Virus record (IMG/VR): IMGVR_UViG_3300045988_111917
Strand: one strand, 5' to 3'
DNA: 32,509 nucleotides
Source: a virus
Shown: positions 1-32,509 of the stretch, piece after piece
Layout of the letters: the number at the start of each line of letters is the position of its first letter
Numbering within the stretch: position 1 is the stretch's first letter
Made by a program: the position numbers and the translations under genes
The notes under the pieces: model-generated
Database searches by the model: none
Told to the model about the DNA's origin: nothing
The model's input: only the letters and a program-made list of their open reading frames with translations

Positions 1-55
1 CATAGGACGATTCTTCCGGCGAAGGCGATGGGGAAAAGCCTCATCAAGTCTGACG
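1..55. repeat. Terminal 55-nt overlap identical to 32455..32509 (circular closure of the contig)
   Basis: Exact 55/55 match of the first and last 55 nt. The ORF running off the right end re-enters in frame at nt 1. Confidence 0.95.
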
Positions 56-855
56 GTTCGCCAGACACTCAATACGACACGTCGTACAAGAATGTCACGT
101 GGAATACGGTCGCACGCAATCTCGTCGAACAGGCTATGAGCTGGCCAAACAGTCGGGTGCCTGTCGTGTTGGAGGCTGCTGAGGTCGGCACGTCGGAGGC
201 GAACTATCAGGCGGTCGATTTGAATTACGTCGGTGAGGTTTTGACGAACATCACGAACTATCAGAACGGTTGCGACATCGGCTTCTTCCCGACGCGCACG
301 GCTGACGGATTGGGTTATGAGTGGCATATGAAGACCGGTCATCCGCTGCTTGGCGGCGAAACCCACTATTTCAGCGCGTCCGCCTTGCAGCCGGGTATCG
401 CGTCCTTGTCGGCCACGGATGATGGTGACAAGCTCGCGTCGCTGCAATGGTTCACGTCCGGCAAATCGGACGATAAGACGCTCGTCGTGTCGGCCTACAC
501 GGACATTCTGGAAAAGGCGGGAGCGCCGATTTGGGAGAGCGTGGATTCGAGCCATTCGACGGTCAAATTGCAGAACACGCTTCAGGCGTATGCGAACGAG
601 GCTGCCGCCGTCTACTGGCAGCCGGTATCATCCACTGAGGCGAAAGTGCATCGCGGATACCTGCATTCTGTGAATCAGACGCTCGCCAACTATACGGTCG
701 GCGATTACATTCGATTCACTACGAAAGGCGACTGGTATTATGTGGATGGCGCGCATACGCGGCGCATCACCGGCATCAAAGCCGATGAAAGCTCGAATTG
801 GATTACGTTCACCCTTGGTGACGTGTTCGACGGTGTGAAAGTGACGGTGGAATAA
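1..855 (+). CDS. Tail-associated (Tal-like) minor tail protein, C-terminal part; same ORF as 32128..32509 (about 393 aa on the circle)
   Basis: Frame is open from nt 1 and in phase with GTG 32128 once the 55-nt overlap is removed. It is the third gene of the TMP-Dit-Tal series. Stop TAA 853-855. ORF-track entry 28..855 is only the part after an internal Met. Confidence 0.75.
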   Translation, partial: HRTILPAKAMGKSLIKSDGSPDTQYDTSYKNVTWNTVARNLVEQAMSWPNSRVPVVLEAAEVGTSEANYQAVDLNYVGEVLTNITNYQNGCDIGFFPTRTADGLGYEWHMKTGHPLLGGETHYFSASALQPGIASLSATDDGDKLASLQWFTSGKSDDKTLVVSAYTDILEKAGAPIWESVDSSHSTVKLQNTLQAYANEAAAVYWQPVSSTEAKVHRGYLHSVNQTLANYTVGDYIRFTTKGDWYYVDGAHTRRITGIKADESSNWITFTLGDVFDGVKVTVE

Positions 856-1607
856 TGGAAATCGTAGTACATCAGGGCGAGTCGGCGGACGGTACCCCCT
901 TGGCCGCCGCCGATACGGATGTGCTCGATGTGAAGAATCCGGCTCAGGCGACCAACAAGCTCGTAGCCACCCTGAACGAGTATGGTCGCCGGTTGCGCGA
1001 ATTGGAGAAGCCTTCCGGCTCGCAGTTGACTCAGGCGATTCAGAAAGTGTTGGACATCAGCGCGAACATCGATAATACGGTGGCCGCATCCATCAACAGA
1101 AATTCCTATGACCGTGCGACCATCGACCAGAAGTGCAATGCTTGGAATTGGGGCGTGCTATCCACCGGCCGTGGTGGCACGAATACGACGAACGCCTACA
1201 ATAACCTGTTCACGGTCGGCCCATGGCGTGCCGTGTGGGCGTTGTCTGACGGCACGATGGGCACGTCGCAGTCCAGCCGCAAGGTAAAGCAGGATTTCCT
1301 CAAGCCGGACATCACGTTGGAGCAGATGCGTTCCGTGGATTGGACGCTCTACCGTTTCATCGACGATGTGAACCGGAACGGCGATAGCGCGACAATCCAT
1401 GTCGGCATGATTGCCGAAGAGTTGGACGATAACGGTTTGGGGCAGTTCGTTGAGTATAATGATGACTACGAGCCTGTTGGCATCAACTATCCGATGCTGG
1501 GCGTTTGGGCGATACATGAAGCCCATCTCGCCCATGACCGTATCGACCGGCTTGAGGAACGTTTGAAAGCGTTGGAAGGAAAGATTGATAATGGCATTGA
1601 GGAATAG
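855..1607 (+). CDS. Tail fibre protein with C-terminal intramolecular-chaperone (Peptidase_S74-like) autoprocessing domain
   Basis: ATG 855 overlaps the upstream TAA (TAATG). The C-terminal half, SSRKVKQDF...IHVGMIAEEL...INYPMLGVWAIHEAHLAHDRIDRLEERLKALE, fits the S74 chaperone pattern: a Ser-x-Arg-x-Lys cleavage motif and a terminal coiled coil. Confidence 0.75.
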   Translation: MEIVVHQGESADGTPLAAADTDVLDVKNPAQATNKLVATLNEYGRRLRELEKPSGSQLTQAIQKVLDISANIDNTVAASINRNSYDRATIDQKCNAWNWGVLSTGRGGTNTTNAYNNLFTVGPWRAVWALSDGTMGTSQSSRKVKQDFLKPDITLEQMRSVDWTLYRFIDDVNRNGDSATIHVGMIAEELDDNGLGQFVEYNDDYEPVGINYPMLGVWAIHEAHLAHDRIDRLEERLKALEGKIDNGIEE

Positions 1608-2562
1608 TCTGTTCGCAGTGTCCGGCAAGGCGTCGTTCTTGGATGCGCGCCGCGACATGAGCGGCCTGTTCGTCTGCGACAAGACCACGATGCTGCCCAT
1701 CGCCGGTATTCTCGACCGTTCGCAGGATAACCTCGTGACGAGTCGCGGCGATTCTATGAGTGTGACGGTTCATCCGTTCAATGCGGTGCTGAACCGTTAC
1801 GGCGCGCTGCTTATCCAGAACGACGGAAACGTGAACGTGCCGCTGGCTGCGGCCCCGTCCGCTAATTCGCGTATCGACGTCGTGTATGTGAAGCAGAACG
1901 AGACGCGCTCGCCGATGTCGGATAGTTCGGATGTTCCGACGTTCGGCGTGGTGAATGGCGCGGCCGCCGCTGTGCCGGTCGCGCCGGCTGTTCCGGATGG
2001 CGCTTTGGCTTTGGCGCAGGTGCTGCTTCCTGCTGGCGTGTCGAATACGGCCGCAGCTGGCGTGGTCATCACACAGTCGTATATCGGTGCCGCGATGAAG
2101 GGCGGCATGCTGAGAGTGCAGACTTCCGCCCAGCGTAACGCTCTGACCGGCGTGCCAGACGGTACGCTGCTGCATAACGTGGGCGACGGTAACGATTATG
2201 TCAGAAAAGGCGATAAGTGGCTGTTCGAAGGACCCTTCACGGAGAACAACCTTATCGACAAGAACACTAATGGCTGGAACATCGTACAAATTCGCGGCAC
2301 CGTCCACGATGGCATTGCGAACGGGTTCTTCTGGATGAATCGTGCTGGCGATTGGCTTGACGGCAAGGCTTGGGATAGCAGTAAAGTCATAAGGCTTCCA
2401 GACTATCTGAAAATGGTGCCCATAGACAATCACTTCCCGACATCGGTTAGTGGCGTGCTGTTGCAAATCATCAATAATGAAATTAATATACGATTAACCG
2501 CATCTCACCAATTCCGTAAAAACGATTGGCTTTCCGGCAGTTTCTCATGTCAGCTGGCGTAA
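1591..2562 (+). CDS. Minor tail protein / putative receptor-binding protein
   Basis: ATG 1591 is preceded by GGAAGGA (alternative TTG 1585). 323 aa. Last structural gene before the lysis cassette. The C-terminal ~110 aa lie in a lower-GC segment. Confidence 0.6.
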   Translation: MALRNSLFAVSGKASFLDARRDMSGLFVCDKTTMLPIAGILDRSQDNLVTSRGDSMSVTVHPFNAVLNRYGALLIQNDGNVNVPLAAAPSANSRIDVVYVKQNETRSPMSDSSDVPTFGVVNGAAAAVPVAPAVPDGALALAQVLLPAGVSNTAAAGVVITQSYIGAAMKGGMLRVQTSAQRNALTGVPDGTLLHNVGDGNDYVRKGDKWLFEGPFTENNLIDKNTNGWNIVQIRGTVHDGIANGFFWMNRAGDWLDGKAWDSSKVIRLPDYLKMVPIDNHFPTSVSGVLLQIINNEINIRLTASHQFRKNDWLSGSFSCQLA

Positions 2563-2573
2563 CCACTGGTTTT

Positions 2574-2602
2574 CTGACACAATCGCAACTATCGGCTAGA
2601 AT
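2574..2602 (+). promoter_or_regulatory. Promoter of the lysis cassette, predicted leaderless transcript
   Basis: CTGACA (2574-2579), 17-nt spacer, TAGAAT (2597-2602). Expected TSS is about 2609-2610, i.e. at ATG 2611, which has no Shine-Dalgarno. Confidence 0.5.
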
Positions 2603-2610
2603 AGTGCCAT

Positions 2611-2994
2611 ATGAGCACTGACATCATCGTCGCCCTAGTGACCGGATTATGCGCCATCGTGGTCGCAGCGGTCACTTGGGCGCAAAACAGACGCGGCGAC
2701 CTGAGCGAAGCCTACAGGCGACTCTCGGAAGCCCAATTGAACATGCAGCGGGAAATCGACCGGCAGGACGAAAAACTGGCCGAATTCATTCAGGAACGCG
2801 ACCAGCTCCGCTATCAGGACGATTTGAAAACCTCCTACATTCGGGCGATGGGACATTGGCTGGGCGAACTCTGCAACGTTCTCGACCCCGAGTTCCTGAA
2901 GCAGTATCCGAAACCAAGGCTTCCAGACGGGCTGAGGAGTACAATAGAACCGTTGGAAAACGACAACAGTAAGGAGCAGAATATTGTTCACTAG
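2611..2994 (+). CDS. Membrane-anchored coiled-coil protein, first gene of the lysis cassette (function unknown)
   Basis: N-terminal hydrophobic helix IIVALVTGLCAIVVAAVTWA followed by a charged helical region. Overlaps the holin start by 11 nt. Confidence 0.6.
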   Translation: MSTDIIVALVTGLCAIVVAAVTWAQNRRGDLSEAYRRLSEAQLNMQREIDRQDEKLAEFIQERDQLRYQDDLKTSYIRAMGHWLGELCNVLDPEFLKQYPKPRLPDGLRSTIEPLENDNSKEQNIVH

Positions 2995-3265
2995 GGATTT
3001 TTGGGTTGACACGTTAGAGCGTGCGATCCGCACCGCATGTCAGGCGGCATTGTCGGCTGGCGTGGTTGGCGGCGTCGGCCTGTTCCAGGTCGATTGGCTG
3101 AACGTCTGCGGTATCGCCTTGGTCGCGGCCATCGCCAGCGTGCTGACGTGCGTGGCGTCCTCCGGCAAGACGGATGCCATCAGTCCGGCTTCGCTCGCCA
3201 CTCCATCCAAGAGTCTGGTAACGGGCAGGCATATTGCAGGCAATGAAACGGAGGTTTCTGAATGA
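2984..3265 (+). CDS. Holin (phage r1t-holin-like family)
   Basis: FWVDTLERAIRTACQAALSAGVVGG...VDWLNVCGIALVAAIASVLTCVASSG follows the r1t-type pattern (ERAIKT.AQA ... VDW ... S.LTS.AS). Lies immediately upstream of, and overlapping, the endolysin (ATGA). Confidence 0.85.
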   Translation: MFTRDFWVDTLERAIRTACQAALSAGVVGGVGLFQVDWLNVCGIALVAAIASVLTCVASSGKTDAISPASLATPSKSLVTGRHIAGNETEVSE

Positions 3266-4188
3266 GGTTTGTGGATATCAGCAATTGGAAGGCTGACGTT
3301 GACGTTTCCGAGATTGACGCCGATGGTGTGGTGGTTCAGTGCACTTGGGGTGCTGGCGAACTAACGACGGACAACGGTTTGGTCGAGTCCGTGTGGACTG
3401 GTGCGGATGCGAAGATTCAGGCCGCTGCCAAGCGTGGCATGGCGGTCGGATACATGCATTACATTCGTGGCGTGGGCGCTTCGGAGGAAGCGTATTTCTT
3501 CGCCGGAAACACCAAGGGTTATCTTGGCAAGTTCGTGCCGTGCGTTGACTGGGAGGCGGACGATAACGCCGCTTGGGGCAATCGGGCCTATTTGGATGAA
3601 TTTCTCTGCCAGTATATTCGACTGACCGGCGTGAAACCGCTCGTGTACGCGCAGCGTTCCGAAATCCCGTTCATCAAGGACATCTGCGTCAAGCATGATT
3701 GTGGCATTTGGGAGGCGTGTTACGCTTCCATGGATGCGGTCGGCTGGCAGGATGCCGATTCGATTTGGTCGTATGTGGCGTATCCGATGCGCCAGTACAC
3801 GTCCAACGGTCATATCGGCGGTTATGCTGGTTCGCTTGATTTGAACTATTTCGCTGGCGACAAGGCCGCTTGGGACAAGTATGCTGGCGTTGGTGCGAAC
3901 ACTCCGGCGAATCCAGCTCCGGCGCCGGTGGTTTCCCCTGCTCCGACCGTGGTTGCCACCACGTATGAGGTTGCGGTCGATGCGTTGAACGTTCGTACCG
4001 AACCGTCTCTGAAAGGGCAGGTTGTCGCCAGTTACGACCACGGCCAGAAGGTCGTGTTGGATGGTTGGGGCGCTTATGCTGACGGCTTCCTGTGGGGTCG
4101 TTATATTGGTGCTTCTTCGGGCGAGCCGAGGTATGTCGCCATCGGCACTGATTCCGGCAGTAAGTGGTATTTGACAATGTGTCGTTAG
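3262..4188 (+). CDS. Endolysin: GH25-type muramidase with Pro/Ala linker and C-terminal SH3b-like wall-binding domain
   Basis: N-terminus VDISNWK..VD.SEIDADGVVVQCT.G...GYMHY resembles GH25. Linker NTPANPAPAPVVSPAPTV. C-terminus YEVAVDALNVRTEPSLKGQVVASYDHGQKVVLDGW resembles SH3b. Confidence 0.85.
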   Translation: MRFVDISNWKADVDVSEIDADGVVVQCTWGAGELTTDNGLVESVWTGADAKIQAAAKRGMAVGYMHYIRGVGASEEAYFFAGNTKGYLGKFVPCVDWEADDNAAWGNRAYLDEFLCQYIRLTGVKPLVYAQRSEIPFIKDICVKHDCGIWEACYASMDAVGWQDADSIWSYVAYPMRQYTSNGHIGGYAGSLDLNYFAGDKAAWDKYAGVGANTPANPAPAPVVSPAPTVVATTYEVAVDALNVRTEPSLKGQVVASYDHGQKVVLDGWGAYADGFLWGRYIGASSGEPRYVAIGTDSGSKWYLTMCR

Positions 4189-4199
4189 TCTGATACAAT

Positions 4200-4240
4200 G
4201 AGGGCTGTTGGAAGTTTTTCCAGCAGCCCTCCTTTGGTTT
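4200..4240 (+). terminator. Rho-independent terminator after the endolysin gene
   Basis: GAGGGCTGTTGGAA (4200-4213) / TTCCAGCAGCCCTC (4218-4231), 4-nt loop, then CTTTGGTTTCT. Confidence 0.7.
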
Positions 4241-4246
4241 CTCCCC

Positions 4247-4273
4247 AGCCCCCGCACGGTTCATGCGGGGGCT
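4247..4273. terminator. Second GC-rich hairpin at the convergence point of the two arms (possible bidirectional terminator)
   Basis: AGCCCCCGCA (4247-4256) / TGCGGGGGCT (4264-4273), 7-nt loop. TCTCTTTA follows on the + strand. On the - strand it lies 6 nt after the stop of the last leftward gene. Confidence 0.55.
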
Positions 4274-4278
4274 TCTCT

Positions 4279-4434
4279 TTACTTATACAGCCACACGCAG
4301 GCTATCATCGCCATGACGGCGATAGCCACATATGCGATGAAGATGCGGTCGCTCCATGCGTCGCAAACCATCATGATGGCCGCGACGAGTCCAAGCAGGA
4401 TGGTGGTGCAGATGATGAGTTTCAGGATTTCCAT
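4279..4434 (-). CDS. Small membrane protein (51 aa)
   Basis: Hand translation gives MEILKLIICTTILLGLVAAIMMVCDAWSDRIFIAYVAIAVMAMIACVWLYK, two hydrophobic helices. Below the ORF-track size cutoff. Weak SD. Last gene of the leftward arm. Confidence 0.5.
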   Translation of the reverse strand: MEILKLIICTTILLGLVAAIMMVCDAWSDRIFIAYVAIAVMAMIACVWLYK

Positions 4435-4458
4435 ATCAGAACTTCTCGCTTTTCTTGC

Positions 4459-4593
4459 TCAATCGCCACCGCGCAGCCTCCAACATTTCGTACAGTATCC
4501 GTTGAACAGGAACATTTCTTTCGTGGTGAGTTTTTTTAGGCAATGCTTGCATAGCGTCGGGTCGAGGTGGGCTAGTCCTCTAATAACACTCAT
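4459..4593 (-). CDS. Small CxxC...CxxC zinc-ribbon protein (44 aa)
   Basis: Hand translation gives MSVIRGLAHLDPTLCKHCLKKLTTKEMFLFNGYCTKCWRLRGGD. TGGAG lies 7 nt upstream of the ATG. The start overlaps the upstream gene end by 14 nt. Confidence 0.5.
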   Translation of the reverse strand: MSVIRGLAHLDPTLCKHCLKKLTTKEMFLFNGYCTKCWRLRGGD

Positions 4594-4738
4594 CGGGATA
4601 CTCCAATCCTTCCTGTCCGTCTTCGTCCGTCAACGCCGAATCGATTTCCTGCTTGCAGGTTTCGCACAGCATTTCGGGATACCATTCCTCTAATGTCATG
4701 TCTCGACCACAGTCGAGGCATTGTTTGGGTGATTCCAT
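4580..4738 (-). CDS. Small zinc-ribbon protein with acidic tail (52 aa)
   Basis: MESPKQCLDCGRDMTLEEWYPEMLCETCKQEIDSALTDEDGQEGLEYPDECY. GGAGGTG SD lies inside the dcd 3' end. ATG 4738 is 1 nt after the dcd stop. The longer ORF-track start (4798) would overlap dcd. Confidence 0.6.
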   Translation of the reverse strand: MESPKQCLDCGRDMTLEEWYPEMLCETCKQEIDSALTDEDGQEGLEYPDECY

Positions 4739-4739
4739 A

Positions 4740-5279
4740 TCACACCTCCACCGCTGGCTGCGGAGCCTTCTGATGCTGATAGTGGCCGACCATGCCATAG
4801 GGTTTCATCGAGGCGGCGTTCAAGTATTCGAACGACACCTGTCCGATTCGCATGCCGGGCGTCAGCATGATGGGGAAACTGTTCTCGTTCTTCAGTTCGA
4901 CGGTGATGGTTCCGATGAATCCGGCGTCGATAAATCCTGCGGTAACGTGCGTGCAGAGTCCGAGTCGGCCAAGGCTGCTTTTTCCGTCGAACCGTGCCAT
5001 CATGTTGTCCGGGAGGCTGATTTTCTCTACGGTGGCGCCTAGGGCGAACTGTCCGGGCTGTAGCATGTAATGTCCGTCGATTCTGACGGTTTCGATGTGG
5101 ACGCCGTGCAGCGTGTGGTCGCCGCCGTCCGCGTAACCATCTTTCGTATCCATGGTGTAGATGGCGATGGTGTCCTGCAAGGTCACGTCATACGAGTTGG
5201 GGTTCAACTGTTTTTCCGTGTATGGCAGGATGAGGTCATGATGGTCCACGCACTGTTCGATGGTGATGTCGTTCAGCAT
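4740..5279 (-). CDS. dcd: dCTP deaminase / dUTPase-superfamily enzyme
   Basis: GKSSLGRLGLCTHVTAGFIDAGFIGTITVELKN...PGMRIGQVSF is the classic Dcd/Dut trimeric-fold motif set. ATG 5279 is preceded by AAGGAG. Confidence 0.85.
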   Translation of the reverse strand: MLNDITIEQCVDHHDLILPYTEKQLNPNSYDVTLQDTIAIYTMDTKDGYADGGDHTLHGVHIETVRIDGHYMLQPGQFALGATVEKISLPDNMMARFDGKSSLGRLGLCTHVTAGFIDAGFIGTITVELKNENSFPIMLTPGMRIGQVSFEYLNAASMKPYGMVGHYQHQKAPQPAVEV

Positions 5280-5290
5280 TTTCTTTCTCC

Positions 5291-5671
5291 TTACTTGTCG
5301 CAAAGGCGCTGCAACAGTTCCTTGTCGCTTATCGGTTTGATTTCATACAGGTACATTGCGCATGCGGATGGGTTTTCCATCTTCGCTTCGGCTGGGAACC
5401 GTTCTTTGAGTTCCTGCACTGTCATGTCGGTCAGCTTGGCGAACATGCTCCATGTCCAAGGGCTGGCCTCATAGTCGCCGAACTGGGTTTCCGAGAGGAT
5501 GATGGCGTTGCCGACGTGTACTCCGGTGGGGGCGTCGGAGAATACGAAGGCCACAGTCTCGTATGGCGATTGGGTTTCGCGGAGAATGAAGCTTGTCTCA
5601 CCGGATTCTATCTTCCGCCACTCCTCGCGACCTACTGTTAGTCGCGTCACATTGCGGTTGTCACTAGTCAT
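5291..5671 (-). CDS. Hypothetical protein (weak ASCH/PUA-like resemblance)
   Basis: 126 aa with SD GGAAAGGAAG. N-terminal LTVGREEWRKIESGETSFILRE is reminiscent of ASCH domains, but the match is weak. Confidence 0.55.
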   Translation of the reverse strand: MTSDNRNVTRLTVGREEWRKIESGETSFILRETQSPYETVAFVFSDAPTGVHVGNAIILSETQFGDYEASPWTWSMFAKLTDMTVQELKERFPAEAKMENPSACAMYLYEIKPISDKELLQRLCDK

Positions 5672-6107
5672 TGTTCTTCCTTTCCTGCATGAACGCGAGC
5701 GCCATTGCGAGGTAGGCGATGGCGTCTATGTATGAGTCTTCCCTGTTGTGGTCGTATTTGATGCGTTCGATTTTCAGTTCGGCCATCATGATTGCGACGT
5801 CAACTTCCGCATCGTCGCAGTCGAACCATCGTTTGGAAATGTTCTGGAACATGATGCGCGGATTGCCGTATTCTTCGGCCTTCTCCCCGTTGAGCATGTC
5901 ATTCACACGGACGAGGTTGTCGGCGATGCGCGTGTAGATGCTTGGCTCAATGTTTTCGAGCGTGTTTTCCACGGTCGGCGGCTCCGGCGGGTCGAGGATT
6001 ATGTCGCTCGGGCCTTTCGATCCGTGATTGTTGGCCGCTTTGGTGGGAATCGCCTTGTTCACGTCTTCCATCACCTCATCCCAATTGTTTTTCCTTGATG
6101 ATGTCAT
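5664..6107 (-). CDS. All-alpha MazG-like / DUF6378-like nucleotide pyrophosphohydrolase-family protein
   Basis: EEYGNPRIMFQNISKRWF....VDVAIMMAELKIERIKYDHNREDSYIDAIAYLAMAL follows the YG.P..F..I...W...M...K..R....h.eDS..D..(g)Y pattern of small phage MazG-like proteins. SD GGAAGGAAAA. Alternative ATG at 6071. Confidence 0.55.
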   Translation of the reverse strand: MTSSRKNNWDEVMEDVNKAIPTKAANNHGSKGPSDIILDPPEPPTVENTLENIEPSIYTRIADNLVRVNDMLNGEKAEEYGNPRIMFQNISKRWFDCDDAEVDVAIMMAELKIERIKYDHNREDSYIDAIAYLAMALAFMQERKNND

Positions 6108-7329
6108 CGAGTGTTTTCCTTCCTTCTATCACGTCCATGACTTTGCGGTTCCATGGCGTGTCCGGCACGAGTATGCGCTGCCGTCCCTGATAGGGACTGC
6201 CGCGTCGTACCAGTCTCCTGTTGGCCTGCTCCCAGTCGGCGTATGTCCATGGGAGGTCGAGCCATATCTGGTCTTTCATGAGACGTTGCAGGCCGTCCAC
6301 GCCGGTGCCCATGGATTGCGGGTTGGCGACTATGAGCCGGTACTTTCCTTGTTCTTGAGCGTCCATGGCGAAGAATGTCTTCGCATCGGTGCATGGCGCC
6401 CAAGTACGGTAGATTTCGTCTCTTACCGCTTTGAACCGCGTCCATACGAGCAGTGGTGTCTGGTCTTCGCGTCTCTTGGCTTCACTGTATACTGTTTCGA
6501 GTTTGGACACGCCGAACCAGTAGGATTCTCCACGGTCTTCGGTCTTGTAGGCGAAGCCATCGTCGAGTTGGGCGAGTTTGACCGCCGCGGCGCTCGCGCT
6601 TGCCGCGTACACGTCTTCGGCCAATTGGTGGGTGTTCGCCCACTGTTCCAGCGCCATGTCCTCCTGTTCGGTTTTCGGCGATGGGAGCCATTCGACTTGC
6701 GGCAGCGGGTTGCCGCCGCGTCGGATGTCCAATACGAGCTTCTGCAGTTGTCGGCACGCTTCCTCTACCATGGGCTGTGAATACGTGTATTTGACCACTG
6801 TACGCCCTTGCACGCTCATCGTATATGGTTTACCGTATCGCATCCTAAAAGCCCCTAGAGTGCGCCAAGAATCGCCTAACAGGTCTATCCTGTCCTTGGC
6901 GTGCGGATACATGACCACAGTCTGCCCGTACAGGTCTTCCAAATCCTTCGGAGCGGGCGTGCCGGTCAACATCAGCACGTCCTTGGCAAGGTCGCTGATG
7001 TCCTTCACGACTTTGGCACGTCCGCTCCTAGGATTCTTCACCATATGGCTTTCATCCACGATGAGACTGAAACCGTCCGGCACTTCGCCCAGCTTTGCGG
7101 CCATGTTGTAGGACACCACGAGGAAACGATAGTCTTCCGACCAGCCATGCTTCCGGTAGTCTTCGATGGTCAACGCCTTGCCGCGTGACCATTGGTCGAT
7201 TTGCGGCAACCACGCGGTCTTCACGACGCTTGCCGGACAGATGACGAGGATATGCTCTGCGTCGTCCAGCAAGTCCATGCTGCGTTTCGTCTTGCCTGTT
7301 CCGGCCTCGTCGAAAATGAAAGCCCTCAC
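6076..7329 (-). CDS. SNF2-family (SF2) DNA helicase/translocase
   Basis: Motif I DEAGTGKT, motif II IVDESHMVKN, LTGTP, and C-terminal QSMGTGVDGLQ...RRLVRRGS. GTG 7329 has a strong GGAAGGAG SD and overlaps the upstream stop (GTGA). The ORF-track ATG 7359 has no SD. Confidence 0.85.
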   Translation of the reverse strand: MRAFIFDEAGTGKTKRSMDLLDDAEHILVICPASVVKTAWLPQIDQWSRGKALTIEDYRKHGWSEDYRFLVVSYNMAAKLGEVPDGFSLIVDESHMVKNPRSGRAKVVKDISDLAKDVLMLTGTPAPKDLEDLYGQTVVMYPHAKDRIDLLGDSWRTLGAFRMRYGKPYTMSVQGRTVVKYTYSQPMVEEACRQLQKLVLDIRRGGNPLPQVEWLPSPKTEQEDMALEQWANTHQLAEDVYAASASAAAVKLAQLDDGFAYKTEDRGESYWFGVSKLETVYSEAKRREDQTPLLVWTRFKAVRDEIYRTWAPCTDAKTFFAMDAQEQGKYRLIVANPQSMGTGVDGLQRLMKDQIWLDLPWTYADWEQANRRLVRRGSPYQGRQRILVPDTPWNRKVMDVIEGRKTLDDIIKEKQLG

Positions 7330-7709
7330 CGAGTCTCCTTCCCATGCTCGGCTTCCCATGCCGCTATGCGCTCGCGTCCTTCCGGCGTTTTACGCCATCT
7401 GCGCCAAGTCTGATAGCAGACACCATGTTCAGCCTTGAATTTCTCCTGCCATCTGCGGCATGCGTCCCGGCTTTCCTTACGATGCTGTTTACGGTATCGC
7501 ACCCAATAGTCGAGCATTTTCTCGTGGTTCTCGTTAACCCACTTCTTTTGCAGCTTCCGCTTATGCTCCGCCTTTTCGGGTGTCATGTCGGCATAGCGGG
7601 TGACGGTCTTCTTTTTTCTGGCGGGCGGCATCGGCTTGGGCTGGCGCATCTCCTCGATGTCAGCCCAAGCCTCGCCGTCAAGCCATTCGGATACGCTACT
7701 CTTCATCAT
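7326..7709 (-). CDS. Basic Trp/Arg-rich hypothetical protein
   Basis: MMKSSVSEWLDGEAW...RRWQEKFKAEHGVCYQTWRRWRKTPEG. The start overlaps the end of the small TM gene. The upstream part of ORF 7326..7787 is better explained by that TM gene. Confidence 0.55.
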   Translation of the reverse strand: MMKSSVSEWLDGEAWADIEEMRQPKPMPPARKKKTVTRYADMTPEKAEHKRKLQKKWVNENHEKMLDYWVRYRKQHRKESRDACRRWQEKFKAEHGVCYQTWRRWRKTPEGRERIAAWEAEHGKETR

Positions 7710-7842
7710 GTCCACCGGAATGGTTGATGAGGTCGATGATGCCTTTGACCATACCGATGAGGATAAGGATGGCCGCCGTGGTTCCAAGCACGGACAGGAG
7801 GATGGCGAGCATGTACAGGCAGTTCATCATCAGTTCACGCAT
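7696..7842 (-). CDS. Small membrane protein (48 aa)
   Basis: Hand translation gives MRELMMNCLYMLAILLSVLGTTAAILILIGMVKGIIDLINHSGGHDEE. SD GAAGGAGAAG. The start overlaps the exonuclease stop by 8 nt. Confidence 0.6.
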   Translation of the reverse strand: MRELMMNCLYMLAILLSVLGTTAAILILIGMVKGIIDLINHSGGHDEE

Positions 7843-8746
7843 TTTTCTTCTCCTTCACTACGCTGAGGCGGGTGGTCGTCGATGTTTTCCTGAATGGGGT
7901 CAGGTCTGCTGGATGCTGGCTGAAATACGCTTTGTAGTCGGTGGTGGTGCGCGTGGTTTCCGCCAGTCTTGCGATATGTCCGGCGCATGCCACTCGTTCG
8001 CCAGGATGCTCACTCAGCCATGTGGAGAGCTTTTCCTTCAACGCCTCGTACCGGTCTTTCGCTTCCAACAGTTCGGCCAACAGCTGTTGTCCGCCATTGT
8101 CCGAGTCCGATGGCTGTTCCGCACGCTCGTATTCCGTCGCATACTTTTCCAGTGCGCCCACGTCCATCACGTCGGGGACGACTACGATGTCGAGCGTTTC
8201 CTTGATTCGTTCGGTGATGTAGTCGGCGTTCAACGTCTCCCATGACGGGGGGCGTTGCGCGTAGATGATTTCCGCATGATCCGTGTCCATCATGCGGGCT
8301 TCTATCTGCGCTTGGGCTGAATATTGGTTGCGCTGTTCGGAAGTCAGGAACGCGTATGATGGTTTGCTTCCAGTCTTCACTTCGACGGTATGCAGCAGGC
8401 CTCCATCGTCGCGGTATGCGGCGTCAAGCGAGACGTGCAGACGCCCGTCCGTGTAGAAACTGTTGTCGTACCATGCGAGCTGTCCGTTCTCCAAACGGTC
8501 TACTGGAGTGTTCTTGGCGACGATGGCGAGCTGTAGGTGTTCCGCGTAAAGTTTGACGAGCATTGGCTCCCAGATGCTGCCGAACCGCAATGCCGACTGT
8601 ACGGCCGGAATGTCCGGCGGGGGGGAGGGCAGTTGTCCGGTGGCGATGAAATGCGCTAGACTGGATGCGCCTATCGTTTCCTCACGCGCCTTGAGCCATG
8701 CTTCACGGTCTTGGAAGACACGGTATGTCAGATTTCCTTTGTCCAT
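7835..8746 (-). CDS. YqaJ/lambda-Exo-like PD-(D/E)xK recombination exonuclease
   Basis: REAWLKAREETIGASSLAHFI (the W..R...IGAS motif), then SLDAAY...LHTVEVKTG (D...E.K catalytic core). Confidence 0.8.
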   Translation of the reverse strand: MDKGNLTYRVFQDREAWLKAREETIGASSLAHFIATGQLPSPPPDIPAVQSALRFGSIWEPMLVKLYAEHLQLAIVAKNTPVDRLENGQLAWYDNSFYTDGRLHVSLDAAYRDDGGLLHTVEVKTGSKPSYAFLTSEQRNQYSAQAQIEARMMDTDHAEIIYAQRPPSWETLNADYITERIKETLDIVVVPDVMDVGALEKYATEYERAEQPSDSDNGGQQLLAELLEAKDRYEALKEKLSTWLSEHPGERVACAGHIARLAETTRTTTDYKAYFSQHPADLTPFRKTSTTTRLSVVKEKKNA

Positions 8747-9111
8747 CTCATTTTCCCTTCCGAATCAATTACGAGAATATAGTTGTAGATGTTCGTCATG
8801 TTAGCAACGGTTTGGTAGGTCAGCAGGGCGTCCACAGCCTTTTTGCCGTACAGGAGCATGACGTTCGCATGATGTTTGGCGAGCGCTTTGAGTTCGCGGC
8901 ACTGGTCGGGGCTTGGCCTTCCTACCGTGCGTTTCAATTCGATGAACCACACGTTGCCGAACGTGTCTACGGCGGTCACGTCGGGGAATCCGTTGCGTGA
9001 GCGTCCTTCGGTTTTCTGCACGTACCATCCTTGCTGTCCCAAGATTCTGATGAGACGGTTCTGGATGGCCGACTCCAATGGTTCCGCTCTGTGGTTATTC
9101 AGTTTCGGCAT
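8728..9111 (-). CDS. VRR-NUC domain nuclease
   Basis: ESAIQNRLIRILGQQGWYVQKT....GFPDVTAV....VWFIELKRTVGRPSPDQ matches the VRR-NUC signature (E..Q ... G.PD ... E.K ... Q). SD AAGGAGGA. Confidence 0.8.
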   Translation of the reverse strand: MPKLNNHRAEPLESAIQNRLIRILGQQGWYVQKTEGRSRNGFPDVTAVDTFGNVWFIELKRTVGRPSPDQCRELKALAKHHANVMLLYGKKAVDALLTYQTVANMTNIYNYILVIDSEGKMRWTKEI

Positions 9112-9373
9112 CGGTGTCCTCCTTGATGCGTACCGCGCTGACCCATACCGCGTATGTTCCGTCCGGCTTGCGACGTGTGACCGCAGCGTAATCGACGGTT
9201 GGTTCCGTCCACGCGGTGATATGTTTGCGGATATGGCAGGCGGTGGCGTTCGCGGTGGTGCGTTTCTCGTATGAACGGTATTCGGCCCACCTGCCTAGAT
9301 TGTGTTTGAGCATCGCATTGAACACAGTGTCTGCCCGACTATTGGCGGGGGGGGTGTCTAGGAATTTCGTCAT
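9095..9373 (-). CDS. Hypothetical protein
   Basis: 92-aa ORF. SD GAAGGAGAA. ATGA overlap with the upstream gene. Confidence 0.65.
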   Translation of the reverse strand: MTKFLDTPPANSRADTVFNAMLKHNLGRWAEYRSYEKRTTANATACHIRKHITAWTEPTVDYAAVTRRKPDGTYAVWVSAVRIKEDTDAETE

Positions 9374-9567
9374 TTGTTCTCCTTCGGTCTGAAATATGCG
9401 GGCATGATTGATTTCGGCAGGATTCTGCCTTCACGCTCCAACCGTTTCGCATGTGGGAACAGCCAGCCGCGGGACACTCCCAGTGCCTTCGCGGCTTGGC
9501 TGATGTTCATGCAGGTGGTGAGCGCGTCAATCAGCGTGTCGTCACTGTAGTGGATTGGCGCGTTCAC
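9370..9567 (-). CDS. Small helix-turn-helix DNA-binding protein
   Basis: MNISQAAKALGVSRGWLFPHAKRL is a typical HTH. GTG start 3 nt after the SSB stop. Confidence 0.6.
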   Translation of the reverse strand: MNAPIHYSDDTLIDALTTCMNISQAAKALGVSRGWLFPHAKRLEREGRILPKSIMPAYFRPKENK

Positions 9568-9570
9568 GGT

Positions 9571-10110
9571 TTAGAACTCCGGCTCCGGCTCCCCGGCGCC
9601 CTCATCGTCGATGGTCAGCTGCGTGTGCACGCCGAACTTGTGGGGGGCGGGGGTGCTGTTCTTTTCGACTCGCAGCAGCTGCACGCCGGTCAGGAAGTAG
9701 GTGAGTCGTCCTTCCTTCGTGCTGCCGATTTTGAACGCGACGTTGGCGAGCGTGCCATCTCCCGGCTCTTCGGTCAGCTCGACATCGTTGGCGTTTTGGT
9801 CGACGATGCTGGGCTTCCACTTGGACGATAGGTTGACGAGCCACTTGCCGCGTTGCGGCTGGGTTCCATCCTTGAGGGTGATTAAATCACCGTCCTTGTA
9901 ACGCAGGTTGTCGCCGTTGGCTCGCACGCCCAACTGTTTCGCGGACGCGACGAGTTCCTTATGCACGTCTCCGTTCTTCGGGAACGCGAGCTGCAGTTGG
10001 TAGTTCGGTTCGATTCCGCGCTGTTTCGCCGCGTCGGACTGGTATTTATCCTTGATGTGAACGAATCGAATTTCGCCTACAGCTTCGATTTCGAGCATGT
10101 CGTTTGCCAT
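9571..10110 (-). CDS. ssDNA-binding protein, T7 gp2.5-like (DUF2815-type)
   Basis: 179 aa next to Erf. An OB-like body with YKDGD and LVNLSSKWKPSIVD segments. Acidic C-terminal tail DDEGAGEPEPEF ends in an aromatic residue, as in gp2.5-type SSBs. Confidence 0.65.
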   Translation of the reverse strand: MANDMLEIEAVGEIRFVHIKDKYQSDAAKQRGIEPNYQLQLAFPKNGDVHKELVASAKQLGVRANGDNLRYKDGDLITLKDGTQPQRGKWLVNLSSKWKPSIVDQNANDVELTEEPGDGTLANVAFKIGSTKEGRLTYFLTGVQLLRVEKNSTPAPHKFGVHTQLTIDDEGAGEPEPEF

Positions 10111-10131
10111 TTTGTTTTTTCCTTTCGGTTT

Positions 10132-10605
10132 TTAGTTGAATTCTTCCGTGAGGGCGGGGCGTGGGAGGGGGGCGGCTGTTTTTCCGTCGTCGTCCATCAC
10201 TGTTGTGAGTCCAAGCAGGTGGATTAGCCCGTAGCGCCTGTAGTAGGTTTCGAAGCTACCTACTTGCTGGGCCGCGGTTGCCGGATACGTGTAGCTGCTG
10301 CTGACCGCCTCGCCATGCTTCACCATGTCCATGAGGTTCTCGCACTCATGCGCGGACTCATAAACAGCCACGGTTAGCGTGTTGTAGACGGTTGGCATAT
10401 CCGCGTCGGCGCCGACTATCTCGCTTGAGCAGACGGCCGTCCAGCCTAGGCCATGTTCCATCATGCTGTTCTTGACCAGCCGCCAAACATCGTCTAACGT
10501 GGCGTACTTGTACCCGTATCCTTCTGTCGTGCGTTTCACTGCTTCGACTGACTGTTGCACTGCCGCGATTCGGCTTAGCACGTCGTATCGTTTATCGTTT
10601 GCCAT
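10132..10605 (-). CDS. erf: ERF-family single-strand annealing recombinase
   Basis: YKYATLDDVWRLVKNSMMEHGL ... QQVGSFETYYRRYGLIHLLGL....DDDG matches the conserved ERF blocks. SD AGGAGGAA. Confidence 0.75.
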   Translation of the reverse strand: MANDKRYDVLSRIAAVQQSVEAVKRTTEGYGYKYATLDDVWRLVKNSMMEHGLGWTAVCSSEIVGADADMPTVYNTLTVAVYESAHECENLMDMVKHGEAVSSSYTYPATAAQQVGSFETYYRRYGLIHLLGLTTVMDDDGKTAAPLPRPALTEEFN

Positions 10606-10975
10606 TGTTCCTCCTTTTTTCGAGTTCGTTTTCGATAAGCGTTTCGTCTATGGCGAGCCGGTATGCGCGTTCCACGATGTCGTCGTAGTCGCATTGGGTG
10701 TGGGGGGTGTGTTCATGAATTGCGAGTCCGGCTATAACCGCAAGGTTTTCGCTTGTCGGTTTCGCCTTGTACGCGTCTATGCGACTCTGCCATATGTCGT
10801 GGCGTCCTTGCAACCATGCTTCAAGCGCACACTGATAGTCTTTGGCTGTGTATGGGGCCGCGGTATCAAACACGATTATGTCGCTCACCACGTCGATTCC
10901 CGCGTTGAGCGCCCTATCGGACAGACACGTCAAGTATGTTTCGACTCTATCATGAAAGTATGCTGACGGTTTCAT
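10592..10975 (-). CDS. Hypothetical protein
   Basis: 127-aa ORF. SD GAGGTAAAA. Overlaps the erf start by 14 nt. Confidence 0.65.
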   Translation of the reverse strand: MKPSAYFHDRVETYLTCLSDRALNAGIDVVSDIIVFDTAAPYTAKDYQCALEAWLQGRHDIWQSRIDAYKAKPTSENLAVIAGLAIHEHTPHTQCDYDDIVERAYRLAIDETLIENELEKRRNNGKR

Positions 10976-11008
10976 TGTTTTACCTCATTTCTTTGGTTTT
11001 CATTGTTT

Positions 11009-11039
11009 ATTATATCAGGGCGTGCCTCACGACACGCCC
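11009..11039 (-). promoter_or_regulatory. Candidate extended -10 promoter (TGATATAAT) preceded by a hairpin carrying the CGACACGCC motif
   Basis: The - strand reads GGGCGTG-tcgtgagg-CACGCCC TGATATAAT, 33 nt before ATG 10975. No good -35. Confidence 0.4.
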
Positions 11040-11049
11040 GAAAAATTCA

Positions 11050-11550
11050 TCAGACGCGCCAAAACATGTTGGAAACCCATACGCCATGCGAGTATTCAAT
11101 CGGCTCGCCCTCAAGCCATTTCAAACAGCCATGGGGGGTAATAAGCGCTACAAGTCCCTGACCCTTAAACACGGTGTCATCGTATCCGCTATCAATCCAC
11201 GCGTCAATCATGTTGCGGGAGTCTGACGCGTGCGGCCCTACCGTGTAGTCGCGTGCGATACCGTTATGCGCGACATAACCCCTATCCGTATGGAACGGAT
11301 GACAGTTGCGCGCCTCTACCGCGCCATGCGTGGCGAAACGAAAATGCATCAGGCATGGGGCGCGCTTGAGGCTATTCCAATGACTGTAGACGAAGCCAAC
11401 CACTTTCAGCGGGTCAACGTTTTTGAACACCCTCAACCGTTCGCCGTCCCACCAACTGACACCGCCCCCGTCCGGGTTCGTCTCGCTCATGGCTAGGATG
11501 TCTTCGGGTTCCGGCATTGCGCCGGGCGCTGCTGTTACGATGACACACAT
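11050..11550 (-). CDS. Class-II (Ntn, YafJ-like) glutamine amidotransferase / thiol peptidase-like protein
   Basis: Starts Met-Cys (MCVIV, the Cys nucleophile position). NCHPF and AHNGIA motifs are present. SD GAGGAA. The longer ORF-track version (to 11829) overlaps the upstream gene and is not needed. Confidence 0.8.
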   Translation of the reverse strand: MCVIVTAAPGAMPEPEDILAMSETNPDGGGVSWWDGERLRVFKNVDPLKVVGFVYSHWNSLKRAPCLMHFRFATHGAVEARNCHPFHTDRGYVAHNGIARDYTVGPHASDSRNMIDAWIDSGYDDTVFKGQGLVALITPHGCLKWLEGEPIEYSHGVWVSNMFWRV

Positions 11551-11606
11551 TGTTTGTTTTCCTCTTTCCATAATAGGGGGCAGGACGTTCCGGCTCCCGA
11601 AGATTT

Positions 11607-13223
11607 TCAGTCGTTGGCGCGCGTGGCGGCAATATCCTTGCGGATATGCGCGTAACGTTCGGACAGTTCGGGACGCCCGGCACGTTTGTACAGGCGCAAC
11701 GCGGTACGTTCCAACGACTCCACAGTCGGCCTGCCGTGTGACGCGCGTGCGATCCGACTGCGAACGATGTTCTTGACCACCCGCACGGCCGTCTCGCCAT
11801 GACGGTTCACATATTCGTGACCGTCCCAAACGGTCTCGTCGCCGTACGCATGGTGCAGGCGGAAACTGTAGAGGCTGATGGGCTCGACGCCCGCCATAGA
11901 CATGACGGTAGCCATCTGCGCGTAGTGGTGCAATGGGTGTAGGTTGCGGGACGGGAGCGCGTAGCAGAGTTCCGGGGCCGCCAGACGCCCTTCCACGAGC
12001 TTGCGGCCACGCTCGCGACGTTCCTTACGCCTGCGGTATTCAAGTGCGGCCGGAAGCGTGTCGCCATGACTGTGGCGTGCGATACGCGACGCCCCCACGT
12101 TGGCTTTGACGTTGCGACGGATTCTGGCGGCGCGTTCCAGATGCTCCCGCTCCTCTTCGGTTTTCCGTGCCGCCTTGACACTACGTGCGGCGGCGAGTCG
12201 TTCGTCGAGCGTGCGACGGGGCGTGTCGGTCACGTTGTCGGCCATGCATGACGCATACCGTTCGATAAAACTCGCCGATACCGTGCCACGGGGGTGTTTT
12301 TCAAAGAACCGCCACATGGCGCGTATCCACTTGACCGCAGGAACGAGCTTATTGGCGGTGCCCTCATACCAGCAGCCGAACGTGCGCAGTTCAATGGTAT
12401 CCGCATGCTCGTCGTTGACGGCCGTGTGCTTACCTGTATACTCGCCATGAGTGAGCGCGCACCAATAGTCGTCGTCGATGTGGCGCATGTTGAGCAGTCG
12501 GCACTGTGCCGCGTCCAGCCCGTGCAGTGCCCAATACCAGCGGCTTGCGCATTGGTTTGGCGTGCGCGCCACGTGGATATGGCCGCCCGCGTTATCGCCC
12601 CACTCCGGAATGCCCTCTACAATCCGCTTCAAGGCGGGTAGCCTGGACATGTCGAGGATATTGGACTGCAGTTCCACCCCGTTCCGCTCCAGTGACGCGT
12701 CCTTGCCCCAACCGGCAATGACGTCAGAGTTCGTCACGTTTTCCACGAAGTCGTCGGATAGTTCGGATTCAAGTTCAATCTCGACGCCGAAAGTGAATTG
12801 GTCCCCGTTTCCGAACGCGTACGGGTAGACGTAAGAGGGTTCCTTGATGTCCAGGAACGCTTCGGCGCCGCGATGTCGCGGGCAATAGTAGTCGCATGTC
12901 ATGCTACCCCCGCAGTAGTCGCACAGTACCGCGTCGCACCCGTAGGCGTCGCAGGAATAATACTCGCCACTATCCGGGTCGATCGGCGTGCCACATTGCG
13001 CGCACCATTCGTCCTCATCGTCGAGATCGCCCACGTTGTAGACGCGACGCATTCCACCACCATCGCCGAAGCGCACGTAGAACTCACTGCCGAATGCCAC
13101 GCATTCCGTGGTGCTGTCCGGCCACTTGCCGCGATACGCCTTATACAGGCGTTGCGCGTTACCGTCGCGCTCAATCCATTCGGCATACGGCTCGCCGCCC
13201 ATGATTGCGATACGTCCAGCCAT
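11607..13223 (-). CDS. Amidoligase_2-type (glutamine-synthetase-like COOH-NH2 ligase) protein with N-terminal Cys cluster and Arg-rich C-terminal repeat region
   Basis: FTFGVEIELES ... GKDASLERNGVELQS ... NAGGHIHVAR ... DTIELRTF reproduces the Amidoligase_2 motif order. There are 8 Cys between residues 74 and 114. SD AAGGAG. Confidence 0.8.
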   Translation of the reverse strand: MAGRIAIMGGEPYAEWIERDGNAQRLYKAYRGKWPDSTTECVAFGSEFYVRFGDGGGMRRVYNVGDLDDEDEWCAQCGTPIDPDSGEYYSCDAYGCDAVLCDYCGGSMTCDYYCPRHRGAEAFLDIKEPSYVYPYAFGNGDQFTFGVEIELESELSDDFVENVTNSDVIAGWGKDASLERNGVELQSNILDMSRLPALKRIVEGIPEWGDNAGGHIHVARTPNQCASRWYWALHGLDAAQCRLLNMRHIDDDYWCALTHGEYTGKHTAVNDEHADTIELRTFGCWYEGTANKLVPAVKWIRAMWRFFEKHPRGTVSASFIERYASCMADNVTDTPRRTLDERLAAARSVKAARKTEEEREHLERAARIRRNVKANVGASRIARHSHGDTLPAALEYRRRKERRERGRKLVEGRLAAPELCYALPSRNLHPLHHYAQMATVMSMAGVEPISLYSFRLHHAYGDETVWDGHEYVNRHGETAVRVVKNIVRSRIARASHGRPTVESLERTALRLYKRAGRPELSERYAHIRKDIAATRAND

Positions 13224-13268
13224 TGTGATCGCTGCTCCTTAATAGAATGGCCTATAATATTTCGGGCC

Positions 13269-13291
13269 CTTGCGGGACTCGCACCCGCAAG
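13269..13291 (-). promoter_or_regulatory. GC-rich stem-loop between the early cassette genes and the amidoligase gene (attenuator or processing site?)
   Basis: CTTGCGGG / CCCGCAAG 8-bp stem with a 7-nt loop. No U tract on either strand. Confidence 0.35.
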
Positions 13292-13304
13292 TATGCTGTT
13301 AGGG

Positions 13305-13529
13305 CTAGTCGGTCAATGCGGCTATTATGTTCATCATTTCGGCATCCGTCGCGTCCTTGCGGATTATTGCCGACACGATCGGCGTGTCGATATAGACGAT
13401 GTAGTCGGCGAGCGGTATCAATCGTACCGCAATGTCGCCCTTGGTTGCCGTTACGTTGCCAGTCGGGGAAGGGAGGGTCGTTTCGTACCCGCGCGCCTTC
13501 ATCTGATTGACGAATGTCTGCCTTTCCAT
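13305..13529 (-). CDS. Early small protein C (74 aa), hypothetical
   Basis: MERQTFVNQMKARGYE.... ATG 13529 sits directly behind cassette copy C (GGAGG SD). Confidence 0.65.
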   Translation of the reverse strand: MERQTFVNQMKARGYETTLPSPTGNVTATKGDIAVRLIPLADYIVYIDTPIVSAIIRKDATDAEMMNIIAALTD

Positions 13530-13554
13530 TGTTACCTCCTTGGTTGATACCTTT

Positions 13555-13596
13555 AATATATCACGACGGTATATCGTTGTCAATGTCGGCGTGTCG
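13555..13596 (-). promoter_or_regulatory. Early promoter cassette copy C
   Basis: The - strand reads CGACACGCCGACA TTGACA (13583-13578), 17 nt, TATATT (13560-13555), then ATCAACCAAGGAGGTAACA ATG. Confidence 0.7.
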
Positions 13597-13662
13597 CGTC
13601 ACAGCTCCTTGAGGACATACACTTTACGCCATGCCGACTCTGCGCCCTCAATCTCACGGCCG

Positions 13663-13971
13663 TCATTGATGGCCTTGCGCAACCACGGCAACGTGACCCC
13701 CCTTGAAAACGTCGTCGGTCTGCGCCAGGAACTCCTTGACGTGCCGCAACGTCGTGGCGCTCAAGTATTCCATGCCGACCTCAACGCCGAAAACCTCCTG
13801 TTTGGTGTCCCACGCGCTGATCGGCGTGACCTTGGCGACCACAGTGCCGTATGACTTGAGCACGTACTGCGTGCCGTTTTCAGTGCCCCAACGTTCAACG
13901 AACGCCTTGCCGTAGAACGACTTGCGCCCGTCGTACAACGGTGTCAGCTCGAACATTCCATGATAGTTCAT
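13663..13971 (-). CDS. Early small protein B (102 aa), hypothetical
   Basis: MNYHGMFELTPLYDGRKSFYGKAFVERW...LKSYGTVVAKV...LSATTLRHVKEFL. ATG 13971 sits behind cassette copy B (AAGGAG SD). The ORF-track start 14061 would run through the promoter. Confidence 0.7.
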   Translation of the reverse strand: MNYHGMFELTPLYDGRKSFYGKAFVERWGTENGTQYVLKSYGTVVAKVTPISAWDTKQEVFGVEVGMEYLSATTLRHVKEFLAQTDDVFKGGHVAVVAQGHQ

Positions 13972-13999
13972 TTCAATCACTCCTTTGGTTGATGGTTCT

Positions 14000-14041
14000 A
14001 GTATACCGCACTTGATGTTGGTTGTCGAGTGCGGCGTGTCG
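14000..14041 (-). promoter_or_regulatory. Early promoter cassette copy B
   Basis: The - strand reads CGACACGCCGCAC TCGACA (14028-14023), 17 nt, TATACT (14005-14000), then ATCAACCAAAGGAGTGATTGAA ATG. Confidence 0.65.
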
Positions 14042-14042
14042 T

Positions 14043-14213
14043 TCAGGCGGTGGCCGCCCAACCGCCCTCAAGGTCGGCGTAGGCCTTAGGGTCTTCCGTG
14101 GTGGTCAGTGGCGTCAGCCCCCCGTCGCGGTAGGCGTAGACCTCACCCGCGCCGGTGATGAACACCCCCTCACCACCCTTGACGTATCCTTTGCCGTCCA
14201 GTGCCTTGTGCAT
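14043..14213 (-). CDS. Early small protein A (56 aa), hypothetical
   Basis: Hand translation gives MHKALDGKGYVKGGEGVFITGAGEVYAYRDGGLTPLTTTEDPKAYADLEGGWAATA. Lies behind cassette copy A with a GGAGG SD. Below the ORF-track cutoff. Confidence 0.55.
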   Translation of the reverse strand: MHKALDGKGYVKGGEGVFITGAGEVYAYRDGGLTPLTTTEDPKAYADLEGGWAATA

Positions 14214-14239
14214 TCCTTACCTCCTTGGTTGATACTTAT

Positions 14240-14280
14240 AATATACCGCACTTAGCATCAAGTGTCAAGTCGGCGTGTCG
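14240..14280 (-). promoter_or_regulatory. Early promoter cassette copy A
   Basis: The - strand reads CGACACGCCGAC TTGACA (14268-14263), 17 nt, TATATT (14245-14240), then ATCAACCAAGGAGGTAAGGA ATG. Confidence 0.7.
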
Positions 14281-14390
14281 TGAGAATGATTCTCAATACC
14301 AACACCACAAGTGAACCGCGTTAATGGATGAACCGCGTTAATGGATGAACCCGGTTAATGAATGCCTAATGAGAACGATTCTCAATATCA
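14281..14390. repeat. Two 21-bp boxes (14281-14301, 14370-14390), each with a GAGAAY-G-ATTCTC palindrome, bracketing the iterons
   Basis: tgagaatgattctcaatacca versus tgagaacgattctcaatatca, 19/21 identical. The core GAGAATGATTCTC is a 6+1+6 palindrome, operator-like. Confidence 0.8.
14313..14363. repeat. 3 x 17-bp tandem direct repeats (iteron-like)
   Basis: gaaccgcgttaatggat / gaaccgcgttaatggat / gaacccggttaatgaat, head to tail. Confidence 0.9.
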
Positions 14391-14423
14391 GGGGGAGGCA
14401 CACCCCTCCCTAGGAGGGGGGGG
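14391..14423. other. G-run / C-run / G-run element able to form alternative hairpins
   Basis: gggggaggca-cccctcc-cta-ggagggg-gggg. CCCCTCC (14403-14409) pairs with GGAGGGG (14413-14419). Confidence 0.6.
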
Positions 14424-15082
14424 TCCCGAAACCGACACGCGCGAGGCCTCACCGCACGCCTTGCCATTTGCGCCGACGAGGGCGAACGGGTCATAGTCCC
14501 ATCTGAGAGCCATTCTTTGGGGCCTTGGACGGTCTTTCACGCCAAACCTTAATACTTTTACCTCCCGGCGCTGAAAGGCCCTCAGAGACGCCTTAATTCG
14601 ATTCGGACGGATGCCACGCCTCCGACAGATATGCGGCCATGGCTATCGCGCGGTCCGCCGCCCGTCCATCGACGGCCCATTTGCGTGACGCCGCTGTCGA
14701 ACGCCGGCGCGCGACGCCGCCAATCGAATTCCAGTGCGACACCGAACGTCGGTTGTGGACGGCCATGTGCGAAGGCGGCTCGCATCCCATCGCGGCCATG
14801 TGGTTGAGTGGCCGACTCGGTGGAATGCCGCGTCGATGTCTTGGTTTAGGCGAATTTCCAACGCTTGGCCTGTGGATAACTCAAGTTAGGGGTTATAAAT
14901 TCTGTGATGGAATTGTGAAGAGGCTTCGTGCTGAGGTGCGAATGTGACGAAAATCACAGTAATTTCGGGGTCAAATGGTCACATAATTTTTTGACTTTCG
15001 ATGCGTCATAGTGTATCACGCGTGCGCACGAGGCTGGCCCTCCCAAAGCCCAATAAGTGTAGTGTGTAAGTGTAGGTATATA

Positions 15083-15106
15083 TGGTGGTGGTGGTGGTGG
15101 TGGTGG
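15083..15106. repeat. (TGG)8 trinucleotide microsatellite
   Basis: tggtggtggtggtggtggtggtgg. This is the source of the artefactual poly-Val ORF 15082..15282. Confidence 0.95.
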
Positions 15107-15156
15107 CCTCTATATATATAAGAGGCGCGCACGCGCGCACACGCGCGCGTATACAC
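15107..15156. repeat. CCTCT-(AT)n-AGAGG hairpin followed by a 32-nt perfectly alternating purine/pyrimidine tract (Z-DNA-prone)
   Basis: cctctatatatataagagg, then gcgcgcacgcgcgcacacgcgcgcgtatacac (15125-15156) alternating R/Y without interruption. Confidence 0.9.
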
Positions 15157-15186
15157 CACTACCAGCATGGTTGTCAAGTCGTGTCA
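15148..15186 (-). promoter_or_regulatory. Possible fourth leftward promoter sharing the GACACG-GAC-TTGACA upstream module
   Basis: The - strand reads GTGACACGAC TTGACA (15177-15172), 18 nt, TATACG. An A/T-rich tract lies upstream. The -10 is poor and no ORF follows. Confidence 0.3.
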
Positions 15187-15206
15187 CATAAAAAGGGCAA
15201 AAAAAA

Positions 15207-15312
15207 AACCCTAGAACACTCGCCTACGCATCCTACGGACCACAAGGAGACTGGAAACCAGATGATTTCCGAAACACCGTAGTTGCGAACTCTTGGCGAG
15301 TGTGCTAGGGTT
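15207..15312. repeat. 18-bp inverted repeat (15207-15224 / 15295-15312, 17/18) separated by 70 nt
   Basis: AACCCTAGAACACTCGCC ... GGCGAGTGTGCTAGGGTT. The left arm is preceded by A10 (15199-15208). The right arm covers the spacer and -10 of the primase promoter. Confidence 0.85.
15283..15311 (+). promoter_or_regulatory. Candidate rightward promoter for the primase-helicase operon
   Basis: TTGCGA (15283-15288), 17 nt, TAGGGT (15306-15311; TANNNT type), 42 nt before ATG 15354 with SD GAAGGAG. Confidence 0.5.
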
Positions 15313-15353
15313 GGATTACCAACAAAAACAACTATACCACGAAGGAGACGACC

Positions 15354-17609
15354 ATGTGTCACACATTCCGCAAGCCGCAAGACCCGCCAGCGCTCAACAT
15401 CCAGCCGTACCGGAACATCCCCAACGGCCTCGCCCGTGAGGTCAACGGCCTCACCGTGGCCGCCCCGACCAGCCCATACACGTTCACCGACGCGCGGCTC
15501 CAAACCGTCGCCATGCCCGTCATGGACAAAACCGGCAAGCCACGCTGGGACGACGCGTATTACGACGCATTCTGGTCGCTCAGAAACGGAGACCTGCGCC
15601 TCGACGAAAGCGGCGACACCATGTTCGCCCGCGACACCAACTGGCTTGGCGGCGACATGCCCAACACGTGGCATCCAATCAGCAGCCTAGCCGAAGAATT
15701 CAGCTTCCCCACCGGAAGCCGCGCCGTCCGCAACCTCGAACCCATGTTCCGCGCCGAAGCACTCAAACTGCCCCGCCTCGTCCGCGGAATGCGGTTCGGC
15801 GACACCGCCTTCCACCCACAAGGCAAGCGCAGCGTCATGGTCGGCGAAGCCGACGACAACGGCGCATACCTGTACGTGGACGACAGCCCATGGCTGAACG
15901 ACAGCAAGAAAACCGCCAAAATCGTCGAACAGGCCAACAAGTTCATCGCCCAGCTCACCGCCGACGACGCGAGCCGCGAAAACCTCCTCCGCATGTTCGC
16001 CACCCCCTTCCTCGAACCGTACAAGCATCTCTTCTACGTGTTCTACGGACACGGCGGCGACGGCAAAAGCTTCCTCCTCGGACGCTTGGGCGACGCCTAC
16101 CCCGACAAGGCCAGCGGTATCGCCATCAAAGCCCTCAACTCGCCCAGCGTGTTCGAAAGCGGCAACGAAGCGTTGAAACTCGACGGCCGCTACTGGGTGT
16201 ACGACGAGGAAGGCGACATGCTCACCGACAAGGACATGGGCATCATCAAACGCGTCGCCACCGGCGACACCATCCACGCGCGCAGCGTCGGCCGCAACAG
16301 CGTCAACGTGCGCTCGCAGGCCACGCTCGTCATCGCAAGCAACCATCCATTGGCGACCAGCAACGGCGACGCCAACATGCGCCGCCTCGTGCCCGTCATG
16401 TTCGCCGGACGCAAAACCCCACAGCAGATGCAGCCGCTCGCCGACTTCATCGACCAGTACGGCATGACCCCGTTCATGCTCGCGAGCGCCATGCTCTGGG
16501 CCGACAAGCCGTTGGACGACGACATCCACCGCGACATCAGCTTCAACGACAGCGAACAGGAGCTGGACGAACGCGCCATGTGGATAGTCAACGAAATCTG
16601 CGAGAACGGATACGCCGACACGCGCGCCTGCCCGTACCTCGGCCACACCAGCGGCGACACGTACAAGATGCTCGGCGTCGGCCTGCGCAGCAAGCGCATC
16701 GACGGAAAGGTCTGCTCCGTCCGCGTCGTAATCGACGAAGACCGCTTCGCCCCCTACCGCGAACGCTACGAGCAGGAGATTAACGAAAGCCGTCTTCCAC
16801 TGCTTGAAGATCTGCCCGTGCCCGAAGCCCAGACCGACATGGAACGTCGTCTCATCGAAGACGGCGAAATCGTCAACGTCAAAGCGCCCGAAGGCTTCAA
16901 GCTCCACAAGGAGCCGACCGACCCGGACAATCCGAAAGCCGTCCGCAACTGGAAGAACGGCAAGCAGGAAGACGCGGTGGAAATCGGCCAAGGAGACGTG
17001 TACGCCGTCATCCCCCAACCCGGCAGCATCATCATCGACATGGACGCGCCAAAGGACGACCACAGCCGCCACGGATACAACATCCTCCGCCCCACGCTCA
17101 CCCCGACCCTCATGGTGCATACGCCCACGCACGGCGGCATCCACGCCTACTATCGACTCCCCGAAGGCTGGACAGGCAAGCTCAAGAACACCAACCATGC
17201 AGACGGAATCCCAGTGGACGTGAAGGTGGATGGGCGCGGATACGTGCTCGGCGCCGGTTCCAACATCGATGGCGTCGGATTCTATGAGCTGGTAGGCGAC
17301 GAGACTGACGTGCAGGAGGCGCCAATCGAACTGCTCAACTGGCTCGTCGAACACGGATACGGCGTCGAACCCATGTCGAAACCGTCTACGGCAAAGGAGA
17401 GCGCTCCACGCAACGGACGTCCAGACCTCACGCCAGTGCCCGAAGGACGCCGCAACGACACGCTCTACAGGTGGGCTTGGGGACGCCTCCACAACCATGA
17501 GGACAACGAAGCCAACATCCACGACGAACTCGTGCTACGCGGCCACGTCAGCGGACTCGGAGACACCGAAATCGAACGCATCTGGAAGAGCGTGAAGGAA
17601 ACCGCGTGA
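15354..17609 (+). CDS. Primase-helicase: SF3 (P4/D5-type) helicase followed by an AEP Prim-Pol domain and PriCT-1
   Basis: Walker A GHGGDGKS (aa 232-239), Walker B WVYDEE, motif C VIASN. Then the AEP motifs IIIDMD (aa 559-564), THGGIHAYY and VDVKVDGRGYVLGAGS. Then PriCT-like GRRNDTLYRWAWG. Confidence 0.85.
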   Translation: MCHTFRKPQDPPALNIQPYRNIPNGLAREVNGLTVAAPTSPYTFTDARLQTVAMPVMDKTGKPRWDDAYYDAFWSLRNGDLRLDESGDTMFARDTNWLGGDMPNTWHPISSLAEEFSFPTGSRAVRNLEPMFRAEALKLPRLVRGMRFGDTAFHPQGKRSVMVGEADDNGAYLYVDDSPWLNDSKKTAKIVEQANKFIAQLTADDASRENLLRMFATPFLEPYKHLFYVFYGHGGDGKSFLLGRLGDAYPDKASGIAIKALNSPSVFESGNEALKLDGRYWVYDEEGDMLTDKDMGIIKRVATGDTIHARSVGRNSVNVRSQATLVIASNHPLATSNGDANMRRLVPVMFAGRKTPQQMQPLADFIDQYGMTPFMLASAMLWADKPLDDDIHRDISFNDSEQELDERAMWIVNEICENGYADTRACPYLGHTSGDTYKMLGVGLRSKRIDGKVCSVRVVIDEDRFAPYRERYEQEINESRLPLLEDLPVPEAQTDMERRLIEDGEIVNVKAPEGFKLHKEPTDPDNPKAVRNWKNGKQEDAVEIGQGDVYAVIPQPGSIIIDMDAPKDDHSRHGYNILRPTLTPTLMVHTPTHGGIHAYYRLPEGWTGKLKNTNHADGIPVDVKVDGRGYVLGAGSNIDGVGFYELVGDETDVQEAPIELLNWLVEHGYGVEPMSKPSTAKESAPRNGRPDLTPVPEGRRNDTLYRWAWGRLHNHEDNEANIHDELVLRGHVSGLGDTEIERIWKSVKETA

Positions 17610-17902
17610 CGAATCCAGTCGGACGCCTGTGTGGCACCGGCGCACGGCATGGGGCGGATGTGACAATCCGCCCCACCGGACGCGGACTGGCATGCGATTT
17701 CGAGTGCCCGCGATGCGGGCGGACGCTCGCCGCATGTCATGTGACCAAAAACGGCCGCATCATGTTCGGTTGTCGGGCTAGAATAAGAACCACGCGCATT
17801 GTTGGACTGGCATGCGCAATCATCGGAAAAACACTAGTGAAGGAGCACGAATGCGAGACACGTTCACCGCAATCGCATACGGGGCAATCGCCATCATGCT
17901 GA
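17606..17902 (+). CDS. Possible small Cys-rich (zinc-ribbon) protein
   Basis: GTG overlaps the primase stop (GTGA). Contains CDFECPRCGRTLAACHVTKNGRIMFGC. The 3' 52 nt overlap the next gene, so the true extent is uncertain. Confidence 0.4.
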   Translation: MTNPVGRLCGTGARHGADVTIRPTGRGLACDFECPRCGRTLAACHVTKNGRIMFGCRARIRTTRIVGLACAIIGKTLVKEHECETRSPQSHTGQSPSC

Positions 17903-18060
17903 CCATCATGTTCGCATGGGCATGGTACGCCGAATATGCGAACACGCCAGTGCATTACACGACGATTCAAACCGTTGACGAAGGCGGATTTGAACACGAC
18001 TGCCTAGTCGCGACCTACAAGAAGGACATGGCACTTGACTGCACCAATCCAAACGATTGA
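17851..18060 (+). CDS. Small membrane protein (69 aa)
   Basis: ATG 17851 lies 5 nt after GAAGGAG. MRDTFTAIAYGAIAIMLTIMFAWAWY is a TM helix. Confidence 0.6.
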   Translation: MRDTFTAIAYGAIAIMLTIMFAWAWYAEYANTPVHYTTIQTVDEGGFEHDCLVATYKKDMALDCTNPND

Positions 18061-18232
18061 AAACCAAGCCCGCTCAATCCAAGAAGAACTCGGACGGCAC
18101 CTCGCCGCACTGCCAGACGACTTCGACAATCCGAAGACGCTGAAAGCGCGGATGGACCTGCGCAGGGCGTATAATGCTGCTACGGACATCATGGAACTCA
18201 CGATGCGGTTAAGATTGGAAAGACTGGTATGA
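18035..18232 (+). CDS. Hypothetical helical protein (65 aa)
   Basis: TTG start 8 nt after GAAGGA. Its stop overlaps the next ATG (ATGA). Confidence 0.5.
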   Translation: MTAPIQTIENQARSIQEELGRHLAALPDDFDNPKTLKARMDLRRAYNAATDIMELTMRLRLERLV

Positions 18233-18717
18233 ACTTCAAACGACACTTGAGTCAGCGAATCCGACTAATGGAAGGAGTGGAACCGGATGCGACCGGTACC
18301 GGAATGGGAGGCCCTGAAGGCTCGTCTGGAAGCGCAGCGGCCTCGACACAGCAGGAGCCGACAATCACCCAAGCCCAGCTCGACGCCATCATCAGCCGAA
18401 AGCTCGCCAAGGAGCGCGAAAAGCTCGAAGCAGCCAAGAAAGCAGCCGAAGACGCCCGAAAACTAGCCGAGGAAACCGAGAAGCGCGTCAACGAGGCCCG
18501 TGAGAAGGGCATCAGCCTCGGCCTGTTGCAGGCGAAACGCAACGCCATCGCAGAACAGTACGGGCTGAGCGCCGAACTCCTGCCTGAAGACGAGACGCGA
18601 CTCGACGAGTTCGAAAAGCAGCTCGCGGCAAGCATCAACAGCCGCACGCGCGTCACGCCAGTGACCGTCGAACCGGCCACCAAGACCCCCGACTGGATGG
18701 GCGCCGCACATGCGTGA
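18229..18717 (+). CDS. Capsid scaffolding protein (DUF4355-like)
   Basis: ITQAQLDAIISRKLAKEREKLEAAKKAAEDARKLAEE is the FTQEE.D.I...RLARE-type scaffold motif, followed by a long charged coiled coil. Confidence 0.7.
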   Translation: MNFKRHLSQRIRLMEGVEPDATGTGMGGPEGSSGSAAASTQQEPTITQAQLDAIISRKLAKEREKLEAAKKAAEDARKLAEETEKRVNEAREKGISLGLLQAKRNAIAEQYGLSAELLPEDETRLDEFEKQLAASINSRTRVTPVTVEPATKTPDWMGAAHA

Positions 18718-18907
18718 CATCCGAATCCTCGGCATGGTGATGCGCGATGAAAACGTTCCGGCGACCCTCTCAATCATCGACGATGATGTGGTGGTGAGCT
18801 CACCCGTGGAGTTGGATGAAAACGAGAAGGACAAGATGGTAAAACGTTTTGCCGAACGTATCCTACAGCTGGGACTCGGGCTGCACGACTGGAAGGAAAA
18901 GAATTGA
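18710..18907 (+). CDS. Hypothetical protein (65 aa)
   Basis: Tightly coupled ORF between the scaffold and connector genes. Confidence 0.55.
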   Translation: MRDIRILGMVMRDENVPATLSIIDDDVVVSSPVELDENEKDKMVKRFAERILQLGLGLHDWKEKN

Positions 18908-19323
18908 CCGACGAACTGAAGCCGCTCGCCACCGTCGAAGACACCGAAGCGTACCTCCGCCACAAAGTGCCCATCGACCTCGTGGACTATGAGGAACGCA
19001 AACGCGGAGCCGCATCCAACGTGCTCCGCATGATGTACCGCAACCAAGGCGACGATTTGGACAAGCAGGTCGCGGAAGACCCGCTCACCCGCCAAATGGT
19101 CGCGGACATCATCGGCGTCAGCGTCGCACAGGACGTGAGCCGCAAGGAATCCATGTCCGAAAGCGACACCGACCTGAGCGCGTTCAAAACGTTCACCCAA
19201 ACGGCGGGCGGCTACAGTTTCACCGGCGAATGGCGAGGCAACACGGATGACGTGTTCTTTACCAACAACCAGCTCAAACAACTGGGCGTCGGACGCGCCA
19301 CCATAGCAAGGTTCCAACTCTGA
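18904..19323 (+). CDS. Head-tail connector (gp6/Gp19-like adaptor)
   Basis: N-terminal LATVEDTEAYLR and C-terminal FFTNNQLKQLGVG are typical of actinophage head-to-tail adaptor proteins. Position in the connector block agrees. Confidence 0.65.
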   Translation: MTDELKPLATVEDTEAYLRHKVPIDLVDYEERKRGAASNVLRMMYRNQGDDLDKQVAEDPLTRQMVADIIGVSVAQDVSRKESMSESDTDLSAFKTFTQTAGGYSFTGEWRGNTDDVFFTNNQLKQLGVGRATIARFQL

Positions 19324-19631
19324 TGCACTACGGACTCAAAACGCACGAAATCACCGTCACCACCGGCGACAGCCAACACACGGTCAAAGGCATCGTGACC
19401 ACGAACACCACAAGCGAAGACACCGGCACGTTTGACAACATGACCGAAGTTGACTCGCTCACCATCCACGTCACCACGCCGGACACGCCGCCTGAAATCG
19501 TCGGCGGCGAACTCGAATACTATGGGAACACCTACCACGTCACCTCAATCAAACCGCCGATAGACCCCGAAAACAAGGTGATGTTCAACCCGTTCAAATG
19601 GAGTTTCAACGCGAAGCAGGTGCAATACTGA
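19323..19631 (+). CDS. Head closure / head-tail joining protein (putative)
   Basis: 102-aa ORF with a TGATG overlap. Size and position in the connector block. Confidence 0.55.
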   Translation: MHYGLKTHEITVTTGDSQHTVKGIVTTNTTSEDTGTFDNMTEVDSLTIHVTTPDTPPEIVGGELEYYGNTYHVTSIKPPIDPENKVMFNPFKWSFNAKQVQY

Positions 19632-19903
19632 TGGCAAGACTGAAAGGCGCCAAAATCATGGTCGCCGCACCGAACGCGGCGACCAACATCGTGATGCAGT
19701 CGGCGGGATTCCAACAGGAGTCACGCCGCGTCGCATCACGAATCATGCCACAGCTGCGAATGGACTCATACAGGGGCAAACCGCCATCCATGACCACATA
19801 CCGCACGCTTGGTAGTTTCAAAGGGACCCGCCGAGCCGGAACGGAAATCAAATACTACAAGACGCCACATTCCGGCGACACGCTGAAAGGATCCGGACTG
19901 TGA
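19631..19903 (+). CDS. Tail-completion (HK97 gp10-like) protein (putative)
   Basis: ATG 19631 overlaps the upstream stop by 1 nt. 90 aa, MARLKGAKIMVAAPNAATNIV.... Assigned by position. Confidence 0.5.
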   Translation: MARLKGAKIMVAAPNAATNIVMQSAGFQQESRRVASRIMPQLRMDSYRGKPPSMTTYRTLGSFKGTRRAGTEIKYYKTPHSGDTLKGSGL

Positions 19904-20277
19904 GCAAAGACAATGAAATCGTCAACGACATCATCAACGGATTGTCCCAGCGCCTCAACATGCGCGTATACGACAAGTATCCGACCGTGAAAACCACCGG
20001 CCAGTATCCGCTCATCATCGTCACACGACAGAACGCGTCCGACATCACCCCATACATCCGACACTTGGACATCGCCATAACCGTGGTGACACGCGAACTC
20101 TCAGGCGGAACCGACAACACGCTCAGCGCCGAAATCGGCGACGCGCTCACCGACTGGTACAACCAGAGCCTGTGGGACATCATGGGCGCCCCACTGCTCA
20201 ACACCACCGACGCCCAGCCGACCAAAGACGGACGCGCATCCACCGTCTACGACTACCAGTTGGAGTACTTGAGTTGA
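19900..20277 (+). CDS. Tail terminator / tail-completion protein (DUF3168-like)
   Basis: RVYDKYPTVKTTGQYPLIIVT resembles the vyd..P......P.vv motif. Position agrees. Confidence 0.55.
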   Translation: MSKDNEIVNDIINGLSQRLNMRVYDKYPTVKTTGQYPLIIVTRQNASDITPYIRHLDIAITVVTRELSGGTDNTLSAEIGDALTDWYNQSLWDIMGAPLLNTTDAQPTKDGRASTVYDYQLEYLS

Positions 20278-20777
20278 AAAGCACACAGGAGTCGGTCGAA
20301 GACCTCATGGAAATACTCTCACCGGCCGCTAAAGACATCATCACCGACGAACAGGTGCGACAAGCCCAAGCCGCCGCGGCAAGCGGAGACAAGCATATGG
20401 CCGGCAAAGTCTTGGGAGACATCTGGAAGCAGGTCGCTGAAAAATCCGCTGGACTAGGCTTGGAACGGCTCGACTCCGACAGTTTCGGCAGGAAAATCGG
20501 ATGGCTCATAAGCCAACAGCGTTCCGAAAAGACGGTCAGGGATTTCCTTGCGAAATACAAGCGCGAACTGGCCGTGCAGCCGATGCAGGAGGCGACCTCC
20601 AACCTGTTCGCCCTCGACTCGACAACCGAAGTCGTGCGCGAATCTGTGGGCGAAACATGCCGATGGTGTCTCGAACGGTGCGGAATATGGCATCCATACG
20701 ACGCGAACCATTACGGCGTCTGGGCGAGACACGCCGGATGCGACTGCAAAATCTACGTAAGGAACAGCCTCACATGA
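20274..20777 (+). CDS. MuF-like minor head protein
   Basis: C-terminal ETCRWCLERCGIW......HAGCDCKI is the Mu-F/SPP1 gp7 C..C...G....H..C.C signature. TTG 20274 overlaps the upstream stop; alternative ATG at 20307. Confidence 0.65.
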   Translation: MKSTQESVEDLMEILSPAAKDIITDEQVRQAQAAAASGDKHMAGKVLGDIWKQVAEKSAGLGLERLDSDSFGRKIGWLISQQRSEKTVRDFLAKYKRELAVQPMQEATSNLFALDSTTEVVRESVGETCRWCLERCGIWHPYDANHYGVWARHAGCDCKIYVRNSLT

Positions 20778-20923
20778 CGCCAACCATCAACAACGCCGAC
20801 CCACAATACGTCGAAAGTCCGACGCGCCGCGCCATCGTGAAAACCGAAATGGTACGATGGTATCGAGAACAACGCCGCCAAATGGCCGAACAGTTAAGGA
20901 GGATTTATGGCAGGGAAGACTGA
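20774..20923 (+). CDS. Small basic protein (49 aa), hypothetical
   Basis: ATGA overlap with the MuF-like gene. MTPTINNADPQYVESPTRRAIVKTEMVRWYREQRRQMAEQLRRIYGRED. Confidence 0.5.
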   Translation: MTPTINNADPQYVESPTRRAIVKTEMVRWYREQRRQMAEQLRRIYGRED

Positions 20924-21218
20924 AGAATCCCTCTCAAGCCGCATGGAACAGGTCAACGGACTCATCGACAAAGCCTACTCGGATATGGAAGAGTACGGGC
21001 GGAAAGCCGAAACACCCGACGATGACCGCGAATACTATATGAGCATGGCAAGCAACGCGCAGAGAAACTACGTCAGCTTCATGCAGCTGCTCATGACCAT
21101 GACCAAAAACTTCGACGAAGCGGTGAAAGTCGATTCGCACAAAAGCAAGACCACCGCCACGAAAGCGCCGAAAACCACTCTTCAGAAACTAATCGCAAAG
21201 GAAGCGAAACGCTCATGA
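20907..21218 (+). CDS. Hypothetical helical protein with basic tail (small-terminase candidate, unproven)
   Basis: 103 aa with SD AAGGAGGA. No recognisable motif. No other TerS candidate was seen upstream of TerL. Confidence 0.5.
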   Translation: MAGKTEESLSSRMEQVNGLIDKAYSDMEEYGRKAETPDDDREYYMSMASNAQRNYVSFMQLLMTMTKNFDEAVKVDSHKSKTTATKAPKTTLQKLIAKEAKRS

Positions 21219-22081
21219 CACTCACCATCGTGGACGAACAGGCAATCTCATTCCCATGGATTGAACTCGTCAAGAACGCATACGCCATGCGCGTGCGCGT
21301 CACCAACTTCAGCGCGGTCGGCAAACGCAGCTTCACCCGCATCCTCTCAAAAGCGGTCGGCGGCGTCAACTCCTACTTCCTCATGCAGGACGGCGACCCG
21401 CTCAGCACCGATTACCTCCAATCCGCAGACCTGCAGTTGGACAAGGTGGCCGCGGTAGGCTTGGATGGACGCTGCTATGACGAGAACGCCGATGAAATCG
21501 ACGAAAACCTACGATGCCTCACTCTCAGCCACGCGCCAGTCACCAACCAAGCCGTGCTGTTGGCGCAGCGTGCCATGGTCATCGAAGGACTCATCTCCCA
21601 AAACCTCGAACATCTCATGCTGCCCGAACCCGTCGTGGTCGGTACCTCACCCGATGTGGTAATCAAGGCAGACCCGAACAAGAATCCAGCCAACTGGACG
21701 AAATTTGACGCCAACGACGACCATGACACCATCGTCCGGCCGGAAGTCAAACGACTCAGCCAGTGGGATAACGGACAGCTCAAAACGCTCCTGCAAAACA
21801 CGGCGTTGAGCTTCCAGATGGAAACCGGACTCCCCCCGCAGGACGCGCAGATTCTGGACACGCTCGGAGCGACCACCCAATCGTTGGTGTCGAACCGTGA
21901 GAGTTTCGTTAGCCGCATCTACGTCATAAAACAGGATTTGAACGCTGTGTTCGAGCCATTGGGTATCACGTTGGACTACGAGCTGACGTTCCCGCAGACC
22001 GCGCAGGACATCGCATCCATCGGCGACGCCTACGGCAAGGGCGCTGACGCCGACATTCTCAAGAAGTATCAGGTGGTGTGA
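21215..22081 (+). CDS. Putative portal protein (unusually small, 288 aa)
   Basis: It is the only unassigned protein over 200 aa in the morphogenesis arm, and it lies immediately upstream of TerL. No motif was recognised with confidence. Confidence 0.4.
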   Translation: MTLTIVDEQAISFPWIELVKNAYAMRVRVTNFSAVGKRSFTRILSKAVGGVNSYFLMQDGDPLSTDYLQSADLQLDKVAAVGLDGRCYDENADEIDENLRCLTLSHAPVTNQAVLLAQRAMVIEGLISQNLEHLMLPEPVVVGTSPDVVIKADPNKNPANWTKFDANDDHDTIVRPEVKRLSQWDNGQLKTLLQNTALSFQMETGLPPQDAQILDTLGATTQSLVSNRESFVSRIYVIKQDLNAVFEPLGITLDYELTFPQTAQDIASIGDAYGKGADADILKKYQVV

Positions 22082-22082
22082 C

Positions 22083-23531
22083 ATGCTGGTGAAGAATCCA
22101 AATTGGAGGGCGAACGTCCGTCCCACATCCGACGTGGCAATCATGGCCGCGGAATACGTGAACTGGGGTCGCGGAAACGCAATCCTCCCGTTCCAAGTCG
22201 AATTTCTCAACAACGCCTTCCAACGCAAGAAGGACGGCACTTGGAAATACAAGCGTGTCGCATTGAACATGCCGCGTCAGAACGGCAAGACCAAAATCCT
22301 CACCGCCCCAATACTCTTCTATCTGTTCGTGCTCGGACTGAACGTGCTCGTCACCGCGCATGAGCAGATTGCGGCCAACAAAATCATGGAGGATTTGAAA
22401 GACGCCATCGATTCGAATCCCGAACTGAAAGCCGAAGTCACGCATTTCAGTACCACCATGGGACGCGAGCGCCTACAGTTGAAGAACGGCGCGTTCGTCC
22501 GGTTCCGCTCCCGCAAGAGCGCTTCCGCAGGCATGGGCGGCACGTTCGATTTGGTTATCTTCGACGAGGCACAGGAACTCCGCTCCGAATACGAGGCGAT
22601 GATTACCAAGACGTTGAAGACGCGTCGCATGGCGATGATAATCTACACCGGCACGCCGTTCCTCCCCTCGTCCATCGGCGACACGTTCAACGTGTTCCTT
22701 GACAACGCCGAAAACGACGACATGGCGTATGCGGTGCGCTACGGCGTCGATGACGAGACGGCGGACATCGAGGATGAGCAGTTGTGGGCGCTCACCAACC
22801 CGCTCTATCCGGATGTGATTCCACGTGAAGCGTTCCTCACCGACGTGGCGATAGCCAAACAGGGCGGCGCGGACGGCCTCATCGACTTCCGTATCCAAGA
22901 CTTAGGCCTGTGGTGGGCGGACAGTATTCCTCCGGCAATCCCGATGGACTTGTGGGACAGCGCATACTCCGACCTCCAACATGACCGCGACACGCTCGTC
23001 TACGCGCTCACCTTCGACCCGACAACCAGCACCCTCGCCCTGTCCGTGGCTGCCAACACCGAAGAGGTCACGGTCGGCTCGCAGCATTACGACAAGTGGG
23101 CGTACATCATCGGCGAAATCGTGGACGAACGCCCCACCACCGAATCATGGCAGTGGGTGGTTGACGAGCTGAAGACGCGTCCACGCAAGACCACGCTCAT
23201 CTTGGACGCTGGCGGATTGAACAATCCGATAAGGGACATGCTTCCGCGTGGGTTGAACGTCATCCAATTGACCGGTACCGAGTTCCTCGCCTCGCAGCAG
23301 GGATTCCTCGACCTGCTGAACGAGGGACGGTTCAAACATACAAACAACCCGCAGCTGACCGCCGAAGTGCAGAACGCGCAGAAGCTCAAATCCGGTTCGG
23401 ATGACCAGTGGAAGTTCGCGCCGATACGCAAGACCGAAACCACGGCCGGTTTGAAGGGCGTCAGCATCGCCGCATGGTATCGCGGCGTTAACCGTCCGAA
23501 GGAACGCAAGGTCAGGGAGGTGATTGCCTGA
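22083..23531 (+). CDS. terL: Terminase large subunit
   Basis: Walker A MPRQNGKT, Walker B FDLVIFDEAQE, coupling motif YTGTP, and a C-terminal nuclease-size domain. 482 aa. Confidence 0.9.
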   Translation: MLVKNPNWRANVRPTSDVAIMAAEYVNWGRGNAILPFQVEFLNNAFQRKKDGTWKYKRVALNMPRQNGKTKILTAPILFYLFVLGLNVLVTAHEQIAANKIMEDLKDAIDSNPELKAEVTHFSTTMGRERLQLKNGAFVRFRSRKSASAGMGGTFDLVIFDEAQELRSEYEAMITKTLKTRRMAMIIYTGTPFLPSSIGDTFNVFLDNAENDDMAYAVRYGVDDETADIEDEQLWALTNPLYPDVIPREAFLTDVAIAKQGGADGLIDFRIQDLGLWWADSIPPAIPMDLWDSAYSDLQHDRDTLVYALTFDPTTSTLALSVAANTEEVTVGSQHYDKWAYIIGEIVDERPTTESWQWVVDELKTRPRKTTLILDAGGLNNPIRDMLPRGLNVIQLTGTEFLASQQGFLDLLNEGRFKHTNNPQLTAEVQNAQKLKSGSDDQWKFAPIRKTETTAGLKGVSIAAWYRGVNRPKERKVREVIA

Positions 23532-23815
23532 TGGGCAAGGATACGGGACTCTACCATCGGAATCGCGCCATCCTCCGCGAACGCACCAAACGGACTGGAG
23601 CGCCCTGCTATTATTGCGGCGCACCTTTCTACTGGGGCCGTAACACAGCGCATCCGTTGGCGTTCACCGCAGACCATGTGATACCGCGTGCCGCTGGTGG
23701 AAGCGACAGGATGGACAATCTCGTTCCGGCGCACATGCAATGCAATCGCGCCAAGTCTGACCATATAGCAAGTCCGGCGACACGCCGAACGCGAACTGCG
23801 ACGAGAAGGTGGTAG
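23531..23815 (+). CDS. HNH endonuclease (packaging-associated)
   Basis: CYYCG ... DHVIPRAAGGSDRMDNLVPAHMQCNRAKSD. The ATG overlaps the TerL stop. Confidence 0.9.
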   Translation: MGKDTGLYHRNRAILRERTKRTGAPCYYCGAPFYWGRNTAHPLAFTADHVIPRAAGGSDRMDNLVPAHMQCNRAKSDHIASPATRRTRTATRRW

Positions 23816-23872
23816 AATAAATACCGTTACGCAGCAATGTGTAGCTTCTCTCTTGTGATTCTGGTTTGCACG

Positions 23873-23915
23873 CACCCCGTTTGACGAAAGTCAGACGGGG
23901 TGTTATGCTGTGTCT
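23873..23915 (+). terminator. Terminator-like hairpin with GAAA tetraloop after HNH; it overlaps a candidate promoter TTGACG-17-TATGCT
   Basis: CACCCCGTTTGAC (23873-23885) gaaa GTCAGACGGGGTG (23890-23902), then TTATGCTGTGTCTT. -35 TTGACG 23881-23886, -10 TATGCT 23904-23909. Confidence 0.55.
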
Positions 23916-24149
23916 TAGAGATGGTCGGCAGACGATTAGAGCAGCTTCGTCCACCATGCCAAGACCGACCGTCTCCCCAAAAATGTACTGACTTGAACCG
24001 CCCCAGCACAGTCGTTAAACAATGCAGGGCATACCCACTGGCGACGGTGGGGTCGAGGCGCACACAGCCGGAAACAATCGTGGTAGAGGCCGAGTCGGGG
24101 CCGCAATGCAGAAGGCCGACACCATCCACCTCAACCACGAAAGGCAGTC

Positions 24150-25193
24150 ATGTCCCTAGCGACAATCGAACTGAAGCCGGGCTTCGTTGACCGCAAGCTG
24201 ATTTCCAACCAGCCCGCGGCCGGAGCCATCGCAAGGATTTCCAACAGCACTCCAATCGACCTCATCGGCACGCAGATGCAGACCATCGACTTCTCCGGCG
24301 AAATGGGCATCTTCGGCGAAGGCGCCACCGGCGAAACCGACGCCGAAAAGAAGAAGAAGTCAAATGACGCCACCAACGGTGTCGTGACCATCAACCCAAT
24401 CACCTTCTATATCAGCTACCGTTTCCCGAAGAAGTTCCTTCAGCTGTTCGGCGTTGACGGCGCCTACAATCCGACCGACGCCACCTTCCGCGCCGGTTCG
24501 CCGCAGACCATGCTTCAGAGCATCCTCGCGCAGCCATATCAGGCCGGAATCCTCGACCAGTACCGCACGTATGTGAACCGTGCAATCAGCCGCGCACTCG
24601 ACTTCGCCCCCATCTTCGGCGTCAACCCGGCCACCAAGGCCGCGTCCACCGTCGCACGCACCAACGGATACGTGCTCGATCAGGCCGGAGACATCGACTA
24701 CACTCCGGGCACCGGAGCGGAAGCCGCCACCGCGTTCAAGCAGGCCGTGCGACAGGTCGCCGCACAGGGCGACGCGTCCGCGCAGGGCGTCACCACCTCC
24801 GCATACCTGGCTGCAATCGGCGATGGCCTCACCACCATCGGCACGCCGACCCAGTATGCCGCCGACGTTCCGCTCATCGGCAACATGGTCAACCTCGGCG
24901 GCGTCACCCTCGCAGCCTCCAACACCGTGTCCGACACCGCGGCGGCCACCGGCTCCGGCCAGCTGGGCGAGAAGGTGCTCGATGCGGTCATCGGCGACTT
25001 CGCCAACCGTTTCGTCTGGGGCGCCATCCCGCTGTCCGGCATCGAAGTGTTCGACTCCGGCAACCCGGACAATTCCACAGAAGGCGACTTGGGCGCAGTC
25101 AACAAGGTGATGCTCCGCACCGAAGTCGCAATCGGCTGGGGCTTCATCGGCGGGACCAGCAAGTTCTACGCCATCACCCACGCCACCGCGTGA
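24150..25193 (+). CDS. Major capsid protein (HK97 fold, no delta domain)
   Basis: 347 aa. Overall Phage_capsid-like pattern with C-terminal NKVMLRTEVAIGWGFIGG. Ala/Gly/Thr-rich and evidently highly expressed. Confidence 0.85.
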   Translation: MSLATIELKPGFVDRKLISNQPAAGAIARISNSTPIDLIGTQMQTIDFSGEMGIFGEGATGETDAEKKKKSNDATNGVVTINPITFYISYRFPKKFLQLFGVDGAYNPTDATFRAGSPQTMLQSILAQPYQAGILDQYRTYVNRAISRALDFAPIFGVNPATKAASTVARTNGYVLDQAGDIDYTPGTGAEAATAFKQAVRQVAAQGDASAQGVTTSAYLAAIGDGLTTIGTPTQYAADVPLIGNMVNLGGVTLAASNTVSDTAAATGSGQLGEKVLDAVIGDFANRFVWGAIPLSGIEVFDSGNPDNSTEGDLGAVNKVMLRTEVAIGWGFIGGTSKFYAITHATA

Positions 25194-25207
25194 CATTATT
25201 CGCACAC

Positions 25208-25231
25208 ATGGGCGGCGGCGACGCCGCCCAT
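25208..25231 (+). promoter_or_regulatory. Stable hairpin between the capsid and tail-tube genes (attenuator or mRNA stabiliser?)
   Basis: ATGGGCGGCG gcga CGCCGCCCAT: 10-bp stem, GNRA-type loop, no U tract. Confidence 0.4.
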
Positions 25232-25266
25232 CCACTGATTGAACGCTAACAACGAAAGGAATTGAG

Positions 25267-25863
25267 ATGGGCGCAAAGCAGTCTTCCGCAAACGTGACAT
25301 TCTCGAAGCCGGGTACTAGTGCCAACAAGTCCGGCTATATTTGGGTCGCCCCACTGGGCACCGCAATCCCCACCGACGCCACCTCCGAACTGGACGCGGC
25401 GTTCGTCGGCCTTGGCTATCTGTCCGAAGACGGTCTGACCGAACCGGCATCCCTCTCCGCGGGTGACGATATTGTGGCCGCCGGTGGCGATACGGTCGCA
25501 CAGGCTGACCCGACGTTCTCCAAGACGTGGACGGGTACTTGCATCGAAGCCCTGAACGAAGACCTGCTTAAGGTCGCATACGGCTCCGCCAACGTGACGG
25601 TCGAACAGGCATCCTCGTCAAAGGATGGCTCTATCACCGTCAAGGAACAGGCCAGCGAACTGGAGCATCACGTCATCGTCATCGACGAAATGTTGAAGGG
25701 CGGACGCAGGCGCCGTAACGTGATGGCGGACGCCACCTTCCTCATCACCGGCGACATCAGCCACGTGCATACGGCTCTCGTGAACTTCGAGTTCACCATC
25801 AACGCCTATCCGACCGCCACCGCTCCGGCTCAGACCCAGTACATCACCATCCCAAAAGCGTAA
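25267..25863 (+). CDS. Major tail (tail tube) protein
   Basis: 198 aa. YIWVAPLGTAIPTDA...GLGYLSEDGLT is typical of siphovirus tube proteins. Follows the capsid gene and precedes the chaperones. Confidence 0.85.
   Translation: MGAKQSSANVTFSKPGTSANKSGYIWVAPLGTAIPTDATSELDAAFVGLGYLSEDGLTEPASLSAGDDIVAAGGDTVAQADPTFSKTWTGTCIEALNEDLLKVAYGSANVTVEQASSSKDGSITVKEQASELEHHVIVIDEMLKGGRRRRNVMADATFLITGDISHVHTALVNFEFTINAYPTATAPAQTQYITIPKA
25851..25857 (+). promoter_or_regulatory. Candidate -1 programmed frameshift heptamer C CCA AAA at the end of the tail-tube gene
   Basis: X XXY YYZ in the correct phase, 4 nt before TAA. The -1 frame is open for 116 codons beyond it. Confidence 0.6.
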
Positions 25864-26207
25864 GCTCTCCAAATCCGACGCTGACAGTCACCGTATCCGA
25901 TGGTACGGTGGCTGAAGATGGTGCGATGTGGGTGGTCGGCGACTGGGGGCAAGCCTCGCCATGGTCACGCGATACCGGCGTGAAGATGGTCAAGGGCGAG
26001 AATGATGTCTATACTGGCGAACTTTCCCTTCCGAAGGGTACCAAGTTCGACATCAAGATCCTGAAGTCCACGGTCTCCACGACGAGCGGCGGCGATAATA
26101 CTTGGTCCGCGGTCGGGTATGCCAGCACTCTGAACACGTCCACTTCACATGGCTTTGGAGAGTTTACCGACAATCTGATTCCAAACGGCAACTTCGACGA
26201 AGGATAG
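25857..26207 (+). CDS. -1 frame C-terminal extension of the tail-tube protein: linker plus CBM20/25-like beta-sandwich
   Basis: SVSSPNPTLTVTVSDGTVAEDGAMWVVGDWGQASPW...VKMVKGENDVYTGELSLPKGTKFDIKILKS. In-frame starts (GTG 25908, ATG 25926) lack an SD and would truncate the first strand. Confidence 0.55.
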   Translation, partial: SVSSPNPTLTVTVSDGTVAEDGAMWVVGDWGQASPWSRDTGVKMVKGENDVYTGELSLPKGTKFDIKILKSTVSTTSGGDNTWSAVGYASTLNTSTSHGFGEFTDNLIPNGNFDEG

Positions 26208-26600
26208 GTGAAATGGACGCCGGCCGAAGCGATTAGAGAAGTTAGTAGTTCACAAAGTGGCAAAAATGTATTATCGCTCGGAGGTAATTCAGACATTACA
26301 TCATGTTCTTCTGATGTATTCACCATTCCACCGGGCCAGACATTGCGGTTCAGCGGGTATCTGCTTACTCATCATCCGCCTGTTAAGGGTGTTGTCGAGA
26401 TGAAGATTGTCACCCCTCAACAGCAAACACTGTTTGAGTTTAGCGTTAACGCTGGAGGTGACAGCACTTACCATCAGTTCAGTAAGACATTCAAGAGCAT
26501 GGATGTGCCAATTGACTGCCGGATTGTGTTGTCGAATGCTACCGTTGGTAAATGGTACGAACATGCGCTCTTCGATTCACTCTCGCTTGTCAGCCCGTAA
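26208..26600 (+). CDS. CBM_4_9 / galactose-binding-like jelly-roll module, same frame as 25857..26207, separated from it only by TAG
   Basis: VKWTPAEA...GKNVLSLGG...FTIPPGQTLRFSGYLLT...CRIVLSNATVGKWYEHALFDSLSLV. The opening NGNFDEG strand lies upstream of the TAG. GC is about 43 percent. Confidence 0.5.
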   Translation: MKWTPAEAIREVSSSQSGKNVLSLGGNSDITSCSSDVFTIPPGQTLRFSGYLLTHHPPVKGVVEMKIVTPQQQTLFEFSVNAGGDSTYHQFSKTFKSMDVPIDCRIVLSNATVGKWYEHALFDSLSLVSP

Positions 26601-26617
26601 TGTGATGACAGGGCACA

Positions 26618-26668
26618 CACCCCACGCCAAGACATAGTTATGCCCTTGGCGTGGGGTATCCTTATATA
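26618..26668 (+). terminator. Terminator-like hairpin closing the capsid/tail-tube unit
   Basis: ACCCCACGCCAAG (26618-26630) / CTTGGCGTGGGGT (26644-26656): 13-bp stem, 13-nt loop, then ATCCTTATATA. Confidence 0.55.
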
Positions 26669-26691
26669 GAAAGACAACGAAAGGAAATCCA

Positions 26692-26976
26692 ATGGCAAAA
26701 CGCAAGCCCACCATCACCGCAGAAGACTTCAACGACAATTGGGGCGACGCCTACGCGAAACTCCTCCGCAACCGAAAATTCCAACAGGCCATCCACTCCG
26801 AAAAAGTCGAAGACGGCGTGGAAACCATCTGGCTCGTAGACAAGCTCATGCGCGGCGTGCTGAAGGAAAACAAGTACGAAGCGGTTATGAACGCATTCGA
26901 CGATGACGTGCTCGACGCATGGGAATACCTCTCGGGAAAATTGCCAGCGCTTTTGGATTCACAGTCGAAAGACTGA
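26692..26976 (+). CDS. Tail assembly chaperone (gpG-like)
   Basis: 94 aa, immediately upstream of the TMP. Contains the slippery site near its 3' end. Confidence 0.8.
   Translation: MAKRKPTITAEDFNDNWGDAYAKLLRNRKFQQAIHSEKVEDGVETIWLVDKLMRGVLKENKYEAVMNAFDDDVLDAWEYLSGKLPALLDSQSKD
26934..26940 (+). promoter_or_regulatory. -1 programmed frameshift heptamer G GGA AAA (chaperone G/GT)
   Basis: Correct phase (TCG GGA AAA TTG). The -1 frame is open through to TAG 27279-27281, abutting the TMP start. Confidence 0.8.
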
Positions 26977-27281
26977 CCTACGCGATAAACCCCGACCAGT
27001 GGGACAGCCAAATCTTGGCCGATTTCGCAAGCCAATACGGCAGTCCCAAAAACTACACCATCATAGAGAGAGCCAAGCTCATAGGCACGTTCGGAGCGAC
27101 GGCACGACTCTTGGATATCATTCAACAGTCAACGCTCGCCCCCTACTCCGGCAAGGGCAGGAAACCGAAAAGCGTGTTGCCGGAAAACCGGAAGAACACC
27201 AAAACGGAGGATTATGAACTAGATTCGATGAACACCGAAGACATCAACAAGGCGTTGGGTCTTCACCGAAAGGAATGGTAG
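26940..27281 (+). CDS. Tail assembly chaperone, frameshifted extension (gpGT-like fusion 26692..26940 + 26940..27281)
   Basis: The -1 frame reads IASAFGFTVERLTYAINPDQW.... This is the conserved G/GT arrangement of long-tailed phages. Confidence 0.8.
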   Translation: MASAFGFTVERLTYAINPDQWDSQILADFASQYGSPKNYTIIERAKLIGTFGATARLLDIIQQSTLAPYSGKGRKPKSVLPENRKNTKTEDYELDSMNTEDINKALGLHRKEW

Positions 27282-30200
27282 ATGGCAAAGGGCAGCATCG
27301 CGACCGCATGGATACAAGTACTTCCATCGTTGGAAGGCTTGCATTCCGCACTTGTCAAAGCAAGCAAGGGCGCGGTGCTCACCCCCGCCATCAAACCCAA
27401 ACTGGCATCCGGCACAAGCCGACTCTTCGCATCGAACGGCTTGGGCATGTCCAAACTGTTTTCTGGCTCGTTCAATAAGAGCCTCAACCTGCAAGGCGGC
27501 GTGAAAAACGCGCTCAACAGCGTGTTCGCATCCTTTAGTTCCAGTGGATGGCGTTCCGCCAACGCTTTCGGCAAAGGCTTCGCGAACCTCGACCTCAACA
27601 AGTATCTGAATGCAGCAGCCGCCATCGCCGCTGTGGCATCGGTCGGCAAGGCCGTCAAAAACGTCACGTCCGACATCATCGAAATGGGCAACCAGTGGGG
27701 TCGGACCACCGCCATGCTGAAGAACGCGGTAGGCACCACCGGAGACTACACGGGCTCGCTCGAAATGTCGCTGAAATATGCGAACGAGGTCGGCGTCACC
27801 ACTGACGATTTCATCCAGTCGGCGGCACGTCTTCGCACGCTCGCGCCGGAAGTCGTGACCAATTACGGTGACGCGGCGAAATTCACCAAACTGCTCGACA
27901 TGAACATGGTCAGCACCGGCGCGTCCACGCAGGAAGCGTCCAGTGCCATGCGGCAGATTACCCAAGCATTGGGCAAGGGCATCGTCAACGGCGATGAGCT
28001 GAATTCCATCATGGAGAACTCGCCGCAAATCGCACGAATGCTCGCCAAGCATCTCAACGCTTCCGTAGGCGACCTGAAACAGTTGGGCAAGGAAGGCTCC
28101 ATCAGCGGCCAAGCCCTCTACGATACGGTGCTTGAAAACGCCGACGCCATCGAAAAGCAGTTCCACGCCATGCCCGTCACGGCAGACCGCGCATGGAACA
28201 GCATCAAGAACACGGTCGGCGCAAGGTCGGCGGAAGCCACAACCGCATTATCCACTAACCTTGGTAAAGCGTTGACCGCCATCTCCAATTCGGGCATGAC
28301 GGACACGTTCGGCGAAATGCTCGCAGGATTCGTGCCATTGTCGAACGCGGCCGCTAAGTTGGCGACGACGTTCGTCAACCAGATTGCGCCAGCCGTCAAC
28401 AATGCGTTCAACGTGCAGCGGGTCGAACAGTTCCTCGCCCCATTGACGAATCTCATCAGCCTGAACTCGCAGAACGTCAACCTGCTATCCTCCTTGGCCG
28501 ATATGCTGAACACGGTGGGCGTCATCGGCGCCACCGCGTTCTCCCTCATGGTCGCCACGAACGACCGGTTCGCATCCCGTATCCCGTTCATCGGCCGCGC
28601 GCTGGTCGGCGTGAAGAACACGCTCGTCGGGCTTGGTTCCAGATTCACTGACGTGTTCGGAGCGGCGGTGTCCGCATCGTCAGCAGTCATCGACAAGCTC
28701 GCGTCCATGGCTGACGCGATGGCGAAAACGCTGTCAGAATCAACGAAAGCGCAGAACGCGCTCGGCAAGTTCAATGTCGCGTTCGAAGACTTGGGGACGT
28801 ACGCGTTCAGCTTCGGTGAGAAAGGCGCTGAAGGCTTCGAACTCATCCAGCAGGCCGCGACCAACCTGCGCAATGGTGTGGGACAGGCGTCCGAGAATGT
28901 GAAGCTGCTCCAAACCGGTTTGAACGCGATGGGAGCCGATGCGGAAGCGCTTCCCGAAGCGTTCCTCAAAGCGTTCGAAACCCTCAACACCGAAGTGGAT
29001 GCCGCCGCGCGGAAGAAGGCCCCATCCCTCATCCAAGCGTTCCATGACATTCGCGCCGCCGCCGACACCATCGTAGTGGATTCCGGCATCTACCGTTCAT
29101 TGGACACGGCCGGACAGAGCGCGGACATCTACCGTGACAAGCTCGTGCAGGTCGGACGCGAGTTCAAAGACCTCACCGGCCTGAACATTCCAGACATGTT
29201 CCTCCCATTGGTCGGCTCCGCCGTGTCCGCGTCCGACAGCATCATGCAGACGTTCGGCAACCTGAAGGCCGGATTGTCCAACTATGCCGCGAACACGGCG
29301 CAGCAGTGGGCGCCGGTCAAGGAGATTCTCGCCGAAGCATTCTCAAACGCCGCAGCATCCGTCAAAACGAAGATGGAGGCCATGTGTGCCGCCGTCGAAT
29401 CCGGCGCACTCTCCATGGTCGAGAACGTGAAGGGCTGGGCGTCCGAGTTCAAGACGGCGTTCGACGAAATGCTGGACACGAGCGGCATCAGCGACACCAT
29501 GTCAAAGCTCGGGACTGCGGTAGGCAATGGGCTTTCCACTGTCAAGGGCGCGCTCAAGTCGTTTGGCTCCGAAGCGGCGTCCACGTTGTCTGAGCCGTTC
29601 GACGGTCTTGCTGAAAAGATTTTCGGCTCGTTCAAAGGGCGGAATCCGTTCGCGCCGTTGACGTCCGCAGCTAAGACTGTGAGCGCCGGACTCTCGGCCA
29701 CGGTCGGCGGCGCCGTGTCGCGTCTTGCCGGACGGTTCAGCCCGTTGGCGTCCGCCGGAAAGGCAGCCTTCGCCACCATCGGCTCCGCCGCGTTGAAGGT
29801 GTCTTCCGGCGCGTTGAAGGGATTCGGCGCGGCCGTGAATGGAGTCGGCGCGGCAATCGGCAAGATTGGCGGCATCGCATCCCAGTTGGGCGTGACCGGC
29901 GCATTGTTCGCCGGCCTGACCACCGGATTCCAGACACTGTTCAAACTCGACCCGTCCCAGATGGTCGGCAAGTTCGACGAATGGCAGAAAAGCCTCGACA
30001 ACACGCTTACCGGCATCCAGACGAAACTGCCCGCCATGGCGAACGCGTTCGCTGCCGCCCTACCGCAGATGGAGGCGAGCGTCACCGCCGCACTGCCGGG
30101 CATCGCCAACGCGCTCATGAGCGTCGGACAGACGCTCGCACCCGCGTTGATGACGATACTGCCGCAAATCACCCAAGCGTTCTCCGACGTGTTCGCCCAG

Positions 30201-31301
30201 CTGCCCGGCTTCATCGCCACCTACGGCCAGCCGATGCTGGAAGCGTTCGGCAGCCTGTTCGCCACACTCGCCGGACAGATCCCGTCGCTTATGACCTCGC
30301 TTGGTCAGGCGTTGATTACCGGCGTTCAGGTCGCGTTCAGCGCCATAAGCGACAATAGCGGGGCCATCGCCGGATTCATCAGCGGATTCGGCGCGTCCTT
30401 GGCTTCCGGCATTCAGACGTTGGGCGCCACCGTTGTGGCCGCGCTCCCGTCCATCGGACAGAGCATCGCCACCGCGCTGCCGACGCTGATTCCGACGTTG
30501 ACGTCCGCCATCACAAGCGTGATAACCTCGTTGGCTGCAGCATTGCCGGGCATTGCCGTCGCCATCATCAACCAGCTGCCGGCAATCATCGGTGGTTTGG
30601 CTACCGGCATCGTCAACGGTCTGCCGACACTGATTAGCGCTTTTATCAGCGTTGCGACCAGCATTGCAGCGAACTTTCCAAGCATTTTCATGGCCGTTGC
30701 GCTCGCTGTCCCTGCGATTATCGGGGACATCGCCCGACCTTTCGCCGGATTGGGTGGTCGTATTCTCGGCTACATCAGGAGCATTCCGGGCAAAATCATG
30801 GGCGTGTTCGCCGGTGCCGGGTCGTGGCTGGTCGATTCCGGCGCCGCGTTGATGAACGGTTTCAAGCAGGGTATCGTCAACGCGGTCGAAAGCGTGAAGA
30901 GCGCGGTGAAGGGTGCGTTGCAGAAGGTTCGAGACTTCTTCCCGTTCTCTCCCGCTAAGGTCGGCCCGTTCTCCGGTTCAGGCTACACGTCCGTGTCGGG
31001 CGAGCATCTTATGCGCGACTTCGGCAAGGCCATCGGCGCCCAAGGCGCGTTCGTACGCGGTCAGGTCGATGGCGTGCTCGGCTCCTTGGATTTCGACCAG
31101 ATTGACGCGACAAATCTGGGCATGGTGTCGGCGCCACGGCTTAAAGACTATACTGGAATGGTGTCGGCTGGCGACCAGCGGTATGCTGGCGGCGTCCACA
31201 TCGACAATGTGGTTGCAAGCCCGTTGAGTGACGTGGAACTCGTGGCCCGCCGATTCGGATACGCTTTGAACAATGAGATGATTGGAAGTGTCAGACCTTG
31301 A
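27282..31301 (+). CDS. Tape measure protein
   Basis: 1339 aa, Ala/Gly/Ser-rich helical protein with a hydrophobic C-terminal third. Lies directly after the chaperones. Confidence 0.95.
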   Translation: MAKGSIATAWIQVLPSLEGLHSALVKASKGAVLTPAIKPKLASGTSRLFASNGLGMSKLFSGSFNKSLNLQGGVKNALNSVFASFSSSGWRSANAFGKGFANLDLNKYLNAAAAIAAVASVGKAVKNVTSDIIEMGNQWGRTTAMLKNAVGTTGDYTGSLEMSLKYANEVGVTTDDFIQSAARLRTLAPEVVTNYGDAAKFTKLLDMNMVSTGASTQEASSAMRQITQALGKGIVNGDELNSIMENSPQIARMLAKHLNASVGDLKQLGKEGSISGQALYDTVLENADAIEKQFHAMPVTADRAWNSIKNTVGARSAEATTALSTNLGKALTAISNSGMTDTFGEMLAGFVPLSNAAAKLATTFVNQIAPAVNNAFNVQRVEQFLAPLTNLISLNSQNVNLLSSLADMLNTVGVIGATAFSLMVATNDRFASRIPFIGRALVGVKNTLVGLGSRFTDVFGAAVSASSAVIDKLASMADAMAKTLSESTKAQNALGKFNVAFEDLGTYAFSFGEKGAEGFELIQQAATNLRNGVGQASENVKLLQTGLNAMGADAEALPEAFLKAFETLNTEVDAAARKKAPSLIQAFHDIRAAADTIVVDSGIYRSLDTAGQSADIYRDKLVQVGREFKDLTGLNIPDMFLPLVGSAVSASDSIMQTFGNLKAGLSNYAANTAQQWAPVKEILAEAFSNAAASVKTKMEAMCAAVESGALSMVENVKGWASEFKTAFDEMLDTSGISDTMSKLGTAVGNGLSTVKGALKSFGSEAASTLSEPFDGLAEKIFGSFKGRNPFAPLTSAAKTVSAGLSATVGGAVSRLAGRFSPLASAGKAAFATIGSAALKVSSGALKGFGAAVNGVGAAIGKIGGIASQLGVTGALFAGLTTGFQTLFKLDPSQMVGKFDEWQKSLDNTLTGIQTKLPAMANAFAAALPQMEASVTAALPGIANALMSVGQTLAPALMTILPQITQAFSDVFAQLPGFIATYGQPMLEAFGSLFATLAGQIPSLMTSLGQALITGVQVAFSAISDNSGAIAGFISGFGASLASGIQTLGATVVAALPSIGQSIATALPTLIPTLTSAITSVITSLAAALPGIAVAIINQLPAIIGGLATGIVNGLPTLISAFISVATSIAANFPSIFMAVALAVPAIIGDIARPFAGLGGRILGYIRSIPGKIMGVFAGAGSWLVDSGAALMNGFKQGIVNAVESVKSAVKGALQKVRDFFPFSPAKVGPFSGSGYTSVSGEHLMRDFGKAIGAQGAFVRGQVDGVLGSLDFDQIDATNLGMVSAPRLKDYTGMVSAGDQRYAGGVHIDNVVASPLSDVELVARRFGYALNNEMIGSVRP

Positions 31302-32131
31302 GCACGATAACCGTCACCGTGGGTGACATCACGCTTTACGGCGACGCCGGACACGAGTTCACACTGGTGTCCATGAGTGGTTTCGACGATTTGCCGTCAG
31401 CCAAGACCGAACAGGATTCTTGGGCCAGGGCTGACGGCAACGCCATTCCCGGCACGACGTATTATGATGGGCGCACCATCACCATCAACGGATACTATGC
31501 GACCAGCACGGTCGAAAATACAGATGAGATGATGCGCCGTCTCCGCGGCATGGCCGGACGGTTGGTGCCAGTCACCGTGCAGAAGGGCGCTGGCATCGCA
31601 TTGTCATGCGATGCGGAACTCAGGTCGATGACCGTGGACGAATACCGGTATCGTGGGAAGGCCGCGTTCCAGATTGGACTGCTCGCGCCATCCCCCTATT
31701 TGTATGGGCCATTGCGTTCGCAGACGGTCGGCGTGCCGACAGACGGCGAAGGCATCCTCGACCCGCTGCTTGACCCATTGACTGAAGGCGAGGTCGGCAA
31801 TCCGGGACGTGTCGCCATCACCGGAAGCGGTTTTGCGCCGACGCATCTTGTCGTGAAAATCAGAGGCGGACTATCCGAAGGCGTGCGCATCCACTGCGTC
31901 GAAACCGGCGAAGCGGTCGAATTTCACCGTCAAATCAACCCAGACGAGACGATGGTGTTCGACTTCGACGATGAGCGCGTGCTGTTCCAGAACCAGTCTG
32001 ATTTGAGCATGTTCCTCACGGAAGAGAACTGGTTCCGTCCTTCGGGCGATGCGACGATACAGTTCACACCACTGGGCGTGCAGTCGGGCACACCGTCGAT
32101 GACGGTCGAATGGAAGGAGGCTTGGAGGTGA
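31298..32131 (+). CDS. Distal tail protein (Dit, Sipho_tail-like)
   Basis: 277 aa. TTG overlaps the TMP stop (TTGA). Position after the TMP. N-terminal beta-rich region ...RADGNAIPGTTYYDGRTITINGY. Confidence 0.75.
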   Translation: MSTITVTVGDITLYGDAGHEFTLVSMSGFDDLPSAKTEQDSWARADGNAIPGTTYYDGRTITINGYYATSTVENTDEMMRRLRGMAGRLVPVTVQKGAGIALSCDAELRSMTVDEYRYRGKAAFQIGLLAPSPYLYGPLRSQTVGVPTDGEGILDPLLDPLTEGEVGNPGRVAITGSGFAPTHLVVKIRGGLSEGVRIHCVETGEAVEFHRQINPDETMVFDFDDERVLFQNQSDLSMFLTEENWFRPSGDATIQFTPLGVQSGTPSMTVEWKEAWR

Positions 32132-32509
32132 AAATCTATCTCGCGGATTTGCTGACCGGGCGCCGCATCATCCCATTGCCGCACACTTCCGCCGAATGGG
32201 AGATGAAACTGAACGACACCGACTCGCTCACCGTCAAAGTGCCCATCTACGCTTCGACCGACGACACGCGCGTCCAATATATCGCGAACGACGCGCGACT
32301 GTTGGATTTGAGGAACACCGCGGCCATCGGCAAGACCGTCATGGTCGCGGAGGATGATGGGCTGACGGTCGGCGGAGTGCTCATGCGTCGAGACTATGAC
32401 GCCGATTCTGGCATCCTCACCTTGGTCGCTTCAGGCATGTGGACGTATTTTGACCATAGGACGATTCTTCCGGCGAAGGCGATGGGGAAAAGCCTCATCA
32501 AGTCTGACG
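32128..32509 (+). CDS. Tail-associated (Tal-like) protein, N-terminal part; continues at nt 56 (equivalently nt 1 after removing the overlap)
   Basis: GTG 32128 overlaps the Dit stop (GTGA). The frame is open to the window end and in phase with 1..855. Confidence 0.75.
   Translation, partial: MKIYLADLLTGRRIIPLPHTSAEWEMKLNDTDSLTVKVPIYASTDDTRVQYIANDARLLDLRNTAAIGKTVMVAEDDGLTVGGVLMRRDYDADSGILTLVASGMWTYFDHRTILPAKAMGKSLIKSD
32455..32509. repeat. Terminal 55-nt overlap identical to 1..55
   Basis: Exact match to the first 55 nt. Confidence 0.95.

What the first reader, a model, noticed from the sequence alone, without database searches (positions are those of the whole stretch)
11050..13223. Early-expressed amidoligase plus Ntn amidotransferase/thiol-peptidase pair: candidate macromolecule-modification system
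The first large gene of the early arm carries the Amidoligase_2 (glutamine-synthetase-fold COOH-NH2 ligase) motif series: GVEIE, D.S...G.E.QS, GGHIHV, ELR. The next gene starts Met-Cys and has NCHPF/HNG motifs, as in class-II (Ntn) glutamine amidotransferase-like thiol peptidases.

This ligase/GAT-like pairing is the conserved neighbourhood noted for the Amidoligase_2 family in comparative genomics (Iyer et al. 2009). It was predicted there to make peptide or gamma-glutamyl-type adducts, by analogy with the GS-fold Pup ligase. As far as I know it has not been characterised biochemically in a phage.

Here the pair sits directly after the three immediate-early cassettes and before the recombination genes. 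The same arm also encodes dCTP deaminase and a MazG-like protein. Plausible roles are modification of phage DNA or nucleotides, tagging or inactivation of a host (defence?) protein, or synthesis or destruction of a small signalling molecule.
Basis: partly seen in the sequence, partly recalled or inferred. Interest (0 to 1): 0.65.

Follow-up and report, generated by a model that had tools for sequence, protein, structure and literature searches.

The report
Bifidobacterium phage ligase–amidohydrolase gene pair
A gut Bifidobacterium phage carries a conserved gene pair, a glutamine-synthetase-like ATP-dependent ligase followed by a small cysteine amidohydrolase, that probably attaches and trims a glutamate-type tag on an unknown target. 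It is a compact, unannotated variant of a phage enzyme pairing predicted in 2009 whose function is still unknown.

Summary
Both genes lie on the minus strand.

ORF-A (11607-13223, 538 aa) gets no direct Pfam hit. It is still a divergent Amidoligase_2 / glutamine-synthetase-fold ligase. The evidence is a profile-profile match (97% probability, E 5e-11), three intermediate sequences that pass Pfam's threshold, fold matches to glutamine synthetases, Dop and about 40 viral amidoligases, and an invariant motif set.

ORF-B (11050-11550, 166 aa) is a minimal class-II (Ntn) amidotransferase domain (GATase_4). Cys2, Arg71, Asn96-Gly97 and Asp110 are invariant in 17 divergent partners.

The two genes are adjacent in about 30 uncultured phage contigs, in several distant metagenome loci and in 6 of 6 Bifidobacterium genomes, where they sit in integrative elements. 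Both are under purifying selection.

ORF-A also carries a cross-brace zinc finger and, in phages only, a C-terminal helical domain. The window has none of the other genes of the canonical phage amidoligase cluster and no base-modification genes.

All eight cultured relatives have a broken ligase (three independent lesions) but an intact ORF-B.

The function is inferred, not shown. The most likely reading is a gamma-glutamyl-type writer/eraser acting on a macromolecule. I classify it as a new variant of a known, uncharacterised kind, of moderate interest.

The parts
11607..13223 (-). ORF-A, 538 aa. A multidomain glutamine-synthetase-fold carboxylate-amine ligase, a divergent member of the Amidoligase_2 superfamily.
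   Evidence: ORF listing. hhalign of the family against canonical Amidoligase_2: probability 97.1%, E 5e-11. Foldseek top hits are glutamine synthetases and Dop. About 40 viral 'amidoligase' models match in BFVD. dN/dS is 0.16-0.29.
13029..13223 (-). ORF-A residues 1-65: an N-terminal helix plus beta-hairpin region of unknown role. It occurs in only some long-form homologues.
   Evidence: AF2 model, pLDDT about 60-75. Alignments.
12870..13016 (-). ORF-A residues 70-118: a Cys-rich binuclear cross-brace zinc finger with ligands C74, C77, C91, C96, C101, C104, C114 and H117. It is the likely target-recognition module.
   Evidence: The cysteines are invariant or nearly so. The family profile matches PHD/FYVE/RING-type fingers, for example UHRF1 PHD at E 3e-4. 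Other members give B-box and Siva-like Pfam hits.
12228..12842 (-). ORF-A residues 128-332: the catalytic core. Invariant residues are G146, E148, E150, S177 (D175 is nearly invariant), E184, G213-G214-H215-x-H217, R220, R247, N270, E278 and R280.
   Evidence: Invariant columns in A3 and A6. The same columns are invariant in canonical Amidoligase_2 and align in register. pLDDT is mostly 85-97 across the core.
11610..12221 (-). ORF-A residues 335-538: a long helix plus a small alpha/beta domain. It is present only in the phage 'long' forms and is always fused to the ligase.
   Evidence: AF2 secondary structure. A local HMM finds this domain only in ligase ORFs of phage-type loci.
12063..12101 (-). 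First copy of the repeated motif N-x3-S-R-x-A-R-x-S-H-G (residues 375-387). Its function is unknown.
   Evidence: Regex and alignments. It is conserved even in the most distant long forms.
11733..11771 (-). Second copy of the same motif (residues 485-497).
11050..11550 (-). ORF-B, 166 aa. A minimal class-II (Ntn) glutamine-amidotransferase-type cysteine amidohydrolase (GATase_4). The nucleophile is Cys2. Arg71, Asn96-Gly97 and Asp110 form a glutamine / gamma-glutamyl pocket.
   Evidence: Pfam PF13230, 30.9 bits against a cut-off of 23. AF2 pLDDT 95. Foldseek matches the GlmS glutaminase domain, EgtC (TMq up to 0.72) and PurF. Residue register against GlmS. Invariant residues in 17 partners. 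dN/dS is 0.09-0.22.
11561..11569 (-). Shine-Dalgarno-like GGAAAGAGG, 10 nt upstream of the ORF-B ATG. The gap to the ORF-A stop is 56 nt and contains no terminator-like site, which implies co-transcription.
   Evidence: Sequence. Terminator scan. In distant loci the two genes overlap or abut.
13555..13583 (-). Nearest upstream sigma-70-like promoter match (TTGACA, 17-nt spacer containing TG, TATATT). It is a possible promoter for the transcript that carries the pair.
   Evidence: Consensus scan only. Not evidence of function.

Best explanation
**What it is.** The two genes form a self-contained accessory module of Bifidobacterium mobile elements (phages and integrative elements).

**ORF-A.** It is an active ATP-dependent ligase of the glutamine-synthetase fold. 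It activates a carboxylate as an acyl-phosphate and joins it to an amine. Its fused PHD/RING-like zinc finger suggests that the acceptor is a macromolecule, most likely a protein.

**ORF-B.** It is an active N-terminal-cysteine amidohydrolase. Its pocket keeps the residues that class-II amidotransferases use to hold the free alpha-amino and alpha-carboxylate of glutamine.

**Most likely mechanism (inferred).** ORF-A joins free L-glutamate through its gamma-carboxylate to an amine on a host or phage target, giving a gamma-glutamyl amide. ORF-B recognises that gamma-glutamyl head group and removes or limits the tag. This would be a writer/eraser pair analogous to EgtA/EgtC, PuuA/PuuD or PafA/Dop.

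**Biological role (inferred).** It is used when the element enters or takes over the cell, for host takeover, counter-defence or conflict between elements. It is conditionally dispensable or costly.

**Shown versus inferred.** Fold, family, intact catalytic residues, gene linkage, purifying selection and distribution are shown. Substrate, product, target and role are inferred.
For: **Ligase identity.**
- The family profile finds three proteins that pass the PF12224 threshold.
- hhalign against canonical Amidoligase_2: 97.1% probability, E 5e-11, with all motifs in register.
- Fold matches to glutamine synthetases (E 4e-5), Dop and viral amidoligases.
- The acidic/His/Arg motif residues are invariant in both families. 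Their role as metal and ATP ligands is assumed by analogy with GS.

**Hydrolase identity and pocket.**
- Pfam GATase_4 hit above the cut-off.
- Best structural matches include EgtC, a stand-alone gamma-glutamyl-amide hydrolase.
- Arg71 and Asn96-Gly97 align with GlmS Arg73 and Asn98-Gly99; Asp110 is matched to GlmS Asp123 by motif position, since the printed alignment ends before it.
- Cys2, Arg71, Asn96, Gly97 and Asp110 are invariant in 17 partners.

**Functional coupling.**
- ORF-B lies directly downstream of the ligase in about 30 phage contigs and in distant loci, and in 6 of 6 Bifidobacterium genomes. The genes often overlap or abut.

**Glutamyl chemistry in relatives.**
- Canonical phage clusters combine Amidoligase_2 with GAT-II, RimK-like ATP-grasp, a second ligase family annotated COOH-NH2 ligase, and AIG2 gamma-glutamyl cyclotransferase.
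- A Bacillus phage pairs the amidoligase with a gamma-glutamyl cyclotransferase.

**Macromolecular target.**
- Cross-brace zinc finger fused to the ligase.

**Accessory, element-linked role.**
- The pair sits next to an integrase and DUF3846, next to UmuDC, a resolvase and a toxin-antitoxin pair, and next to Abi_2.
- The ligase is broken in all cultured isolates, yet dN/dS is about 0.2 in uncultured genomes.
Against: - No substrate, product or target has been observed.
- Nothing in the sequence proves that the carboxylate donor is glutamate.
- The same GAT pocket would equally bind free glutamine. Translational coupling fits a two-subunit amidotransferase just as well.
- In LUZ24-type clusters GAT-II and gamma-glutamyl cyclotransferase occur together, so they are not simple alternatives as erasers.
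- The zinc-finger matches are weak and biased by cysteine content. Such a finger could bind nucleic acid instead of protein.
- A sub-clade of the ligase (L040, L041) has no adjacent GAT.
- The pattern in cultured isolates rests on only three independent lineages. The TGA that replaces the Trp codon in BA720P3 could be read through at a low level.
Confidence: 0.4

Rival explanations
1. Split glutamine-dependent amidotransferase. ORF-B hydrolyses free glutamine and passes ammonia to ORF-A. ORF-A then amidates an ATP-activated carboxylate (R-COOH to R-CONH2) on a protein, a cell-wall precursor or a metabolite.
For: - ORF-B keeps the complete glutamine-binding and catalytic set of true class-II amidotransferases.
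- It has no acceptor domain of its own, being only 166 aa.
- The genes are adjacent, co-oriented and often overlapping, as expected for subunits of one enzyme.
- The chemistry of the GS fold naturally uses ammonia as the amine. This last point is established knowledge of glutamine synthetase.
Against: - To my knowledge, no GS-fold enzyme is known to take ammonia from a GAT-II partner.
- The characterised stand-alone GATase_4 protein I know of, EgtC, is a gamma-glutamyl-amide hydrolase and not an ammonia donor (structural match).
- Alternative partners of Amidoligase_2 in other phages are gamma-glutamyl cyclotransferases, which cannot supply ammonia.
- ORF-B stays intact in all three lineages that lost the ligase. 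This is only weak evidence.
Confidence: 0.25
2. Small-molecule enzyme pair. The ligase makes a gamma-glutamyl or peptide-like metabolite, or inactivates an amine- or carboxylate-bearing host metabolite or immune signal. ORF-B processes that compound.
For: - The Amidoligase_2 family was originally predicted to make peptide-derived metabolites. That is how Iyer et al. 2009 is cited in PMC10580990 and PMC11706807.
- Analogous GS-like plus hydrolase pairs act on small amines (PuuA/PuuD, EgtA/EgtC). This is established knowledge.
- The module is only two genes and moves between elements.
Against: - A fused, variable array of cross-brace zinc fingers and a 200-residue helical extension are unusual for a small-molecule enzyme.
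- No transporter or further tailoring genes are linked to the pair.
Confidence: 0.15
3. Phage DNA or nucleotide hypermodification. The pair adds or amidates an amino-acid-type group on a base.
For: - Amidoligase and amidotransferase genes co-occur with thymidine-hypermodification clusters in viral metagenomes (PMC8989533).
- The pair sits beside the recombination and replication genes, and the arm encodes a dCTP deaminase.
Against: - None of the major ORFs of the window scanned against Pfam matches a hydroxymethylase, 5-HMUDK kinase, aGPT-Pplase, DpdA/QueC-type gene or DNA polymerase.
- The same pair occurs alone in integrative or plasmid-like elements.
- Eight cultured relatives propagate with the ligase destroyed.
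Confidence: 0.07

Closest known systems
Pfam Amidoligase_2 (PF12224), the GS-like 'COOH-NH2 ligase' group of Iyer et al. 2009. Phage examples: LUZ24 gp18, UFV-P2 ORF23, Kuravirus LAMP gp84.
   Same: - Same fold and the same invariant motif series: GxExE, DxS...E, HxH, N, ExR.
- Same neighbourhood with a class-II GAT-like gene.
- Also phage-borne, and also uncharacterised.
   Different: - No direct PF12224 hit; ORF-A is 0 for 1 at E<=1.
- It has an extra N-terminal region, a cross-brace zinc finger and a 200-aa C-terminal domain.
- The family is narrow: 70 representatives among 1.84 billion proteins, with genome hits only in Bifidobacterium.
- The partner GAT is a minimal 166-aa GATase_4, not a GAT-II protein of about 390-850 aa.
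- No ATP-grasp, COOH-NH2_lig or AIG2 genes accompany it.
EgtA / EgtC of mycobacterial ergothioneine biosynthesis: a gamma-glutamyl-cysteine ligase, which I recall as GS-fold (not tested here), plus a GATase_4 Ntn hydrolase that later removes the gamma-glutamyl group.
   Same: - Same pair of enzyme types, assuming EgtA is GS-fold as I recall.
- EgtC is among the best structural matches of ORF-B, with TMq up to 0.72, and also matches at the sequence level through NCBIfam TIGR03442.
- It offers the logic of a transient gamma-glutamyl tag.
   Different: - ORF-B scores far below the EgtC equivalog cut-off: 30.5 bits against 218.65.
- It is about 60 residues shorter.
- No EgtB or EgtD genes are present.
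- The ligase belongs to a different GS-fold family and carries a zinc finger.
PafA / Dop pupylation system of Actinobacteria.
   Same: - A GS-fold ligase that joins a gamma-carboxylate of glutamate to protein lysines, together with an opposing amidase activity.
- Dop is a structural match of ORF-A at E 8e-3.
- The host phylum is the same.
   Different: - In pupylation the eraser (Dop) is itself a GS-fold enzyme, not an Ntn hydrolase.
- No Pup-like tag gene is present here.
- The ORF-B pocket needs a free alpha-amino group, which Pup's C-terminal residue lacks. This last point is an inference.
Class-II (Ntn) glutamine amidotransferase domains of GlmS and PurF, and YafJ-type stand-alone proteins (PDB 3mdn, 1te5).
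   Same: - Met-Cys start, Arg, Asn-Gly oxyanion hole and Asp all present.
- Ntn fold.
   Different: - No fused synthase domain.
- 166 aa against about 230-270 aa.
- Encoded by mobile elements as the second gene of a ligase operon.

Membership tests
Amidoligase_2 (PF12224) | Direct match to the Pfam HMM above the gathering score (22 bits) | tested here: not met
   hmmscan of ORF-A at E<=1 lists only C1_2 and DinB noise. 25 of the 28 family members scanned also fail.
Amidoligase_2 (PF12224) | Homology to bona fide members by profile methods | tested here: met
   The family profile finds P0247, P0248 and P0249 (E 4e-4 to 8e-4 against 1.84e9 proteins). These score 25.7, 59.2 and 35.9 bits on PF12224. 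hhalign of A6 against A5 (8 annotated or Pfam-assigned phage amidoligases plus those 3): probability 97.1%, E 5e-11, 138 columns.
Amidoligase_2 (PF12224) | Conserved catalytic motif series of the GS fold (GxExE; DxS...E; HxH; N; ExR) | tested here: met
   Invariant G146, E148, E150, S177, E184, H215, H217, N270, E278 and R280 in A6. The equivalent columns are invariant in canonical members and aligned in register.
Amidoligase_2 (PF12224) | Glutamine-synthetase-like fold | tested here: met
   AF2 core pLDDT is mostly 85-97. Foldseek against PDB: glutamine synthetases at E 4e-5 to 3e-4 with probability 0.97-1.0, and Dop. BFVD: about 40 hits at E<=1e-3, many of them named amidoligase.
Amidoligase_2 (PF12224) | Gene neighbourhood with a GAT-like thiol peptidase or an AIG2 cyclotransferase (as I recall the family description) | tested here: met
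   The GAT gene is directly downstream in nearly all loci. The canonical association was verified in LUZ24, UFV-P2, LAMP, LAh_6, DES1, the Vibrio phage and CVT22 and in Bacillus phage M2.
Amidoligase_2 (PF12224) | ATP-dependent carboxylate-amine ligase activity | not testable with these tools
   No biochemical data exist for any family member in the literature searched.
Class-II (Ntn) glutamine amidotransferase, GATase_4 (PF13230) | Match to the Pfam HMM above the gathering score (23 bits) | tested here: met
   30.9 bits, E 1.7e-7. Most homologues carry a precomputed PF13230 assignment.
Class-II (Ntn) glutamine amidotransferase, GATase_4 (PF13230) | N-terminal nucleophile Cys directly after the initiator Met | tested here: met
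   MCVI start in 17 of 17 divergent partners. An SD-like sequence precedes the ATG.
Class-II (Ntn) glutamine amidotransferase, GATase_4 (PF13230) | Glutamine-binding Arg, Asn-Gly oxyanion hole, and Asp for the alpha-amino group | tested here: met
   R71 and N96-G97 align with GlmS R73 and N98-G99. D110 is matched to GlmS D123 by motif position only, because the printed alignment ends before it. All are invariant.
Class-II (Ntn) glutamine amidotransferase, GATase_4 (PF13230) | Four-layer alpha-beta-beta-alpha Ntn fold | tested here: met
   AF2 pLDDT 95.1, pTM 0.90. Foldseek matches GlmS, EgtC and PurF with probability 1.0 and TMq 0.57-0.72.
Class-II (Ntn) glutamine amidotransferase, GATase_4 (PF13230) | Fused acceptor (synthase) domain, as in complete amidotransferases | tested here: not met
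   ORF-B is 166 aa and a single domain. It is therefore a stand-alone hydrolase or a separate subunit.
Canonical phage amidoligase cluster (COOH-NH2_lig + Amidoligase_2 + GAT-II + ATP-grasp + AIG2) | Co-occurrence of ATP-grasp, COOH-NH2_lig and AIG2/GGCT genes | tested here: not met
   Pfam scans of the major ORFs of the window found none of these. Only the two-gene core is present.
Phage thymidine or deazaguanine hypermodification pathways | Presence of a base-precursor enzyme (dUMP hydroxymethylase, 5-HMUDK, aGPT-Pplase, DpdA/QueC) | tested here: not met
   No such Pfam hits in the window. Only a dCTP deaminase-like gene is present.
Known anti-phage defence systems (PADLOC-DB 2.0) | Match of either protein to a defence-system model | tested here: not met
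   No hits at E<=0.01 for ORF-A, ORF-B, their neighbours or two short-form homologues.

The most novel reading that the evidence does not exclude
The pair is a phage- and ICE-encoded protein-tagging system. It would be a pupylation-like gamma-glutamyl (or other aminoacyl) writer, guided by a PHD/RING-like zinc finger, with a dedicated Ntn eraser. The system would rewire or disarm a Bifidobacterium host factor at entry. Its activity would be sensed or costly in some hosts, which would explain why every cultured isolate has lost the ligase. This would be the first assigned function for the phage Amidoligase_2/GAT modules, which occur in at least 306 phage records.
Probability: 0.15. Interest if true: 0.85.

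Novelty: new variant of a known kind. Interest (0 to 1): 0.55.

Why it matters
**An open question since 2009.** Amidoligase_2 genes, usually beside a GAT gene, are annotated in hundreds of phage genomes: LUZ24-like, Kuravirus, Zobellviridae, marine HMO-2011/OM43 types and archaeal viruses. The pairing was predicted in 2009 to make peptide tags or metabolites, and papers from 2023-2025 still call its function unknown.

**Why this version helps.** It is the smallest form seen here, just two genes.
- It is invisible to standard annotation. All homologues are labelled 'hypothetical'.
- It is common in human-gut Bifidobacterium phages. Hundreds of near-identical proteins occur in metagenomes.
- It is also carried by Bifidobacterium integrative elements.
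- Natural ligase-null isolates already exist in culture alongside uncultured intact genomes. That gives a ready genetic contrast for finding the target.

**Payoff.** If the target is a host protein or a defence factor, this would add a new chemistry to phage-host conflict. If not, the result is still a corrected annotation for a widespread gut-phage gene pair.

Tried and rejected
**Searches of ORF-A that gave nothing or only weak hits.**
- Pfam, NCBIfam, PADLOC and PDB sequences gave nothing useful.
- PHROGs gave only one weak hit, to a family of unknown function.

**Literature.**
- The Iyer et al. 2009 paper (PMC3268129) is not held. Its content is cited second-hand or from memory.
- Searches for 'amidoligase' with anti-defence terms, and for the GAT / ATP-grasp / GGCT combination, found no functional study.

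'Early expression' could therefore not be tested.

**Ideas tested and dropped.**
- Third conserved partner gene: the flanking 127-aa and 92-aa genes are conserved only within the close phage group. The DUF8033-like 132-aa gene recurs upstream of the ligase in two distant loci. The link is loose.
- C-terminal domain encoded separately in short-form loci: not found.
- Alternative eraser next to the GAT-less sub-clade (L040, L041): the neighbours have no Pfam hits.
- 'MazG-like' neighbour: not confirmed. It is DUF6378 with no PDB match.
- DNA-modification reading: kept only as a low-probability rival, for the reasons given under that rival.


Full report
**Setting.** The window is essentially a complete siphovirus genome of about 32.5 kb.
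- The region of the finding is 76% identical in nucleotide sequence to Bifidobacterium phages BA720P3 and BA746P1.
- A rightward arm encodes Prim-Pol/helicase, terminase, tail tube, tape measure and Dit.
- A leftward arm runs from about 14270 down to about 4740. It starts with small genes preceded by sigma-70-like sites at 14268, 14028 and 13583. The two genes of the finding come next.
- After them come a 127-aa unknown, Erf, a gp2.5-like SSB, an HTH protein, a 92-aa unknown, a VRR-NUC-like nuclease, a RecE/YqaJ-like exonuclease, an SNF2 helicase, DUF6378 and a dCTP deaminase-like protein.

**Observation.**
- ORF-A is 11607..13223 on the minus strand, 538 aa.
- ORF-B is listed mechanically as 11050..11829 with a TTG start. 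It really begins at the ATG at 11550 (MCVIV...), behind GGAAAGAGG. It is 166 aa.
- All 17 divergent homologues I extracted begin at the same Met-Cys.

**ORF-B is a class-II (Ntn) amidotransferase-type domain.**
- It scores 30.9 bits on Pfam GATase_4, above the cut-off of 23.
- It folds with pLDDT 95.
- Its structural matches are the GlmS glutaminase domain, EgtC (TMq up to 0.72) and PurF.
- A profile alignment to E. coli GlmS puts Arg71, Thr74 and Asn96-Gly97 on GlmS Arg73, Thr76 and Asn98-Gly99.
- Asp110 sits in an S-D-S-R motif at the position of the GlmS Asp that binds the alpha-amino group. I matched this residue by motif position, since the printed alignment ends before it.
- Cys2, Arg71, Thr74, His75, Gly76, Asn82, His95, Asn96, Gly97 and Asp110 are invariant in 17 partners. 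The more distant of those partners share only about 46-54% identity with ORF-B.
- The protein has no acceptor domain.

**ORF-A is a divergent Amidoligase_2 / GS-fold ligase.**
- Direct searches fail: Pfam, NCBIfam and PDB sequences.
- A profile of the core (residues 122-340) was run against 1.84 billion representative proteins and found only 70 hits.
- The three weakest full hits (P0247, P0248, P0249) pass the Pfam Amidoligase_2 threshold themselves.
- I built an alignment of eight annotated or Pfam-assigned phage amidoligases (UFV-P2, LUZ24, LAMP, LAh_6, Vibrio 1.293.O, CVT22, DES1, Bacillus M2) plus those three.
- I compared it with 23 family members. hhalign gives 97.1% probability and E 5e-11 over 138 columns.
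- In that alignment GxExE, DxSL...E, HxH, N and ExR line up on the columns that are invariant in both families.
- The AF2 model has a core pLDDT mostly of 85-97. It matches glutamine synthetases (E 4e-5) and the depupylase Dop in the PDB.
- It also matches about 40 viral proteins in BFVD, many of them named amidoligase.
- ORF-A is therefore a member of the superfamily, but it lies outside the current Pfam model.

**Extra domains of ORF-A.**
- Residues 70-118 hold eight conserved Zn ligands.
- The family profile matches PHD/FYVE/RING-type cross-brace fingers, for example UHRF1 PHD at E 3e-4.
- Other members carry several such units and give B-box or Siva-like hits.
- One BFVD amidoligase relative is annotated 'LIM domain'.
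- Residues 335-538 form a long helix plus a small alpha/beta domain.
- That region contains two copies of the motif N-x3-S-R-x-A-R-x-S-H-G.
- This extension is found only fused to the ligase in phage-type loci. The short forms in bacterial genomes lack it.

**Linkage, selection and distribution.**
- A local HMM search shows the GAT gene directly downstream of the ligase in about 30 IMG/VR contigs.
- The same holds in distant metagenome loci whose ligases share only 28-39% identity with ORF-A: L032-L036, L038, L039 and L042/43.
- It also holds in 6 of 6 Bifidobacterium genomes: B. saguini, B. margollesii, B. asteroides, B. tissieri, B. callimiconis and B. vansinderenii.
- The two genes often overlap or abut.
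- Only one ligase sub-clade, seen in L040 and L041, lacks the GAT.
- The chromosomal copies lie in mobile contexts. L057 has a tyrosine integrase and DUF3846. L038 has UmuDC, a resolvase and RelB/YafQ. L055 has Abi_2 about 800 bp away.
- Against the window, dN/dS is 0.16-0.29 for the ligase and 0.09-0.22 for the GAT across the IMG/VR genomes. 26 ligase ORFs are intact.

**An unexpected pattern in cultured phages.** All eight cultured relatives in GenBank lack an intact ligase, through three independent lesions.

| Isolates | Lesion in the ligase |
|---|---|
| BA720P3, BA746P1 | TGG to TGA at invariant Trp304 |
| BP677P1-4 and P8 | 2-nt insertion after codon 255 |
| BP742P1 | internal deletion of codons about 62-456 |

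- ORF-B keeps its full length and its Met-Cys start in all three lineages.
- Counted by lineage, 3 of 3 cultured lineages are broken against about 2-3 of 30 uncultured genomes (Fisher p about 0.002-0.004).
- The sample is small, and the TGA could be read through as Trp at a low level.
- The pattern nevertheless argues that the ligase is dispensable, and possibly disadvantageous, on the isolation hosts, while it is maintained in nature.

**Mechanism.** What is shown is two catalytically intact enzymes, co-transcribed and co-inherited as a mobile two-gene unit. The rest is inference.
- The GAT pocket requires a glutamine-like or gamma-glutamyl head group with free alpha-amino and alpha-carboxylate groups.
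- Relatives of the ligase are surrounded by glutamyl-chemistry enzymes: a RimK-like ATP-grasp, a second ligase family annotated COOH-NH2 ligase, and AIG2 gamma-glutamyl cyclotransferase.
- The zinc finger points to a macromolecular acceptor.
- I therefore favour (0.4) a gamma-glutamyl-type writer/eraser acting on a host or phage macromolecule when the element establishes itself.
- The main rival (0.25) is a split glutamine-dependent amidotransferase.
- A small-molecule role (0.15) and DNA or nucleotide hypermodification (0.07) are less likely.
- The DNA reading is weakened in three ways. The window has no base-precursor enzymes. The pair occurs alone in integrative elements. Isolates with a null ligase are viable.

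**Comparison with what is known.**
- The Amidoligase_2/GAT association is known from comparative genomics and is common. 306 phage records carry a canonical Amidoligase_2.
- Recent papers still describe its function as unexplored, and I found no biochemical study.
- This locus differs in five ways: it lies outside the Pfam model, it has added zinc-finger and C-terminal domains, its GAT is a minimal GATase_4, it lacks the other cluster genes, and so far it is seen only in Bifidobacterium elements.

**Verdict.** It is a new variant of a known but uncharacterised kind, of moderate interest (0.55).

Noticed in passing
L001 (BA720P3) 7405-7407; L044 (BP677P2) about 2711-2717; L059 (BP742P1) 2318-2790. 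These correspond to window 11607-13223.: Every cultured GenBank relative has an inactivated ligase gene through three independent lesions: TGA at Trp304, a 2-nt insertion after codon 255, and deletion of codons about 62-456. The adjacent GAT gene stays intact. Most uncultured genomes keep the ligase intact and under purifying selection.
   Followed up: yes
window 14270-15350: The divergent intergenic region between the two arms holds several simple-sequence features: a 17-bp direct repeat (TGAACCGCGTTAATGGA, 3.1 copies) at 14312-14364, (TGG)8 at 15083-15106, an alternating GC/GT purine-pyrimidine tract at 15125-15148, and an A10 run at 15199-15209. These may be operator, origin or switch elements.
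   Followed up: partly
window 13663-14061 (-); L034 5566-5928; L041 1734-2069: The 132-aa early protein (phrog_4264) is homologous to the DUF8033 protein that sits directly upstream of the ligase in a distant phage (L034). DUF8033 also precedes the GAT-less ligase in L041. It may be a loose third associate of the module.
   Followed up: partly
window 12063-12101 and 11733-11771 (ORF-A residues 375-387 and 485-497): The motif N-x3-S-R-x-A-R-x-S-H-G occurs twice, each time at the C-terminal end of a long helix. The first copy is conserved even in long-form homologues sharing about 30% identity. No known domain matches it, and it occurs in no other ORF of the window.
   Followed up: partly
L026 928-2076 (IMG/VR 3300029616_000099); proteins P0162, P0177: Natural deletion variants fuse the ligase core (up to about residue 334) in frame to the C-terminal half of the GAT. 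This removes the ligase C-terminal domain and the GAT's N-terminal Cys.
   Followed up: partly
L055 (B. asteroides) 5931-6914; L057 (B. callimiconis) 5263-6114 and 11179-11760; L038 1-4711: The chromosomal or plasmid-like copies of the pair sit beside an Abi_2 abortive-infection gene, a tyrosine integrase plus DUF3846, and UmuDC / resolvase / RelB-YafQ respectively. The module therefore travels on integrative or conjugative-type elements as well as on phages.
   Followed up: partly
The dCTP deaminase-like gene is confirmed. None of the major ORFs scanned matched a DNA polymerase, thymidylate synthase, integrase or repressor family.
   Followed up: partly
L046-L052 (UFV-P2, LUZ24, LAMP, LAh_6, Vibrio 1.293.O, CVT22, DES1): In phages of Proteobacteria the canonical Amidoligase_2 gene is always preceded by a conserved hypothetical gene of about 190-220 aa. 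In most of them it lies close to a primase/helicase gene.
   Followed up: no

What the first reader, a model, noticed from the sequence alone, without database searches (positions are those of the whole stretch)
25851..26207. Tail-tube protein probably extended by a -1 programmed frameshift into a CBM20-like module
The tail-tube ORF ends ...ATC CCA AAA GCG TAA. Its last codons contain C CCA AAA (25851-25857), a canonical X XXY YYZ slippery heptamer in the correct phase, 4 nt before the stop.

The -1 frame is open from there for 116 codons. It reads PK-SVSSPNPTLTVTVSDGTVAEDGAMWVVGDWGQASPWSRDTGVKMVKGENDVYTGELSLPKGTKFDIKILKS.... That is a short linker followed by a beta-sandwich whose VVGDWG..W...M.....Y.G.L.LP.GT.F..K pattern resembles starch/glycan-binding CBM20/25-type modules.

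The only in-frame starts (GTG 25908, ATG 25926) have no SD and would delete the first strand (TLTVTVSDG). The same genome uses the sister heptamer G GGA AAA at 26934 for its chaperone frameshift. A 7-bp hairpin (CACCGTA/TACGGTG, 25888-25909) lies downstream, but 31 nt away, further than classic stimulators.

Ig-like domains appended to phage tail or capsid proteins by -1 frameshifting are established (Fraser et al. 2006). A CBM-type module followed by a second recoding event is not something I recognise as described.
Basis: partly seen in the sequence, partly recalled or inferred. Interest (0 to 1): 0.7.

Follow-up and report, generated by a model that had tools for sequence, protein, structure and literature searches.

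The report
Frameshifted sugar-binding extension of phage tail tube
A gut Bifidobacterium phage very probably uses a -1 ribosomal slip at the end of its tail-tube gene to put carbohydrate-binding modules on some tube subunits, a known phage trick with a new cargo, and in this genome a point mutation has cut off the second module.

Summary
The tail-tube gene (25267-25863) ends ATC CCA AAA GCG TAA. C CCA AAA (25851-25857) is in phase, and the -1 frame is open to TAG 26205-26207.

The -1 frameshift reading is well supported by comparison, though not by experiment:
- The heptamer is kept in about 70 of 72 related phage loci.
- The 68 nt between the heptamer and the first possible start codon evolve as -1-frame coding sequence (pN/pS 0.47, third-position periodicity, no stops).
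- That stretch encodes the first strand of a CBM20-like domain (Pfam hit at threshold; Foldseek top hits are all CBM20).

In the window, one CAG>TAG change truncates it, leaving module 2 as an orphan in-frame ORF (26208-26600).

About half of the related genomes carry independent nonsense or frameshift lesions in this extension. Their capsid, tube and chaperone genes are never broken, so the decoration is dispensable and often lost.

Carbohydrate-binding tail-tube extensions made by programmed frameshifting are already established (lactococcal 936 MTP-TpeX, SPP1 gp17.1*). This is a new member of a known kind.

The parts
25267..25863 (+). Major tail (tube) protein gene, 198 codons, 0 frame
   Evidence: Pfam PF25681 Phage_TTP_17 E 1e-9; PHROG 117 major tail protein E 2e-35. 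It has a strong SD (ACGAAAGGAA, -9.8 kcal/mol).
25851..25857 (+). Slippery heptamer C CCA AAA, the proposed -1 frameshift site
   Evidence: In phase. Kept in about 70 of 72 related loci, although codon 195 varies I/L/V and always ends in C. It uses the minor codons CCA (20% of Pro) and AAA (32% of Lys).
25861..25863 (+). 0-frame stop TAA of the tube gene, one codon after the heptamer
   Evidence: It is TAA or TAG in relatives.
25858..25925 (+). Linker and first beta-strand of the extension. It is coding in the -1 frame and has no start codon upstream in that frame.
   Evidence: pN/pS 0.47 (bootstrap CI 0.25-0.75), against 1.96 and 1.00 in the other frames. Third positions vary in 20 of 21 columns against 22 of 41 (Fisher p 0.001). 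Stops occur in 0 of 44 sequences in this frame and in 44 and 43 of 44 in the others. The AF2 strand is residues 10-16, TLTVTVS.
25878..26165 (+). CBM20-like beta-sandwich (module 1 of the extension)
   Evidence: Pfam CBM_20 at the gathering threshold, and in 24 of 44 homologues. Foldseek PDB top hits are 1b90, 2z0b, 1cqy and CGTase domain E. BLASTP gives 2e-9 to a genuine tandem CBM20 fragment, P0160.
25885..25914 (+). 13-bp RNA hairpin, 27 nt downstream of the heptamer
   Evidence: The 58-nt segment has an MFE of -23.6 kcal/mol and a z-score of -3.6. 86.5% of pair cells are kept in 44 relatives, with compensatory changes at 4 pairs. A hairpin is predicted at the same place in 9 of 10 diverse relatives. 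Its role is unknown.
26172..26204 (+). First 11 residues (NLIPNGNFDEG) of module 2, still attached to the CBM20 part
   Evidence: These residues are part of the confidently modelled jelly roll in the intact relative P0025. They are invariant or near-invariant in the alignments.
26205..26207 (+). Premature TAG: a nonsense mutation of a Gln codon (CAG in close relatives)
   Evidence: The closest relative, L076/P0001, has CAG. The GenBank relatives BP742P1, BA720P3 and BP677P3 have sense codons there. The TAG allele is also present in an ENA human-gut contig that is identical to the window over the 3.1 kb compared. The window has no suppressor tRNA.
26208..26600 (+). Orphaned remainder of module 2 (CenC/CBM4/16/22-like jelly roll). 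It is in the same frame as the extension and has low GC (0.47).
   Evidence: It is continuous with module 1 in relatives. The AF2 model of P0025 has pLDDT 80-95 over this module. Foldseek hits are CBM16 2zey, the porphyran CBM 8xmz and CBM4-2, and CenC-like modules of phage tail fibres in BFVD.
26619..26657 (+). Strong stem-loop after the end of the extension and before the chaperone gene
   Evidence: The 83-nt segment has an MFE of -28.7 kcal/mol and a z-score of -3.9. No terminator-like site lies between the tube gene and the extension.
26692..27281 (+). Tail assembly chaperone G (26692-26976) and its -1 frame T part (to 27281), with G GGA AAA at 26934-26940
   Evidence: The position before the tape-measure gene (27282-31301, PF20155 in the relative) matches the conserved G/GT arrangement. 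This serves as an internal example of an XXA AAA -1 site in the same genome.

Best explanation
While decoding the last codons of the tail-tube gene, a minority of ribosomes slip back one base on C CCA AAA (25851-57). The tRNA-Pro re-pairs CCA to CCC and the tRNA-Lys re-pairs AAA to AAA. These ribosomes miss the TAA at 25861 and continue in the -1 frame.

The product is the tube protein (residues 1-197) fused through a short Ser/Pro linker to a CBM20-like carbohydrate-binding sandwich. In intact relatives a second, CenC-like jelly-roll carbohydrate-binding module follows, giving about 444 aa in total.

The long form co-assembles with the 198-aa form. A few subunits per tail therefore display glycan-binding modules on the outside of the tube. 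These modules probably aid reversible adhesion to host-surface or environmental glycans.

In this window a CAG>TAG mutation at 26205 ends the long form after the CBM20 module, at about 313 aa. The rest of module 2 (26208-26600) is an orphan.

Shown: the sequence anatomy, the conservation, the coding constraint and the folds. Inferred: the slip itself, its efficiency, incorporation into virions, and the ligand.
For: 1. The heptamer is in phase. It is retained in about 70 of 72 relatives while neighbouring codons and the stop codon vary. Only 21% of degenerate third positions in the tube gene are invariant, yet all three heptamer wobble bases are. Non-preferred codons are used.
2. No ATG, GTG or TTG exists in the -1 frame between 25719 and 25908. 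Even so, 25858-25925 shows -1-frame coding constraint (pN/pS 0.47, CI 0.25-0.75; periodicity p 0.001; no stops). This is similar to the CBM20 core (0.38).
3. The Pfam CBM_20 match starts at extension residue 12, and the AF2 first strand is residues 10-16. Both lie upstream of Met26.
4. The internal Met is Leu or Ile in some homologues (P0085, L021).
5. The same heptamer precedes a different cargo, a Big_2 Ig-like domain, in relatives L043, L052 and L061. This fits module shuffling at a fixed recoding junction.
6. The same genome uses G GGA AAA for the chaperone shift. These are the only two XXA AAA in-phase heptamers in six structural genes.
7. No terminator-like site lies between the tube gene and the extension, and a strong hairpin follows the extension.
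8. There is experimental precedent for frameshifted tail-tube decorations (PMC4759559, PMC6669499, PMC5009743).
Against: - There is no experimental evidence for the long product.
- No stimulatory structure lies at the canonical 5-9 nt. The conserved hairpin starts 27 nt downstream, and RNAalifold does not recover it as a consensus.
- No natural in-frame tube-extension fusion was found among 363 homologues or 66 cluster representatives.
- ATG 25926 is conserved in about 95% of relatives and has moderate anti-SD complementarity. Some independent initiation therefore cannot be excluded.
- The heptamer is also kept in relatives whose extension has decayed. Part of its conservation may thus reflect recent common descent.
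- Loci with indels in the linker were left out of the alignment used for the pN/pS calculation.
Confidence: 0.78

Rival explanations
1. The modules are a separate gene. Translation starts at ATG 25926 (as gene callers and the GenBank annotators assume) or at GTG 25908. The product is a free carbohydrate-binding protein that is not joined to the tube protein.
For: - GenBank and metagenome gene calls start at this Met.
- The ATG is conserved in about 95% of relatives.
- Anti-SD complementarity upstream is -7.5 kcal/mol, close to the capsid gene's -7.9.
- No in-frame fusion was found anywhere.
Against: - The 68 nt upstream of the ATG are under -1-frame coding constraint and encode the first CBM20 strand.
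- The Met is Leu or Ile in some intact or near-intact homologues.
- The SD-like bases sit too close to or too far from the ATG, and GTG 25908 has none.
- The tube, chaperone and tape-measure genes all carry an ACGAAAGGAA-type SD, which is absent here.
- A free CBM with no anchor has no evident role in a structural gene block.
Confidence: 0.1
2. In this genome the region is simply a decaying pseudogene. The extension is no longer made or no longer matters, and the heptamer is a leftover.
For: - The window carries a premature TAG.
- About half of relatives have nonsense or frameshift lesions, or deletions, in the extension.
- The heptamer persists in clearly decayed relatives.
Against: - The CBM20 part and the linker are intact in the window.
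- 21 of about 31 broken alleles carry a single lesion.
- Intact alleles show purifying selection (pN/pS 0.38-0.62).
- More than 300 intact homologues exist.
- Truncation after module 1 still leaves a complete CBM20 fusion.
Confidence: 0.07
3. TAG 26205 is decoded rather than terminating, either by readthrough or by a TAG>Gln reassignment. The window would then still make the full two-module extension, a second recoding event.
For: - TAG replaces a Gln codon, the direction seen in TAG-recoded gut phages.
- The downstream module is intact and in frame.
- L017 has TAG at the same codon.
Against: - The window has no suppressor tRNA.
- In relatives TAG and TGA also replace Trp, Tyr and other codons, and they occur together with frameshifts. 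The pattern is ordinary nonsense mutation by transitions.
- TAG is used as a normal stop for tube genes in relatives.
Confidence: 0.03
4. The frame change occurs at the RNA level. Transcriptional slippage on the A run gives mRNAs with one A fewer, rather than a ribosomal slip.
For: - The site contains a run of A.
- Some relatives have expanded it to 6-7 A (L043, L056, L057, L060, L065).
Against: - Four A residues are far below the run length known to support efficient RNA polymerase slippage (my knowledge of the field; see PMC5009743).
- The full X XXY YYZ pattern is what is conserved, including the C of the preceding codon, not only the A run.
Confidence: 0.02

Closest known systems
Lactococcal 936-group phages: MTP-TpeX tail protein extension (Murphy et al. 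2016, PMC4759559; Hayes et al. 2019, PMC6669499)
   Same: - An ORF directly downstream of the major tail protein gene, without a start of its own, is fused to the tube protein by programmed frameshifting.
- The cargo is a carbohydrate-binding module displayed along the tail.
- It is present in only some members of the phage group.
- Fusion, tail location and host-cell binding were all shown experimentally there.
   Different: - There the shift is +1 at a 'shifty stop' CCC.UAG. Here it is a -1 X XXY YYZ heptamer.
- There the cargo is BppA-like and follows an Ig-like adhesin domain. Here it is a CBM20-like plus CenC-like tandem placed directly after the tube domain.
- The host phylum differs (Actinomycetota rather than Bacillota).
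- Nothing has been tested experimentally here.
Bacillus phage SPP1 gp17.1* and Listeria phage (A118, A500, PSA) long tail proteins
   Same: Two forms of the tube protein come from one gene by recoding near its 3' end. The long form carries a decoration domain that faces outward (as summarised in PMC6669499 and PMC5009743).
   Different: Those shifts are +1, and the cargo is an FN3/Ig-like domain, not a CBM20 or CenC module.
Ig-like domains added to phage structural proteins by -1 frameshifting (Fraser et al. 2006; T3 capsid, Lactobacillus phage A2; reviewed in PMC5009743)
   Same: A -1 shift adds an accessory beta-sandwich to a structural protein. The cargo is mobile and lands in or out of frame by chance. 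Relatives L043, L052 and L061 carry a Big_2 Ig-like domain behind the same heptamer.
   Different: The window's cargo matches CBM20, not an Ig-like family. The named examples in the review concern capsid proteins.
Lambda-type G/GT tail chaperone frameshift
   Same: A canonical -1 heptamer of XXA AAA type with low presumed efficiency. It is present in the same genome at 26934-40.
   Different: G/GT products are assembly chaperones that are absent from virions. Here the product is presumed to be a structural subunit.
CBM20 starch-binding domains of amylases, CGTases and glucoamylases
   Same: The fold and sequence motifs match (VVGD..G.W, W/Y-TG.L.LP.GT.F.YK). Pfam hits at threshold, Foldseek gives E 3e-4 to 1e-3, and BLASTP gives 2e-9 to the actinobacterial CBM20 fragment P0160.
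   Different: The module is attached to a virion protein, not an enzyme. It is a very divergent member, with no PDB hit by sequence. The ligand is unknown.

Membership tests
Canonical -1 programmed ribosomal frameshift site | X XXY YYZ heptamer in the 0-frame phase, within the overlap with an open -1 frame | tested here: met
   C CCA AAA at 25851-57. The -1 frame is open from 25719 to 26204.
Canonical -1 programmed ribosomal frameshift site | Heptamer conserved among relatives beyond what the encoded amino acids require | tested here: met
   About 70 of 72 loci keep it. Codon 195 is I, L or V but always ends in C. CCA and AAA are minor codons. Only 21% of degenerate third positions are invariant in the tube gene. 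Caveat: the relatives are close (tube protein at least 85% identical).
Canonical -1 programmed ribosomal frameshift site | Downstream -1 frame is coding from the shift site onward, with no start of its own | tested here: met
   pN/pS 0.47 (CI 0.25-0.75), periodicity p 0.001, and no start codon between 25719 and 25908.
Canonical -1 programmed ribosomal frameshift site | Stimulatory hairpin or pseudoknot 5-9 nt downstream, or an upstream SD-like element | tested here: not met
   The only stable, conserved hairpin starts 27 nt downstream. There is no SD-like element upstream and no Rfam match. Many phage shift sites lack a stimulator, so this lowers the expected efficiency, not the claim itself.
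Canonical -1 programmed ribosomal frameshift site | Trans-frame protein actually produced | not testable with these tools
   This needs proteomics, a western blot or a reporter assay.
Phage tail tube protein (Pfam Phage_TTP_17 / PHROG 117) | Profile match above threshold, and a position between the capsid gene and the chaperone and tape-measure genes | tested here: met
   PF25681 scores 38.8 bits against a cut-off of 27. phrog_117 gives E 2e-35. The gene order is shown.
CBM20 (starch-binding domain) | Sequence match at Pfam's gathering score | tested here: met
   23.4 bits against a cut-off of 23.3, so marginal. 24 of 44 homologues hit at E<0.01, with a best E of 1.5e-5.
CBM20 (starch-binding domain) | Seven- to eight-stranded beta-sandwich fold superposable on solved CBM20s | tested here: met
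   The AF2 model has pLDDT 62 and seven strands. Foldseek's best PDB hits are all CBM20, with TM about 0.56. Model confidence is only moderate.
CBM20 (starch-binding domain) | Binding-site 1 aromatic and Lys residues (Trp after 'LG.', Lys in 'YKY', second Trp) | tested here: inconclusive
   W38, K69 and W85 align with these positions by eye in the P0160 alignment, and W38 and W85 are (near-)invariant. The mapping to site residues rests on my recollection of CGTase and glucoamylase numbering. It is not a structural test.
CBM20 (starch-binding domain) | Binds starch or alpha-glucan | not testable with these tools
   This needs a binding assay.
CenC-like / CBM4_9-CBM16-CBM22 jelly-roll modules (module 2) | Jelly-roll fold matching solved members | tested here: met
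   Tested on the intact relative P0025. pLDDT is 80-95, and Foldseek gives TMt 0.70-0.73 to CBM16 (2zey, 2zew) and 0.72 to 8xmz. BFVD gives CenC-like modules. Pfam CBM_4_9 hits only 1 of 44 members, at 1e-3.
CenC-like / CBM4_9-CBM16-CBM22 jelly-roll modules (module 2) | Complete module present in one reading frame in this window | tested here: not met
   TAG 26205 separates its first 11 residues from the rest.
Frameshift-made tail-tube decoration of the MTP-TpeX / gp17.1* type | +1 shift at a CCC-stop 'shifty stop' | tested here: not met
   The site here is a -1 heptamer, and the stop is preceded by GCG. It works like these systems but is not a homologue of them.
Frameshift-made tail-tube decoration of the MTP-TpeX / gp17.1* type | Long form incorporated into the tail beside the short form | not testable with these tools
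   This needs immuno-EM or mass spectrometry.

The most novel reading that the evidence does not exclude
These phages infect Bifidobacterium adolescentis and B. pseudocatenulatum, which are starch-degrading gut bacteria (my knowledge). They may use the frameshifted CBM20 'starch-binding' module, plus a swappable second glycan-binding module, to tether virions to dietary resistant-starch granules or alpha-glucan where their hosts feed. This would be a dietary-fibre counterpart of phage adherence to mucus.

On this reading, the repeated independent knock-outs of the extension, and especially of module 2 at the module junction, reflect fluctuating selection on this stickiness in different guts or diets.
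Probability: 0.12. Interest if true: 0.7.

Novelty: new member of a known kind. Interest (0 to 1): 0.4.

Why it matters
It corrects the annotation of a whole group of human-gut Bifidobacterium phages. All the genes concerned are labelled 'hypothetical' in GenBank, and the extension is called as a separate gene from an internal Met.

It adds a CBM20-type and a CenC-type module to the list of cargoes displayed on tail tubes by recoding. It also gives a concrete, testable hypothesis for how these phages find their hosts, whether by binding host-surface glycans or dietary glycans.

The population pattern is a clean natural example of a dispensable virion decoration under weak or fluctuating selection. 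About half of natural genomes carry independent, mostly single, inactivating lesions confined to the extension. The pattern also warns that such ORFs will often look broken in metagenomes.

Cultured relatives exist (BA720P3, BP742P1, BP677P-series), so all of this can be tested directly.

Tried and rejected
- **In-frame fusions.** I looked for tube-extension fusions that would act as a 'Rosetta stone'. None appeared among the 120 best of 363 homologues or among 66 cluster representatives of a full HMM search.
- **PDB by sequence.** Neither the single sequence nor the profile gave a hit. Only the fold comparison worked.
- **Rfam.** The scan of 25600-26800 found nothing.
- **RNAalifold.** It did not recover the hairpin as a consensus. 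Per-sequence folds and pair counts did recover it.
- **Stimulator at canonical spacing.** A structure starting 6 nt after the heptamer appears in the 103-nt fold, but it is not significant (z-score -1.0). Its 3' partner is not conserved by eye. Rejected.
- **TAG>Gln recoding.** Rejected. There is no suppressor tRNA, and stops in relatives also replace Trp, Tyr and other codons.
- **Sequencing error as the cause of the broken extensions.** Rejected. The capsid (67/67), tube (69/70) and chaperone (71/71) genes in the same contigs are intact, and the window's allele recurs in an ENA assembly.
- **GTDB species-representative genomes.** The scan found no relative of the tube protein. I found no prophage copy and obtained no host assignment from genomes.
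- **Literature.** Searches for CBM20 on phage tails and for Bifidobacterium phage frameshifts found nothing specific.
Full report
**What is in the sequence**

The window looks like the complete genome of a siphovirus of about 32.5 kb from a human gut metagenome. It is identical over the 3.1 kb compared to an ENA contig of 32,513 bp from run ERR321605. Its nearest named relatives are Bifidobacterium phages BP742P1, BA720P3/BA746P1 and the BP677P series, which infect B. pseudocatenulatum and B. adolescentis. Identity over this region is 79-83%.

The local gene order is terminase, HNH, capsid (24150-25193), tail tube (25267-25863), the region in question, chaperone G/GT (26692-27281) and tape measure (27282-31301).

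The tube ORF ends ATC CCA AAA GCG TAA. CCCAAAA occupies 25851-25857 in the X XXY YYZ phase. The -1 frame is open from 25719 to TAG 26205-07 and contains no ATG, GTG or TTG before 25908.

**Is the extension really CBM20-like?**

Yes, within the limits of computation.
- The 118-residue -1 product hits Pfam CBM_20 just at the gathering score (23.4 against 23.3 bits, E 5e-5). The match runs from residue 12.
- 24 of 44 homologues hit the same family.
- An AlphaFold2 model (pLDDT 62) is a seven-stranded sandwich. Its best PDB matches by Foldseek are all CBM20 starch-binding domains: B. cereus beta-amylase, human GDE5 and CGTase domain E, with TM about 0.56.
- A full-library HMM search pulled out a genuine tandem CBM20 fragment, P0160. 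It aligns to the window at BLASTP E 2e-9 with the typical motifs.
- Sequence-only searches of the PDB found nothing.

In every intact relative the -1 frame runs on for about 235-257 codons and encodes a second module. That module is a beta jelly roll. The AF2 model of relative P0025 has pLDDT 80-95 over it. It matches CBM16, CBM4, CBM22, CBM61 and a porphyran-binding CBM in the PDB, and CenC-like modules of phage tail fibres in BFVD.

The window's ORF 26208-26600 is the remainder of this module and lies in the same frame. It is separated from the CBM20 part only by TAG 26205-07. The closest relative (92% identical protein; Logan contig L076) has CAG there, so the TAG is a single C>T nonsense change. 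It cuts module 2 after its first 11 residues (NLIPNGNFDEG).

The window has no tRNA gene. The TAG allele is also present in the ENA assembly that matches the window.

**Evidence for the -1 frameshift**

1. *Heptamer conservation.* In 72 related IMG/VR loci plus the GenBank and Logan relatives, about 70 of the 72 loci where the tube gene's 3' end could be read keep C CCA AAA in phase, one codon before the stop. This holds although the preceding codon is ATC, CTC or GTC (always ending in C), the following codon varies (GCG, GCC, GAG, CCG, CAG, TCG, GTG) and the stop is TAA or TAG. CCA and AAA are the minor codons for Pro (20%) and Lys (32%). Only 21% of degenerate third positions in the tube gene are invariant across 61 distinct sequences.

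2. *Rarity of such motifs.* Across 2542 codons of six structural genes there are only four in-phase X XXY YYZ motifs. The two of XXA AAA type are this one and the chaperone G GGA AAA.

3. *Coding constraint in the linker.* The 68 nt between the heptamer and the first ATG behave as -1-frame coding sequence.
   - pN/pS is 0.47 (bootstrap 95% CI 0.25-0.75), against 1.96 and 1.00 in the other two frames.
   - Third positions vary in 20 of 21 columns, against 22 of 41 for first and second positions (Fisher p 0.001).
   - No stop occurs in 44 distinct sequences, whereas the other frames have stops in 44 and 43 of 44.
   - Among intact alleles the linker's pN/pS (0.44) is like that of the CBM20 core (0.38). 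The tube gene is at 0.18 and module 2 at 0.62.

4. *Domain boundary.* This stretch encodes the first beta-strand of the CBM20 fold (TLTVTVS), according to both the Pfam alignment and the AF2 model. Because no start codon precedes it in frame, only ribosomes coming from the tube frame can translate it.

5. *The internal Met is not universal.* It is Leu in P0085 and Ile in L021.

6. *A different cargo at the same junction.* Three relatives carry a Big_2 Ig-like domain behind the same heptamer. Pfam gives E 9e-7 on a hand-stitched translation. This fits cargo shuffling at a fixed recoding junction.

**Weak points**

- There is no stimulatory structure at the usual 5-9 nt. A 13-pair hairpin (25885-25914; z-score -3.6) begins 27 nt downstream. 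It is kept in most relatives, with compensatory changes at four pairs, and is predicted at the same place in 9 of 10 diverse relatives. I cannot assign it a role. It may stabilise the tube mRNA or mask internal initiation. It may also partly follow from the repeated Thr-Val codons.
- ATG 25926 has moderate anti-SD complementarity (-7.5 kcal/mol, with poor spacing). The tube, chaperone and tape-measure genes show -9.8 to -11.3 with a shared ACGAAAGGAA motif. Some independent initiation therefore cannot be excluded.
- No in-frame fusion exists in the databases searched.
- The alignment used for the pN/pS calculation left out loci with indels in the linker.

**Population pattern**

The extension is recurrently broken in nature. 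Among roughly 57 CBM20-type relatives, about 27 are intact and about 30 carry nonsense or frameshift lesions. Of the broken ones, 21 have exactly one lesion.

The same codons are hit on different module-2 backgrounds:

| Codon | Change | Loci |
|---|---|---|
| W122 | TAG | L008, L015, L032, L035 |
| Q119 | TAG | window, L017 |
| W27 | TAG | L028, L038, L054 |
| W32 | TGA or TAG | L009, L038, L074 |

Indels often sit in A runs. In the same contigs the capsid gene is intact in 67 of 67, the tube gene in 69 of 70 and chaperone G in 71 of 71. Sequencing error is therefore not the cause.

One clade retains only a deleted remnant. One locus (L071) has lost the heptamer as well as part of module 2. 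Four loci have expanded the A run to seven.

A few relatives have their lesion in the linker itself (L024, L028, L031, L047, L051). However, the lesion density there is similar to that of the rest of the extension, so it does not favour a separate gene.

The decoration is evidently dispensable and frequently lost, while intact copies remain under purifying selection.

**Mechanism proposed**

A small fraction of ribosomes slip -1 on C CCA AAA. They make a tube-linker-CBM20(-CenC-like) protein of about 313 aa in this window and about 444 aa in intact relatives. This long form co-assembles with the 198-aa form and displays glycan-binding modules along the tail.

The slip, its efficiency, incorporation into virions and the ligand are all inferences.

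**Comparison with known systems**

The closest known systems are these:
- Lactococcal 936 MTP-TpeX. This is a +1 shift at CCC.UAG with a BppA-like CBM. The fusion, its location on the tail and host binding were shown experimentally (PMC4759559, PMC6669499).
- SPP1 gp17.1* and the Listeria phage tail proteins, which use +1 shifts.
- The -1 Ig-like additions reviewed by Atkins et al. (PMC5009743).

The present case works like these but differs in three ways. The shift is -1. The cargo is a CBM20 plus CenC-like tandem placed directly after the tube domain. The host phylum is different.

I found no paper describing a CBM20 on a phage tail or this frameshift in Bifidobacterium phages. That is absence from one library, not proof of absence.

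**Verdict**

It is a new member of a known kind, of moderate interest. The truncating TAG and the recurrent natural knock-outs are the most informative additions.

Noticed in passing
L004-L075 (IMG/VR relatives), region homologous to window 25851-26600: About half of related genomes carry independent nonsense or frameshift lesions confined to the tube extension. Most carry a single lesion, and the same Trp and Gln codons are hit repeatedly (W27, W32, Q119, W122). The capsid, tube and chaperone genes in the same contigs are never broken.
   Followed up: partly
L043, L052, L061 downstream of the tube gene: The same C CCA AAA heptamer is followed by a Big_2 Ig-like domain instead of CBM20 (Pfam E 9e-7 on a stitched translation). 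The domain is frame-broken in all three loci. L043 and L061 also carry a further long ORF inserted before the chaperone gene.
   Followed up: partly
L056, L057, L060, L065 (and L043) at the tube gene 3' end: The A run of the heptamer is expanded to CCCAAAAAAA (tube protein ends IPKKA), or to six A in L043. This occurs mostly in genomes whose extension is decayed. The longer run would be far more slippery for both ribosome and polymerase.
   Followed up: no
L025, L039, L056-L058, L062, L064, L065: This clade has a short remnant with a large internal deletion of CBM20 and no module 2. The remnant still stays open in the -1 frame for about 50-85 codons, ending GSFG* in most loci. It is unclear whether it is a decaying pseudogene or a short acidic tail that is still made.
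   Followed up: no
window 26619-26657: A strong 13-pair stem-loop (z-score -3.9) lies between the end of the extension and the chaperone gene. It has no U tract. It is possibly an mRNA-stabilising or attenuating element that sets the tube-to-chaperone expression ratio.
   Followed up: partly
window 25885-25914: This hairpin, conserved and with compensatory changes, begins 27 nt (about one ribosome footprint) after the slip site. That is too far for a classic stimulator, and its function is unexplained.
   Followed up: partly
window 26172-26600 and homologous parts of L001-L076: Module 2 has much lower GC (0.47-0.51) than the tube gene (0.59-0.62) in nearly all relatives. It also comes in many divergent variants. 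This suggests a mobile, exchangeable cassette.
   Followed up: no
window 25250-25266, 26675-26691, 27265-27281 (and 24133-24149): The tube, chaperone and tape-measure genes share an almost identical ribosome-binding context, (A)CGAAAGGAA. The capsid gene has CGAAAGG.
   Followed up: no
whole window versus GTDB genomes: No relative of the tube protein was found in 185,579 species-representative bacterial genomes. Yet hundreds of near-complete 27-34 kb contigs exist in gut metagenomes. I therefore found no prophage copy in the representative genomes.
   Followed up: no
window 23531-23815: A small HNH endonuclease gene abuts the large terminase gene (PF01844 in relative L076). This is the usual arrangement of HNH-assisted cos packaging.
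   Followed up: no

What the first reader, a model, noticed from the sequence alone, without database searches (positions are those of the whole stretch)
26160..26600. In-frame amber codon inside a carbohydrate-binding jelly-roll domain at the end of the tail-tube extension
ORFs 25908..26207 and 26208..26600 share one frame and are separated only by TAG 26205-26207. The peptide across the stop reads ...FTDNLIPNGNFDEG-[TAG]-VKWTPAEAIREVSSSQSGKNVLSLGG...FTIPPGQTLRFSGYLLT...CRIVLSNATVGKWYEHALFDSLSLVSP.

Three elements appear in the order typical of CBM_4_9 / galactose-binding-like jelly rolls: an opening NG.F(E/D).G...W strand, a central V.PG.T..xSG strand, and a closing (F/Y)D.hSL strand. The stop therefore falls between the first strand and the conserved Trp of one fold, not between two genes.

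GTG 26208 has no usable Shine-Dalgarno; the nearest GGA ends 3 nt upstream. TAG acts as a genuine stop elsewhere in this genome (1605, 2992, 4186, 23813, 27279), so genome-wide recoding is unlikely.

The remaining options are local: programmed or suppressor-dependent read-through making a rare long isoform, termination-reinitiation, or a very recent nonsense mutation. Together with the upstream -1 frameshift, one locus could yield three nested tail-tube isoforms of 198, about 313 and about 444 aa. That would be a graded glycan-binding decoration of the tail tube.
Basis: partly seen in the sequence, partly recalled or inferred. Interest (0 to 1): 0.8.

Follow-up and report, generated by a model that had tools for sequence, protein, structure and literature searches.

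The report
Nonsense mutation truncating a tail-tube decoration
The in-frame TAG is real and does sit inside one sugar-binding domain, but it is an ordinary Gln-to-stop mutation rather than a programmed read-through signal. It is one of many independent recent knock-outs of the optional sugar-binding extension that this family of gut Bifidobacterium phages adds to its tail tube by ribosomal frameshifting.

Summary
TAG 26205-26207 separates two same-frame ORFs and lies inside one CBM_4_9-type jelly roll, just after its first-strand motif NLIPNGNFDEG.

The window is a complete 32.5-kb Bifidobacterium siphophage genome. Its tail-tube gene ends in a conserved -1 slippery heptamer, C.CCA.AAA. The -1 frame encodes a CBM20 starch-binding-like domain followed by the CBM_4_9-like domain.

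In the three sequence-distinct cultured relatives examined, and in the closest metagenomic relatives, this is one uninterrupted ORF. The nearest relatives carry CAG (Gln) where the window has TAG, a single C-to-T change.

The stop is not conserved. Other relatives carry TAG, TGA or TAA at other Gln or Trp codons, or short-homopolymer frameshifts or deletions. Of 53 relatives, 28 have a broken extension. About 50,000 codons of flanking capsid, tail-tube, chaperone and tape-measure genes in the same contigs have none.

The window has no suppressor tRNA, no RNA structure after the stop, no recoding and no DGR.

Verdict: this is a recent nonsense allele that leaves products of 198 and about 313 aa. 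The proposed third isoform of about 444 aa is not supported.

The moderately interesting part is the family-wide pattern. Truncations recur and persist almost only at the start of a domain.

The parts
25267..25863 (+). Major tail (tail-tube) protein gene, 198 aa, stop TAA
   Evidence: Pfam Phage_TTP_17 (E 1.1e-9) and PHROG 117 'major tail protein' (E 1.6e-35). The gene is intact in all 61 related loci examined.
25850..25856 (+). -1 slippery heptamer C.CCA.AAA, in X.XXY.YYZ phase, 2 codons before the tail-tube stop
   Evidence: Read directly from the sequence. It is conserved at the same place in almost all relatives. The exception is L049, which has CCACAAAA.
25885..25914 (+). Conserved hairpin about 29 nt downstream of the heptamer (possible frameshift stimulator; function inferred)
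   Evidence: 13-bp stem in the window. The consensus stem is kept in 22 relatives, with an AU-to-CG double change at one pair in 7 of them.
25854..26153 (+). -1 frame extension, proximal domain: CBM20 (starch-binding-domain-like) beta-sandwich
   Evidence: Pfam CBM_20 scores 23.4 bits against a cut-off of 23.3. In the AlphaFold model, strand 1 is TLTVTVS, upstream of any start codon. Almost all Foldseek PDB hits are CBM20 domains: 7czj, 1cqy (TMt 0.70), 8x8k and CGTases. dN/dS is 0-0.19 in the -1 frame.
26172..26204 (+). NLIPNGNFDEG: the N-terminal first-strand motif of the distal CBM_4_9-like jelly roll, left stranded upstream of the stop
   Evidence: The Pfam CBM_4_9 match in relatives begins here, at profile position 2, as do the PDB alignments. 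In the model of the window's truncated product this stretch has pLDDT below 50, meaning disordered.
26205..26207 (+). Amber codon TAG: a Gln(CAG)-to-stop nonsense substitution
   Evidence: The closest relatives L010-L016 and P0001-P0003 have CAG/Q here. Three sequence-distinct cultured phages examined have ACG, GCG or GTG.
26208..26600 (+). Remaining 130 codons of the CBM_4_9-like domain plus TAA. Still intact, but no longer joined to the tail-tube protein.
   Evidence: It is 92-95% identical to the intact domains of L010-L012 and has no further lesion. The fold is assigned from a 92%-identical relative.
26619..26657 (+). Strong intergenic hairpin between the extension and the tail-assembly-chaperone gene (role unknown)
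   Evidence: MFE -31.1 kcal/mol, z = -4.3, and 0 of 200 shuffles fold as well. It was not called a terminator because there is no T-run.

Best explanation
The window is a Bifidobacterium siphophage genome. Its tail-tube gene carries a -1 programmed-frameshift extension, which fuses two carbohydrate-binding modules to a minority of tail-tube subunits. The first module is CBM20-like and the second is CBM_4_9-like.

In this genome, codon 118 of the extension has mutated from CAG (Gln) to TAG. The frameshift product therefore stops after the CBM20 domain plus a dangling first strand, at about 313 aa. The distal jelly roll is no longer made.

The allele is young. The 130 downstream codons are still intact.

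It is one instance of a recurrent process. In this phage family the accessory extension is repeatedly and independently knocked out by nonsense, frameshift or deletion mutations. The alleles that persist are almost only those that cut at the head of a domain. This probably reflects that a half-made beta-sandwich on the tail tube is harmful, whereas a cleanly missing one is tolerated or sometimes favoured.

Shown: the sequence facts, the comparison with relatives and the fold assignments.

Inferred: that the frameshift is used, the direction and recency of the mutation, and the selective explanation.
For: - Identity of the window: about 86% nucleotide identity over the genome to eight cultured Bifidobacterium phages.
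- Three sequence-distinct cultured relatives examined have one uninterrupted -1 frame ORF through both domains.
- 51 IMG/VR relatives were fetched. The nearest, L010-L016 at 78-95% identity, read NFDEG-Q-VKW with CAG.
- 120 top database homologues are nearly all continuous ORFs of 219-232 aa.
- Independent stops elsewhere in the extension:
  - TAG at Q118 in a different distal-domain variant (L026/L062) and in P0133.
  - TAG or TGA at W121 (L012, L024, L027, L029).
  - TAA at Q134 (L010, P0128, P0132).
  - TGA at about codon 117 (L032).
  - TAG at Q162 (L061, L065).
  - TAG or TGA at W26 and W31 (L014, L025, L048, L051).
- +1 insertions in short homopolymers and two deletions are also present.
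- 28 of 53 extensions are broken. In contrast there are 0 stops and 0 frame changes in about 50,000 codons of MCP, TTP, TAC and TMP in the same loci.
- Within the distal domain, 8 of 9 transition-type nonsense lineages fall in codons 106-154, which hold only about 25% of the transition-to-stop opportunities. My binomial calculation from these counts gives P of about 1e-4.
- All 10 distal indel or deletion lesions start in codons 105-154.
- There is no tRNA, no Rfam hit, no significant structure after the TAG (z -0.87 and +1.5) and no TR-like repeat. TAG ends about 14 other ORFs.
- The same truncated 93-aa product is on record from NCBI, ENA and Logan on 3 contigs. The TAG is therefore not a one-pipeline artefact.
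- Precedent: four independent premature stops truncate the accessory neck-passage decoration in lactococcal 936 phages (PMC5913663).
Against: - There are no reads, proteomics or host genome, so low-level read-through or a host amber suppressor cannot be excluded.
- The TAG at the same codon in two or three different backgrounds could in principle reflect something site-specific rather than coincidence. However, this codon is one of only about three transition-accessible nonsense sites in that stretch.
- Use of the -1 frameshift is inferred, not demonstrated. The hairpin spacer of about 28 nt is longer than the usual 5-9 nt.
- dN/dS in the distal domain of the window's clade is 0.3-1.0 on small counts. 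Constraint on that domain is therefore weak or diversifying, and 'recent' rests mainly on the absence of secondary lesions.
Confidence: 0.85

Rival explanations
1. Programmed or suppressor-dependent read-through of TAG 26205 makes a rare isoform of about 444 aa, giving three nested tail-tube isoforms.
For: The downstream 130 codons are fully intact and in frame. TAG occurs at the same codon in a second, divergent distal-domain variant, L026/L062, and in P0133.
Against: - The stop is not conserved. The closest relatives have CAG and others have sense codons.
- Equivalent lesions use TAA and TGA at other codons. Some are frameshifts or deletions, which read-through cannot rescue.
- There is no stimulatory RNA structure, no phage tRNA, and TAG is a normal stop for about 14 other ORFs.
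- Basal amber read-through multiplied by the frameshift frequency would give far less than one long subunit per virion. This is my own estimate from general knowledge.
Confidence: 0.05
2. Termination-reinitiation: ribosomes that stop at TAG restart at the adjacent GTG 26208 and make a free 130-aa protein.
For: The stop and GTG are adjacent (TAGGTG), and a GAAGGA lies just upstream.
Against: - GTG is the conserved Val codon of VKW (GTG, GTA or GCG in relatives). GAAGGA encodes the conserved Glu-Gly in genomes without any stop, so neither has evolved as a start signal.
- The product would lack strand 1 of its fold and any link to the virion.
- Only the minority of ribosomes that have frameshifted reach this site.
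- Relatives with stops at W121, Q134 or Q162 have no adjacent start codon.
- No gene caller in the public collections recorded this 130-aa product.
Confidence: 0.04
3. Sequencing or assembly error: the real phage has CAG at this codon.
For: It is a single-base difference from the nearest relatives, in a metagenome-derived contig.
Against: - An identical truncated product is recorded from NCBI, ENA and Logan on three contigs as well as in the JGI record.
- Lesions are confined to the extension. There are none in about 50,000 flanking codons of the same contigs, which random error would not produce.
Confidence: 0.04

Closest known systems
TpeX, the major-tail-protein extension of lactococcal 936-group (Skunavirus) phages (PMC4759559, PMC6669499)
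   Same: It is an accessory carbohydrate-binding module fused to a fraction of tail-tube subunits by programmed frameshifting at the end of the tail-tube gene. It is variable between phages and present in only some of them. Its host-specific binding has been shown experimentally.
   Different: TpeX uses a +1 shift at CCC.UAG and a BppA-like CBM. Here the shift is -1 at C.CCA.AAA and there are two modules in tandem, CBM20-like and CBM_4_9-like. The host is Bifidobacterium. No experimental data exist for this family.
SPP1 gp17.1* and lambda gpV C-terminal Ig-like or FN3-like tail-tube decorations (cited in PMC6669499; that they are dispensable in the laboratory is from my own knowledge)
   Same: These are optional domains displayed along the tail tube. 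In SPP1 the domain is added by a frameshift right after the tube-forming core, as it is here.
   Different: Those are single Ig-like or FN3-like adhesin domains, not CBM20 plus a CBM_4_9 jelly roll.
Independent premature-stop truncations of the neck passage structure (NPS) in 936 phages (Kupczok et al. 2018, PMC5913663)
   Same: Several independent nonsense substitutions in closely related phages truncate an accessory, CBM-bearing virion decoration, while the core structural genes stay intact.
   Different: NPS is a separate gene rather than a frameshift extension. Four events were seen in one dairy culture lineage. Here there are more than 20 distinct lesions across gut metagenomes, with a marked preference for the start of a domain.
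Programmed stop-codon read-through (e.g. Qbeta A1 read-through of UGA; my own knowledge)
   Same: An in-frame stop is followed by an open, foldable extension of a structural protein.
   Different: In programmed cases the stop and its context are conserved. Here the stop is absent from the nearest relatives and is replaced elsewhere by other lesions.
TAG-to-Gln stop-codon recoding in gut phages (crAss-like and Lak phages; my own knowledge)
   Same: It involves a gut phage with a TAG at a Gln position in a late structural gene.
   Different: Recoded phages carry many in-frame TAGs and a suppressor tRNA. Here there is one TAG and no tRNA, and TAG terminates about 14 ordinary ORFs.

Membership tests
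CBM_4_9 (Pfam PF02018; CBM4/9/16/22 beta-jelly-roll) | Significant match to the family profile | tested here: inconclusive
   The window's own sequence gives no hit, with or without the stop replaced. Among 25 intact relatives of the same domain, 18 match, with best E 3.3e-8. The nearest relative, L011, reaches only 14.3 bits against a cut-off of 25.9.
CBM_4_9 (Pfam PF02018; CBM4/9/16/22 beta-jelly-roll) | Jelly-roll fold superimposable on solved members | tested here: met
   The model of the 92%-identical P0001 has pLDDT 77-94 over the domain. Foldseek matches CBM16 2zew/2zex, CBM4-2 1k42/2y64, CBM61 2xom and 8xmz, with E 4e-8 to 1e-5 and TMt 0.6-0.71.
CBM_4_9 (Pfam PF02018; CBM4/9/16/22 beta-jelly-roll) | N-terminal N-x-x-x-N-G-x-F-E-x-G...W motif belongs to the domain, so the TAG is internal | tested here: met
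   The Pfam match starts at profile position 2 on NLVPNG. HMM alignments to 4q8k, 9h9a and 8xmz start on the same motif.
CBM_4_9 (Pfam PF02018; CBM4/9/16/22 beta-jelly-roll) | Binds a carbohydrate ligand | not testable with these tools
   This needs binding assays.
CBM20 starch-binding domain (Pfam PF00686) | Profile match at or above the gathering score, and a CBM20 fold | tested here: met
   The score is 23.4 bits against a cut-off of 23.3, which is marginal. The Foldseek top hits, about 45, are almost all CBM20 domains. The model confidence is only moderate (mean pLDDT 65).
Programmed-frameshift tail-tube extension (TpeX / SPP1 gp17.1* type) | Slippery site in phase at the 3' end of the tail-tube gene, with an overlapping ORF that has no start of its own and begins a folded domain | tested here: met
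   C.CCA.AAA is conserved. The -1 frame is open from 25719. CBM20 strand 1 lies upstream of the first ATG or GTG. dN/dS is about 0.1 in the -1 frame.
Programmed-frameshift tail-tube extension (TpeX / SPP1 gp17.1* type) | Two products (short and fused) present in virions | not testable with these tools
   This needs a western blot or mass spectrometry.
Programmed stop-codon read-through | The stop codon and its context are conserved among relatives | tested here: not met
   The closest relatives have CAG and others have GCG, GTG, ACG, AAG and more.
Programmed stop-codon read-through | Stimulatory downstream RNA structure, or a dedicated suppressor tRNA | tested here: not met
   Fold z-scores are -0.87 and +1.5. 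No tRNA was found in the window and there were no Rfam hits. The host genome is not available.
Genome-wide TAG reassignment (code 15-like recoded gut phages) | Many in-frame TAGs in late genes, a suppressor tRNA, and TAG not used as a terminator | tested here: not met
   There is one in-frame TAG. TAG ends about 14 other ORFs. No tRNA was found.
Diversity-generating retroelement target (variable C-terminal ligand-binding domain) | A template repeat elsewhere in the genome matching the variable region | tested here: not met
   A self-BLAST of 25854-26600 against the window gives only chance matches of 12-27 nt.

The most novel reading that the evidence does not exclude
The recurrent, position-restricted truncations may not be mere decay. 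They could be an adaptive and partly reversible population-level switch: single transitions such as CAG<->TAG and TGG<->TAG/TGA, plus homopolymer +/-1 slips. The switch would set how many carbohydrate-binding modules the tail tube displays: none, CBM20 only, or CBM20 plus CBM_4_9. That in turn would trade adherence to starch or host glycans against free diffusion or escape from decoys in the gut. A weaker form of the same reading is that the window's TAG is slightly leaky in its natural host, so a trace of the long isoform persists.
Probability: 0.15. Interest if true: 0.65.

Novelty: new member of a known kind. Interest (0 to 1): 0.35.

Why it matters
For annotation, 25908..26207 and 26208..26600 should not be called as two genes, nor as a read-through gene. 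They are the two halves of a frameshift extension of the tail-tube gene, interrupted by a nonsense allele.

Biologically, this family shows an accessory adhesin module being lost again and again in nature while the essential genes next to it stay intact. The rule appears to be that only truncations at the head of a domain survive.

The family also puts a starch-binding-type module (CBM20) on the tail of phages whose cultured relatives infect B. adolescentis and B. pseudocatenulatum. This suggests a testable idea: that the phage adheres to the substrate or surface glycans where its hosts sit.

Tried and rejected
- Pfam and PHROG scans of the window's 130-aa ORF alone gave no hit. Relatives were needed for an assignment.
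- The exact 17-mer search in IMG/VR gave six loci. Five of them (L004, L006-L009) were unrelated chance matches.
- The scan of 185,579 species-representative genomes found no relative. There is therefore no evidence for a prophage or a bacterial donor.
A 92%-identical intact relative was used instead.
- Exact-product look-ups for the 130-aa ORF and for P0121 returned no contigs.
- TAG recoding was rejected.
- A DGR was rejected.
- A read-through stimulator RNA was rejected.
- An internal promoter for 26208..26600 was not supported. There were only two weak consensus matches in 25200-26800, against 0.9 expected.
- No paper mentioning the cultured relatives by name (BA720P3) is in the library. 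Nothing was found on phage tail CBM20 domains.
- A methylation-type hotspot motif shared by the mutated sites was looked for by eye in the contexts. None was seen.

Full report
**Observation**

ORFs 25908..26207 and 26208..26600 share one frame and are separated only by TAG 26205-26207. That frame is open from 25719.

The window is a complete siphophage genome of about 32.5 kb. It is about 86% identical at the nucleotide level to eight cultured Bifidobacterium adolescentis and B. pseudocatenulatum phages (BA720P3, BA746P1, BP742P1, BP677P1-8). It corresponds to a 32,509-nt JGI/IMG record (P0125).

The gene order around the finding is:
- terminase, 22083-23531
- HNH, 23531-23815
- major capsid protein, 24150-25193
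- tail-tube protein, 25267-25863 (Pfam Phage_TTP_17, PHROG 117)
- the two ORFs in question
- tail-assembly chaperones with their own G.GGA.AAA frameshift, 26692-27281
- tape measure, from 27282

**What the two ORFs are**

The tail-tube gene ends ..ATC CCA AAA GCG TAA. The heptamer C.CCA.AAA (25850-25856) is a canonical -1 slippery site in the correct phase, and it is conserved in essentially all relatives.

After a -1 slip the reading continues K-S-V-S-S-P-N-P-T-L-T-V-T-V.. with no start codon of its own. Several results show this frame is a real coding frame entered by frameshifting:
- The stretch is conserved at the protein level.
- dN/dS in the -1 frame is 0-0.19.
- In an AlphaFold model of the window's own 117-residue extension, TLTVTVS is the first beta-strand of the domain.

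A hairpin about 29 nt downstream is conserved, with one compensatory pair. Its role is inferred.

The proximal domain is CBM20-like. Pfam gives 23.4 bits against a cut-off of 23.3, and almost all Foldseek PDB hits are starch-binding CBM20 domains.

The distal domain is a CBM_4_9-type jelly roll:
- 18 of 25 intact relatives hit PF02018, with best E 3.3e-8.
- A confident model of a 92%-identical relative (pLDDT 77-94) superimposes on CBM16, CBM4 and CBM61 modules.
- Third-party names in nr, 'endo-1,4-beta-xylanase Y' and 'endoglucanase binding module', point the same way.

**Is the stop programmed?**

No. The evidence from relatives is as follows:
- In the three sequence-distinct cultured relatives examined, the -1 frame is one uninterrupted ORF through both domains. 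The window's TAG aligns with ACG, GCG or GTG.
- Among 51 IMG/VR relatives, those closest to the window's distal-domain variant (L010-L016) read NFDEG-Q-VKW with CAG. TAG is thus one C-to-T transition from the neighbouring state.
- The top 120 of 365 database homologues are nearly all continuous ORFs of 219-232 aa.

The window itself offers nothing to support read-through:
- There is no tRNA gene and no Rfam match.
- There is no significant RNA structure after the stop (z -0.87 and +1.5).
- There is no template-repeat copy that would indicate a DGR.
- TAG terminates about 14 other ORFs.

GTG 26208 is the conserved Val of VKW. The upstream GAAGGA encodes the conserved Glu-Gly in genomes that have no stop. 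There is therefore no evolved restart signal either.

**The wider pattern**

The same extension is broken in many relatives, in different ways. A frameshift-aware alignment of each broken copy to its nearest intact relative (contexts) shows the following. Codons are numbered from the Lys after the slip site.
- Stops in the distal domain:
  - TGA at about codon 117 (L032).
  - TAG at Q118 (window; L026/L062 in a very different distal-domain variant; P0133).
  - TAG at W121 (L012, L024) and TGA at W121 (L027, L029).
  - TAA at Q134 (L010, P0128, P0132).
  - TAG at Q162 (L061, L065, L017, L035).
- Stops at W26 or W31 of the CBM20 domain (L014, L025, L048, L051).
- +1 insertions in short homopolymers (L017, L035, L036, L039, L042, L045, L047, L055, L056).
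- Other frame changes equivalent to 1-nt deletions (L016, L030, L036, L058).
- Two internal deletions (L034, L049).
- One heavily decayed copy with eight lesions (L059).

All three stop codons are used, which excludes a codon-specific recoding mechanism.

Of 53 extensions, 28 are broken and 25 are intact. Six further ENA contigs, which were found through a search pattern restricted to the window's own junction sequence, are all broken.

In the same loci, about 50,000 aligned codons of capsid, tail-tube, chaperone and tape-measure genes contain no stop and no frame change. The lesions are therefore real and specific to the extension, not assembly noise.

The window's own truncated 93-aa product is also recorded from NCBI, ENA and Logan on three contigs.

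**Where lesions fall**

Single or first lesions cluster at the head of each domain, in codons 1-40 and 105-162. None starts at 41-104 or after 162.

Within the distal domain, 8 of 9 transition-type nonsense lineages lie in codons 106-154. That stretch holds only about a quarter of the transition-to-stop opportunities. My binomial calculation from those counts gives P of about 1e-4. All ten distal indel or deletion lesions also start in codons 105-154.

In the CBM20 domain the nonsense sites simply follow the Trp codons, so there is no excess there. The frameshifts, however, again all lie in the first 40 codons.

My inference is that a partly made beta-sandwich on a tail-tube subunit is harmful, so only clean removals persist.

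Base composition agrees with an accessory, weakly expressed and fast-evolving segment. GC3 falls from 75% in the tail-tube gene to 63-66% in CBM20 and 49-54% in the distal domain, across the whole family. The low GC at 26100-26700 is thus a family trait, not a sign of recent import into the window.

**Mechanism and consequence**

The window's phage should make the 198-aa tube protein and, after frameshifting, a product of about 313 aa. That product carries CBM20 plus a disordered NLIPNGNFDEG tail (pLDDT below 50). The form of about 444 aa seen in intact relatives is lost.

With no suppressor, amber read-through multiplied by the frameshift frequency would give far less than one long subunit per virion. 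This is my estimate from general knowledge, not a measurement.

The intact 130 downstream codons are explained by the youth of the allele, not by continued expression. Older broken copies do accumulate secondary lesions (L017, L035, L059).

**Comparison with known systems**

The architecture is a new member of a known kind: tail-tube decorations added by programmed frameshifting.
- Lactococcal 936 phages make TpeX by a +1 shift at CCC.UAG. It carries a BppA-like CBM with demonstrated host-specific binding (PMC4759559, PMC6669499).
- SPP1 adds an adhesin domain by frameshift directly after the tube core (cited in PMC6669499).

Here the shift is -1 and the cargo is CBM20 plus CBM_4_9.

Recurrent independent premature stops in an accessory CBM-bearing decoration also have a precedent, in the NPS of 936 phages (PMC5913663).

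The scale of the pattern and its preference for domain starts were not found in the literature searched. That search was not exhaustive.

**Verdict**

The fold argument is confirmed. The read-through and three-isoform interpretation is not supported. The 'recent nonsense mutation' option is strongly supported, with confidence of about 0.85.

Interest is modest for the TAG itself. It is somewhat higher for the family-wide pattern of convergent, cleanly placed truncations, and for the presence of a starch-binding-type module on the tail of phages related to cultured B. adolescentis and B. pseudocatenulatum phages.

Noticed in passing
window 25850-25856 and 25885-25914: A canonical -1 slippery heptamer, C.CCA.AAA, sits two codons before the tail-tube stop and is conserved in about 50 relatives. 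A conserved hairpin lies about 29 nt downstream, with an AU-to-CG compensatory change at one pair in 7 of 22 sequences. The spacer is longer than is usual for a -1 frameshift stimulator.
   Followed up: partly
window 26619-26657: A strong 13-bp GC-rich hairpin (z = -4.3) lies in the 91-nt gap between the extension's TAA and the chaperone gene. It has no T-run, so it was not called a terminator. The same sequence motif is visible after the stop in most relatives. Its role is unknown.
   Followed up: partly
window 26934-26940 (ORFs 26692-26976 and 26919-27281): This is the standard tail-assembly-chaperone -1 frameshift: G.GGA.AAA in phase, with the -1 frame ORF ending in TAG directly before the tape-measure ATG at 27282.
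   Followed up: no
L010-L066 versus window 25854-26600: About half of all related genomes carry a broken extension, through nonsense, homopolymer +1, deletion or multi-lesion decay. About 50,000 flanking structural-gene codons carry no lesion. First lesions occur almost only in the first third of each of the two domains.
   Followed up: yes
L031 2496-2512; L049 2490-2510: L031 has a 1-nt insertion right after the tail-tube TAA (GCGTAAAGC). This places the whole extension in the zero frame behind the stop, so a -1 slip would no longer reach it. L049 has lost the slippery site (CCACAAAA) and also carries an internal deletion of the distal domain.
   Followed up: partly
window 25267-26600 and the same region of 25 intact relatives: There is a family-wide GC3 gradient: tail-tube gene about 75%, CBM20 about 63%, distal domain about 49-54%. 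The low-GC island at 26100-26700 is a shared property of the extension, not a recent import in this genome.
   Followed up: yes
window 25878-26153: The proximal domain on the tail tube is a CBM20 starch-binding-type module. Its conserved Trp codons (MWVVGDWGQ..PW) are the ones hit by stops in L014, L025, L048 and L051. No literature on CBM20 on phage tails was found. The hosts of the cultured relatives are B. adolescentis and B. pseudocatenulatum.
   Followed up: partly
Genome-contig scan: No relative of the extension was found in one-genome-per-species representatives of 185,579 bacterial and archaeal species. The module was therefore not traced to a prophage or to a bacterial glycoside hydrolase.
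   Followed up: no
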